Of a DNA stretch of 64,000 nt, positions 1 to 64,000 are shown one piece after another; the stretch's first letter is position 1; each line of letters begins with the position of its first letter. The DNA is taken from NCBI RefSeq assembly GCF_006345805.1, contig NC_042999.1, forward strand, positions 8,184,001 to 8,248,000, given 5' to 3'. A program made the translations under genes and the position numbers. The notes under the pieces were generated by a model that was given only the letters and a program-made list of their open reading frames with translations, searched no databases and was not told the origin of the DNA. The stretch is from Octopus sinensis (lineage: Eukaryota).

Positions 1-603
1 TTCATGAAATTACTTCATTTGCACTGCGCCATAACCCCTTTAAAAGTTTTGTGTGATATTATGGGTCGTTGTTGACTTATGACTGATCGACTTTACGATG
101 ATTGGCTTTCCAGAAGTTTATGATTTAAGTATATATGAGTATGCCTAGACATGCAACTACAGGTATGAGAATACATATATAAAACAGAATCTACACAAAT
201 ACACAAACACGCACCAAAAGATACCCTGTTGATGTTGTTGAAATTCCAATGAAGAAGCCTTGCATCTAGGTTAGAAACCAGCTCCCCCTCTTTCTCTACT
301 GAGAAGAGATCTTGAGATAAAACTGAATAATTGTATATATACATATATAAAGATGGAGATGGATTTGCTTCAAGCCTATAAAGCATGTAATCAAGCAATC
401 GTCAAGGAGATATTGTTCTTTCATCTCTATTTTTCTATGAATAAATAATTATTTCTCTTTCTCTCTCTCATACATATGCACTCTTTCTTTCAGTTTCTCT
501 CTCAGTCCCTCTCTCTCAGTCTCTCTCTCTCTCTCTCTCTCTCAAACACACACACACACACTCTGTCTCTTTCAGTCTCTCTCTCTCAGTCTCTCATTCT
601 CTC

Positions 604-635
<32 letters not shown>

Positions 636-1092
636 TATCTCTCTCACTCTCAATCTCTTTCCCTCTCCCTCTTTCTCCCCTCTCTCTCTTTCTCCCCTCT
701 CCCTCTCACCCCCACCTCCTTCCTCCAACCACCACACGTATCCCTTTTCCACTCCTTCCACCCCACTTGCACTCCATTCCTTTATTTGCGTGTATCATTC
801 TCTAACGAACTTTAAACGATGAAATAAATTCTCCTGAAGTGGTTGTTCACTCGTAATAACATTTTGAAATGTTTCTTCCCCAAAGTCTTTGGATAATTGG
901 AAGAAGTTAATATCGTTAATGTCAGTTTTGAAACATTGCAAGTAATAACCGAGGAATAAAACATGGAAAATAGGGAATTTGTTTTCAGAAGAGTTCATTT
1001 CTGAAGTGAAAACATTAGGAACACAAAAGCATTTATTTAGTACTAAGCGAAATTGAACCAATTCCTAAGGGAAGTGGACAAATATTAACAAG

Positions 1093-2312
1093 AAAATTAC
1101 TATTTTAAAACCTCACAACAACCGATATTCAGCAACAGTACTTTGGAGTAAAGATTGTTTGCCAACATAACATGGCAGTTCCTGGTTTAGGACGAATGTT
1201 GCAGTAATTTAGCCCCAGGAGACATTGTCACCAGCTGGCTATACAACACAATCTGTATCCTTCTATTTTCGAACAAGGGAATCTAGCACACCCCACTCAG
1301 CTCAAAACAATATCTGTGTATCGCAATTCCTGGGTTATTTCCTTCATCAGCATAGAATAATTGTTTGGCTAGGGGTGGTGCTGCCAAATTCCTGTTCGAA
1401 ATGTATAGTTTTCATAGTGACAACTAGTCACTGATCTATAAATTAGAAAATTACTATTTGTAAATCTCACAACGAGCGATATTCGGCAACAGTACTTCGG
1501 AGTAAAGATTGTTTGCCAACATAACATGGCAGTCCTGGTTTAGGACGAATGTTGCTGTAATTTAGCCCCAGGAGACATTGTCACCAGCTGGCTATACGAC
1601 ATGATCTGTGTCCTTATATTTTTGAACAGGGGAATCTAGCACCCCTACTCAGCTCAAAAATATAAGGACACAGATTGTGCCGTATAACCAGCTGGAGACG
1701 ATGTCTCCTAGGGCTGCAACTGAAAACTGAGAGGTGGTGCTATCAAAGAGATCCAAAATTAGTTCGTCATTAAACAGGAAGATATATGGATTAAAGATTG
1801 TTTGCCAACACAACATGGCAGTCCTGGTTTAGGATGAATGTTGCTGTAATTTAGCCCCAGGAGACATTGTCTCCAGCTGGCTATACGACACAATCTGTGT
1901 CCTTATATTTTCGAACAAGGGAATCTAGCACCCCCACTCAGCTCAAAACAATATCTGTGTATCACGATTTCCAGATTATTTCCCTTCATCTGCACAGAAT
2001 AATTGTTCAGGTAGAGGTGGTGTTCAAAATATATAGTTTTCAAAGTGACAACTAGTCACTGATCTATAAATTAGAAAATTACGATTTTTAAATCACACAC
2101 CAAGAGATATTCAGCAACAGTACTTTGAAGTAAAGATTATTTGCCAACATAACATGGCAGTCCTGGTTTAGGATGAATGTTACTGTAATTTAGCCCCAGG
2201 AGACATCACCTCCAGCTGGCTATATTACATCGTCTCCTGGGGCTAAATTACAGCAACATTCATCCTAAACCAGGACTGCCATGTTATGTTGGCAAACAAC
2301 CTTTACTTCAAA
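1093..2312. repeat. Tandem array of a ~290-350 bp repeat (4 partial copies) with two fold-back inversions
   Basis: Marker aagattgtttgccaac recurs near 1151, 1505, 1793 and 2132. Inverted arms at 1564-1623/1656-1715 and 2124-2204/2232-2312. Confidence 0.85.
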
Positions 2313-3244
2313 TATTAATAGTTAAGTTTTTAGCTTCTTGCATCCTACATCAAAAACACATCTTAGCTTTTATCTTGTACATCTTGCTTTAAAAGAGAGG
2401 TAGATTTAAAATGTTACCTTGTTTAACACCAGTCTGTGATCAGACTGAACTTTATCCCTCTACCAACACACCTAGTGTTGGAGACTCTTACAGAATATCA
2501 GCAGTTCTACCCTTCCTCTTGTGACTAAAAAATTAAACAAAAAGAAGCCCAGATATTATGTGTAACTACTTTGTAAAGATTCTTTGTTTGTAATGAGGGG
2601 TCCAATAGCTTTTGAAGAATGGACTGCAAAAGGACAGATTCCTCAGTGGTGGTGTATGCTCTTATAATTAAACTGGTTATGAGGGAGAGCAAAAGTAAAG
2701 GTACAATAATGTTGTAGGATAAAAGTCAGATGGATAAATTCTTTAAAATGTTTCAGCCCGAAAGCTGTGGCCATGCTGGGGCACCACCATTGACTGTGCA
2801 ACACCAGTATGTGAAACCACCTCTGATACGTGGCACTTGGTCAACAAGGGAGTTCGACACTACTGCCCACATCTGTTTCCTGTTGAGAGGTAGGTTCATC
2901 TGGAACCTCTGACAAGAAGAGTTAGAGTTTAGTTTTAAAGAAACCCACGTCCACACCATGCAGGTCTCTCAGGCATTTAGGAAGGATAATGAAGAGCTGT
3001 GGTCCCTTGAAACCCAAGCTGTTCCTGTATTTTGATGGTGATGTTGAGATCTTTGGCACCATGCAGATCTTCTGAAAACAGCATAATTAAACTATTGGCA
3101 ATTGAGAATGATTTAATAGCATGTACCATGGTTTTATTAATTGGTTTAGGTACCCTGTAGTCACAATCAGTTAGAAGTACCCTCATTGTCCTCTTAACCT
3201 TGACTCACTAGAAAATTCAGGGTGTAACAACTGGAAGAATAGAG

Positions 3245-3470
3245 GACAGCATCTATCCCTAGCGTCCGCATTGACCACCAGAAAAGGGTTCGGGGGACGC
3301 TGTCAAAGGCTTTCTCCATGTCAACGAAAGCCAGGTACAGAGGTTTGTCTTTGGTTAGAAATTTCTCCTGCAGCTGTCTTACCAGAAATATAGCATCAGT
3401 TTCTCCCTGTTTCTCCCTGGCACAAACCCAAACTGCATCTCATCGAAACTCACTCTCTCGGCCAATGGAT
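3245..3470 (-). mobile_element. RTE-clade LINE reverse-transcriptase fragment (decayed)
   Basis: Minus strand reads ERVSFDEMQFGFVPGR, then after a frameshift DAIFLVRQLQEKFLTKDKPLYLAFVDMEKAFDSVPRTLFWWSMRTLG, typical of non-LTR RT subdomains 2-3. Confidence 0.88.
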
Positions 3471-3804
3471 GTGAAATGATGATGATGATGATGATGATGA
3501 TGAGGAGGATGATGATGATGATGATAGTGATGTTACACAGAAAAGAAATATTGCAAGAAAAAGATTTTAACCACAATCTCAACTGTTTATGTTTGGTCGT
3601 AAGAAGATGGCAACATTTAACAGATTCTACCAAAGCAGAAATTCTGGCAATTGCACAATGTTTAACAACATTAGGGGAAAAAAAGACAAGATAGATTTCA
3701 CAATTCTACAGAAGCAGATACACACTCTGCTACGCCTTTCAATCAAAGATTATAACAACATTAGACATATAATTCTTATGTACAACTTTCACTTAATGCA
3801 GAAA

Positions 3805-4160
3805 CACACACACACACACACACGCACATATATATATATATACATTACCACACACACACACACATACATTACACTCATACACATATATACATTACTCACC
3901 CACACATACATTTACACTTTACACACACACGTACATATAGACATTGTACATACATATATATGTTAGAGACATATACATATATACATTATAAACATACATA
4001 TATACATTACACACACACACATACATATACACATTACACACACACACATACATATAGACATTATACATACATATATATGCTACAGACACATACATATATA
4101 CATTATACACATACATATATACATTACACACACACATACATATACACATTACACACACAC

Positions 4161-4195
<35 letters not shown>

Positions 4196-4742
4196 CATTA
4201 CACACACACACACATATATACATTACACACATATATATATAGACATTACACACACATGTACATATAAACGCTACACACACATACATATATACATTACACA
4301 CACCACACATACATATACACATTACACACACACACATACATATAGACATTATACATACATATATATGCTACAGACACATACATATATACATTATACACAT
4401 ACATATATACATTACACACACACATACATATACACATTACACACACACATACATATATACATTATACATACATATATATGCTACACACACAGACATACAT
4501 ATATACATTACACACATATATATATAGACATTACACACACATGTACATATAAACGCTACACACACATACATATATACATTACACACACACACACACATAT
4601 ATACATTACACATACACATACATATATACATTACACACATACACACATATATACATTACACACTCACACATATGCATATACATTACACACATACATACAC
4701 ATATACATTACACACACAGCCCAGACACACATCTATGCATAA
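3805..4742. repeat. Compound (CA)/(TA) microsatellite-minisatellite with unit similar to cattacacacacatacatatata
   Basis: Directly visible; source of the H/T/Y/I-rich spurious ORFs. Confidence 0.95.
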
Positions 4743-4757
4743 ATTCTAAAGAGTCTG

Positions 4758-4801
<44 letters not shown>

Positions 4802-5539
4802 AGAAGTCCCATATCCATCTGCATCCATTTCTTGCTTCCTTGTTGATCAAGTCCAGAGGCCATTAATTTAGCTGATGCACCTTTCAGAACAAATTATAGA
4901 AGCCTGTTACATTTTCCCCTCTCAACCATCGGCTCCGACCCACCCACCCCCCTTTTAATCTTCTCCTCATTCTTTTACCTCCAAGGGAATTGCACTTGGC
5001 TGCACCTTTTTATTGATGGAGGGAAAAGACAAGGAACTGTCTCTAACACAACTAAATTAACAGAGTTTTTAGAAACGAATTCTTCATCTTCGCTTAGAGA
5101 TCAAAGATTTTTTTTTTTAGTTTTGCATTCTCTTTCTGCTGTATATGCGTGTGTGAGTGTTTGTGTGTGTATTTATATCTGTGACTGCGTGTGTGTGTGT
5201 GTATGTATATATATGTATATATGTGTGTATGTAAGCATGTATATATGCATGTATGAATATATATATATACATATATATATATATTTACATGTACACACAC
5301 ATATATATATTTATACATGCATATATATGTGTGTACAATATATATATATATATACACACACACATATATGCATATTTGCATGTATACACACATATAAGCA
5401 TATATTTATACATACATATATACATGCATACACGCACGCACACACACACACACACATATGTACACACACACACATTTCTTTTGATTTTCTCTCACTCCAA
5501 GTACATTACTGCTGTAGGTGATGTCGCTGGGTTATAGCA

Positions 5540-5562
5540 ATAATAGTAGCAGTAGCAGCAGC

Positions 5563-5607
<45 letters not shown>

Positions 5608-5683
5608 TGTAGTAGTAGTAATATTATTATCATTATTATTATTAGCAGTAGTAGTATTAGTATTAGTAGTAGTAGTAGTAATG

Positions 5684-5751
<68 letters not shown>

Positions 5752-5781
5752 GGTGGTGGTGGTGGTAGTTGTGGTAGTAGC

Positions 5782-5817
<36 letters not shown>

Positions 5818-5885
5818 GGTGGTAGTAGTAGTAGTGGTGGTGGTGTTAGTAGTAGTAGTAGTAGCCTCAGCAGTAGTAGTGTTGG
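5540..5885. repeat. (AGT)n/(GGT)n trinucleotide tract
   Basis: Directly visible; source of the poly-S/G/V ORFs. Confidence 0.95.
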
Positions 5886-6309
5886 GTTTTTTTTGGGGTT
5901 TTTTTTTTATTTTTGGTGGAGGGAAAAAGTAGCAGCGCCTAAATTGAATCCTCCTCTTTTGTTGTTGAATTGAAACTTTCGTGCACTTTTGTTTTTGGCA
6001 ACGGAACCAACTGATACCGAAATATTGTTATCAAGTAATAGCTTATTCAGATTTATCTCAATGCATTGTGTTTGCTATCCATTAGTTGCATATACTAATA
6101 TACAAACATACCCGCCATATAGCATCATCATCATCATCATCATCATCATATTATTATAATATGGGTGTGTATAGATCTGTGTATATATGTTTAGGAACAC
6201 GCACATTTTTATCTTGGTGCAAGTTTATTTTTTCCAGATATTTATCTTGATGGGTTTTCTGTTCAATGTTAGTTATTAAACACACATACACTCATAAATA
6301 TATATCCAA

Positions 6310-6349
<40 letters not shown>

Positions 6350-7629
6350 ATATATACATACACATGTCTATATAAGTATATGTATATGTATGCATATATG
6401 TGTTTGTATATATGTGTGTGTATATGAGTGTGTAAGTATGTATATATATATATGTGTGTGTGTGTATATATATATATATATACATATACACACATGCATA
6501 TATACATACACATGTCTACATAAGTATAGGTATATTTATGCATATATGTGTTTGTATATATGTGTGTATATATGAGTGTGTAAGTATGTATATATATATG
6601 TGTGTGTATGTATATATATATATATATACATCCATATATATATATATATACATATATATGCATGTATGTGTATGCATGTATATGTGTGTGTATGTACATG
6701 CATACGTGAATAAGTATCTGTAAGCATACATATGTATATATGCGTGTATATATGTTAGTATGTACATCAATACATACATGTGTATGATTATGTATACGTT
6801 CACACTATCTCGGATGAATATTTGTTTGGAGATAGGCATAGAATATTACTGATTCAACTCTATTAGCACCAGAGTCTTTATTCATCTGGTACCAAAGTTA
6901 CAAAGACATACGCACACACATATGCGTATACATGGACATTGGGCACACCCCTACACACATATATGAACACAAAAATATAAATAAATAACTAAACATTTAT
7001 ATTTAAGAAAAATAATATAAAAAAACCCACACAAAGCAAGTAAATATTTTAGGCTTATCATAATGAAAATATATCTCTGGAAAATTCTAGACAATGGCTG
7101 AGATATAGAATAATTTAGTTTGGTGGAGTATAACGGAGATTTTGAGTTGAAGGGACACCTCGTTATTTCAGAACATTTATAATCTGTTTCTAACCAAGCT
7201 ACCTGACTTCATTTCTTTGTTGTTGCTTGACCCCAGGCTGGCTCTGATGGGGCAAACCTGGTCGCAAAAGATAATCCAGTTGTGACCAAGCAATTTACCT
7301 GATGATGTGATGGTACACAACTGCCACTGTATCATATTAGATTATGTAAAGATTTATTTTAAAAAATTCATGCAAATAGTGTGATGTGGAAAAACCTGCA
7401 ATTACCACGGCATGGAAACAATTGTTGTGTTTTGAAATTAAAGCCTGTTTATTCCATCTTCTGGCTTCATAAAATGGGGTGTCTATGTAGTAAGATGATT
7501 GCTTCTGAACAACACGGTTCTGGGTTCAGTCCCACTGTGTGGCCCCTAGGACAAGTGTCTTCTACTATAGCCTCGGGCCAACCAAAGCCTTCTGAGAGAA
7601 TTTGGTAGATGGAAACTGAAAGAAGATTT

Positions 7630-7764
7630 ATTTACATTTGATGGATATTTGTCCTCATCTTGTTTGTTGTTAACACAATATTTCAGCTGATATACCCTCC
7701 AGCCTTCATCAGGTGTCTTGGAAAAATTTTGAACCTGGGTTCTCATTCCTAAGCTATTTTTCGA

Positions 7765-7800
<36 letters not shown>
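7630..7800 (-). mobile_element. Penelope-like pLTR-type repeat with hammerhead motif, next to (ATT)n
   Basis: Same family as 30463-30761; minus strand carries acac-CTGATGA-a-ggctg..cagct-GAA-ATAT-T-gtgt. The Penelope assignment is inference. Confidence 0.6.
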
Positions 7801-7805
<5 letters not shown>

Positions 7806-7934
7806 TCACTGCCTGGAATAATAATAATAACAGAAGTAAGATTAGTTATCTTTCAGTTAATTATAAAAGGAGCACGTTACTAATCCCAGACATGTATATC
7901 CATAAGATATGTCATAATCCTCCCAGATTATATC

Positions 7935-8030
<96 letters not shown>

Positions 8031-8067
8031 TATATACATATATATATATATATTATACATATATATA

Positions 8068-8140
<73 letters not shown>

Positions 8141-8549
8141 GCACTTCGTTTCTTCTGTGTTCCCAATACTTTTAACGAGATGAAATTTGTATTCTAATAA
8201 TGCTCTCTTTGATAAATCACTTATATCTTAGTGACAGATACTTAGCCATTCTTTATCATCATAATCCTTCCTTATTCCTGTTTCTTCACCGTTTTCCTCT
8301 CCAGATTATCTTGATGCAATGTTTGCATAAATTCTGCCAACTCTAGAATTTGATTTCATTTCAGGTTTCAACCTCAAATTCTCGTTACTAGTCATCCAAT
8401 GTAAACGAAGAATTTCTTTCCAAGCTCATAATATTCATCTTTATTTTGGTAATGGCATGATTATAACTCAGCTTAGAAAAGTCAATTTAAGTCCACCAAA
8501 GGCAACCTTGAATTCTTTATTATCAATATTTATTCTACTAAAAGATGGC

Positions 8550-8930
8550 AAGCTGCCAGAATCATTACCATTCCAGGTGAAATGCTAAGCGGTATTTTGT
8601 CAGCCGCTACATTCTGAGTTTAAGTTCCGTCAAGATCGACTTTGCCTTTCATCCTTTCGGGGTCAATTAAATAAGTTCTAGTTACGCACTGGGGTCGATA
8701 TCAACTTAATTCGTTTGTCTGTCCTTGTTCGTCCCCTCTATGTTTAGCCCCTTGTGGGTAGTAAAGAAATAGGTATTTTGTGTGTCTTTACAGTCTGAGT
8801 TCAAATTCTGCCGAGTTTGACTTTACCTTTCATTCTTTTGGGGTTGATAAATTAAGTACCAGTTGAGTACTGGGGTCCCTCTGATCGACTGTCCCCCTCC
8901 CCAAAAATTTTGGACCTTGTGCCTAGAGTA
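8550..8930 (+). mobile_element. SINE family B (tRNA-like head ggcggcgagctggcagaa; central gcctttcatcctttcggggtcgataaattaagtacc)
   Basis: Other copies at about 23720-24200(-), 25860-26030(-), 28625-28800(-), 37518-38160(+), 46165-46550(-), 46880-47070(+), 47190-47530(+), 48455-48672(+), 48980-49390(+). The central domain resembles the MetaSINE-type domain (recalled, not searched). Confidence 0.8.
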
Positions 8931-9174
8931 AAAAAGAATATTTATTCTACTACGTTAATCTCATTTTTTACTGGAATACATAATCTTTATAGATGAAGGG
9001 CAGTTTTTAACCCAACTGTATTCTAACACCAAAATAAAAGTAAACAGTATAACCTGAAAAGGAAATTTCAATATAAGAGGTGTGATAAAAAATTATTGGG
9101 AGTGTTGCTATGGTAACAGAGTGAATGAAGCCACTTGGCACAGATTGAACTTGAACTCTGCTCCACATGCACAT

Positions 9175-9500
9175 CATCATCATCATCATCATCGTTTAAC
9201 GTCCGTTTTCCGCGCTGGCACGGGTTGGACAGTTCGACCAGGGTCTGGGAAGCCAGTCTGATCTGGCAGAGTTTCTACGGCTGGATGCCCTTCCTAATGC
9301 CAACCACTCTGCGAGTGTAGTGGGTGCTTTTTACGTGCCACCTGCACAGGTGCCAGGGGGGTCCGGCATCGGCCACGATCAGTTGGAGCTTTTAACGTGC
9401 CACCAGCACGGAAGCCAGCCAAGGCGGCGCTGGCAACGGCCATGTTCGGATGGTGCTTTGTATGTGCCACCGGCACAGAAGCCAGTCAGGGCGGCGCTGG
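9175..9500 (-). mobile_element. Retroposon family C with RTE-like 3' tail (acccatgccagcatggaaaacggacgttaa-(GAT)n) and internal GTGCCnnnGGCAC repeats
   Basis: About 18 copies in the window, e.g. 14655-15060(+), 17815-18000(-), 18255-18495(+), 27030-27230(-), 28810-29190(+), 39600-40020(-), 52090-52910(-, two copies), 55265-55560(-), 63055-63560(-). Confidence 0.8.
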
Positions 9501-10170
9501 TTATAATATTTTCACTCGCTTCTGTTGTTTATAGAGGTGCTTGAAAGTGTAACACATCAAGCTGAGAGCGTTGAAGGTGACTGAGCAAAATACACCTCCA
9601 CTTTTGCCAGGGACATTTGTGTAGACGTCTCCAGGCTCTTAGACAGACCAAACTAAACACTCACACAGTATCTCACAAGTAACTTCTTTTGATGCAATGC
9701 AGTTTTTCCCACCTCCCCAAGAATTATTGCTGTTTGTATTTTGTAAAAAGACCAATGTAGACAACACTAATGTGCAGTAACAAGTATTCTGCTAATTGCT
9801 CAGGAATGTTGTTCGTTAGTTCTTCACACAGCCTGAAAAATACATTTCCATTCACCAACTCAACAGCTGCCATAACAGCATTTAACAAAACGCCCAACAC
9901 ACTCGTGACAACTTTATCGCACCTCCAACTCTCCATATTACATTACGTTCTATTACTCTGGGTATTTATTAAGTTACAATTCCATTATTTTATTTGTGTT
10001 TATTTTGGGAATTCTTTCTTTCCTTAGTCTGCTATCTTCATTTTCTGTTTCTTGCCAATAAATACGAATTATATCTATTGCTATGAGACACATTATATTT
10101 TTTGTCACATTTGCACACCTCCAAAGAAAGAAAGACTATATTTTGTAAATTCTTTATTTCTATTCCTTAG

Positions 10171-10331
10171 ATGTCCCTGGCCTCCTGCTTGATGAGAAAC
10201 TTCGCATAATTCCAACACTAGCCACTGTCGATAATGGTCTAGAGATTAAATGCGGCATTAAAGGCTCTTCAGAAATAGTTTGGCGCCGAAATAATATTGA
10301 TCTTCATAAAATCCACAATCCAGAAATCATG
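10171..10331 (+). CDS. FSTL5: FSTL4/5-like exon A: N-terminal half of Ig domain 1
   Basis: Acceptor tattccttag|, donor ATG|gtaagt, phase 1 to 0. Reads xVPGLLLDEKLRIIPTLATVDNGLEIKCGIKGSSEIVWRRNNIDLHKIHNPEIM, with the Ig B-strand Cys and C-strand Trp. Absent from the ORF track. Joins exon B in frame. The symbol is the closest recognised family member; FSTL4 versus FSTL5 cannot be resolved. Confidence 0.88.
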
Positions 10332-10787
10332 GTAAGTTGGCCAAGATTTATTATTGGTAGACGGAACCAAAGAAACCATAACAGAAGATCCTTCACATTG
10401 GAGAAATAGTTCAAGAGAAAGCATAAAATATCTTTGACAGATGCATCTTAATAAAGCAGGTTGTTGATGCAGAATGGTTAAAAGTTATCTTAGATAAGCT
10501 CTTAGAATACATTTACTGGAAAACTGAAACAGCGCCAGTGCCAAAAGAAAATATATATTGTGTCATATGAATAATCATTGACTGCTGCAGAGTGTGATAA
10601 ATGGGTGCGGAGACAGAGATGCATGGCTTTTCATAGAATTTAAACACCAGAGTCAAACTGCAAAGGGACAGAGTTTCACAACTTCTAATGGCAGTGTAAT
10701 ATTTCACAAGATTATTCCTTATCAGCTATACATCATACATATATCTATATATATATACATACATGTATATATACATACATACATATG

Positions 10788-10827
<40 letters not shown>

Positions 10828-10846
10828 CATGTGTATATATATATAT

Positions 10847-10961
<115 letters not shown>

Positions 10962-11263
10962 TATAAAATACAGTGTACCTTTAAACACATGCGGAATCCA
11001 CTCGTGGGATTCAATATGCTAGAAAGAACAGCTAGGTTCCATAACTACAAAATTAGGGATACAATTGGAGAGGAACGAAATGAAAAGATAAAAACATTTT
11101 ACCATCTAGTTTCCTGGACCAATTGGTTTCTGATTTATATATATATATATATTTTAAATGTGTAGAGGTAACACACGAGTAAGTAGATATTTATGAAAAT
11201 GAAGAATGAAAATGCTACTTTATTAAAATTGGGTCCTTTTTAATTTCCCTTTATATAAATACA

Positions 11264-11661
11264 CTAGCAGTATCGCCTGGCGTTGCTCGGGTTTGTTTCA
11301 ACCCTTTAGAATTGGAATCTTTGAAAAGTAAAAATTTTGCATTATGTAGCTTCTTATTCTCTTTAAGTGAACATTTTTCTGGTTGAAATACACCGAAAGC
11401 TGGAAACACAGCAGTCAAAGAATCGTAAGAAATAGGGATTTTCATAGAAAAAAAGAGCACCTTTTTGATGTAAATAATTTTTGGTATTAACATGATCCGA
11501 TTTGAATTTTTTCTTCTTCGGAAGGAAGAGCAAGCCTTCTTCTATCATACTCTCAATTTTGGTCAACTTGTTCCACAGGGTCTCGGAGGAGATAGTGTTA
11601 GTTGAAGGCTACAAAACCTGCCATACACAGACAACTTCAGCTTTATATATATATAGAGAGA
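11264..11661 (-). mobile_element. Non-autonomous Helitron-like element
   Basis: On the minus strand it starts A|TC and ends with the hairpin cccgagcaacgccagg..gatactgCTAG|T. Termini shared with 42698-43095. Confidence 0.7.
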
Positions 11662-11946
11662 TTAAAAGAAGAATGTTTTGGTTTTGTTTTACAAATATAC
11701 CAAAATCTTACATAAATAAAAAAGAGAGACAGAGACAGACAGAAAAAGGAAAATGTACCTTGTTTTTTAAAATTGTGGAAATATTTAAAAAAACATTTCA
11801 TTTAATTTTTCCACTATTTAATTGTTTTTCATGCTTTAGTCTAAGTTGAAAAAGTCACAGAGACTAAAACCAGTACTAAAATGTTCTTCATGATAAAATT
11901 ATTTTACCATTTTCTACCTTGTCCTATTTTCCTTATATATATATAA

Positions 11947-12350
11947 GGAGGAGTGACTGTGTGGTAAGTAGCTTGCTTACCAACCACATTGTTCTAGGTT
12001 CAGTCCCACTGCAGGATACCTTGGGCAGGTGTCTTCTACTACAGCCTCAGGCTGACCAAAGCCTTGTGAGTGGATTTGGTAGACGGAAACCGAAAAAAGC
12101 CTATCGCATATATGTATATATATATATGTGCGTGTGTGTGTGTGTTTGTGTCTGTGTTTGTCCCCCCCCCACCATCGCTTGACAACCAATGCTGATGTGC
12201 TTACGTCCCCGTAACTTAGCAGTTCGACAAAAGAGACCGATAGAATAAGTACTAGACTTACAAAGAATAAGTCCTAGAGTCGGTTTGCTTGACTAAAGAC
12301 GGTGCTCCAGTATGGCCACAGTCAAATGACAGAAACAAGCAAAAGAAAGA
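11947..12350 (+). mobile_element. SINE family A (tRNA-like head, CORE-like ccttgggcaag domain, internal (TA)/(TG) tract)
   Basis: ~400-bp copies also at 27610-28025(+), 44307-44706(+), 24900-25290(-), 33575-34145(-), 40985-41361(-) and 54345-54742(-), plus partial copies. Confidence 0.85.
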
Positions 12351-12501
12351 ATGAATGAAAAGAACATACATGCATACATACATGCTTGTGTAGATATATA
12401 CATGCACATATATATATATATATATATATACCGGAGTAAACACATAAATGTGAAACAAGGTGGAAAAAAGAGTACTCAAATACCAGTGGTAGAGTAATAT
12501 G

Positions 12502-12979
12502 CTTTATTTTAAGCAGCAGAAAATTCAACAAAATCTGTTACTCTGAGTTTCTCGTTGCCGTTCATCAGACAGTTTTTGCTAGAATGGAACTGATATATCA
12601 ATTCAATCTATACTCTTACAAACGCTACACCTTTAAAAAGAAATGGACTTGTTTGATTGGCCCTTTAGAAAAAACGGTCAATCTTCGAGCGATAAACAAA
12701 AAGGTCAAAAATATATGTATATATATATACATATATTTTTGACCTTTTTGTTTATATATAAATACATATATTTTTGACCTTTTTGTTTATCGCTCGAAGA
12801 TTGACCGTTTTTTCTAAAGGGCCAATCAAACAAGTCCATTTCTTTTTAAAGGTGTAGCGTTTGTAAGAGTATAGATTCAATTGATATATCAGTTCCATTC
12901 TAGCAAAAACTGTCTGATGAACGGCAATGAGAAACTCAGAGTAACAGATTTTGTTGAATTTTCTGCTGCTTAAAATAAA

Positions 12980-12980
<1 letters not shown>
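12502..12980. repeat. 219-bp near-perfect inverted repeat (one mismatch seen) carrying two hammerhead motifs
   Basis: Arms 12502-12720 and 12762-12980. The 41-nt spacer contains a partial extra copy of the inner end of the right arm. Confidence 0.92.
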
Positions 12981-13019
<39 letters not shown>

Positions 13020-13599
13020 CACGGTGTAGGTAAAGAAATTCGAGAAATTTTAAAAGAAAATACGAAACCAGTTATTTCTCCAAAAACTATGTTACTATAC
13101 ACAAAATTTTACAACATTTTTCTAACATAACGACTTAAATATATTCTTTAACCTTATAAAACAAACCTTCTATAGTTTTTTCACTCTTTTCTATTTTCTA
13201 TATATATATATATATATATATATGCCTGTGTATTTATAAACCTATGTATAGACACTGACTTTGAATTCTTTAGTTATTCTCTGTATATCTTTTTCATTTT
13301 ATGTGACTATGTTGTATAACTTCCTTACTTTACATGCATACATACATACACAAACGTGTGTGTGTGTGTGTGTGTTTGTGTGCGTATGGATGTGTGTATA
13401 TAGATGTTCATAGTGAAATAAAAGAATGAGGAATCAATATTGCATTGTTAGATGAATAATTTTGCTTCTAATTGAATTGTGTTTGTGGTGATATGATACC
13501 AATGGTTTCATGCGTATGTATTCAATTGTCGTTTGAATGAGGGTCTGATATGAGATCATAGATGAAAGGAATTTCACCAATGATCACTGCACTTCACTC

Positions 13600-14045
13600 A
13601 TCTGCCTATGTGTGCAGTTTGTTTGTATATGTATACATGCGTGTATGTTTATGTATGTATGTATATGTATGTATGAATGTATATGTATGTATGTATGTAT
13701 ATGCATGTATGTATATGTATTTGTGCATGTGTGCATGTATGTATGTATATGTGTTTGTGTATGTGTGTATGTATGTGTGTATGTATGCATGTGTGTATGT
13801 ATGTGTGTGTATGTATGTATGCATGTGTGTATGTATGTGTGTATATGTACCTAATAATAAGTGTATATACGTATATGTGTGTATGTATATATGTATATGC
13901 ATGTACATATATGTGTATGTGTATATATGTGTGTATGTATGTACGTGTGTGTGTAAGTATGTATATGTGTGTATGTATGTGTGTATATGTACCTAACGTA
14001 AAGTGTATATACATATATGTGTGTAAGAATTTATATATGTAAAAA
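13600..14045. repeat. (TG)/(TA) compound microsatellite
   Basis: Directly visible. Similar tracts at 5140-5470, 6270-6790, 7935-8140, 10730-10965, 16500-16850, 31740-31940, 53255-53605 and 56240-56760. Confidence 0.95.
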
Positions 14046-15410
14046 CAGTATATATATTTTAAATAAAAGTCTGATTCAGCTCCACATGACTCCAAGTTTT
14101 GTGGGTGAATAGGACAAGTCCATCTGAGCAGATACTTGGAGCTTGGTCAAACTATTATTAAAAGTATATCCAGCATCTCACAAATGTGTTGAGCGCTACT
14201 CTCTTTGCGATGTTTTTTTGTGATGTTTTTATAGTTTTAATAAAAAAAAGGATATTACTCTACCTTTGGTAATTGAGTACTATTTCCCCTACAACCTTGT
14301 TTTGCATTTATTTGCTTACTCTTATACAAATGATATATAGATATAATTCTAATATTGAGAATATAATTTAGCAGAAAATATTTGCAAAGATACTATTTAC
14401 TCTCTCATTATCTGGGATAAAATAATTAAATTGCTAATAACAGAATTAATAAAATAGGTGATTGCAGGCCCCCCAAAAACTTTAAATAGCTGAAATATTA
14501 AAACTTATATTAATCAAAGGGCATACTGGGTATGCCTACCTGCTGGAAATAACAGTTAAAACTCTTCTTTAAACTGCCTTTTAAACTGCCTAAAAATAAC
14601 ATACAAGTCCAAATACTAGAAAATATAGAACTAGATGCTATTTTGGTATGTTGGCACAGATTGTCTCCCGTGCCAGTGGCCCATAAAAGGCACCATTCGA
14701 GCATGATCGTTACCAGTGTCACTTTACCGGCAGATGTTCCGGTGGCACGTGAAAAACGATATTCAGACATAGTGGTTGTCAATGCCGCTAGACTGATTCC
14801 CATGCATGTAGCACTTAATAAACACCTTTTGAGTGTGGCCGCTGCCATTACTGCCTCACTGGCCCTCGTTCCAGTGGCATGTAAAAGCACCCACTACACT
14901 CTCAAAATGGTTGGCATTAGGAAGGGCATCCACCTGTCGAAACTCTGCCAGATGAAGATTAGAGCCTGGTGCAACCTCTTGCTCACCAGTCCTCAGTCAA
15001 ACCATCCAACCCATGCCAGCATGTAAAGCGGACGTTACACGATGACGATGATGATGATGATGTATGCTCGCAGATGGTCGATTTCTGTAGTTATTGTCAG
15101 TGTTATTTTTTAGCAGTTTAAGTAAGAATTTTGAATGTTATTTCCAGCAGGTAGATATACTCAGTATGTTCTTTGATCAATCTAAATTTTAAATACATAT
15201 ATATATATATACATATATATGAACTTTACAGAAAAACAAAAGACAAAGACAATTGTATAATCAACAAGCAGGTGTATTAGTTTGACACTCAGGAAGTTGA
15301 GAAAGTCTTTTACGTTTCAAGCCTATGCTCTTTAACAGAAAGGAACACAAGGAAATAAATAGAGAAAGAATTTTAAAAAACTGTGGATTTAGTGGTGTGT
15401 GTCTGTGGTG

Positions 15411-15412
<2 letters not shown>

Positions 15413-15476
<64 letters not shown>
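15413..15476. repeat. (GATA)n tetranucleotide tract
   Basis: Directly visible; a longer one lies at 41425-41600. Confidence 0.95.
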
Positions 15477-16295
15477 TAATTATATTTATATACCAAACTA
15501 AACTGTTCACTGAGTGTCTATCTAATGTATTCAATGTGTACAGCTAATATTCTGCTGCCTTTCATGGGATTTGAAAGCTGGAATATAGGGAAACAGAACT
15601 AAGCCCTGTCATGCATTTTATCACCTTTCCAATTAAGAGTAAAACTTTAGAAAATAAAAACCTCATCATCATTTAACGTCCGTTTTCCATGCTGGCATGG
15701 ATTGGGAGGTTTGACAAGAGCTGGCAAACCGGAGGGCTACACCAGGCCCTGTTTGTTTGTTTTGGCAAGTTTCTATAGCTGGATGTCTTTCTTAACACCA
15801 GCCACTCCACAGTGTGTACTGGGTGGTTTTTATGCTATGCCAGCCCCCGTGGGGTCGGCAAGTTGCTTGCAAGACAAAGTCTTCTCAGCTGAGAGAGGGA
15901 GTGGAACTAAGAGAAGTGACCATGGGCCAGGTGTGCAGTTAGAGTATAATAAGGAGCGGGTGGGGGAAGAGATAGGGGACAACTAAGAAGAGAATTAAAG
16001 AGAAAAATAGGCAGTCAGACTGAGAGAGAGAGAGAGGTGACCTACGTACAAGGGAACAGTGGGGGTGGGGAGTATATGTAATAGAAGGGATTGAGGGGAT
16101 AATTCCATAAGAGGGTTTCTGTTTTGGCATGATTTTTATGGCCAGATGCCCTTCCTAATGCAAGCCTTTTCACAAAGTGGATTAGGTGCTTTTTATGTGG
16201 CACCAACATCACTGAGGTGTCCTTTTAATAAATCCATTCAATAAACCTTTTTAATAAATCTTTTCACTATAATTTTATCATTTGTTTTCTTTTAG

Positions 16296-16413
16296 GTTTT
16301 TGATGATGGCTCTTTGTACATCAGTAGCATTGGTATCCACCATATTGGTAATTATTCTTGCCATGACAAAGAGGACGCCAGCATTAAGCAGACGCATGTC
16401 CTCAAAGTACACA
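16296..16413 (+). CDS. FSTL5: FSTL4/5-like exon B: C-terminal half of Ig domain 1
   Basis: Acceptor tttgttttcttttag|, donor A|gtaagt, phase 0 to 1. VFDDGSLYISSIGIHHIGNYSCHDKEDASIKQTHVLKVH; DGSLYI and GNYSC match the FSTL4/5 Ig1 motifs. Confidence 0.92.
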
Positions 16414-16847
16414 GTAAGTAGAAAGATTATTTCTTTTTACCTGTAATTAGAAGAATGGATTTTGTGTTGTAACTCTGAGCATAAAAAACAAACATTAACA
16501 CACACGAGCACACACATACACACACACACTCTTACACACACACACACACACACACCTACACGTGTGTGTGCATATGTATATGTCTATGTGTGTGAAAACG
16601 TGTGTGTGTGAAAACGTGTGTGTGTGTAAATGTGTGTGTATGTGTCTGTGTAAATGTGTGTGTATGTGGGTGTGCATATGTGTGTGTATGTGTGTGTGCA
16701 TATGTGTGTGTAAATGTGTGTGTGCTTATGAGTATGTATGTGTGTGCATAAATGTGTGTGTATGTGTGTGTGTGCATATGTGTGTATGTGTATGTGTGCA
16801 TATGTGTATGTATGTGTGTGCGTAAATGTGTGTGTATGTGTGTGTGA

Positions 16848-17100
16848 AGCGCATGGCTAAGTTGTTAGGGTATTCAGCTCACAACTGTAAGGTCGTGAGT
16901 TCAATTCCCAGCATTGCATTGTGTCCTTAAGCAAGACCCTTTATTTCACCTTGCTCCAATCCACTCAACTGGCAAAAGGGAGTTTTACCTGTATTTCAAA
17001 GGGTCACCCTATTTACATTCTGTGTCATGCTGAATCTCTCTCTGAGAACTAGATTAAGTGTAGACATGTCTATGGGGTACTCAGCCACTTGTACATTAGT
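16848..17100 (+). mobile_element. tRNA-derived CORE-like SINE (family D)
   Basis: A-box-like gcatggctaagttgtta, B-box-like gagttcaattccc, then gtgtccttaagcaagac. Relatives at 17270-17405(-), 47795-48030(-), 48240-48440(+) and 54855-55200(+). Confidence 0.7.
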
Positions 17101-17449
17101 TTCTGTTCTGTTGATTGGATCAACTGGGCCCCTCATCATTGTAGTGTCAGTTTATATATATAGGGTAAAGACCCACTTCGGTCGTGAATGACCGCCACAA
17201 CACTGATGTTATGCAAGGGAAATGCAAAGGGGCCAATACAGCTCGGCCCCAGTGATGTTGCAACTCATTTCTACAGCTGAGTAAACTGAAGCAATGTGAA
17301 ATAAAGTGTCTTGCTCAAGAATACAACATACAGTCCAGCCTGGGAATTGAACTCGCTACTTCATGATTGTGAGCCTGATGCTCTAACCACTGAACCATGA
17401 GCCTTCACACACACTCACACGCATGCACATGCACATACATGCATACATA

Positions 17450-17680
17450 TATATTCAAAATGTGACCTCGTGTGTACCGTTGGCGATTTTTTTTCCTCTG
17501 TCTTCCCTTCTCTGGATCTTTCCTTTTCCTATGTTTCCGACGAAGAGCTCCACTCGAAACGTTAAACCCTCCTTCTTTCCTTCTTTCCTTCTTTCCTGAG
17601 CGTCCAATAATACTATATTTCTTCCACGTCCTCATGTTGTTGTGCTTTTTTGTGCTTTCATATTTGGATTAACCATATAT
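17450..17680 (+). mobile_element. Pyrimidine-rich Penelope-like pLTR-type repeat with a degenerate hammerhead motif
   Basis: gttt-CCGACGA-a-gag.ctcca.ctc-GAA-ACGT-T-aaac at 17533-17567. The Penelope assignment is inference. Confidence 0.5.
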
Positions 17681-17702
17681 GTATATATATATATATATAT
17701 AG

Positions 17703-17735
<33 letters not shown>

Positions 17736-17767
17736 TTTATGTATGTATGTATGTATGTATGTATGTG

Positions 17768-17801
<34 letters not shown>

Positions 17802-19919
17802 ATCCTCCACCTTCTCATCATCATCGTTTAGCGTCCGCTTTCCATGCTAGCATGGGTTGGACGGTTTGACTGGGGTCTGGGAAGCCAGGGGGCTGCACCA
17901 GGCTCCAGTCTGATCTGGCAGTGTTTCTAGAGCTGGATGCTCTTCCTAACACCAACCACTCTGAGTGTAGTGGGTGCTTTTTATGTGCCACCAGCATGGG
18001 GATCACAAGTACAATTTCTATTTGATTTTGATGTACATATGTATGCATACTTGAGTATGAAACTTGAGTACTAGGTTATCCATATTTTTTTGGCATTCCT
18101 CTAGAGATAAGACGAAAACTTTTTATATTCACTGCCCACACACATCTTTGCCTCTATACATTCAATGAAGCTTTACAATAGCATCATACGGTTATTTGAC
18201 TGCTATTTCCAACAAACCCTGGTACTGTGCCACTATTTCTTATTTATTTATAAAAAGCACCATCCGATCGTGGCTGTTTGCCAGCCTTGTCTGGCACCTG
18301 TGCCGGTGGCACGTAAAAAGCACCCACCACACTCATGGAGTGGTTGGCGTTAGGAAGGGCATCCATTTGTAGAAACATTGCCAGATCAGACTGGGCCTGG
18401 TGCAGCCTTCTGGCTCCCCAGACCCCAGTTGGACCATCCAACCCATGCCAGCATGGAAAGCGAACGCTAAACAATGATGATGATGATGATGATGATAATA
18501 TATCTCTGCATACTTCTTTCACATTTCCATCCACCGAATCCTTTCATAATACTTTGATTGGCTGGGGCTGTAATAAAAGACACACTAACCCAAGGTGCCA
18601 CAGATGTCGCACAGTGGGACTGAACCCAAAAGCCACACGGTCGGGGGGAAACGAATTTCTGAAATTGTATTTATTTCTAATTATTTCATCATTAAATAAT
18701 TCTAGTTCGAATACCATACTTTTCTAAATAGTGGCATCTGTTCTGTTTGTTATATTTCAATGCGCAAGAATTTGCTATCTTCCCAAACTGACAAGATTTG
18801 TCAATTTGATAGCATTAGCGCCGTGTATTGAAAGTGTTGTTTCAAAGATGAACTTCAAGCTTTGAAAATATCAAAAACTATGACATGGACATATATTTTT
18901 TTTTTTGTTGCTTTGTTTTACCTTAGCAATCCTCTTTTTCCCCCTTTTCCCCTTTCTTTTCTTCCTCTTTTTTCCCCTTTTCCTTTTTCCTTTCTTCCTC
19001 TTCTCCTCTCCTTTCTCTTTCTCCCTGTCTTTCGTTCAAGGATTACTCTCCTTCATTTTCGTCATAAAATGTCAGCTACATTAAATAAATACATAAGAGA
19101 ACATACATTTTTTTTAACCTGAAAATATTTTTTTTTTATTTTTCTCTATTTGTTTATTTTGATGTTTTTAAGCTTGACTTTAATGTTTCTGTTTTAATCA
19201 TTGAAAAACGTATTTTTTTCATCATACTTGATGCACACGTGTGTGAGCTTTACCTGAGCGTGTATGTATCTGAACACATATACGTACCTGTGCATATATG
19301 TGCATGTATGCCCATGTACACATCAGTAGTATGTATGTGTAAGCATGCAGTATATATATATAAGTTTATGTATGTAGTACAAATATATGTATATATATAT
19401 ATACATATAAGTATATGTATGTAGCATGTATACACATATATATGTATATATGTGAATATCTATGGGCATAAATATGTGCACACGTATTCTTTTATCTCAA
19501 CTCTTTCAAAATATGCAGTATGAAAATGAATTTTATTAACTGATTTTCTCATCTATTTAGTATGCGATATAAAACTTCAAAGGTTTCCATTTGATAAAAG
19601 TAGCAACAACAACAACAGCAGCATTAGTAGTACTAGTGGTGGTAGTGGTGGTGGTGGTGATGGTGGTAGCATTAGCGTTTCCTAAATTATGTAGGGAAAC
19701 ATATTCCTTCAAATAAAATAAATGAGACACTGTTAAATCCATGACTCCACTTTCCATAAACCCAGATTAAGGACACTAATTCGATAAGGGCCTATTTTAA
19801 AACAAAGTCCTTGGTCTATTAATCAGTTAAGGTATTATTCTCAAATGAAGTCACTACTTTTAGTCAGCTTAGGTCAGGTGTAGGGGCCATGCACTGTAGG
19901 AGTGTTTTGCTGCATTCAC

Positions 19920-20190
19920 CATATGCTGTTATGTTCCTGGGCCCTTCGGGGCAGCCCTTTGAGCAGATTCTCAATCAGTCCTCATCTCCGTGAATTAACC
20001 TCCTTGACTGCTATGACCATGTGGCAGGTGATTGACCAGTATGAGCCATCAACCCAGCCAGATCCTCAGGGAAGAGAACACAGTAAGCAGGGTCTGCCTT
20101 GGAAAATTGAGCAACATGGCCTATCAGACCGAATATGGGTTCCTGAATCTTACCTGGTACTAAAGAGTGGAGAAGGGTGTTTGGTGCTGA
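19920..20190 (-). mobile_element. Decayed non-LTR retrotransposon (RTE/RTEX-like) ORF C-terminus
   Basis: Minus strand reads ..LIGHVAQFSKADPAYCVLFPED..GQSPATWS*, resembling the RL.GHVAR....DPA..VL....GRP..TW motif; contains stops and frameshifts. Confidence 0.55.
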
Positions 20191-20876
20191 TGTTCAAACT
20201 AATTGACTCCTATACTTTTATTCAGTCTGATACTTATTCTATCAGTCTCTTTTGCTGAACTCCAAAGTTATGGGGGACATAAACAAAGCAACACCAGTTG
20301 TCGAGCTGTATAGCTCAGACATACTCATACAGACACTTACACACACACACACGCACACATGCACATGCACACATGCACACACATGCACACACACACACAT
20401 ACACAATGGACATCCCCCATCTCCTAAATTCACTCCCAAGGCACTGGTCAGCCAAGGGCTAAAGTAGACAACACAAAGTGCAGTACAGTGGGATTGAAAC
20501 CAAAACTACTTGGTTGCAAGATAAGCTTTCTAACCACACACACACACAATCACAAATGAGTGTGTGTGTGTGTGTGTGTTTGTGTGTTTGGAATAAAAAT
20601 TGAAGAACCCATTTCACTCCAAATTCCTGACTTAATGGTACTCTAAAATGTTGAGTACCATTAAAGCATGAACTCCAAGTGAAATTCTTGTTTCCTCATT
20701 TTTTTTCACCAAATATGTTGTATTCCAAGATGGTTTTAGCTGATTCTGTTTCTCCATGCAAGTCTTCTCCACTTTGAATCACTGCATTCTAATAATGGGT
20801 TGGATCTTATTAATTGAGCTCTTAATTATTATGGATTTAATTTTAGTTTTTCATGTTTATACATCAATTCTTTCTT

Positions 20877-20908
<32 letters not shown>

Positions 20909-20953
20909 CTTGTCTTTCTTCTCTCAGCCTCTCTCTTTCTCTGTCTGTCTATA

Positions 20954-21021
<68 letters not shown>

Positions 21022-21968
21022 TCTCTTTCTCCTTCTCTCAGCCTCTCTCTTTCTCTGTCTGTCTATCTGTCTGTCTGTCTGCCTGCCTGTCTCTTTCTCT
21101 CTCTCTCTCTCTGTATCAATTTACCTTTGCACTTGCTTGCATACCTGTCTCTTTTGCCCTCTGCTTCTTACCACCCTCCTGTCCAATTTGAGCACCGTCT
21201 TCCGCGGATACATAGACACACGTATATTCGCATGTGTATACTTGTGTATGTGTGTATTCGTATTCCACATCACAGGTGTAAGAGAACAGCAACAGACTAT
21301 AAGATCAATAGATATTATTGGTATGCATAGGTATGTGGTTAAGAAATCAACTTCTCAGCATTGTGGCTTGAGGTTCAATCCCTCTGTATTGTGACCAACC
21401 AATGCCTTGTAAGGAAATTTTTTTTAGATGGAAACAGAAAGAAGCCTGCTGTATGTGTGTTTGTAGGTGGGGAGCGTGGTTGCTGACAACCTGTAATAAG
21501 CAAATGTTACCATTTTTAGCTGCATGACTGTCTCTGATATTTGCTGACATTTCCTCTACTGCAAATCATAATACAGTTCGTTGCCTTTGAATTCTTCAAC
21601 AACAAAACCTGCTTCACTTGAAGAACAACGAAAGACTGGTGTCAAGAAGTGCATCCGTTTAGAATAGTTCTACCTCAAACACTCACCTTGTCTAACCCAT
21701 GCTAACATGGAACAACGGAAGTTAAACAAACAAAAGACACACACAAATACACACATACACACACGCACATGCACAGACACACACACACATTTCTGACATC
21801 TTAAGTATTTCATAAACTTCTGAGAGAATCTGAAACAATCATGTTTTTGAATGCCTTGAAGCACACACATACGTCCATTGATAATAGCTTTGAATATTTC
21901 AATATTGGTTTTGCGATTCCTTTGGTTTTATGTGTGTTCTTTGAGATATTCCAAACAGTTAATATATA

Positions 21969-22569
21969 CGAGGGAAAGTCAAAAACTATACACACTCTTG
22001 TTTTTTCAATGTATTTACACAAAAGCAAGGGACAAACAAGTACATTCTTTTTTTACATAGTCCGTTTCCTTCTTGATGCACTTGGTCCAGTGGTCCACAA
22101 CCATGCATATTCCCTCCAAGAAGAAGGTTTCCGGTTGGTCATGCAGCCATTTATGCACCGCTTCCTCCACATCTTCATCCATAGGAAATCAATGACCTCA
22201 TAAACCATCTTTGATCGGTCCAAAGATATGATAGTCGGAAGGGGCGAGATCTGGTCTGGGCTGTGGGCAGGGTGTTCCAGCCCCTCGAAACCCAATTGGT
22301 TAATGGTTTCAATGTCTTGACACACCTGACACACCTTCTGACCAGAGAAATTGGATCACTGCTCTTTGTTCTTCTTTGGTGCACATTAATGCCAATGGAG
22401 TGGCCATACTTACACTGTAAAGCCATAAAGAAAAATGGTGTGACCAGGTTCAAACTTCAATCACATGACCACAATAGCACCAACTATAAGCACACATGCG
22501 CAGAAGGTAGTGTGACAATAATAAAGGTATGTTATGGTGAAAGTGCAGATCCTTTTTGACTTCTCCTCA
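21969..22569 (-). mobile_element. Internally deleted mariner (Tc1/mariner) transposon with both TIRs and flanking TA
   Basis: TA|cgagggaaagtcaaaaact...cctttttgacttctcctca|TA. Minus strand has the N-terminal MATPLALMCTKEEQRAVIQFLWSEGV directly fused to C-terminal ETINQLGFE..EHPAHSPD/LAPSDYHIFGP..DEDVEEAVHKWLHDQPETFFLEGI..VDHWTKCIKKETDYV. Confidence 0.92.
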
Positions 22570-22619
22570 TATATGTGTGTTGGTGTTTTCAACATACAAC
22601 TATATATATATATATATGT

Positions 22620-22925
22620 ATCACGTGATCACGTGACCGACCAGTCCATCAGATGTAGTCACACATCGCTGGTCACAATGCGTTCGCATTGTTTTTAGCC
22701 TTCGAATGACGCCACCCCGCTGGCTAAGCAAGCAGGCCAACAGAAGAAAGAATGGGAGAAAGAGTGGTGAAAGAGTACAGCAGGGATCACCACCCCTTGC
22801 CGGAGCCTCGTGGAGCTTTTAGGTGTTTTCGCTCAATAAACACTCACAACGCCCAGTCTGGGAATCGAAACTGCAATCCTACGACCGCGAGTCCGCTGCC
22901 CTAACCACTGGGCCATTGCGCCTCC
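22620..22925 (-). mobile_element. tRNA-derived SINE (family E)
   Basis: Minus strand begins ggaggcgcaatggcccagtggttagggcagcggactcgcggtcgtaggattgcagtttcgattccc (A/B-box-like); flanked by (TA)n. Confidence 0.7.
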
Positions 22926-23406
22926 ACATATATATATATATATACACATATAAGCACATAGTCACTTCTCTTGGTTCCTCTCTCTCTCTCAGCTGAGGTC
23001 TCTCTGTCTTACAAGCTAGTTAGGGACCCTGTAGGTGCCACATAAAACACCCATGTTGGTGTGCTGTAAAGAGCAGCCAGTACACTTTGTAGAGTGTTTG
23101 GCATTAGGAAGGGTATGTAGCCATAGAAACCATGCCATAAAGATGACTGGAGCCTGGTGCAGCCCTCTGGCTGGCCAGCTTTTGTCAAACCATCCAACTC
23201 ATACCGACATGAAAAATGGATGGTAGAATGATGATGATGATGATGATATATACATCACTCAGGAATGTTCTAGTGAATAATAAATGTATAAAACCATTAT
23301 TAGTCATTGAGTCCTTGTATTTATATAAATTGCTTATTTACTTTGTTGCCAAAATCTTAAGTGGTTGAATATTTTCTCATGCATTCCATTTCTTTTTATT
23401 TTGCAG

Positions 23407-23565
23407 TGCCACCCAAAGTAATGGTGTCTCCTTCAACCCAGCTACACAAATCTCATTCGGATGTTGTACTCAAGTGCCATGCTGAAGGTATTCCTCGTCC
23501 AGAGTTGAGCTGGGAGATTAATGAAATGCCGCTGCCAAACAACGCCAAACATTACATTAGACAAC
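23407..23565 (+). CDS. FSTL5: FSTL4/5-like exon C: N-terminal half of Ig domain 2
   Basis: Acceptor tttttattttgcag|, donor C|gtgagt, phase 1 to 1. (M)PPKVMVSPSTQLHKSHSDVVLKCHAEGIPRPELSWEINEMPLPNNAKHYIRQ; PP.V.V.P, CHAEGIP.P and W are I-set hallmarks. Confidence 0.94.
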
Positions 23566-24215
23566 GTGAGTATTAAAACCACAATACCTTTTCTTTTTTT
23601 TTTGGTTTGAAGAATTGTTTAAGCTTATTTCTTTAAGTCAAAGAGATAATGATGAAGATGGTGATAATAATCATAATAATAATGGTTTCAAACTTTTGCG
23701 GGAGGGGATGAGTTGATTACTTCGATCCCCAATGTTCAACTGGTACTTAATTTATCGACCCTGAAAGGATGAAAGGCTAAGTCGAGCTCGGTGAAACAGC
23801 AATAATACTATTCTTTTCTACTCTAGGCACAAGGTCCAAAATTTTGAGGGAGGGGGCCAGTCGATTTGATCAACCCCAGTACACAAATGGTACTTAATTT
23901 ATCGACCCTGAAAGGATGAAGGTAAAGTCAACCTCAGTGGAATTTGAACTCAAAACATAAAGACAGATGAAATACCTATTTCTTTATTGCCCACAAGGGG
24001 CCAAATACAGAGGGGAGAAACAAGGACAGACAAACGGATTAAGTCGATTATATTGACCCCAGTGCGTAACTGGCACTTATTTAAACGACCCCGAAAGGAT
24101 GAAAGGCAAAGTCGACCTTGGTGGAATTTGAACTCAGAACGTAACGGCAGACGAAATACAGCTACGCATCTTGCCTGGCGTGCTAACATTTCTGCCAACT
24201 CACTACTTTACTACC

Positions 24216-24280
<65 letters not shown>

Positions 24281-25808
24281 TCTTAGCAGACAGTAGTGTA
24301 TTTCCAAAAGAAATGGAGAAATTAGAAAAACAAAGCTTTTGAAACGGTGTTGAACAGAATGTGTGGATTAAAAACAAACATTAACTATTACAGATGCCCT
24401 GGGAATGATTAAAAATAGATGCAGAGAAATGCATAAGCAGAAACCCCAGGATTAATACAGGGTGTTAAATCTGGATTTGGCTTTATCTAGGCTGAATCGT
24501 CATTATTTATCTAGGTTGGATGATCACAGATCTCAGCTCTTTGAAAACAGCCCATCATGACGTCAACTGGATCATTGATGTGTTTCACCCATGCCGACTC
24601 CCCATTTTTTTAACATGCATCATTATATTAATACTTTTATCATCAACATTCTAATGTGGCTTTTCAATCACAAAGGCTCTGGTGATGAGGGCTTTGCCTG
24701 CACTTAAGGCTTGCAATAAAATTCTCCTTTATGACCCCAGGGGAAATCTACTGAACTGCTCCCAATGTTGACAGAGATGCAGAACCTTCTAAATTCTATT
24801 TTGCAGTTTATGAAGGTCTGTTTCAAAAGCCGGTGCTTACATCATAAATCCATTTTTATACATGAAAACAAACGAAACACCATAATGCTATTGAGTGATA
24901 TACTCTTTTTATACTCTTTTATCTGTTTCAGTCATTTGACTGTGGCCATGCTGGAGCACCACCTTTAGTCAAACAAATCGACTCCAGGAGCCTAGTACTT
25001 ATTCTATCGCTCTCCTTTGCCGAACTGCTAAGTTACAGGGTCGTAAACACACCCGCATTGGTTGTCAAGCAATGTGGGGGGACAAACACAAATACATACA
25101 CACACATTTATATATATACATATATACGACGGACTTCTTTCAGTTTCCGTTTACCAAATCCACTCACAAGGCTTTGGTCGGCCTGAGGCTATAGTAGAAG
25201 ACACTTGCCCAAGGTGCCACGCAGTGGGACTGAACCCGGAACCATGTGGTTCATAAGCAAGCTACTTATCACACAGCCACTCCTATGCCTTTATTACATT
25301 GATATCTACTGCTATTTGGAACTAACACTATATCTGTACTAATCGTACTGGTTACTACAGACACTATAAATAATAGATCAGAGTTAATTGATAAGTGCTG
25401 TCATGACAATAAATACATCTTCAGTGATTTTATGAGATGTATCAAACTTGGTTGATACACCGAATCTAAAACAACTGTTTAACCAATAAGCTGAATGTCT
25501 GTCGATAAACATCCTACATACGCATGACAAACTGTAAGTCAATAGAGCTGGGGAAACGGAATAAAAAGTAATTTGCTCCAACAAAACTCCTGTCTGAGGA
25601 TCAGCCATATTGATATAGCTATGAAATATTATGGGATGGAATGCTTTTAGCTGGAACAGGATCAAATATGATATGTTTGTCTTTACTCCAGATACTGTGT
25701 TATGTTCGCTTTGTTCTTAAAAAAATACTTTATATGGAATAATACTAGCAGTCACACTGCATACACACACACACACTGTATGTATGTGTTTGTATGTGTG
25801 TGTGTGTA

Positions 25809-25860
<52 letters not shown>

Positions 25861-26440
25861 TACCTTTCTTTACTACCCACACGGGCTAAACACAGAGAGG
25901 ACAAACAAGGACAGACACATGGATTAAGTCGATTACATCGACCTCAGTGCGTAACTGGTACTTAATTCATCGACCCAGAAAGGATGAAAGGCAAAGTCGA
26001 CCTCGGTGGAATTTGAACTCACAACGTAAAATATATATATATATATATATATGTATATGAATCTCTGTTGATTTACCAGAAGCAATAAATTATAGGATCC
26101 AATACAAATGTAGAATATTCTTTAATATATTATGTGTGTATGTGTGTATATAATATATGTAAATAGGATAACTTTTTTGTATGTAGGATATCGTTCTATA
26201 AACTTTCTGTTAAGCTGTTCTTGAGATTCAGAGATTCAATCAACTTCAATATTTCTCATTCAATTATCCAAGTAATATTTAGACTCATAATGGCATCTAT
26301 CAACTTGGATTTCTTATTTAAAGTGTCTATTTTAAAGTTAAGGTTACTGAGGATGTAGTACTTATCAGCAAAGCAGAAGCTGCAGTAACAGACACATTTA
26401 GTACACTTGTTGCTGAAGTCAGTATAGCCCTATAATTATA

Positions 26441-26493
<53 letters not shown>

Positions 26494-27394
26494 TATATAT
26501 ACACATACGCAAGGAATTTATTGATGATTCTTGATGTGATATAATCCTATTCTACCAATAAATGGGAGTTCTAAACTTTTAGCTGAATAAAATCACAAAT
26601 TCAAAAGAAGATGTTTGTTGTTTTAACCAACCTAATAATTTAACTGTTCTTATTTTATCGACCCTAGAATGAGGACAAGCATAATTGATCTCTGTGAGAT
26701 TTGAACTCAAACTATGGGGTTAGTCCATGTTACTCTGTAAGGAACTTAGGGCCGGCTTCCTGGTTTTTCTGGTCTATATTTTCCTCCCTGGATGGGACAC
26801 TAGTCTCTCACGTGATTACTCATTATTACCTGCTGTGTGAAGTGGAACAACATGAAATGAATTGCTTTGTCCAAGAACACAGATGATAGCCAGATATAAC
26901 TAAATACCTGAATAACTCAATTTATTTACTCCAAAAACCTGTTCCTTCCCATTCTGTTTATTGTTTTTCACTTTGTTAAATTGTTGATAAGAATACTGTC
27001 TAACAGACTGGTAGAATCTCAGAACACATCATCATCATCATCAACATCGTTTAACATCCGCTTTCTATGCTGGCATGGGTTGGACGGTTTGACTGAGGAG
27101 TGGCAAGCCAGGAAGCTGCATGAGACTCCAATCTGATCTTGCAAGATTTCTACAGCTGGATGCCCTTCCTAATGCCTACCACTCTGGAAATGTAATGGGT
27201 GCTTTTTACATGCTACCAGCACAGTGTGCCACTGGCATGGATGATGATGATGTTAATGATGATATTAATAAAAATATTGCTTAAGAGACTGGTAAAATCT
27301 CTGAACTTATCAATTTAAATTCTTGGTAAAATATGGAAGATTTTGGGTTTAATGCTAATGTGCTTTTATATGTTTTCTTTTCTATTTTTATCAG

Positions 27395-27538
27395 ATGAGA
27401 ATGGAACTTTGGTGATTCACAATGCCAACTACTTGACAGACACTGGAGCCTACAAATGTACAGCTCAAAATCAAGCTGGAAAAGCCCAAGGCGTGTCAAC
27501 AGTTTTCATTCAAAATCCGAATAGCTCTCAGTCCCTTG
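27395..27538 (+). CDS. FSTL5: FSTL4/5-like exon D: C-terminal half of Ig domain 2
   Basis: Acceptor tctatttttatcag|, donor G|gtaagt, phase 1 to 1. (H)ENGTLVIHNANYLTDTGAYKCTAQNQAGKAQGVSTVFIQNPNSSQSL; DTGAYKC.A.N.AG motif. Confidence 0.94.
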
Positions 27539-30462
27539 GTAAGTTAAAAATATTTTTTTATTTGAGAAATAATCTTATTAAGAACTAAAATCCAAAGCTC
27601 TAATATATAGGCGCAGGAGTGGCTGTGTGGTAAGTAGCTTGTTTACCAACCACATAGTACCGGGTTCAGTCCCACTGCGTGGCAACTTGGGCAAATGTCT
27701 TCTACTATAGCCACGGGCCGACCAAAGCGTTGTGAGTGGATTTGGTAGACAGAAACTAAAAGAAGCCCGTCGTATATATGTACATATATATATGCGTGCG
27801 TGTGTTTGCGTGTCTGTGTTTGTCCCCCTAGCATTGCTTGACAACTGATGCTGGTGTGTTTATGTCCCCGTTACTTAGCGGTTCGGCAAAAGAGACCGAT
27901 AGAATAAATACTGGGCTTACAAAAGAATAAGACCTGGGGTCGATTTGCTCGATTAAAAGGCGGTGCTCCAGCATGGCCGCAGTCAAAAGTCTGAAACAAG
28001 TAAAAGAGTAAAAGAGTAAAAGAGAGAGTATATTTCTTCAGAAATGTCTATAAAACTTAAAATCTATATTTTTCCTAAATCATCAACCAGACCATCAGAT
28101 GCTGTTATACATTGATGGTTACAATGCACTTCCAATATTCACTTGATTGTTCCATTCTTTTTTATCTTGACCCCAATTGCTTAAATAAATCGCTTTCTCA
28201 TCATCATGGAGGCCTCCCAATCTGTCCCAATCTCTTGTGTACCTCTCAGCAATTACAAAAGCCCAGCAGAACTTGTGCTTTTGGTAATCTGAGGTCTCAT
28301 CATTCCCACGGTTAAAATATTTATTATATTTAGTATGAAGAAGTTACTTAAAAAATGAATTTACAGGGATGAAAAGATGCTATTTGATCAATAGTTAGCA
28401 TTATTCTAATCATCTGAGGAAATGTAGGAGACAATAGTGGACATATTTCAATTTTATTAAATCTCATCAGCAAAACATAGGCTTCACTATAGTAATGAAA
28501 GACTCACTAAATAATTAATTTCAGAGATAGTTTATCAAGGTGCTCATTAAGTACTTATAAATGCTGGGTGATTATTTAAATATTTGTTTAGTAATCAAGG
28601 AAGTGGTGGATATATTGCTTTCAAGTTTTGGCACAAGACCAGCAATTTCAGAGGTGAGGTAAGTCAATTACTTCAACCCCAGTACGCAACTGGTACTTAT
28701 TTTATCGACTCTGAAAGGATGAAAGGTAAAGCTGACCTCAGTGGAATTTGAACTCAGCACCTCGCCCAACGTGCTAATGATTCAGCCAGCTTACTGCCTT
28801 AAGAGATAGAAGCAACATTCAAGCATGGTCGTTGCCAGTGCTGCTGGACTGGCTCCTGTGCAGGTGGCACATAAAAAGCACCATTTGAGTGTGGTTGTTG
28901 CCAGTGCCACCAGACTGGCCCCTGTGCAGGTGGCACATAAAAAGCACCATATGAGTGTGGTCATTGCCAGTCCCGCCTGACTGGCCCTCGTGCTGGTGGC
29001 ATGTAAAAGCACCCACTACACTCTCAGAGTGGTTGGCATTAGGAAGGGCATCCAGCTGTAGAATCTTTGCCAGATCAGATTGGAGCCTGGTGCAGTCTTC
29101 TGACTTGCCAGTCCTCACTCAAACTGTCCAACCCATGCCAGCATGGAAAGCGGACGTTAAACGACGACGACGACGATGATGATGATGATGATATATGACC
29201 TGAAGTTATGGATTTTCTGGGATTGTATTTCACAGAATACAGACGAATCAGAATCATTGTATGACACTCTAAAAGACATCAAGATTACGAGTAAGTTTGG
29301 TTTATAATCTTCACAGGTATCTGAAAAGAAGAAGAAGAAACCATATCCAAGACACTTGAATCGAAATCACTGAGCAGCAGATACCGTCTTAGCCTACAAT
29401 TTCAAAGAACTGAAGTTCATGTCTCGTATTTTGTTATGTAATAGGATAATATTCTTAATTCTGCCATCTCAGTTTACCTAGCGCCAGATCATCTAAGAAT
29501 CTTACCTGAAATAGATTGGTGGTTCATCTAGAAAGAGATTTGTAAACAATATTTAGTAAACAGCATGAGATTAATCTTAAGCTTTAGCTGTTAGAACACT
29601 TTGAAGCTTACGAGACGTTTGTATTTATGTATTATCTTCTTGAGAGACAAACCCTTTTAATATCCAGCACTTTCCGTTTCTTAGCTCTATTCACTGCATT
29701 GCAAACTTATTCTGACTTTTAAGAAAATCACGATGCCCCCCTCTGTTTATCTGAACTTGCCAGTTTAACAACAATCTTGTCTCTCTCATCTTCATGTTTA
29801 TAATATTCCCATTTTACAAACTGTGTAACACAAGTGAGGTCAGGAGAAGAGTAGGAGGAAATAATTTTCTTGAAATATGGTTGTGAGGTATGTGCCTGGA
29901 ATACTCTTATCAGACATGATGGCTATATTGTGCTTGATACATTTGTATCCCAGCTTTGATGGTGTGTGCTGCACTCTCTCTCAATGATGATGATGATGAT
30001 GATGATGACGACGACGATGGCGGCAGCTGCAGCAATAATAAATGTCCTGATGCAGTGGCTGTCATGGTTTTTGATCTTAACTGATTGGAAGTGTTATCCT
30101 GTACATTGTTTTGTCTTGGTATAAAAGATGGGATACAGCAAATATTCCACTCAATACCACAGATTTGCTTGTCAGTTGTTTGACCTTAACCAGTTGAACA
30201 TGTCCCTTGGTGGCTGACGATATGTGCATCTCTGATCATGAGCAGAAGTAGTGAGGGACCATCATAGCCATGTGTCGAGAGGAATTCTTGGAGGTTTGGA
30301 TAATTTACATTTGGAAACATGGTTGTTTCGTTCAACATCCTTAAACAACCCTTATTCAGGGACCTTTTGAGCAGGATGGGTTACTCAACCAGAAAAAAAA
30401 TTTTAACTGGGTCCCACCTGCAAGGTCATGTGCTGTTTATCTTGATATGAGAACACCATATT

Positions 30463-30590
30463 ACATTATTTACATTTGAAGGATATTTGTCCTCATGTTG
30501 TTTGTTGTTAACACAATGTTTCGGCTGATATACCCTCCAGGTAATGGGGAAATTGCAAACCTGGGTTCTTATTCCTAGGGTATTTTTCAA

Positions 30591-30630
<40 letters not shown>

Positions 30631-30761
30631 ACCTTAGGAATGAGAACCCATGTTCGAAATTTCCCCAATACACCAGATGAAGGCTGGAGGGTATATCAGC
30701 CGAAACGTTGTGTTAACAACAAACAAGATGAGGACAAATATTCATCAAATGTAAATAATGT
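30463..30761. repeat. Inverted pair of the Penelope-like repeat around (ATT)n
   Basis: Arms about 30463-30584 and 30628-30761; same family as 7630-7800. Confidence 0.85.
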
Positions 30762-32657
30762 ACATAATTCCTCATCTCTTAAATATAGAATCTAGTAATG
30801 GAAGTCAAAAGAATCCATAGAACCTCAAACGTTAGTGTGGTACCTATTGTGATCGGTACAATCGGGACCATTTCAAAATGAGCAATTTTCTGGCATCAAA
30901 AACAGCCAATGCTAAACTTTTTGCAGAGTCTTCAGATGACAGCAAGTATTGGCACCATCTGAATACTGGTCATTCCAGGTGCCTCTTCCATGGCACTGGG
31001 TGCCTTGTACATGGCACCATCACAGTTGCTTTATATGTGATACCAACACAAGTGTTTTTAAAGGATACCTTATTTTAACATGTATAAGGGACCCCTTAGT
31101 TCCGGGGGCTTAAAATTTGGAAAAAATGTTTTGTAAGGGATTATAATACTATTCACGTGTAAGAAACTCCCATATCTTTTAACCTAATTTTTGATTAAAA
31201 GAAAAGGGTTCCTTATATACACTAAAATATGGTATATTTGGGGTATTTGGGGTATGTGTGTGTATATGTTTGTGTGTCTGTGTTTGTTCCCGCAACATCG
31301 CTTGACAAATGATGGTGGTGTGTTTACGTCCCCGTAACTTAGCAGTTCGGCAAAAGAGACTGATAGAATAAGTACTAGGCTTACAAAGAATAAGTCCCGG
31401 GGTCGATTTGCTCGACTAAAGGTGTTGCTCCAGCATGGCTGCAGTCAGATGACTGAAAGAAGTAAAAGAGTATTACATTTGTAAACTTCTCTTTAGAGGA
31501 CTTAAATCTCTTTTATCTGTTGCATGTTTTTACCACATTAATATCACATGAACAGCTGACATCCATGGTGTAGGTTTTGCTTTATGTAAACATCCCTCCA
31601 AGACTGATCAGGTTTGTTTTGGTTGATCTCTTGGCTTTTAGGTTCCACCGATTTTGGTTTTCTTTTGAACTGTTGGTCTTCATCATTTTTATTATTATTA
31701 TTTTCATTGCAAATTTTATTCTAGATTGCTAAGTTTGCAACTTTGTGCATGTGTGTGCGTGTGTGTGTGTGAATGAGTGTGTGTGTGTGTGAGTGTGTTT
31801 GTGTGTGAGAGTGTGAGTGTGAGTGTGTGTGTGTGAGGGCGTGTGTGTGTGTGTGTGTGTGTGAGTGTGTGTGAGTATGTGAGTGTGTGTGTGTGTGATT
31901 GTGTGTGTGAGAGTGCGTATGTGTGTGTGTGTGTGTAAACATAAAATAAATTAGAAACCTAACACTGTAAATACATAGAGAATATTTATATCTTTACTTC
32001 TTAGAACTAATATTTTCACATTATGTGTGTGTGTGTGTGCATCTGTGTGCATGTGTGCATGTGTGTAATACGTATTCATCTATAAGTGTGTGTATGTGTG
32101 CATTCATAAATATATATGTGTACGAATGTGGAAAATCAGATGTTCAATGGTTGTGTTTACTCACACAAACGTCGGAGCATTACTCGCGGTTGTTGTAAAT
32201 AGTTGAAAGAGGAGATATTTTCTCTGCATTTACATTATCAGATTAACCAATTTATTACGATCGTCTCAAAACATGTTATCTTTGATAATCAAATAATAAT
32301 CAAATATAATAATTATTTTTACAGAGTTTAGCTAAAATACTTTCAAAGATTCCGCAATTTATTTCGTTTCTTTATTTTCTTGTTTTTCGCTTCAAACTAT
32401 GACGTCATTCGAGCAATATGCTTCGCTCTGTGTTTCTACGAGTTTATTGATAGCGTTTTAATAAATGCTAAATTAATCAAGAGAATAATTCACTGTAGGA
32501 ATACAAATTAACGAATTAAATGATATTATAAACTGGGAGTAAAAGCAATCAACCCCCCACCCACCTCCACCCTGCTAATGGAATAAACGTCTATTCTCTC
32601 ACTTCATCTCTTTAATTCGATCAATTTATATATAATACATGTGTGTGTGTGAGTATG

Positions 32658-32706
<49 letters not shown>

Positions 32707-32842
32707 GTATATATAATATTATGTATGTGTGTGTGTATGTATGTATGTATATATAAATATATATATATATACACACATACATAGATACATATATATACAT
32801 ACATACATATAATATATACATACATACATACATACATATATA

Positions 32843-32882
<40 letters not shown>

Positions 32883-32992
32883 CATCATCATCATCATTGT
32901 TTAATATCTGCTTTCCATGCTAGCATGGATTGGACGATTTGACTGAGGAATGGCAAACCAGATGGCTGCACCAGGCTCCAATCTATACGTGC

Positions 32993-33019
<27 letters not shown>

Positions 33020-33031
<12 letters not shown>

Positions 33032-33840
33032 CAGGACAGCAAACATTAAGGCAAGGCAAACATCTCAAGTCGTGTACAATATTATTACAAGAAGAAATTC
33101 AAAGTCTTACAGCTGTTTCTGGGATATCCTGTAGTATGGGATATTCCGTCATCAGAGTCAAATAGGAAAATGAGAAAGGTATATATTAATGAGAAGACGA
33201 TATAGAAGAAGGGAGTAAAAGAATGAGGAGATGGAAAGAGAGAAGAAGAAAGAAGCATAAAAGTTCATAGTTCAAATTTCCGATGTTGTAGAAAGAAGGG
33301 CATAAGGCCTTAGGTGCAATCCTACATAGATTCATGCTGGTTAATATCCTGGATTTTAACCTACATGGATCTATGCAGGATTGCACCTAAGGACTTATGC
33401 TAGCTTAGATCAGGATGCTTATGCCACACATACACACAATTTTGCTTGTACATGCACTCATACATACATATACACATATCCATATGTATGTATATACATA
33501 TACATACATTTGTGCCATTGTCACAAAACCCTATGCCCATATATATATATATATATATATACTCTTACACTTTTATACTTTTACTTGTTTCAGTCATTTG
33601 ATTGCAGCCATGCTGGAGCACTGCCTTTAGTCGAGCAAATCAACCCCGGGACTTATTCTATAATTCTATAATTAAACAGGACAGCAAACATTAAGGCAAG
33701 GCAAACATCTCAAGTCGTGTACAATATTATTACAAGAAGAAATTCAAAGTCTTACAGCTGTTTCTGGGATATCCTGTAGTATGGGATATTCCATCATCAG
33801 AGTCAAATAGGGAAAATGAGAAAGGTATATATTAATGAGA
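33020..33840 (-). repeat. Two ~175-bp direct repeats 645 nt apart, each with a hammerhead motif
   Basis: 33020-33195 and 33665-33840 differ at about 2 positions; the second copy interrupts a family A SINE. Confidence 0.9.
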
Positions 33841-33919
33841 TAGCCCAGTACTTATTCTATCGTCTCTTTTGCCGAACCGCTAAGTTACGAGGACGTAAAC
33901 ACACCAGCATCAGTTGTCA

Positions 33920-33948
33920 AACACACACACACACAAACACACACACAT

Positions 33949-33995
<47 letters not shown>

Positions 33996-34272
33996 TACGA
34001 CAGGCTTCTTTCAGTTTCCGTCTACCAAATCCACTCACAAGGCATTGGTCGGCCCGGGGCTATAGCAGGAGACAATTGCCCAAGATGCCACGCAGTGGGA
34101 CTGAACCCGGAACCGTGTGGTTGGTTAGCAAGCTACTTACCACACATACACTTGGGCCCCTATTTACATATATTTTTATATATACACATACATGTGGACA
34201 CACACAAATCCACTAGTGTACTCATATATACACACAGACACACACACACTCTCATACACATATATCAACACA

Positions 34273-34314
<42 letters not shown>

Positions 34315-34910
34315 CCCATAAATGTACATATACACAAACACACATACATGCATACATACCCCCCGCCAGATACACACAGATATTGTATATCTACACTTGC
34401 ACATGCATACTTGCACACACAAATATGCTCCGTCCCAGACTGCAAAACTGAGAACAGTCCCACCCATAAAAGAAAATGGCAGGGTGGCAGGGTGGATCGA
34501 AACGACTGTTGCACAACAGAAAGATTAACATCAAATCCATGTTCTCATTACTTAAGAAATTATTATATATATCATCATTAACATCATCATCATCATCGTT
34601 GTCGTCGTTTAACATCCGCTTTCCATGCCAGCATGGGTTGGACAGTTTGAATGAGGACTGGCAAGCTAGGAGGCTGCACCAGGCTCCTGTCTGATCTGAC
34701 ATGGTTTCTACAGCTGGATGCCCTTCCTAACGCCAACCACTCTGAGAGAGTAGTGGGTGCTTTTTACATCCTTCTGGTATGGGGGCACAGGCATCAACCA
34801 TGCTCAAACGGTGCTTTTTACATGCCACCAGCACAGGGGCCAGTCAAGCAGCACACACACACACACAACACACACACACACAAACACACACACATACACA
34901 CACACACATA

Positions 34911-34957
<47 letters not shown>

Positions 34958-35236
34958 TACGACAGGCTTCTTTCAGTTTCCGTCTACCAAATCGACTCAC
35001 AAGGCATTGGTCGGCCCGGGGCTATAGCAGAAGACAATTGCCCAAGATGCCATGCAGTGGGACTGAACCCGGAACCGTGTGGTTGGTTAGCAAGCTACTT
35101 ACCACACATACACTTGGGCCCCTATTTACATATATTTTTATATATACACATACATGTGGACACACACAAATCCACTAGTGTACTCATATATACACACAGA
35201 CACACACACACACTCTCATACACATATATCAACACA

Positions 35237-35276
<40 letters not shown>

Positions 35277-35832
35277 CCCATAAATGTACATATACACAAA
35301 CACACATACATGCATACATACCCCCCGCCAGATACACACAGATATTGTATATCTACACTTGCACATGCATACTTGCACACACAAATATGCTCCGTCCCAG
35401 ACTGCAAAACTGATGCAACACAACATGCTGAGAACAGTCCCACCCATAAAAGAAAATGGCAGGGTGGCAGGGTGGATCGAAACGACTGTTGCACAACAGA
35501 AAGATTAACATCAAATCCATGTTCTCATTACTTAAGAAATTATTATATATATCATCATTAACATCATCATCATCATCGTTGTCGTCGTTTAACATCCGCT
35601 TTCCATGCCAGCATGGGTTGGACAGTTTGAATGAGGACTGGCAAGCTAGGAGGCTGCACCAGGCTCCTGTCTGATCTGACATGGTTTCTACAGCTGGATG
35701 CCCTTCCTAACGCCAACCACTCTGAGAGAGTAGTGGGTGCTTTTTACATCCTTCTGGTATGGGGGCACAGGCATCAACCATGCTCAAACGGTGCTTTTTA
35801 CATGCCACCAGCACAGGGGCCAGTCAAGCAGC
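33920..35832. repeat. ~0.96-0.98 kb tandem duplication
   Basis: 33998 aligns to 34960 and 34476 to 35456; a few substitutions plus an 18-nt indel at 35410-35427. Confidence 0.92.
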
Positions 35833-37049
35833 ACACACACACACACACACACACACATGCACCCACGCACACACGCATGCACACACACACACGCACACAC
35901 ACACACACATGTATGTATGTATTCATAGTATTGTTCTCTCTCACTATGTCGATCTCTCTGTCTGTAGTAGGCATTCATTTGTACAATTACAAGAGGTAAA
36001 ATGTTTGCTACTAGTAAAGGTCACACAAATTCTGTCTACTATGGTTTTTCATGTATTAGATATGGTAGAATAAGACATTTTGATGCAGTTTGGGCTAAAA
36101 TGATATATTTACAGATGGAGGGTAGCATAATTTTTTTACAACAGTTGCAAGAACTATATCAGGACAATTAACGCAGTAGGACAGTAACACCCCCACTATA
36201 GGATAATTCCCCCATTACAACTAACCCCCTAGGAAAATTACTCCCCCTTGGTTAATTAAACCCCCTCCTCTCCAATATATTAGAAGTTTTAAATCATCAT
36301 CTGTTGTCCTCAGAGGTAATTGTCCTGGTGGTTGGGGGTGTTATTGCCCATGGGGGTAAATGTCTCAGACCCAAACGACCATTTTGGGTACTTAGTATCT
36401 AGAGCTGTTAACCAAAAGGGGGCCAATGCTTTATTCCTTCTGTTACGGTTAAACCTCTTAAATCCATATTTTTAAGTTTCTTAAAAAGTCACAGAGTTCA
36501 TTTTAGAAACTGGCAGGTTTTTGAAATTTTAACAATTTCAAAGAATTAATAAACCATCGATTATTATTTCGTTTTTTGAAATTCTTATAATTATTTACAT
36601 AGAAGCTTCATTAAACTTTCATGTGGAAAGCACTATCAACCACAAGAAAACACTTCATATTTGAAACACTCCTTCTTTCAGCTGCTTCGGTGCTTCTTAC
36701 ATTCCATAAGTATTTCAGAAGTATTTTGTGGAAATCGATTGATCTTGTGTGGCAATGATTAATTAGCAGGTGTCTGTCTGTTTGTCTGTATGTATGTCTG
36801 TATGTATGTAAGGCAACGTTGCTGTTCATTCTTCGAAGCTTGTTAGAATAGAATCAGCCACATACCACAGTAGTCACCTGTAACCGTTGATGGAATTAAA
36901 CTACATCATTCAAGGACGACTACAGAAGACATATGAATATGCTCCAGCATGGCCGCAGTCAAATGACTGAAACAAGTAAAAGAATAAAAGAATCTCTGTG
37001 TGTATAAAATTTCATGAGCATTAAACATGTCCACCTCATGGGAGATTTG

Positions 37050-37325
37050 GACATCATCATCATCATCATTGTCATTATCATCATCATCGTTATTGCCATC
37101 ATCATCATCATTAACATCATCGTTATTATCATCATTGTGGTTGTCATCATCACCTTCATCACTGCTATCATCATCATCTTCATCATAAATATCATTATCA
37201 TCATTGTCATCACTGTCATGATGATCATCATCATCACCAACACTGTCGTTATCATTGTCATCATCATTGACGTCATCATCATCATCATCACCATCATCGT
37301 CATCATCATCAGCACCGTCATCATC
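37050..37325. repeat. Degenerate (CAT)n tract
   Basis: Source of the poly-D/M/I ORFs; a larger one lies at 50155-50680. Confidence 0.92.
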
Positions 37326-38977
37326 CAGTATCTTTCCTTTGCTGGCAATTAGACAGTCTCTGATGGGCCCAAGGATTGTCCTCTGCTCCCCTGTTTGCTT
37401 TGGCATGGTCTCAATGGCTCGATGCCCTCCCTAACACCAACCCCTTTCAGCATGTGCTGGGTGCTTCTGTGCCACCAATACCAGTGAGGTTGCCATTGAA
37501 CATGCAAAACTACAAGCTTCAAGATAGTGTGTCTTTATGGCAGAAGATGTGGGTCTAAGGCGGCGAGTTGGCAGAAACGTTAGCACGCCAGGCAAAATGC
37601 TTAGCGTTATTTCGTCTGCCGTTACATTCAGATTTCAAATTCTGCAGCGGTCGACTTTGCCTTTCATCCTTTCGGGGGTCGATAAATTACGCACTGGGGT
37701 CGATATAATCGACTTAATCCATTTGTCTGTCCTTGTTTGTCCACTCTGTGTTTAGCCCCTTGTGGGTAGTAAAGAAATAGAAATAGGTATTTCGTCTGCC
37801 ATTACATTTTGAGTTCATATTCCGCCAAAGTCGACTTTGTCTTTCATCCTTTCGGGGTCGATAAATTAAGTACCAGTTACGCATTGGGGTCGATATAATT
37901 GACTTAATTCATTTGTCTGTCCTTGTTTGTCCCCTATGTGTTTAGCCCCTTGTGGGTAGTAAAGAAATAGAAATAGGTATTTCGTCTGCCATTACATTTT
38001 GAGTTCATATTCCGCCAAAGTCGACTTTGTCTTTCATCCTTTCGGGGTCGATAAATTAAGTACCAGTTACGCACTGGGGTCGACATAATTGACTCAATCC
38101 GTTTGTCTGTCCTTGTTTGATCTCTCCGTGTGTAGCCCCTTGAGGGCAGTGAAGAAATAAGATGTGGGCTTAAATTATGAAAGAAGGGGCCAGAGCAGAT
38201 ATCTTGCCGCAAAGATGCTGCATAGCTATACACATAGAAGAGAGTATGATAGTAGCTAGAGTGGAACCAAGAAGAGATAAAACAAATTTATATTAACTTT
38301 TTTTAATTACATATTGTATTATAATATATATGCATATGTGTGTGTGTGTTTCAAATGAGTGTAATTTAGTTGGATGTCTTATATTGAAATAATGATTGTT
38401 ATATCAGAGACAGACATGTATACTTTCGGTAATTAATAAATTGGCAACAGCAAAAGAGAAAAAGAGAAGTCACAGAGCAGGAGAGAAAGCCTCTGGGGAC
38501 AGGAGCAGCTCAATAAAAAAATAGAACAGGTAATTGATAAAGACTAGAATAATTAATTACTCGATTCGTAATACGGTTATGACTTGGCGATATAAACTGT
38601 GCAAAAACATAACTATATCATCATCATCATCATCCATTGTTTTAAATCTGGGTTTTGTTTCCATTAATGGGGGTGGCTGGATCTACCTCAATGCCATAGT
38701 AACTGAGGCTGGCAGGTGCAGCCCACTGCAACCTTTTGGCTGGCTGGCTGACTGGTGCCCATTCTCCTTTGCTATCGTAAGGCTTTTTTTGGAGCTGGAT
38801 TTTCTAGGGGGAGCATGCCCTTGCTTAACCCCAACCTCAGTTTCTAGACATGAATGGTCCCGAAACCAAGGCCTCTGCCACAGTTTTTTAATAAAAAGTG
38901 GTGGAAAACTAGCTCAGGAAGTCAGGGACACTACACTCTGAGACCCCTTTCAGAGACCCCCTCCCCATAAATATATA

Positions 38978-39010
<33 letters not shown>

Positions 39011-41361
39011 AATGGAACAAAAACGCAATAGAGAACATGAAAACATTCAGACAGATAGATGACACAAAGGTGGACAAGAGAAACAATTAGAAGGACAGGC
39101 AAAAAAAAGACAGGACATTCGTGGCTTTCTTTCCTCAATCAAGTTCCAGAAGTCACAACCATTTCACGCAGTTACACTTGAGATGGTTCGATCTGGTTGC
39201 CCCGCCCCCGCCAAAGTCTAAGCTAAGTATATATATATATATATATACTGGGCATGAACAAATCCCTATGTACGCACACATCCACATGCACACTTTTCAT
39301 ATATCATCTATGTTTATCATATGTGTGTGTGTGTGTGTGTATGTTATTAGCATGGTATAAAAAGTGATATCAACCTAGAAAGAACTTCTTATTTATATAA
39401 TGTTGAATTTGTCCTGGTATTTATAGACCCCTTAGCAAACATTTTAATGGGAAGAAAGTGATATTTGTATCTATCTACATATCTATTTATAAATGCATGT
39501 ATGTATATGTAAGTATATATACTTATGTATGTGTATGTGTAGATGTATTCACAGAGACACACACACACACACAAACACAAACATCTACAAATATGTATAT
39601 ATCATCATCATCATCATCATCGTTTAACGTCCACTTTCCATGCTAGCATGGGTTGGACGATTTTGACTGAGGGCTGGCGAACCAGATGGCTGCACCAGGT
39701 TCCAATCTTGATCTGGCAGAGTTTCTACAGCTCAATGCCCTTCCTAACGCCAACCACTCTGAGAGTGTAGTGGGTGCTTTTTACGTGACACTGGCACAGG
39801 TGCTAGTAAGGTGACGCTAGTAACAATCACACTCGAATGGTGCCTTTTATGTGCCACCGGCATGGAAGCCAGTTAGCTGCTCTGGCAATGATCATGCTCA
39901 GATGGTGCTCTTAGCACCCTACTAGCTTGGGCAAAGTGCCAGTAAGGTGACGCTGGTAAGGATCACACTCGAATAGTGCCTTTTACGTGCCACTGGCACG
40001 GAAGCTGGTTAGCCACTCTGTCAACATGTGTGTGGATAAGGAGGGTATATATCTATTCTGTTGGCATATCTAATCCTTGTGTGTGATATTTGAATTACCC
40101 CTCATACCAATAGATGTGTAAAATCTGGGCTGATCAATGAAAAACACCTGTTTGATAAAACAGGTGTTTTAACGAGAGATACAGAAGAGTTTTATGTTAC
40201 TGAGGAATGGAAGTTGGTGATCAGAGTATTGATGGAAAAGTTTGTGATCAGGAGCTGACCTGGAGGGGATCAAATATTATTTTTGTCCCCTTTGCTTTTC
40301 CAAATGTGGACCCTTCATTTGAATGACTATTGATTAATGTATAAAGATACATGGTGTGGGTCTCATGACTATGAAGGTGTTAGGTTTTGGTTCCTGGACC
40401 AACTAGCACATTATGTTTTGGGCAAAGTAATTCATTTCATGCTGCTTCAGTCTGACTACTGGTGCTGACCTCTGGATCCTTCCAGTTGCCACACCCTTAA
40501 TACTTAACGGGGGAGAGCTGAATCAGTGTCTGTCTGATCATGTCTTCACATGTACTTAAATCGATTAGAAAGAGTGTGGCACAAGCTACCCAGTCATACA
40601 CATTCACAAGTGGTGGCCTTTTTTATATTGCTTGATATTTAAATCTATAATTATAAATGCTTTTTAATTAGTTAATAATTTTTTACTAATATGTAAAATT
40701 TTTCCTTCTCCCAAACTACTCATTAAATTCTATGTCCTTGTAACTAACCATAATCTTCACAGCCCATTCCCTCTGTTTGTGATCCCCATCTCACCTTTCT
40801 CACAACTGCTCCTCTTCGCTTGATACTTGCCTTTCATTTGTTAGAATGCCCACTTTCTCAAATGGGTCCCCCTTTTTCTAATGGTTGATTCTGTTAACGG
40901 ACCCATATACCTTACACCTTCCAGCTGGAATGAAACATATGGCCTTCTGTAATGAATGACTTTAATTTAGTAGGATATGCTGGCCATGCTGGAGCACCAC
41001 CTTTAGTCAAACAGATCAAACCCAGGACTTATTCTTTGTAAGCCTAGTTCTTATTCTATCAGTCTCTTTTGCCAAACTGTTAAGTTACAGGGACATAAAC
41101 ACACCAACATCAGTGGCCAAGCAACATTGTGGGGGACAGGCACAAACATACACACAAATACACACACACACACACACACACACACATATTTATATATATA
41201 CAATAGACTTCTTTCAGTTTCCATCTACCAATTCCACTCACAAACTTTTTGGGCGGCCTGAAGCTATAGTAGAAGGCACTTGTTCAATGTGCCACAGAGT
41301 GGGACTGAACCCAGAACCATGCAGTTGGGAAGCAAGCTTTGTACCATACAGCCACTCCTGC

Positions 41362-41421
<60 letters not shown>

Positions 41422-41427
41422 ATCTAT

Positions 41428-41462
<35 letters not shown>

Positions 41463-41515
41463 TAGTGAGATAGATAGATAGATAGATAGATAGACAGATA
41501 GAGAGGTAGGTAGAT

Positions 41516-41596
<81 letters not shown>

Positions 41597-42697
41597 CAGA
41601 TATTGCTAGAGTCACTAAAGTGAGAGTAGCTACAAAGCCTACTTTAGAAAGTAAGTACTGTGGTTAATATGAAACACTTTAAGGCAGTGCTCCAGCATGG
41701 CCATAGCCTGGAGCAAGTAAAGACATATGTACCTGCATACATACTGACATTCGCCATGAACATATGCTCATGCACTTAGCATCATGTGGAGGCATAATAA
41801 TTACATACCTTAGATTCGTTATGCTTTCAAAATAACAAGTTTTCCAAAAGCAAAACCTGTCGTTATCTTGTAATCTACTTAAATGAAAGATTCAAAACAT
41901 GTGTGGAATTTGGTTGTTAACTTTAGCACATCACCCAGAACAAGAATTGGCACTTTAAATCCATCTCATTAACATTGCTCTAATTTCCTAAAATGGTAAC
42001 ATCAAATGACTGGAATTACTTTTATTTTGAAAAATCCATACTTTTAATGTTTTTTCTTTTTTCAAATCTACTTTAAATGTTGTCGGTTGGTAAAAATTCC
42101 CATGAAATATTCAAGTAAATCGTGCAGATTCAGTTGCACTACTGAGATGAAAGCTGAATCATACCACAAAGATATTACTGGTATTATTCTTTGATGACTT
42201 GGTACTGTGTAACTCTCATTAGTAAATCTTTAGTAGTCACGCCAGGCAGTTGACAGCATTGGTGTATCAATTACTACAATATATTATTTAGACACACACA
42301 TACATACACACATGTACACAGACACATACCTATAGTAATAATAAACATGGAAAATGTAATTGGTAATTTCAGCCTTATAAAACGTACACGTGTTTCAGTT
42401 AATCATGTGTTCTTATTACCTAAGGCCATTTGGTATAATATGATTGGTTCACTTCTTCAGTATTTGCAGCAGAAAATGCAAGCTTAGTGAGATGCTTGGC
42501 CTGATATATTCCAGCTGTGCAAATTACATTCAATATTATTAGTGAAGCAGAATAGAAATAATAATGTGAAGTAATAGTGAACTGTTAAGAGAAGATAGAG
42601 AAAAGGTTGACTCAACACACAACACACACACAACACAACACATAAATATATATATATAGTGTGTTTATATGGATATGTGTGTGCATGTGTGTAGATA

Positions 42698-43095
42698 TCT
42701 TTATATATAAAAGTGAGGTTGTGTGCTGTCTGTCTCCTACGATTTAGATTCCTAACTACTCCCACATTTTGCGATGCAGTTTAACCAAAACCGGGTATCT
42801 TATAGTCGTGATTCATATCGAACCCTTCTGGGTATTAGCGCGTGTCTACGATGAGTCTACGATTTAAAAAAAAATTTACCATAATTTTTTTCCATTTTAA
42901 TGCATTTTTTTGCTATTATATAAGGGAAGTAACTCTCTAAAAATTTATTATTAAATCTCAGAACGTAAAAAGCTACAGTAACACCCCCCCTTTGTGGTTA
43001 GCCATATTGAGATGGCTATTATACTTTACATCTCTAAAAATGCTTATATAGTTATTTCCCTTACAAACCCAAGCAACGCCGGGTGATACTGCTAG
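42698..43095 (+). mobile_element. Non-autonomous Helitron-like element
   Basis: A|TCtttatatataaaagtgaggttgt ... acccaagcaacgccgggtgatactgCTAG|T: 5' TC, subterminal hairpin, 3' CTAG, AT target and no TSD. Confidence 0.75.
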
Positions 43096-43129
<34 letters not shown>

Positions 43130-44205
43130 CATGTGTGTAAATATATATATGTGTGTGTGTGCATGTGTGTAAATATATATATGTGTGTGTGTGTGTGTGT
43201 GTATACTTGCAAACAGAACAGGATTGCAAGGACACAAACAAAATATCGATTACGCAAGTCCAGAGTCAGCTCCTTGCTTTTGGGGCCAGCAGACCACCGG
43301 TGCTCCACCTGTGGCAGAGCCTTGCAATCATGCATCAGTCTGTTTGGCCCCAGCCGGACACATTGTGCCCCATCTTCTACCCTCATGTCATGTCCTCGGT
43401 CATTGTCAACAAAGATGAGCTAATATGTATATGTGTCTGTATGTATGTATATATATATATATATATATATATGCATATGTATATGTATGCACATCTCTCT
43501 CTCTCTTTCTCTCTCTCTCTCTCATGCCTCTTTATTTAGACTATTTTCCTTAGTCATTGCATGCTGATTGCCGTAAGCATTAAGTTTAAATAAAAATACC
43601 ATTACATATATATACGTACATATATATTATATTATATTGAGGGTACTACTATTCATAGATACCAACACGCTAAGAGGGACCAATGCGGTCAAAACTACTA
43701 AAAATAAACAAAATTTTACCGAATGCAAAACTTCAAAACACATCATTTTAAAAAAGAATTCAGTTACATATCACATGGGATTTCGCATTTAATGCAGAAT
43801 ATGCATTTCATGTTCGTCAGTGCAACAAACTCAAGAAATATAAGAAAAAACATAACATTACAAACTCGATAGCCAACCGTAGAATTCGTCGTAGCATGTA
43901 CGAATGTTTATCCTTACATATCTATGAAAATGGCGGGCTTTTTCGCAATGCATTTCGGTAACAAATTGCCTAGTCGGAATAAAAATTCAGTATTGAACTA
44001 TTCCGGTGAAAAATATAAATTAACAATTGAGGATAAAATCTTTAAAAGAAATTATCAGTAGTCAACGTACATATATATACATAAATACATGCAGTAAATC
44101 TGTGGATAACAACAGGTAATGAAACTGTGTCAGTGCTTTACTGGTCATCCATTTATAAATTTTGTATCAATTTCTCCATTATAATATATATATATATATA
44201 CATAC

Positions 44206-44308
<103 letters not shown>

Positions 44309-44704
44309 TGGAGGAGTGGCTGTGTGGTAAGTAGCTTGCTAACCAACCACATAGTTCCAGGTTCAGTCCCACTGCATGGCACCTTGGGCAAGCGTCTTCT
44401 ACTATAAGCCTCGGGCCGACCAAGCGTTGTGAGTGGATTTGGTGGATGGAAACTGAAAGAAATCCGTCATATATATGTATATATATATGTGTGTGCGTTT
44501 GTTTGTGTGTCTGTGTTTGTTCCCCCCTAGCATTGCTTGACAACCGATGCTGGTGTGTTTATGTCCCTGTCACTTAGCGATTTGGTAAAAGAGACCGATA
44601 GAATAAGTACAGGGCTTACAAAGAATAAGTTCCGGGGTCGAGTTGCTCGATTTAAGGCGGTGCTCCAGCATGGCAGCAGTCAAATGACTGAAACAAGTAA
44701 AAGA

Positions 44705-44753
<49 letters not shown>

Positions 44754-44922
44754 CAATTCTAGGTTACCTGTCTCATGAAGAACCATGTCTCTTATCTCTG
44801 GTTGATACAATGATATCTAATAGCGTCTGAGCTTCATTTTCGATCCTAAATGATGGAAACTTTCTAAATTCCAGTGTTTCAGTTTATTTATTTGTCTTCT
44901 TCAATTGTGTTTGATCTTCCAG

Positions 44923-45206
44923 TAACAACAAGCAGTTACCATCAGTCGTTCTTGGTATTCCACGAAGAGGGCTACATTGTCTACGAGCCAAATGACTGTG
45001 TCATCCGCAGAGATGTTGGAAAGGATTACGGCAATTTCAAGTTTATCCCTGAAAACCTTGATGCTCCACCGTCCTTATGCGAAGAAAACAAGCCGTGCAG
45101 CTGGGGCTCAGCTGTGAACATCAAAAATAAGTACATCTACATAAGCCAACCGAGACAAAGTAGAGTTGTGGTGGTTGAGATTACTCATAGATGGAACCCT
45201 GTCCAG
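44923..45206 (+). CDS. FSTL5: FSTL4/5-like exon E: start of C-terminal beta-propeller-like region
   Basis: Acceptor gatcttccag|, donor CAG|gtaggt, phase 1 to 0. (V)TTSSYHQSFLVFHEEGYIVYEPNDCVIRR...CSWGSAVNIKNKYIYISQPRQSRVVVVEI...VQ parallels vertebrate FSTL5 FYVFYEDGIKVIQPIEC...CVWASAVNVKDKFIYVAQP (recalled). Confidence 0.93.
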
Positions 45207-45256
45207 GTAGGTTGACCTGATTTAACTTTTTATTGAAATAGAAAAAATAATTTAAG

Positions 45257-45767
45257 GTAATCTTGATTTTCAGCTGAAAGTGGAGGTTGTGTTAGAACAG
45301 GAAGATACTGTATTATTTAGCCCGACAGAACCTCTCATAAGGACTTATTGTGCATAAAAGCATTCAAAATTATATTGTTGACCAATGATCCTTGTCTGCC
45401 AATGATATAATTTCAAGTGCTTCGGAGTCCCCTCGATCGGGGCTGCCCAGAGCGGGTGCCAGGCCCATTCGGAGCCGGCGGCGATCGGCGGTGTTCATCG
45501 GCCCAAGAGTCGGGTTGCTTGAGAACGCAGCCCAAAGCGGGTGGTAAGCTCCATCCAAGGCTAAATAGGGGGACGAGTCTGATAGCTGACAAGTACCGCG
45601 AGGGAAAGTTGAAAAGAACTTTGGAGAGAGAGTTCAAGAGACCGTGAAACCGCCCAGGGGTAAACGGGTAAATGGTGTCCTTACGAGAGATTCTAACATG
45701 GTAAATAAATAACAGAGTATTCTGGGACCTAGCACAACCTCCATGTAAAGCTGAACGCCAAGACTAC
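45257..45767. mobile_element. Putative MITE or fold-back element with ~90-bp degenerate inverted repeats enclosing the 28S fragment
   Basis: 45257-45344 versus the reverse complement of 45677-45767 share gta.tcttg, ttcagct, tggaggttgtg.tag, atact, agaa.ctctc and taaggac in order. Confidence 0.6.
45414..45668 (+). pseudogene. 28S (LSU) rRNA fragment, D1 to start of D2; not a functional rRNA gene
   Basis: Contains the conserved LSU stretches gagtcgggttgcttgagaacgcagcccaaagcgggtggtaagctccatccaaggctaaata and aagtaccgcgagggaaagttgaaaagaactttggagagagagttcaagag..gtgaaaccg..ggtaaacggg. GC-rich island in an AT-rich intron, with no other rDNA nearby. Confidence 0.95.
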
Positions 45768-46011
45768 ATTTTGCTGTTGATACTGTTTCTGTCACTATTA
45801 ATTATTTTTTATGATTTATGATTTGTTACTTAAATTATGTCCCAAAATTTTGAATTATTTATTCAAAGCAACAGACGTTTGGTATTAATAATTCTACATT
45901 TTAGCCAAAGTTTTAAAAAAATAATTAACTTTTTATAACTGTCGTTCAGTCTTTCTAATTCTTAATTAAAGTAATTGTAGATTTTGCAAATATTGTAGTG
46001 TTGCAAGAGAG

Positions 46012-46059
<48 letters not shown>

Positions 46060-49000
46060 GTTAATGTCTGTTTTCCATGCTGGCATCGGTTGAGTGGTTT
46101 GACCGAAAACTGGTAAGCTGGAGAGCTGCACCAGGTTCCAGTCTGATCTGGCAATGTTTCTTATTTCTTTACTACCCACAAGGGGCTAAACATAATGAGG
46201 ACAAACAAGGACAGACAAACGGATTAAGTCGATTATATCGACCCAGTGTATAACTGGTACTTATTTATTCAACCCCGAAAGGATGAAAGGCAAAGTCGAC
46301 CTTGGCAGAATTTGAGCTCAGAACGTAGCGGCAGACGAAATACGTATTTCTTTACTACCCATAAGGGGCTAAACACAGAGGGGACAAACAAGGACAGACA
46401 AACAGATTAAGTCAATTATATCGACCCCAATGCGTAACCGGTACTTATTTAATCAACCCCGAACGGATGATTGGCAAAGTTGAATTTGAACTCAGAACGT
46501 AAAGACAGACAAAATACCGCTAAGCATTTCGCCCGGCGTGTTAATGTTTCTGCAATATTTCTTCCGAATACCAGCCACTCTGAGAGTGTAGTGGGTGTTT
46601 TTTTTTATGTGCCACCAGCATGGGTGACCTGGCACTAGCACTGGCTATGACTATGGTCTCACCTGGCTTCAAAGGTCTGCACAAGCATGGTATATCGTCA
46701 AAGGTCTTGGTCACCTGTCACTGCCTCCATGAGGCGCATTGTTTGAAGGATACATTTTACTTGCCACCTGCACAGGTGCCACTCAGACAGCACTGGTATC
46801 AGCCACAATTATGATTATGCCAATAGTAAACATATGTACTGGTTATGTTTCACTTTTATCATTATAAGTCCAATCAAAATGGTGGAAAGCTGGCAGAATC
46901 GTTCGCACGCTGGGCAAAATGTTTAGTGACATTTCATTCGTCCTTACGTCTGAGTTCAATTCCTGCTGATGTCAACTTTGCTTTTCATCCTTTCAGGGTC
47001 AATGAAATAAATACCAGTCATGCACTGGGAACTACGTAATTGACTAGCCCCCTCCCCTAAAGTTTCAGCCCTTGTGCCTACTGTAGAAAGGATTATTATT
47101 ATTATCATTATTTTTATTATTATTATTATATTAAGATGGTGAAGGGCTTAGGTTAGCGAACGTTGTACTATAAGTAAATAATATTGTTTAAGGCGGCGAG
47201 CTGGCAGAAATGTTAGAACGCCTGGCAAAATGCTTACTGGTATTTCGACGGCCGCTACGTTCTGAGTTCAAATTCTGCCGAGGTCGACTTTGCCTTTCAT
47301 CCTTTTGGGGGTCGATTAAATAAGTACCAGTTATGCACTGGGGTCGATATAATCGACTTAATCCGTTTGTCTGTCCTTGTTTGTCCTCTCTGTGTTTAGC
47401 CCCTTGTGGGTAGTAAAGAAATAGGTATTTTGTGTCTTTACGTTCTGAGTTCAAAATTCCGCTGAGGTCAACTTTGCCTTTCATCCTTTCGGGGTCGATA
47501 AATTAAGTACCAGTTGAGTAATGGGGTCGATGTTATCAACATGTCTCCTTTCTCAAAATTTCAGGACTCGTGTATATAGAAGGAAGGAGTATTATTAGTT
47601 AATTGATTGAGTATTTAATTAAATAACTAATGGCTTGTCTGATTAATTACTCAGTGAATCAATCAACCAGCTGATTTGTCAAAATTCTTTCATTGCCATT
47701 CGCAAGCTCGTTAATGACATGCCCTCTCTGCTCCAGTGAGGGCATGTCATTAACGTAAGTGAGTAACCATTTAATTGGTTAAATGGTTACTCACAGAGCT
47801 GGTTACCTGGTTTCCAAAGAGTATAAATGACTGAGATCCCATCATTCCCTTTTAATGGGACCCTAGCCAGTCATAGGGTAACTCTTTTATAGCTAAATGG
47901 ACTGAGCTGGAGCAACATGAAATCCTGTGTTTTGTTGAAGAACACAACAGAGCACCTGGTCTGGGAATCTAAGGGATGAACTTGTAATCCTGGGTGCAAG
48001 ATCCTCACCCCTATGCTGTACACCTTCACAGGTTCACAATGCCTGAAAAAAAAAAACGAATGCAGAGATTGCTGGGGTGAAAGGTCCTAAAAAGGTGATG
48101 GGCTCGTCCCTTCCTCTGGACCAATCTGATGAAAAAAAAAAAATCAAAGAAAACTATCTGGATTATTTTTTACTTCGTTCTTCCCTCCTCTTAGACTTGG
48201 TCTCAGTCTAAATGCCAACAATGTTGTGTGATGTAGCAATAGTGCATGGCTTAATGGGTAGTGTATTCAGCTCACAGTCATAAGATCCCGAGTTCAATTC
48301 TTGGTGGTGCATCGTGTTGTTGAGTGGGACACTTTATTTCATGTTACTCCTGTCCCCCCACTCAGCCAGCAAAAATGAGTTGTACCTGCAATTCAGAAGG
48401 GTCACCCTTGTTACCTTTGGCATCACTGAATCTCCCTGAGAAATACGTTAAGGGCAGAAATGTTAGCACGCTGGGTGAAATGCTTAGCAGTATTTCGTCT
48501 GCCGCTACGTTCTGAGTTCAAATTCCGGCAAGGTCGATTTTGCCTTGCATCCTTTCAGGGTCGATTAAATAAGTACCAGTTATGCACTGGGGTCGATGTA
48601 ATCGACTTAATCCGTTTGTCTGTCCTTGTTTGTCCTCTCTGTGTTTAGCCCCTTGTGAGTAGTAAAGAAATAAGTATGGGTCTCTGACGAGGGCCCAGCC
48701 ACTTGAATGTCAATTTCAAAAGCAGGCTGTTCCGTTGATCAGATCAGCTGGAAACCATCTCATCATAGCTGTTGTGGCAAGAGTCACAACACCCCTCTGC
48801 AAGAATAGACTTGACTGAACGACTATAAATAGTAGCTGTCTGAGTGAGAGACAGTGGGTAGAAGGCGTTAATCACAGGAAGCCGTCGGGTGTCGTTTTGG
48901 CAGTTTGTCGGAATATCATTTGTTGGTTCGATTGTTACGTTGTTGTTACCCTACTTCGTTATATGTTTTATTCGTTAAGGTGGAGAGCTGGCAGAACTGT

Positions 49001-49841
49001 TAGCATGCCGGGCGAAATGCGTAGCCGTATTTCGTCTGCCGTTACGTTCTGGGTTCAAATTCCGCCGAGGTCGACTTTGCCTTTCATCCTTTCGGGGTCG
49101 ATAAATTAAGTACCAGTTACGCACTGGGATCGATGTAATCGACTTAATCCGTTTGTCTGTCCTTGTTTGTCCCCTCTGTGTTTAGCCCCTTGTGGGTAAT
49201 AAAGAAATCGGTATTTCGTCTACCGTTACGTTATGAGTTCAAATTCTGCGGAGGTCGACTTTGCCTTTCATCCTTTCGGGGTCGATAAATTAAGTACCAG
49301 TTACGCACTAGGGTCGATGTAATCGACTCAATCCATTTGTCTGTCCTTGTTTGTCCCCTCTGTGTTTAGCTCCTTGTGGGTAGTAAAGAAATATATATAT
49401 GTTTTATTCGTTTCTGCTCTAGGCACAAGGCTGGAAATTTTAGGGGAGGGCGCCAGTCAATTAGATCGACCCAGTACGAAACCAGTACCTAGTTTATCGA
49501 TCCTGAAAGGATGAAAGGCAAAGTCGACCGTGGTGGAATGTTATATATTTCCTTATTACTACACAGTTATTGTGTAAACAAGTATTGTCTTAAATAATGG
49601 CAATAATTGGTGACGAGTAACTATGTTACAAATATAACCGAATGCTGATTAGTTTTCTGTGGTATTTTACCAACTTCAAAAACTTACAGAAATTAGATAT
49701 TTTCTTTTTCTGCAAGTAACATTTGTTTCAAATCTTTTATGGTTTCTTTAAACAATAAAGTATTTTAATTCTGATTAAGTGTTGCGTTAATTGCTTTAAT
49801 ATTTCAAATTGATTTACGCCTTAATGAATATATAATTGCAG

Positions 49842-50027
49842 GTAATTTACACTGACAAAGACCCTGTTTCAATGTTTTACATTGAAAGTTTGGATCAAGT
49901 CTGGGTTCTGTGCTGGAATAATGAAGTTGATACTGGTTCCAAGACAATTGTTGTCATCCGAGAAGCATCACAGGACAAGCAGCATCATGCTGTTCATACA
50001 CAACCGATTGGAAACAGATTCGATTTG
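49842..50027 (+). CDS. FSTL5: FSTL4/5-like exon F
   Basis: Acceptor aattgcag|, donor TTG|gtaaga, phase 0 to 0, 62 codons. VIYTDKDPVSMFYIESLDQVWVLCWNNEVDTGSKTIVVIREASQDKQHHAVHTQPIGNRFDL; DQVWVL.W and HH..HTQP.G..FD are FSTL4/5 signatures. Confidence 0.95.
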
Positions 50028-53000
50028 GTAAGAATTTACAGTTTTGGCCAGAAAAATACGTTTTTAACTTTTCTTTCTTCTCTTCCTTCCACTTTCAATG
50101 TCTGTTATTAACAACAGCAACAACATCTTTATTTTAATGCCCCCCCCCCACCACCACCATCATCATCATCATCATTGATGCTACACCACTTGTGCTATCA
50201 TCCTTTCATCATTATCAGCATTGTCATCATCATCATCATCATCGTCGTCGTCAACATAGCTACATCATCGTCTTCATCGTCATCATCATCATCATTATCA
50301 ACATAGCTACATTCATTATTGTCATCTTCAACATCATCATCCTCCTCCTCATCATCATCGTCATCATAATCATCATCATCATTATCATCATCATCATCAT
50401 CACCATCATCATCGTCAACCTAGCTATATTCATAATTGTCATCATCACCATCATCATCATTATTATCGCCAACATAGCTTCATCATCATCATCGCCATCA
50501 TCATCATCAACCTAGCTACAGTCATTATTGTCATCATCACCATCATCGTCATCGTCACCATAGCAACATCATCCTCATCATTGTTGTCATCATCATCATC
50601 ATTACCATCCACATAGCCACCTTCATTATTGTCATCATCATCGTCATCATTATCACAACCACCACAACCATCATCATCACCCCCATCTTTTAAAGTACTG
50701 AATGAACAGACTCAGATGTTTGTTGTTTGCTGTGGTGAACAAAGTCGGAACTGATAAAAATGGGTGAAAGCCAAACTTGTAAATGTTCCAAAACTTGTAA
50801 GATGTTCCAAACCTTCATGCTGACATTGGTGGAATTGTTTTGCTTTTATTCAATAACCTGTCAGGAATTTGACAACAAAGCTTCAGAGTTTTGATTTTGA
50901 TTGGGCCATTAGCAAGATCTCACCATTCTATAGATAAATCTTTGGTCAGCCACAACTGGAGACTGATTTCATTGTATCTTCTGCTCAATCTTGTCTTCCA
51001 TCGTATTAAATTTCCTCAGCATTTTAGCAGCATTGAAATGTTATTTTAGTTTATGCTGTTCTTCTTTTGTTTTCCTTTGTTTGTTTTTTTTATCAACAAT
51101 AAATGTTTTTTCTTTGTTTGTTGCTGTTTTTGGTCTTTTATAAAGAACAACCATAAAAAGCAAAAATCCAGATAAGCTAAGGTTTAAAATAGTAGATTTG
51201 TGATTTTCTTATGACGGGTGATATCAATTTTCTTTTATTTTCCCAAATCCTGCTTGAAATTGAATAGCATTTCCAATCAGCGTTATTTTGGAAATGGTTG
51301 TATCATAGCAACAGCCTTTTTTTTTTTTTTGTATATATTTTTACCAGAAGCAAGTTTGCTGAAGGGGAAGAATCAAGCAATTGTCTGATGAATTGTTCTG
51401 TTGAAGAACTTTGTTATACGATACAAAAGCTTCCAAATAGAAAATTTTGTTCGAAGGTATAGAACAAGTTAGAGGCCTATAAAAATTGCTAAAATCAATA
51501 ATATCCTTTTTCCAATAGTTTTCTTCCAGATAGAACCGCAAATTGCTATTAATAACCATCTTATGGGACCTACACTTAGAAATGGTTATTAGTTTTAACA
51601 TGGTCAGCTATAATGGCATGAGAAGAATTATCATTCAAGTAAAATGGTTCCTGACAATAATTGACATTTAGAATTGTTTGGTTGTAGAATTGCTGGTTGA
51701 ATTCATTAGAAAAGCTGTAACAGACTCTGTCCTCAAGGTTTGTTTCTGGTGTGCATGTGTGTAGGTCACAGCTGCAGTCATTCCCAACATTACAAAATAT
51801 TCAACCATCAAAAATTGGTGTGCCTAAGTTTTATCTCTGCTTGTTTGATTGTTTGTTTGTGTGTCTGCTTTTGATATCTGAAAAGACAACAAGCAGTTCA
51901 GTGTTTATGTTAATATTTACTAAGGAAATGAATTTTTTAAAAATTGATTATTTTCTGTTAGCGTAGGAAATTTCTAACTTGTACCAAGCTATTGAGGTTT
52001 TCAGAAAGCTTACTACCATTATTCAGATCTTCACATACTTTCAAACCTTCATCATCAATATCATCCAAATATACAGATACACGCTCGAACACACATCATC
52101 ATCATCATCACTATTGCTGTTTAACGTCCGCTTTCCATGCTGGCATGGGTTGGACGATTTCACTGAGGATTGGTAAACCAGGTGGCTGCACCAGGCGGCT
52201 GCACCAGGCTCCAGTCTGAACTGGCAAGGTTTCTACAGCTGGATGTCCTTCCTAATGCCAACCACTCTGAGAGTGTAGTGGGTGCCTTTTACATGCCACT
52301 GGCACGGGAGCCAGTCAGGCGGCACTAGCTTCAACCATGTTCAGATGATGCGTTTTACATGCCATCTGCATGGAATCCAGTCAGGCAGCACTCAACTGGT
52401 ACTTTTACGCGCCACTGGTATGGATGCCAGTCAGGCAGCACAGGCATTGGCCACGACTACGAAGAGCATCAAGTTCAATAGTGTGGACACACTGCTTAAT
52501 GGTCAGCCACTTTACAAAGTGTACTGTGTGCTGTTTATTTGGGCATCACCAATACTTTTTACATGGCACCATCAGCAGTGCTTCTTTATGTGGAACCAGC
52601 ACTTTTTGGTGTCTTTTCTGAACCAATGCTTTTTACAATGCTACATCATCATCATCATCATCGTTTAGCGTCCGTTTTCCATGCTACCACGGGTTGGACG
52701 GTTCGACCGGGGTCTGGGAAGCTAGGAGGCTGCACCAGGCTCCACTCTGATCTGGCAGTGTTTCTACAGCTGGATGCCCTTCCTAACGCCAACCACTCCA
52801 TGAGTGTAGTGGGTGCTTTTTTACATGCCACGGGCACAGGGGCCAGGGGAGGCTGGCAGCAGCCACAATCGGTTGGTGCTTTTTACGTGCTACCGGCACA
52901 GCCGAAGTAGAAGACATCTGTCCAAGGTCCCAGGATGTGAGATTGAACACACGACCATTTACTTATTTAGTCAGTGCTGTATAAAACATTCAGTGCGGTA

Positions 53001-55728
53001 TTTTTTTTTATGTTATAGTGTTGTTATGTCTTCCCAAAATGCTCAACATGTTACAATAAGGCTGTGTGTGTGGAGTTATCATCTTAAATATATTAGAGGA
53101 AAACATAATCTATATTTGCTGTGACTAAATTAAATTTCTATATTTTAAATTTTAATAGATATTTAATTTAAAATCTATGAATATCAATTGTGTTGCTCTC
53201 TGCTACATTAACATGCTGAACTGCACATAAAAAGCTACATGCACAGATAGACAAGCATGTGTACATGCATATGTATTATGTATGTGTACGAAATGATACA
53301 TACATGTACATACATCCATACATCTATACATATATATATATCTATCTATATATATCTATCTATATATATATATATATATATACATACACACACACACACA
53401 TACATATATATATATACATATATATATACATATAAATATATATATACATACATATATATACATATATACATACATACATATATACATACATATATACATA
53501 CATACATACATACATATATACATACATATATACATACATATATGCATACATATATATACATACATATATACATACATACATATATATACATACAAATATT
53601 TATATAAGTCTTTTCAATTACTGTCAGGAAGTTGAATTTCACTTCATGAAACGAAGCAGCCATTTATTTAGATGGAAAATTGAGATATTTGAGTGAATGG
53701 GATAAAAATATTTATTGGACACATGATTATTTTAAGGTTATCATTTTGTTTGTGATGTTTACATGGAAACCGAAATTAATTGTTGAGTTTCAAGTTTCAC
53801 TGAACAGTCCTGGAACGCAATATAGAAGTTTCTAGATGTTGTTTCTTATCAACTGAACCCTGATTCAGGAGAACTACAATCACAGACATTCAAATACTGA
53901 CCATTCCGTATTGTTCTTTGTTTCATTAATTTTCTATCTTGAACTTTATCACGCTATATATCCATTTATTATAAAGATAATAAGATATCTGTTTCAAAGG
54001 AGGTTTGACTTGTTTCTAACGCTTAAAGAGACCATGTTGTGGTCAACTTTTGTTGTCAACTACAATCTCCATTTGATTTGATTTTGATATTGCTGTTGAT
54101 GTCGATGTACTTGACTCAATAGGTTTCCTCAAGCATGGCATGTCACCCTACGACCCAAGGTACTTTTGAGTGGGCTGGTTATGCGACACAGGTGTAGCTT
54201 ACAGCTGTGGATTCACTTTATTTGCTGGGTCTTCTCAGTCACAGCATACCTCCAGTGGCCCCGGTCTTTTGTCATTGCCTCTGTGAGGCCCAACATTCGA
54301 AGGTCATACTTCCCCACCTCACCCCATGTCTTCCTCGGTCTCCCTCTCTTTACTCTCTTTTACTCTTTTACTTGTTTCAGTCATTTGACTGTGGCCCCGC
54401 TGGAGCACCGCCTTTAATCGAGCAACTCGACCCCGGGACTTATTCTTTTGTAAGCCCAGTACTTATTCTATCGGTCTCTTTTGCCGAACCACTAAGTAAC
54501 GGGGACATAAACACACCAGCATCGGTTGTCAAGCAATGCTAGGGGCACAAACACACTCACACAAACACGCACACGCATATATATATATATACATATATAC
54601 GACGGGCTTCTTTCAGTTTCCGTCTACCAAATCAACTCACAAGGCTTTGGTTGGCCCAAGGCTATAGTAGAAGACACTTGCCCAAGGTGCCATGTGGTGG
54701 GACTGAACCCGGAACCATGTGGTTGGTAAACAAGCTACTTACCACACAGCCACTCCTGCACCTATAAAGGGATCTCTACCCCAGATCCCTTTATTTTTCT
54801 TACCATATGGTCATCTCACTTCTGCCTTATATGTATACGTATATGTAAATACAGGTGCATGGTTCAGTGGTTAGAGCATCGGGCTCACAATCACGAAGTA
54901 GTGAGTTCGATTCCCAGCCTGGGCTGTGTGTTGTGTTCTTGAGCAAGACATTTGATTTCATGTTGCTTCACTTAACTCAGCTGTAGAAATGAGTTGTGGT
55001 GATGTCACTGGTGCCAAGCTATATTGGCCCCTTTGCCTTTCCCTTGGACAATATCAGTGGCATGGAGAGAGAAGTCTGGTATGCATGGGAGACTGCTGGT
55101 CTTCCATAAACAACCTTGACCAGACTTGAGCCTCAGAGGGTAACTTTCTAGGTGCAATCACATGGTCATTCGTGATCGAAAGGGGTCTTCACTCTTCACC
55201 CTATGTAGACACTAACTCATTTGTGTGTATATATAGATGTATGTAGATTTGTGTATATGTGTATATCATCATCGTCATCATCACCATTTAGCGTCCGCTT
55301 TCCATGCTAGCATGAGTTGGACGGTTCAACTGGGGTCTGTGAAGCCAGAGGCTGCATCAGGCCCAGTCTGATCTGGCAGTGTTTCTACGGCTGGATGCCC
55401 TTCCTAACGCCAACCACTCCGTGAGTGTAGTGGGTGCTTTTTACGTGCCACCCGCACAGGTGCCAGACAGAGCTGGCAAACGGCCATGAACAAATGGTGC
55501 TTTTTACATGCCACCGGCACGGGGGCCAGGCGAGGCTGGCAATGGCCACGAACGGATGGTGCTTTTATATATGTATAAATATGTTTATATAAATACACTT
55601 GTGTGTGTGTGTGTGTGTGTGAATGTGTGTGCATGGATATATATGTATGTGTGTGTATATGTGTGCATTTGTATATATGTGTGTGTGTTCATGTATATAT
55701 AAGTGTGTGTGTGAATGTATATGTATGA

Positions 55729-55773
<45 letters not shown>

Positions 55774-55980
55774 CATGTATCAATAGAGATAGATATGTTT
55801 GCAAGAGAGAGAGAGAGAGAAAGAGAGTGAGAGAGAGAGAGAGGGGGGTGGGGGGTGTAGGTGTATACAAATAAGAATTCTTTATATTTGGTTGACTTAT
55901 CCCAAACCTCAACCTGAATCTGCAATGATTGTATTTGGGGGATTATCTTCATCCTTGTCCATCTTCTTAATATTTTTCAG

Positions 55981-56161
55981 GTAAATAAATTGTTCCTGCC
56001 ACCCTCCAACACTTTGCACCCGACTTTCCTGTTTGGTTACGTGATTCACAGCGGCCAGCGAGGCCTGTTCAAACTGGATATCGAAGAAATGAAATATATA
56101 AAGAATATTGATCTCAACCAATATAACTGTGAACCAGAAAATCTGGCTTTTATTCCACTAG
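55981..56161 (+). CDS. FSTL5: FSTL4/5-like exon G
   Basis: Acceptor aatatttttcag|, donor G|gtgagt, phase 0 to 1. VNKLFLPPSNTLHPTFLFGYVIHSGQRGLFKLDIEEMKYIKNIDLNQYNCEPENLAFIPL(G) parallels FSTL5 [31 protein letters not shown] (recalled). The next exon was not found in the window. Confidence 0.93.
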
Positions 56162-57639
56162 GTGAGTTTTTTCTACACTATTTGTATAGACAAAAAAAAC
56201 AACAAAAATGGCAAAAATACAAACAAAACAAAAAAAAAAACCCTTCTTCAATGCATGTCTAGAATATATAAGACACATATACATATATATTTATATACGC
56301 CAATGTACATACATGCATATATATAGATGTATGTATATATGTACACATGTATTTATGTATATATATATATATACATACATGTGTGTGTGTATATATATGT
56401 ATATACATAGACATTTATATGCATGTGTATGTATATATACATATATATATGTGTGTGTGTATGTGTATATATATATATATATATGTGTGTATCTCTCTAT
56501 CTAGCTACCTATATATATATATATATACGCACACATGTATGTATATACTATATACATACAAACGTGTGTACATATATACATACATGTATATATATATATG
56601 TATAAATGTACAATGGTATGTATAAATATATATGTATATGCATCATATATATATGTATATATATGTGTATCTCTCTATCTATCTACCTATATATATATAT
56701 ACACACACACACACACATATATATATGTATATATATATGTGTGTGTGTGTGTATGTGTGTAATATTATAGACAAGCATCCCATGCTTTGTGCTTTCATGT
56801 GTGTGTTTTTGCATGTGTGTTTCAAGTACGATTACATGGCTACATGTGCTTATAAATATAAATATGTTTCTTGTGTTTCCGTACGCCTGTATTTCTCTAT
56901 TTGTATATTTGTTTATGAATATCATTGCTTAATATCTCTGTTCACTCTCTACATAAATATCCCCATGTTTTCTAAGTGTACACGTGAGCATATGTACATA
57001 TATGTATGTATATATATATATATACATATATACACACACGAGTGCATGACCAAATATTCTCAATTTATTGTGATTGTGTTTGCATTTTTCTTCTTTTCTG
57101 TTTGTTTTATGTTGCCTTTATTGAATTTATTTTGATTCCCCCTTTAATGTTTCGGCACAATAATCTTCATTTACGAGCAGACATTTCGGATGCATGTTGG
57201 GTGTACACAAGCAACGACATTATGTTGGTTATCAGAATAATCATTTGCTATTTATTACACAGGAATCTCTTTATCTCTTGTAATATGAATATCCTATCTC
57301 TAACCAACGTGCAGTGATATTATTGGATCTGAGGGACACCTTATCAAAATTTATCTTCATATAAAAACCAGCAGGAGAGAGTGAGACTGGTAGAGTTTAA
57401 TATTCTTCTGGTTATTAACTATAGATAGAAATTTAGAATACAAAAATGAAATGATTGACTCGTGAGTTGAACTTGTGTTGCAGATGTCAGCTGTTGGACG
57501 GTTTTACCAATCATCCACGGTGCTCCCAATCAAAAAATTTATAGTTTATAGCAAACCTGGTTGAATCTATGATGTTAATTGAGGTTAATTTATTGAAAGG
57601 TACGTTAATGCTGGCAGTGATTTTAGTAATAGAGTCATG

Positions 57640-58400
57640 AAGTAATATTCGCCAGCCACATCTGGCACCTGTGTCGGTGGCACATAAAGACACCATCCGA
57701 AGACCCGGCGACGTAGACAGTCCACCTGTGCATACCTTCCTTCTTGTGACACTTGTGAAGACCTGTTGAGGCAAGTGACACTTGTGAAGACCTGTTGAGG
57801 CAAGTGAAAAGCAAATCAAATCAAAACAAATCAAAATAGATGAGCATAAATGGAATTTGTATCTTTGTGGTACCAGTGCCGGTGGCACACAAGAAAATCA
57901 TCCGAACGTGGCCGTAGCCAGTACCGCATAGACTGGCCTCCGTGCTTTGGGGACGTAACAAACACCATCCGATCGTGGCCGTCCGCCAGCCTCATCTGGC
58001 ACCTGTGTCGGTGGCACATAAAAACACCATCCGAGCGTGCCGTCTGCCAGCCTCGTCTGGCACCTGCCAGCCTCATCTGGCACCTGTGTCGGTGGCACAT
58101 AAAAACCATCCGAGCGTGGCCGTCTGCCAGCCTCGTCTGGCACCTGTGTCGGTGGCACATAAAAACACCATCCGAGCGTGGCGTTCGCCAGCCTCGTCTG
58201 GCACCTGTGTCGGTGGCACATAAAATCACCCACTACACTCTCGAGTGGTTGGCGTTAGGAAGGGCATCCAGCTGTAGAAACACTGCCAGATCTGACTGGC
58301 CTGGTGCAGCCTTCGGGCTCCCCAGACCCCAGTTGAACCGTCCAACCCATGCTAGCATGGAAAACGGACGCTAAATGATGATGATGATGATGATGATGAT
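57640..58400 (+). mobile_element. Family C retroposon with ~60-bp internal tandem repeats
   Basis: Repeated gccagcctc.tctggcacctgtgtcggtggcacataaaaacaccatccgagcgtggc units, then the family tail and (GAT)n. Confidence 0.85.
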
Positions 58401-59179
58401 AGTTGAAGGTAAACAACATGGCTCTATAATTTTCTGTGACTGATAAGAGAATCCCCTGTGTGCCAAAACTTCTTAGTTTACTCTTTTAAACATTAAAATA
58501 TTTCATTTCTGGCCATGTGCTAATGCATAATGGATGCATGCATAAATGCATAAATGCATAACACAAAATGCATAAAGCAGTCTGCTGTCATATCTGCAAA
58601 ACTGCATGAAACACATTCTGTCGGTCGTTCGTTCACATTTCAAAGAAAGACAATATTGACAGCATTAATATTATCCAAATATCATAGGTATATCAAAGAA
58701 TGAGCTTCTAAGATCAGAGCAGATAATATTGAAATCTTGAAGAGCTTTTCAAGCAAATGGGTGAATGGGAGATAGTTAAGGTTTCTGCCTGTCTACAAAA
58801 ATAACGAAACACCTGCTGTAAATTATAATTCACCTGCTCTAAATTATATTTCCCCAGCAGTAAATTACAATTCAGGAACCATGTGTTGGTACTTGCTAAT
58901 CTTATCCTCTCCACTTTTCACGGAACACTAAAAAAGAGAAAAATATTCCTATTTACTTTATGTGGCCACGTGCCAGTTGCAGTAAAGATTATTTTCTTTA
59001 CATAAAACAAAGCAACAAATGGAATATTTAACATAAAGTTTCCGTTGCCATGCAACAGGTTTCACGTTAAGACATTAAATTATTGAACTGGTTGTGCCTA
59101 TTCTAACCATTCTACCATTCACTGCAGAGGAATAAAATTGGTTTCCAGTTCTCAAAATATCATTAAACTCCACCAGATT

Positions 59180-60200
59180 GTTGGCTGATGCCAGCGTTGT
59201 GTAACTGGCCTGTTGAAAGCACCCTTCAATTGTTGGGTGATATGGCCGTGGCTGATGCCAGTGCTGTCTCACTGGCACCCATGCTGGTGGAATGTAAAAA
59301 GCACTGTTCGAGTGTTGACCCTCTTTGAGGCAATGACAGGTGACTAAGTTCTTTTGCAATATACCATGCTTGTGTTGACCTGTCAAGCCGAGTGAGACCG
59401 TCTCTGTCACCGATGCTGATGTCAGATCAATGGCACCCCTGCCGGTGGCACGTAAAAAGCACCATTCGAGCATTGAGCCTTATGGAGGTAGTGACAGGGG
59501 GTCAAAACCCTTGGCTTGCATTGACCTGTCAAGCCAAGTGAGGCCGTCTTTGTCGCCGATGCTGGTGTCAGATCAATGGCACCCCTGCCGGTGGCACGTA
59601 AAAAGCACCATTCGAGCATTGAGCCTTATGGAGGTAGTGACAGGGGGTCAAAACCCTTGGCTTGCGTTGACCTGTCAAGCCAAGTGAGGCCGTCTTTGTC
59701 GCCGATGCTGGTGTCAGATCAATGGCACCCCTGCCGGTGGCACGTAAAAAGCACCATTCGAGCATTGAGCCTTATGGAGGTAGTGACAGGGGGTCAAAAC
59801 CCTTGGCTTGCGTTGACCTGTCAAGCCAAGTGAGGCCGTCTTTGTCGCCGATGCTGGTGTCAGATCAATGGCACCCCTGCCGGTGGAACGTAAAAAGCAC
59901 CATTTGAGCATTGAGCCTTACGGAGGTAGTGACAGGGGTCAAGGCCCTTGGCTTGCGTTGACCTGTCAAGTCAAGTGAGACCATTGTCGTGGCCGGCCGA
60001 TGCCGGTGTCAGGTCAATGGCACCCGTGCCAGTGGTACGTAAAAGTCACACACTACACTCTCAAAGTGGTTGGCATTAGGAAGGACATCCAGCTGTAGAA
60101 ACGTTGCCAAATCAGATCGGAATCTGGTGCAGCCCCTCAGCTTACCAGTTTTCAGTCAAACTGTCCAACTCCTGCCAGCATGGAAAACGGACGTTAAATG
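59180..60200 (+). mobile_element. Family C retroposon with a 146-bp internal tandem repeat (about 4 copies)
   Basis: tcagatcaatggcacc at 59422, 59568, 59714 and 59860, with a diverged copy near 60009; family tail ends near 60200. Confidence 0.9.
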
Positions 60201-60773
60201 ATGATGACAATGACAATGATGATGATGATGAGGAGGAGGAGGAGGACGAGGAAGAGGAGGAGGAGAACTGACAAGTATTTTGAGTATCCACCTAAGTCCC
60301 TTTTTTTATTAGTAAATGAAAATCCTTTTTCTATCTTGAATGGATTCACAAAAACTAGAGCTTATTTTCTTTAAAAATCTCCTCCAGGTTCAATTCCAAA
60401 TTACCTCAGGTGATACTGTTTGTATAATTGGCGTCTGTTCCTGAGACCCAGACAAAGTGAGTTGTCTAAAGTTACCATATTTTGTGGTAAGGTAGAAGCT
60501 GCATTGTGGAAAATGCATTTGGGTTTTGGAAATATAATTCTTGGAAATAATTCTTATAGTTGCCAAAGTTAAATCTATGTGAAATAATTCTTATTGTTGC
60601 CAAAGTTAAATCTATGTCCAGTAGGTACACACCGAATGCTTGTTATCAGACAAAATTGGCGCACGAGCTAGCAGAGTGCTAATGCCAGTTGCTGAGCTAA
60701 ATTACCAAATAATGGCTACCTTCCTGGTGGTTTGTTGTTGGATATTATTGTTGGACACAATAATATGCTTTAA

Positions 60774-60995
60774 CCCTTTCGTTACCAACCTGGCTGAAAC
60801 CGCTTCTGGCTCTGCAGTACAAATGTCTTGTTTTCATAAGTTTTGAATTAAAATCTTCCACCAAACCTTAAGTCACAATTTATGTTCCTAACACTAACTT
60901 AATAATAAGTAAGTTATTTTGCTAAATTCTTTGTTATATTTAAAGTAATTGAAAGAAACACAGAGCATCTAAAAATAAATACGGTAACGAAAGGG
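60774..60995. mobile_element. piggyBac-type MITE, 222 bp
   Basis: TTAA|CCCTTTCGTTACC ... GGTAACGAAAGGG|TTAA: perfect 13-bp TIR and TTAA on both sides. Confidence 0.92.
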
Positions 60996-63900
60996 TTAAC
61001 TGTCCTGAAATTATTCATCTGATACACTGTACTACCGCATGCACTCCACTGCTGACCACCTGCCAGCTACTAGTACTTGACTACAACTGCTACCAACTCA
61101 CCCTCCTTTCTGCTGATTTCAGTAAACAATGGCAACAACTTTTCAACTAGTATTGGGGAAGATCCATGGTATTTTCCAAGGTATTTCATTGGCAAATGAT
61201 GTATTTTTCCATGCCACAAAATTATGGTAAAAATATCAGACAACTATAAAATCACTTGAGAGCTAAGAGGAACATTACAGAACATAATTTATGGTTCATA
61301 GTTTGAAAACTAGTTAATGTAATAAAGTGCAAATGTGTTACATTTCCTGTTTTCAAACAGCGATATGCTGGGGGTTTATGTGGTTCTGTCTGAGTAGTTA
61401 TAATGTATATTTAAGTATTCAATTAAGTAATAACTTATTCTCCAAGAAATGTTGAGATGTAGTCTTTGACACTTAGAATAAATTTGCTACTATTAAAGTA
61501 TATATATGTGTGTGTGTGTGTTCTCTAGTATATATTTTGTATATATATATATGTATATTTTCTCTTGTATATATTTTGTATATTCTGTTACACACCTCAA
61601 ATATATCCCTTGTCCAAGGAGAGAAAAGTACTGGCTTTATATTTCCGTTCTCTTCCCAGTCTCATGAGATGCTGACAAATAAGCTGCAACCTTGAATAAT
61701 ACATGCATGCTAAAACATTTTAAAAGAATTATCTGGAAAAAACTGTCAAGTTTTGTTGATATTTCTTTGTAATATAATAAATATATTTATAAATGCAGTG
61801 AATTGCATTTATAAGTTACAAATATCAATCATATTTTCGAAATTCACTGTGGATTGGTATGTTTAGAGTGTCTAGGAAGTGCTTCAAAATTTATCTCCTC
61901 CATCTTGTGAATTCTCACTTGGTAAAAGTGTTTTGCGCTGCCTTTAGACAGAAACATCAAATATAAATATGGAACTACCTGTAAGAACAGGAATTACCAA
62001 ATTGATAAAGTATTTGGTAACCAGGTGTAAGGCTGGTACTCTGTGGCCAAGTTATTTAACCCACAAGCAACATATAAATGAAGAATGAGAGCAACTGGAT
62101 TTAAGAAGAAACAACAACATTGTTAAATAGTTTTGTTGGGTTTGTAGCAAAGCATTTGCTGAGATTTGAACCATCTCATTCAGATTCCCCAGTTTGGGAT
62201 CGTGTTCTAACTATATTGTCATAAAAGGAGTCAATGCCTATGTAAGCATGGTTTCATCAATCACATTGACTAGTGTGAAACCAAAGAAGTGGTAAACTTC
62301 AAAGTAAGTTTTGTGAATTTTCCTGCAAGATAGTTATGCTGAAGTTTCTAGAAGTTTTGACTGTATGTTATAAAAGTTTAGAATATTGAAGTCAGGAGCA
62401 AAACACCTTCAGCTGCTACTCAGACCTCTGTTGGTCAGTGGTGTGACAAGCTGTTCTCACTCTTTCCACTTATTTAATCTTTAATGACCACGAACAATTT
62501 TTATATAAGTAATAAAAATATTTTATGCAATTAAGACTTGTAATTGCCATATCCACTCTCCCATGTTTACTGGTTTACTCAAGTAATTGTTGTTGATATA
62601 TAAATACAAATGTTCCATATAAGAAAAGAATATGGAAACTTATGCAAATATTAGTCTTGTTATTCTCACCTTGACACACAGCTTGCCTGATATTGTGTAC
62701 AAACATCAATGAATTAATGACCTTATATCACTAAAAGTTCAGTTTTGTCAATAGGAATATTCACTGGTGATAGACTAGAATCTCATCCAAGAACAGGATT
62801 TTCTCTCACCTGCTTTGTGCCATGGAATCTGGGAATAAAGCACTGACCCACTGGATTGTAGAGGGCTTCAGAACGATATCCAGTTCGTGTGTTTGTGGTA
62901 GGGGTAAGATATTGCTTAGTTGGGGCAGGGAAACACAACACCCATAACTTTTAAAGAGAGAAAGAAGCTATGATTTATAGATTTGCTTCAGAGGAAAGAA
63001 CTCAATCAAATACTTCAACCTGATTGGGGTTTACTAAAAGAACCCAAGAGCCTTGTCATCATCATCATCATCATCGTTTAACATCCGTTTTCCATGCTGG
63101 CATGGGTTGGACAGTTCGACTGGGGTCTGGGAAGCCAGGAGGCTGTACCAGGCTCCAGTCTGATCTGGCAGTGTTTCTACAGCTGGATGCCCTTCCTAAT
63201 GCCAACCACTCTATGAGTGTAGTGGGTGCTTTTTACGTGCCACCGGCACAGGGACCACGCAAGGCTGGCAACGGCCACTATCGGTTGGTGCTTTTTACGT
63301 GCCACCGGCACGGAAGCCAGTTGAGGTGGCGCTGGCAACAGCCACATTTGGATGGTACTTTTTACCTGCCACCGGCACTGGTATCAACTAAAATTTCCAT
63401 CGATTTTTTGATCGATTTCGATTTCACTTGCCTCAACAGGTCTTCGCAAGCAGAGTTTTGTGTCCCATGGCTACATCCCAGGTAAAGGCCCCGGGTTATG
63501 GTCTCACTTGTCCTGCCGGGTCTTCTCACGCACAGCATATTTCCAAAGGTCTCGGTCACTAGTCATTGCCTTGGGGAGACCTAATACTACCTTGTGGTAG
63601 TATTAAGCCAATCAACTGGCACCATCCATATTTCACTCAGAACTTGAGTCATCCAACAAAGATACTTGCTCAAGGTGATGCAAAGAGCGATCAAACAGAG
63701 GATCATGAGAACACTGGGTCATTAGACTGGGAACTTCTTAACCAATTGTCACGACTGATTGGGAGAAGAATGATCAATCTTCTATTTAATCAGGATAGGA
63801 TTGATCTCTTCTCTGTTTGCTTGGGACGTGATTGATTTCTCCTGTGTTTGATGCTATCAACTATGTAGGATTTTTTGAGATTTGGTTAGTGCAAGGGATA

Positions 63901-64000
63901 GATAAGGGGACACACGCTTATACTGGCCAGCACATACACATATACCATTGATATGTATATATATATAGATATATAGATATATATATACATGCCCAAATAG

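Follow-up and report, generated by a model that had tools for sequence, protein, structure and literature searches.

A 28S rRNA fragment nested in an older fold-back of a candidate hammerhead repeat in an octopus intron

Closest described systems

A piece of sequence that is captured or derived from rRNA, flanked by inverted arms, is familiar from MITEs, Pack-type TIR elements, and 28S-derived SINEs. The stretch of Octopus sinensis DNA analyzed here (64,000 nucleotides, positions 8,184,001 to 8,248,000 of contig NC_042999.1, assembly GCF_006345805.1; hereafter the window) contains a piece of 28S rRNA between two such arms, and it differs from all three kinds of element in having no comparable termini, no target site duplication (TSD), and no multiplication of its filled form.

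Two other systems come closer as far as the arms are concerned. Non-LTR retrozymes, in the available parts of their description, are ORF-less units of 150–450 bp that carry a type I hammerhead and are arranged head-to-tail (Cervera and de la Pena 2020, PMC7229834), and the 346-bp octopus unit from which both arms derive is like them in size, low GC content, hammerhead, tandem arrangement, and co-occurrence with Penelope-like elements (PLEs), insofar as these features are covered by the accessible sections of PMC7229834 and 10.64898/2026.07.22.740005. Unlike non-LTR retrozymes, the octopus family consists mostly of monomers or partial tandems of up to ~2.2 units, often forms fold-backs, bears a one-sided tail and is old and decayed, its motif being a predicted one; the window's own copies moreover lack the hammerhead, as neither reaches the ribozyme part. 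PLEs, for their part, are described in the available text of Craig et al. (PMC8557442) as forming partial tandems and as having an inverted copy, truncated at its 5' end, and a tail of 30–40 bp on one side; Frangieh et al. (PMC11167929) explain this tail by reverse transcription starting at two sites. The pseudo-LTRs of PLEs, as these two partial sources present them, share with the octopus family the 5' truncation, the partial tandems, the inverted and 5'-truncated copy that sits at the 5' end, two 3' ends lying 30–40 nt apart, AT-rich ends, a hammerhead whose stem III is palindromic, and no clear TSD. They are unlike it in that no RT/GIY-YIG ORF is attached to the unit in the octopus loci examined, where units join without an ORF between them.

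With regard to the rRNA piece, class 2 templated sequence insertions, described in human (PMC5110952, in whose main text the word "ribosomal" does not occur), resemble the window, to judge from that text, in their distant template, their size of a few hundred nucleotides, the lack of TSD and poly(A), a microdeletion, microhomology, and possibly filler sequence. Unlike the human cases, the octopus insertion is apparently common to several species labels. Comparable too are 28S retropseudogenes without a tail and 28S/LINE-1 chimeras (PMC5322556; 10.1101/2025.02.02.635956), with an internal 28S piece of similar size in the sense of the neighboring retroelement, but they have TSDs or L1 co-insertion, whereas the window has no TSD and two components whose ages differ ~7-fold. 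A LINE-made tailless retropseudogene was considered and rejected, neither a TSD nor internal priming homology being found.

The 346-bp repeat family

Searches of the genome with the arms returned 44 matches from the best 40 of 491 candidates for one arm and 21 out of 21 for the other. A core pattern gave 11 further matches. Once 5 loci corresponding to the window itself and 9 with overlap to others had been excluded from the counts, the family set comprised 41 distinct loci, to which the arm searches contributed 33 and the core pattern 8; it represents the best matches and not a random sample. The matches to the arms pile up into a single dispersed, ORF-less unit with a period of 346 bp. On its minus strand, the unit consensus carries a type I hammerhead motif with 6 pairs in stem I, 4 pairs in stem II, and a palindromic stem III; the minimum-energy fold of this consensus recovers stems I and II, and stem III not in full. 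In a scan of 16 loci, Rfam hammerhead models match at the motif site in 4, the best match being to HH9 with an E of 3.4e-4 and all of them lying below the gathering score; several copies keep the complete core and stems (the family includes L057, L058, L069, L046, and L081). The hammerhead core is conserved at 340/358, against 2781/3350 elsewhere, a contrast in which base composition is uncontrolled. Since, in the 11 fold-backs other than the window's, arms differ by 19.6% within and 21.6% between loci, most of the change is private decay that followed insertion, and for this reason, and because part of the contrast may reflect composition, we do not take core conservation as proof.

Monomers, partial tandems, and fold-backs all occur among the 41 loci. 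Continuous unit matches extend over 770 bp (L046), 660 bp (L043), 601 bp (L069), and 515 bp (L084), and all except the second span two hammerheads each. Fold-backs are found in 11 of the 41 loci, an inverted partner being absent from the other 30, and in 11/11 fold-backs, as in the window, the RNA 5' ends point inward. The RNA 3' ends are bimodal, with 18 of 63 segments ending at unit positions 328–339 and another 18 at positions 12–29, ~37 nt apart; in 7 of the 11 fold-backs, a long end (unit 327–337) is paired with a short one (15–37). On the strength of its sequence, we describe the family as a hammerhead repeat with a Penelope tail and inversion polarity, that is, as a candidate ribozyme with predicted self-cleavage.

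GIY-YIG ORFs are numerous in the genome (150 scored of 5,029 candidates). In 30 GIY-YIG loci with 1.5-kb flanks, no sequence common to these loci and the 346-bp unit was found, the score between them being 45 as compared with 43 +/- 7 for shuffled sequence, and a strict hammerhead scan returned none on the coding strand of the 30 loci. A 19-nt AC-rich likeness in three GIY-YIG loci was rejected as a link to the unit, being at chance level. As no autonomous partner appeared among these 30 loci, mobilization of the repeat by a PLE is argued from its anatomy, and its Penelope-like partner is a protein that we infer. As an observation in its own right, L085–L114 represent an abundant and young family of GIY-YIG C-terminal ORFs, with open frames of up to 883 aa and 3' regions of two kinds; within the fetched flanks, their coding strand yielded no canonical hammerhead, and these ORFs are likely Penelope-like.

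The case for linking the retrozymes of animals with Penelope elements has so far drawn on co-occurrence and phylogeny, according to the available text of 10.64898/2026.07.22.740005, in which the word "tail" is absent and "inverted" appears only in a reference. Here, the tail and the inversion polarity are seen directly in an ORF-less tandem hammerhead family, and we are somewhat inclined to regard them as direct anatomical evidence of retrozyme insertion by Penelope machinery; this makes the family a more useful result than the locus itself. We found no report of an octopus or cephalopod hammerhead or retrozyme repeat with such an anatomy, and word counts in the accessible portions of PMC13282606 and PMC7229834 gave none either; the family may be listed in Repbase or Dfam under a different name.

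The fold-back and its 28S rRNA piece

The protein P0001, which the source record names follistatin-related protein 5-like from Octopus sinensis, maps by tblastn to 7 exons across the window. The exon next to the structure, whose peptide is identical to this protein, received no name from Pfam, PDB, or Atlas. Its donor GT (45207–45208) lies 46 nt upstream of the left arm and thus indeed adjoins the structure (table 1), and the intron ends at ~49836. Farther along in the same intron, a different repeat, abundant and with a tandem period of 183 bp, occurs several times (46157–46553, 47182–47567, 48453–48677, and 48969–49405).

Table 1. Features of the FSTL5-like exon and of the adjoining fold-back (positions in the window)
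Feature	Position	Strand	Evidence
Coding exon, follistatin-related protein 5-like	44922..45206	+	Peptide 100% identical to P0001; tblastn
Left arm: copy of the 346-bp candidate hammerhead repeat, inverted and 5'-truncated	45254..45399	-	Consensus alignment
5' stub of the right-hand copy	45385..45422	+	30/38 identical to RNA-sense consensus; inverted repeat I12
Host 28S rRNA gene fragment, ~nt 194–443 of 28S	45421..45670	+	Consensus of 10 rDNA loci; Rfam
6-nt junction: diverged repeat or filler, not rDNA	45671..45676	+	Rejoined flanks vs consensus
Right arm: remainder of the right-hand copy, to the long 3' end	45677..45811	+	Consensus alignment

A first, sequence-only reading had proposed that 45257–45344 and 45677–45767 are arms aligning as reverse complements, and this stands: 65 of 91 columns pair, and the local score of 73 exceeds all 2,000 of 2,000 dinucleotide shuffles (23.4 +/- 3.6, maximum 42). 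The extent of the arms and what lies between them have to be redrawn. The right arm was first given an end at 45767 but continues for another 44 nt, to 45811, and the 67 nt taken for a non-rRNA spacer on the left are more repeat, forward to ~45399 and then reversed from ~45385 to 45422. The alignment of this reversed stub overlaps that of the left arm by ~15 nt, which places the fold-back center near 45392. Against the family consensus, the left arm shows 117 matches and 28 mismatches from unit position 25, and it ends at the short (tail-less) 3' end; the right arm shows 105 matches and 26 mismatches and ends at unit position 330, the one-sided tail at ~45771–45811 extending 41 nt beyond the end of the left arm. 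Read from these alignments, the locus is two head-to-head, 5'-truncated repeat copies with the rRNA set ~30 nt into the right half. The idea of the rRNA as cargo between two termini was rejected, the fold-back being centered near 45392 and the rRNA interrupting the right-hand copy.

The rRNA itself is the sole Rfam match in the window (RF02543, 161 bits, E 1.7e-39, plus strand), which bears out an LSU piece in the sense of the host gene; its boundaries, initially set at 45414–45668, are corrected to those of table 1 (250 nt). An own-genome rDNA search, in which the best 40 of 550 candidates were scored and 30 loci fetched, provided the references, the position within 28S being that given by Rfam on the rDNA locus L005. 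Aligned to the octopus' own 28S, the piece is 98% identical (245/250 against the majority of 10 host rDNA loci) and is host sequence, not foreign. Of its five changes, four are at CpG (p 0.006), in what looks like neutral decay as judged from the bases involved, and both of its edges are sharp and free of changes. Because it lies wholly within mature 28S, an RNA and a DNA origin are indistinguishable.

At the left junction, two nucleotides (TT) are common to repeat and rRNA, that is, microhomology. The insertion removed 8–13 nt of repeat, a size obtained by comparing the rejoined flanks with the consensus since no empty site was observed. As had been remarked from the sequence, there is no TSD: no direct repeat of at least 5 nt surrounds the rRNA, and at the element ends the search for one returned just a low-complexity 6-mer out of register. 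The rRNA junctions have no poly(A), and the 3' junction offers at most 1 nt of priming homology.

Concerning the physical reality of the locus, 4 runs of the 24 listed, from four studies and under four organism labels, were checked over 44880–45500, on the left junction side. In 4/4 runs, a low-depth contig leads from the exon or flank through the left arm to 45450; these contigs enter the rRNA by 30 letters, one short of the 31-letter bridging rule, and their stop at 45450 probably reflects a 31-mer graph breaking on entry into a high-copy repeat. No empty allele (fold-back without rRNA) appeared among the matches listed for the four runs, and the insertion is apparently common to all four labels. 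One contig (X9) differs from the assembly at 5 of 419 letters. The assembly is mismatched at 45213 in 4/4 runs and at 45294 in 2/4, differences that are possibly assembly consensus errors or alleles.

The fold-back is older than the rRNA insertion, in keeping with the initial suggestion that the better-preserved fragment arrived later (2% in the rRNA versus 28% between arms). Indeed, the rRNA has 5/250 changes (95% interval of the divergence 0.6–4.7%) as opposed to 34/169 in the copy that it interrupts (Fisher p 3e-10), while the arms differ from each other at 33/118 positions and from the consensus by 19–21%. With 2% against ~14% per arm, despite the higher CpG content of the rRNA piece (24 CpG versus 5 in the whole unit), the rRNA arrived ~7 times more recently. 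On the scale of PMC13282606, which sets a JC distance of 0.2 at 56 My and places an expansion of PLEs and LINEs at that time, we infer that the arms may be ~45–60 My old and the rRNA ~2–13 My old.

Origin and meaning of the rRNA insertion

On this basis, we consider it probable (roughly 0.7) that the locus is a single late 250-nt rDNA-derived patch in a dead retrozyme/Penelope-type fold-back of an FSTL5-like intron, with no dispersal. A Penelope-like RT/GIY-YIG protein would have copied repeat RNA into the intron, and the product would be what the anatomy displays, a 5'-truncated copy with a tail and an inverted copy without one; both arms then decayed, to ~14% each. Later, as the order of events and the junctions suggest, a break ~30 nt from the fold-back center would have been closed with a patch derived from rDNA or rRNA, presumably through end joining. 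The piece has since gained CpG-type changes without multiplying, and it would leave with the intron at splicing, likely without function. What counts against a patch is that the rRNA agrees in sense with the repeat RNA and sits near the truncation point, where a template switch would put it. Keeping the order of events, its main rival would have the rRNA reverse-transcribed in place, in trans, by a Penelope-like protein or a LINE. We find this doubtful, as there is no TSD, no poly(A), and at most 1 nt of 3' priming homology, many rDNA orphans of this genome include ITS or 5.8S, rDNA is found in 0/41 family loci (and, reciprocally, the repeat near other rDNA in 0/29 loci with 1.5-kb flanks), and the agreement in orientation amounts to a coin toss. 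A single event, in which the reverse transcriptase jumps from repeat RNA to 28S rRNA and back and the rRNA is kept young by conversion from rDNA or by selection, would account for the shared sense, the distance of ~30 nt from the truncation point, the short skip, and the microhomology at the re-entry side, and 28S/LINE-1 chimeras with a median of 269 nt, 83% of them in sense, are reported in the accessible part of 10.1101/2025.02.02.635956. It is nevertheless improbable in view of the disparity in divergence and the opposite disparity in CpG; gene conversion would moreover need end-to-end coverage, both edges being change-free, and the changes are CpG-type and not compensatory.

The main idea of the sequence-only reading was that an rDNA piece had been captured, and may be dispersed, by a TIR DNA element or MITE; it owed its appeal to arms that are significantly complementary and do belong to a dispersed family. 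These arms, however, come from the interior of a tandem-forming unit whose ends are permuted, 30/41 loci are without an inverted partner, and the two ends are unequal by ~40 nt. All three features of such an element (terminal inverted repeats, TSD, and multiple filled copies) fail. As for dispersal, each repeat–rRNA junction is single-copy in the genome at up to 3 mismatches and there are no filled copies, by which this explanation is refuted and its residual probability made negligible. Common rDNA match boundaries had given the appearance of a filled family, which was rejected because the boundaries are the limits of the query and the matches longer rDNA copies. The alternative offered alongside it, an rRNA inserted into an old palindromic MITE, was right about a later arrival in an older palindromic repeat and wrong about the MITE. 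An assembly chimera or contamination would be suggested by the high copy number of rDNA, the read check covering the left junction side only, and is hardly credible either: the best match is the host's own rDNA, from which the piece differs by five private changes, the left junction is present in 4/4 runs from four studies, and the repeat is in register on both sides.

Regarding function, the first suggestion was that the arms could loop out the rRNA beside the 5' splice site; the loop-out is predicted (~66 arm–arm pairs), but the donor is not within the helix. In these predicted folds, a role of the arm helix or of the rRNA domain in splicing or A-to-I editing finds no support. It is very unlikely that a Penelope-like enzyme re-cut one of its own old, non-autonomous hammerhead copies and wrote 28S rRNA into it in trans, with the arm helix, 46 nt from the donor, offering an rRNA domain and a long duplex that tune FSTL5-like splicing or A-to-I editing. 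The locus is best seen as a neutral nested insertion whose use is limited to serving, by its presence or absence, as a marker among closely related octopus species, and it carries a warning: long inverted arms in animal genomes may be Penelope-type fold-backs mistaken for MITE termini.

Some observations lie outside this argument. The 29 other fetched rDNA loci are either longer copies of rDNA or orphans whose ends vary. Among the orphans, L024 and L027, which are independent 28S orphans, start at the same base (position 1303 of the L005 reference), 5 nt before the first LSU position of Rfam, as expected of copies of mature 28S rRNA, and L022 contains a rearranged piece starting at 1305. The pairs L002/L006 and L020/L021, on small unplaced contigs, have identical junctions and are duplications or haplotigs; large internal deletions occur in several orphans (L020, L025, and L029). 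Elsewhere in the window, 33920–35891 is a 1-kb tandem duplication with 95% identity, and 12497–12985 is a self-complementary stretch of 489 bp.
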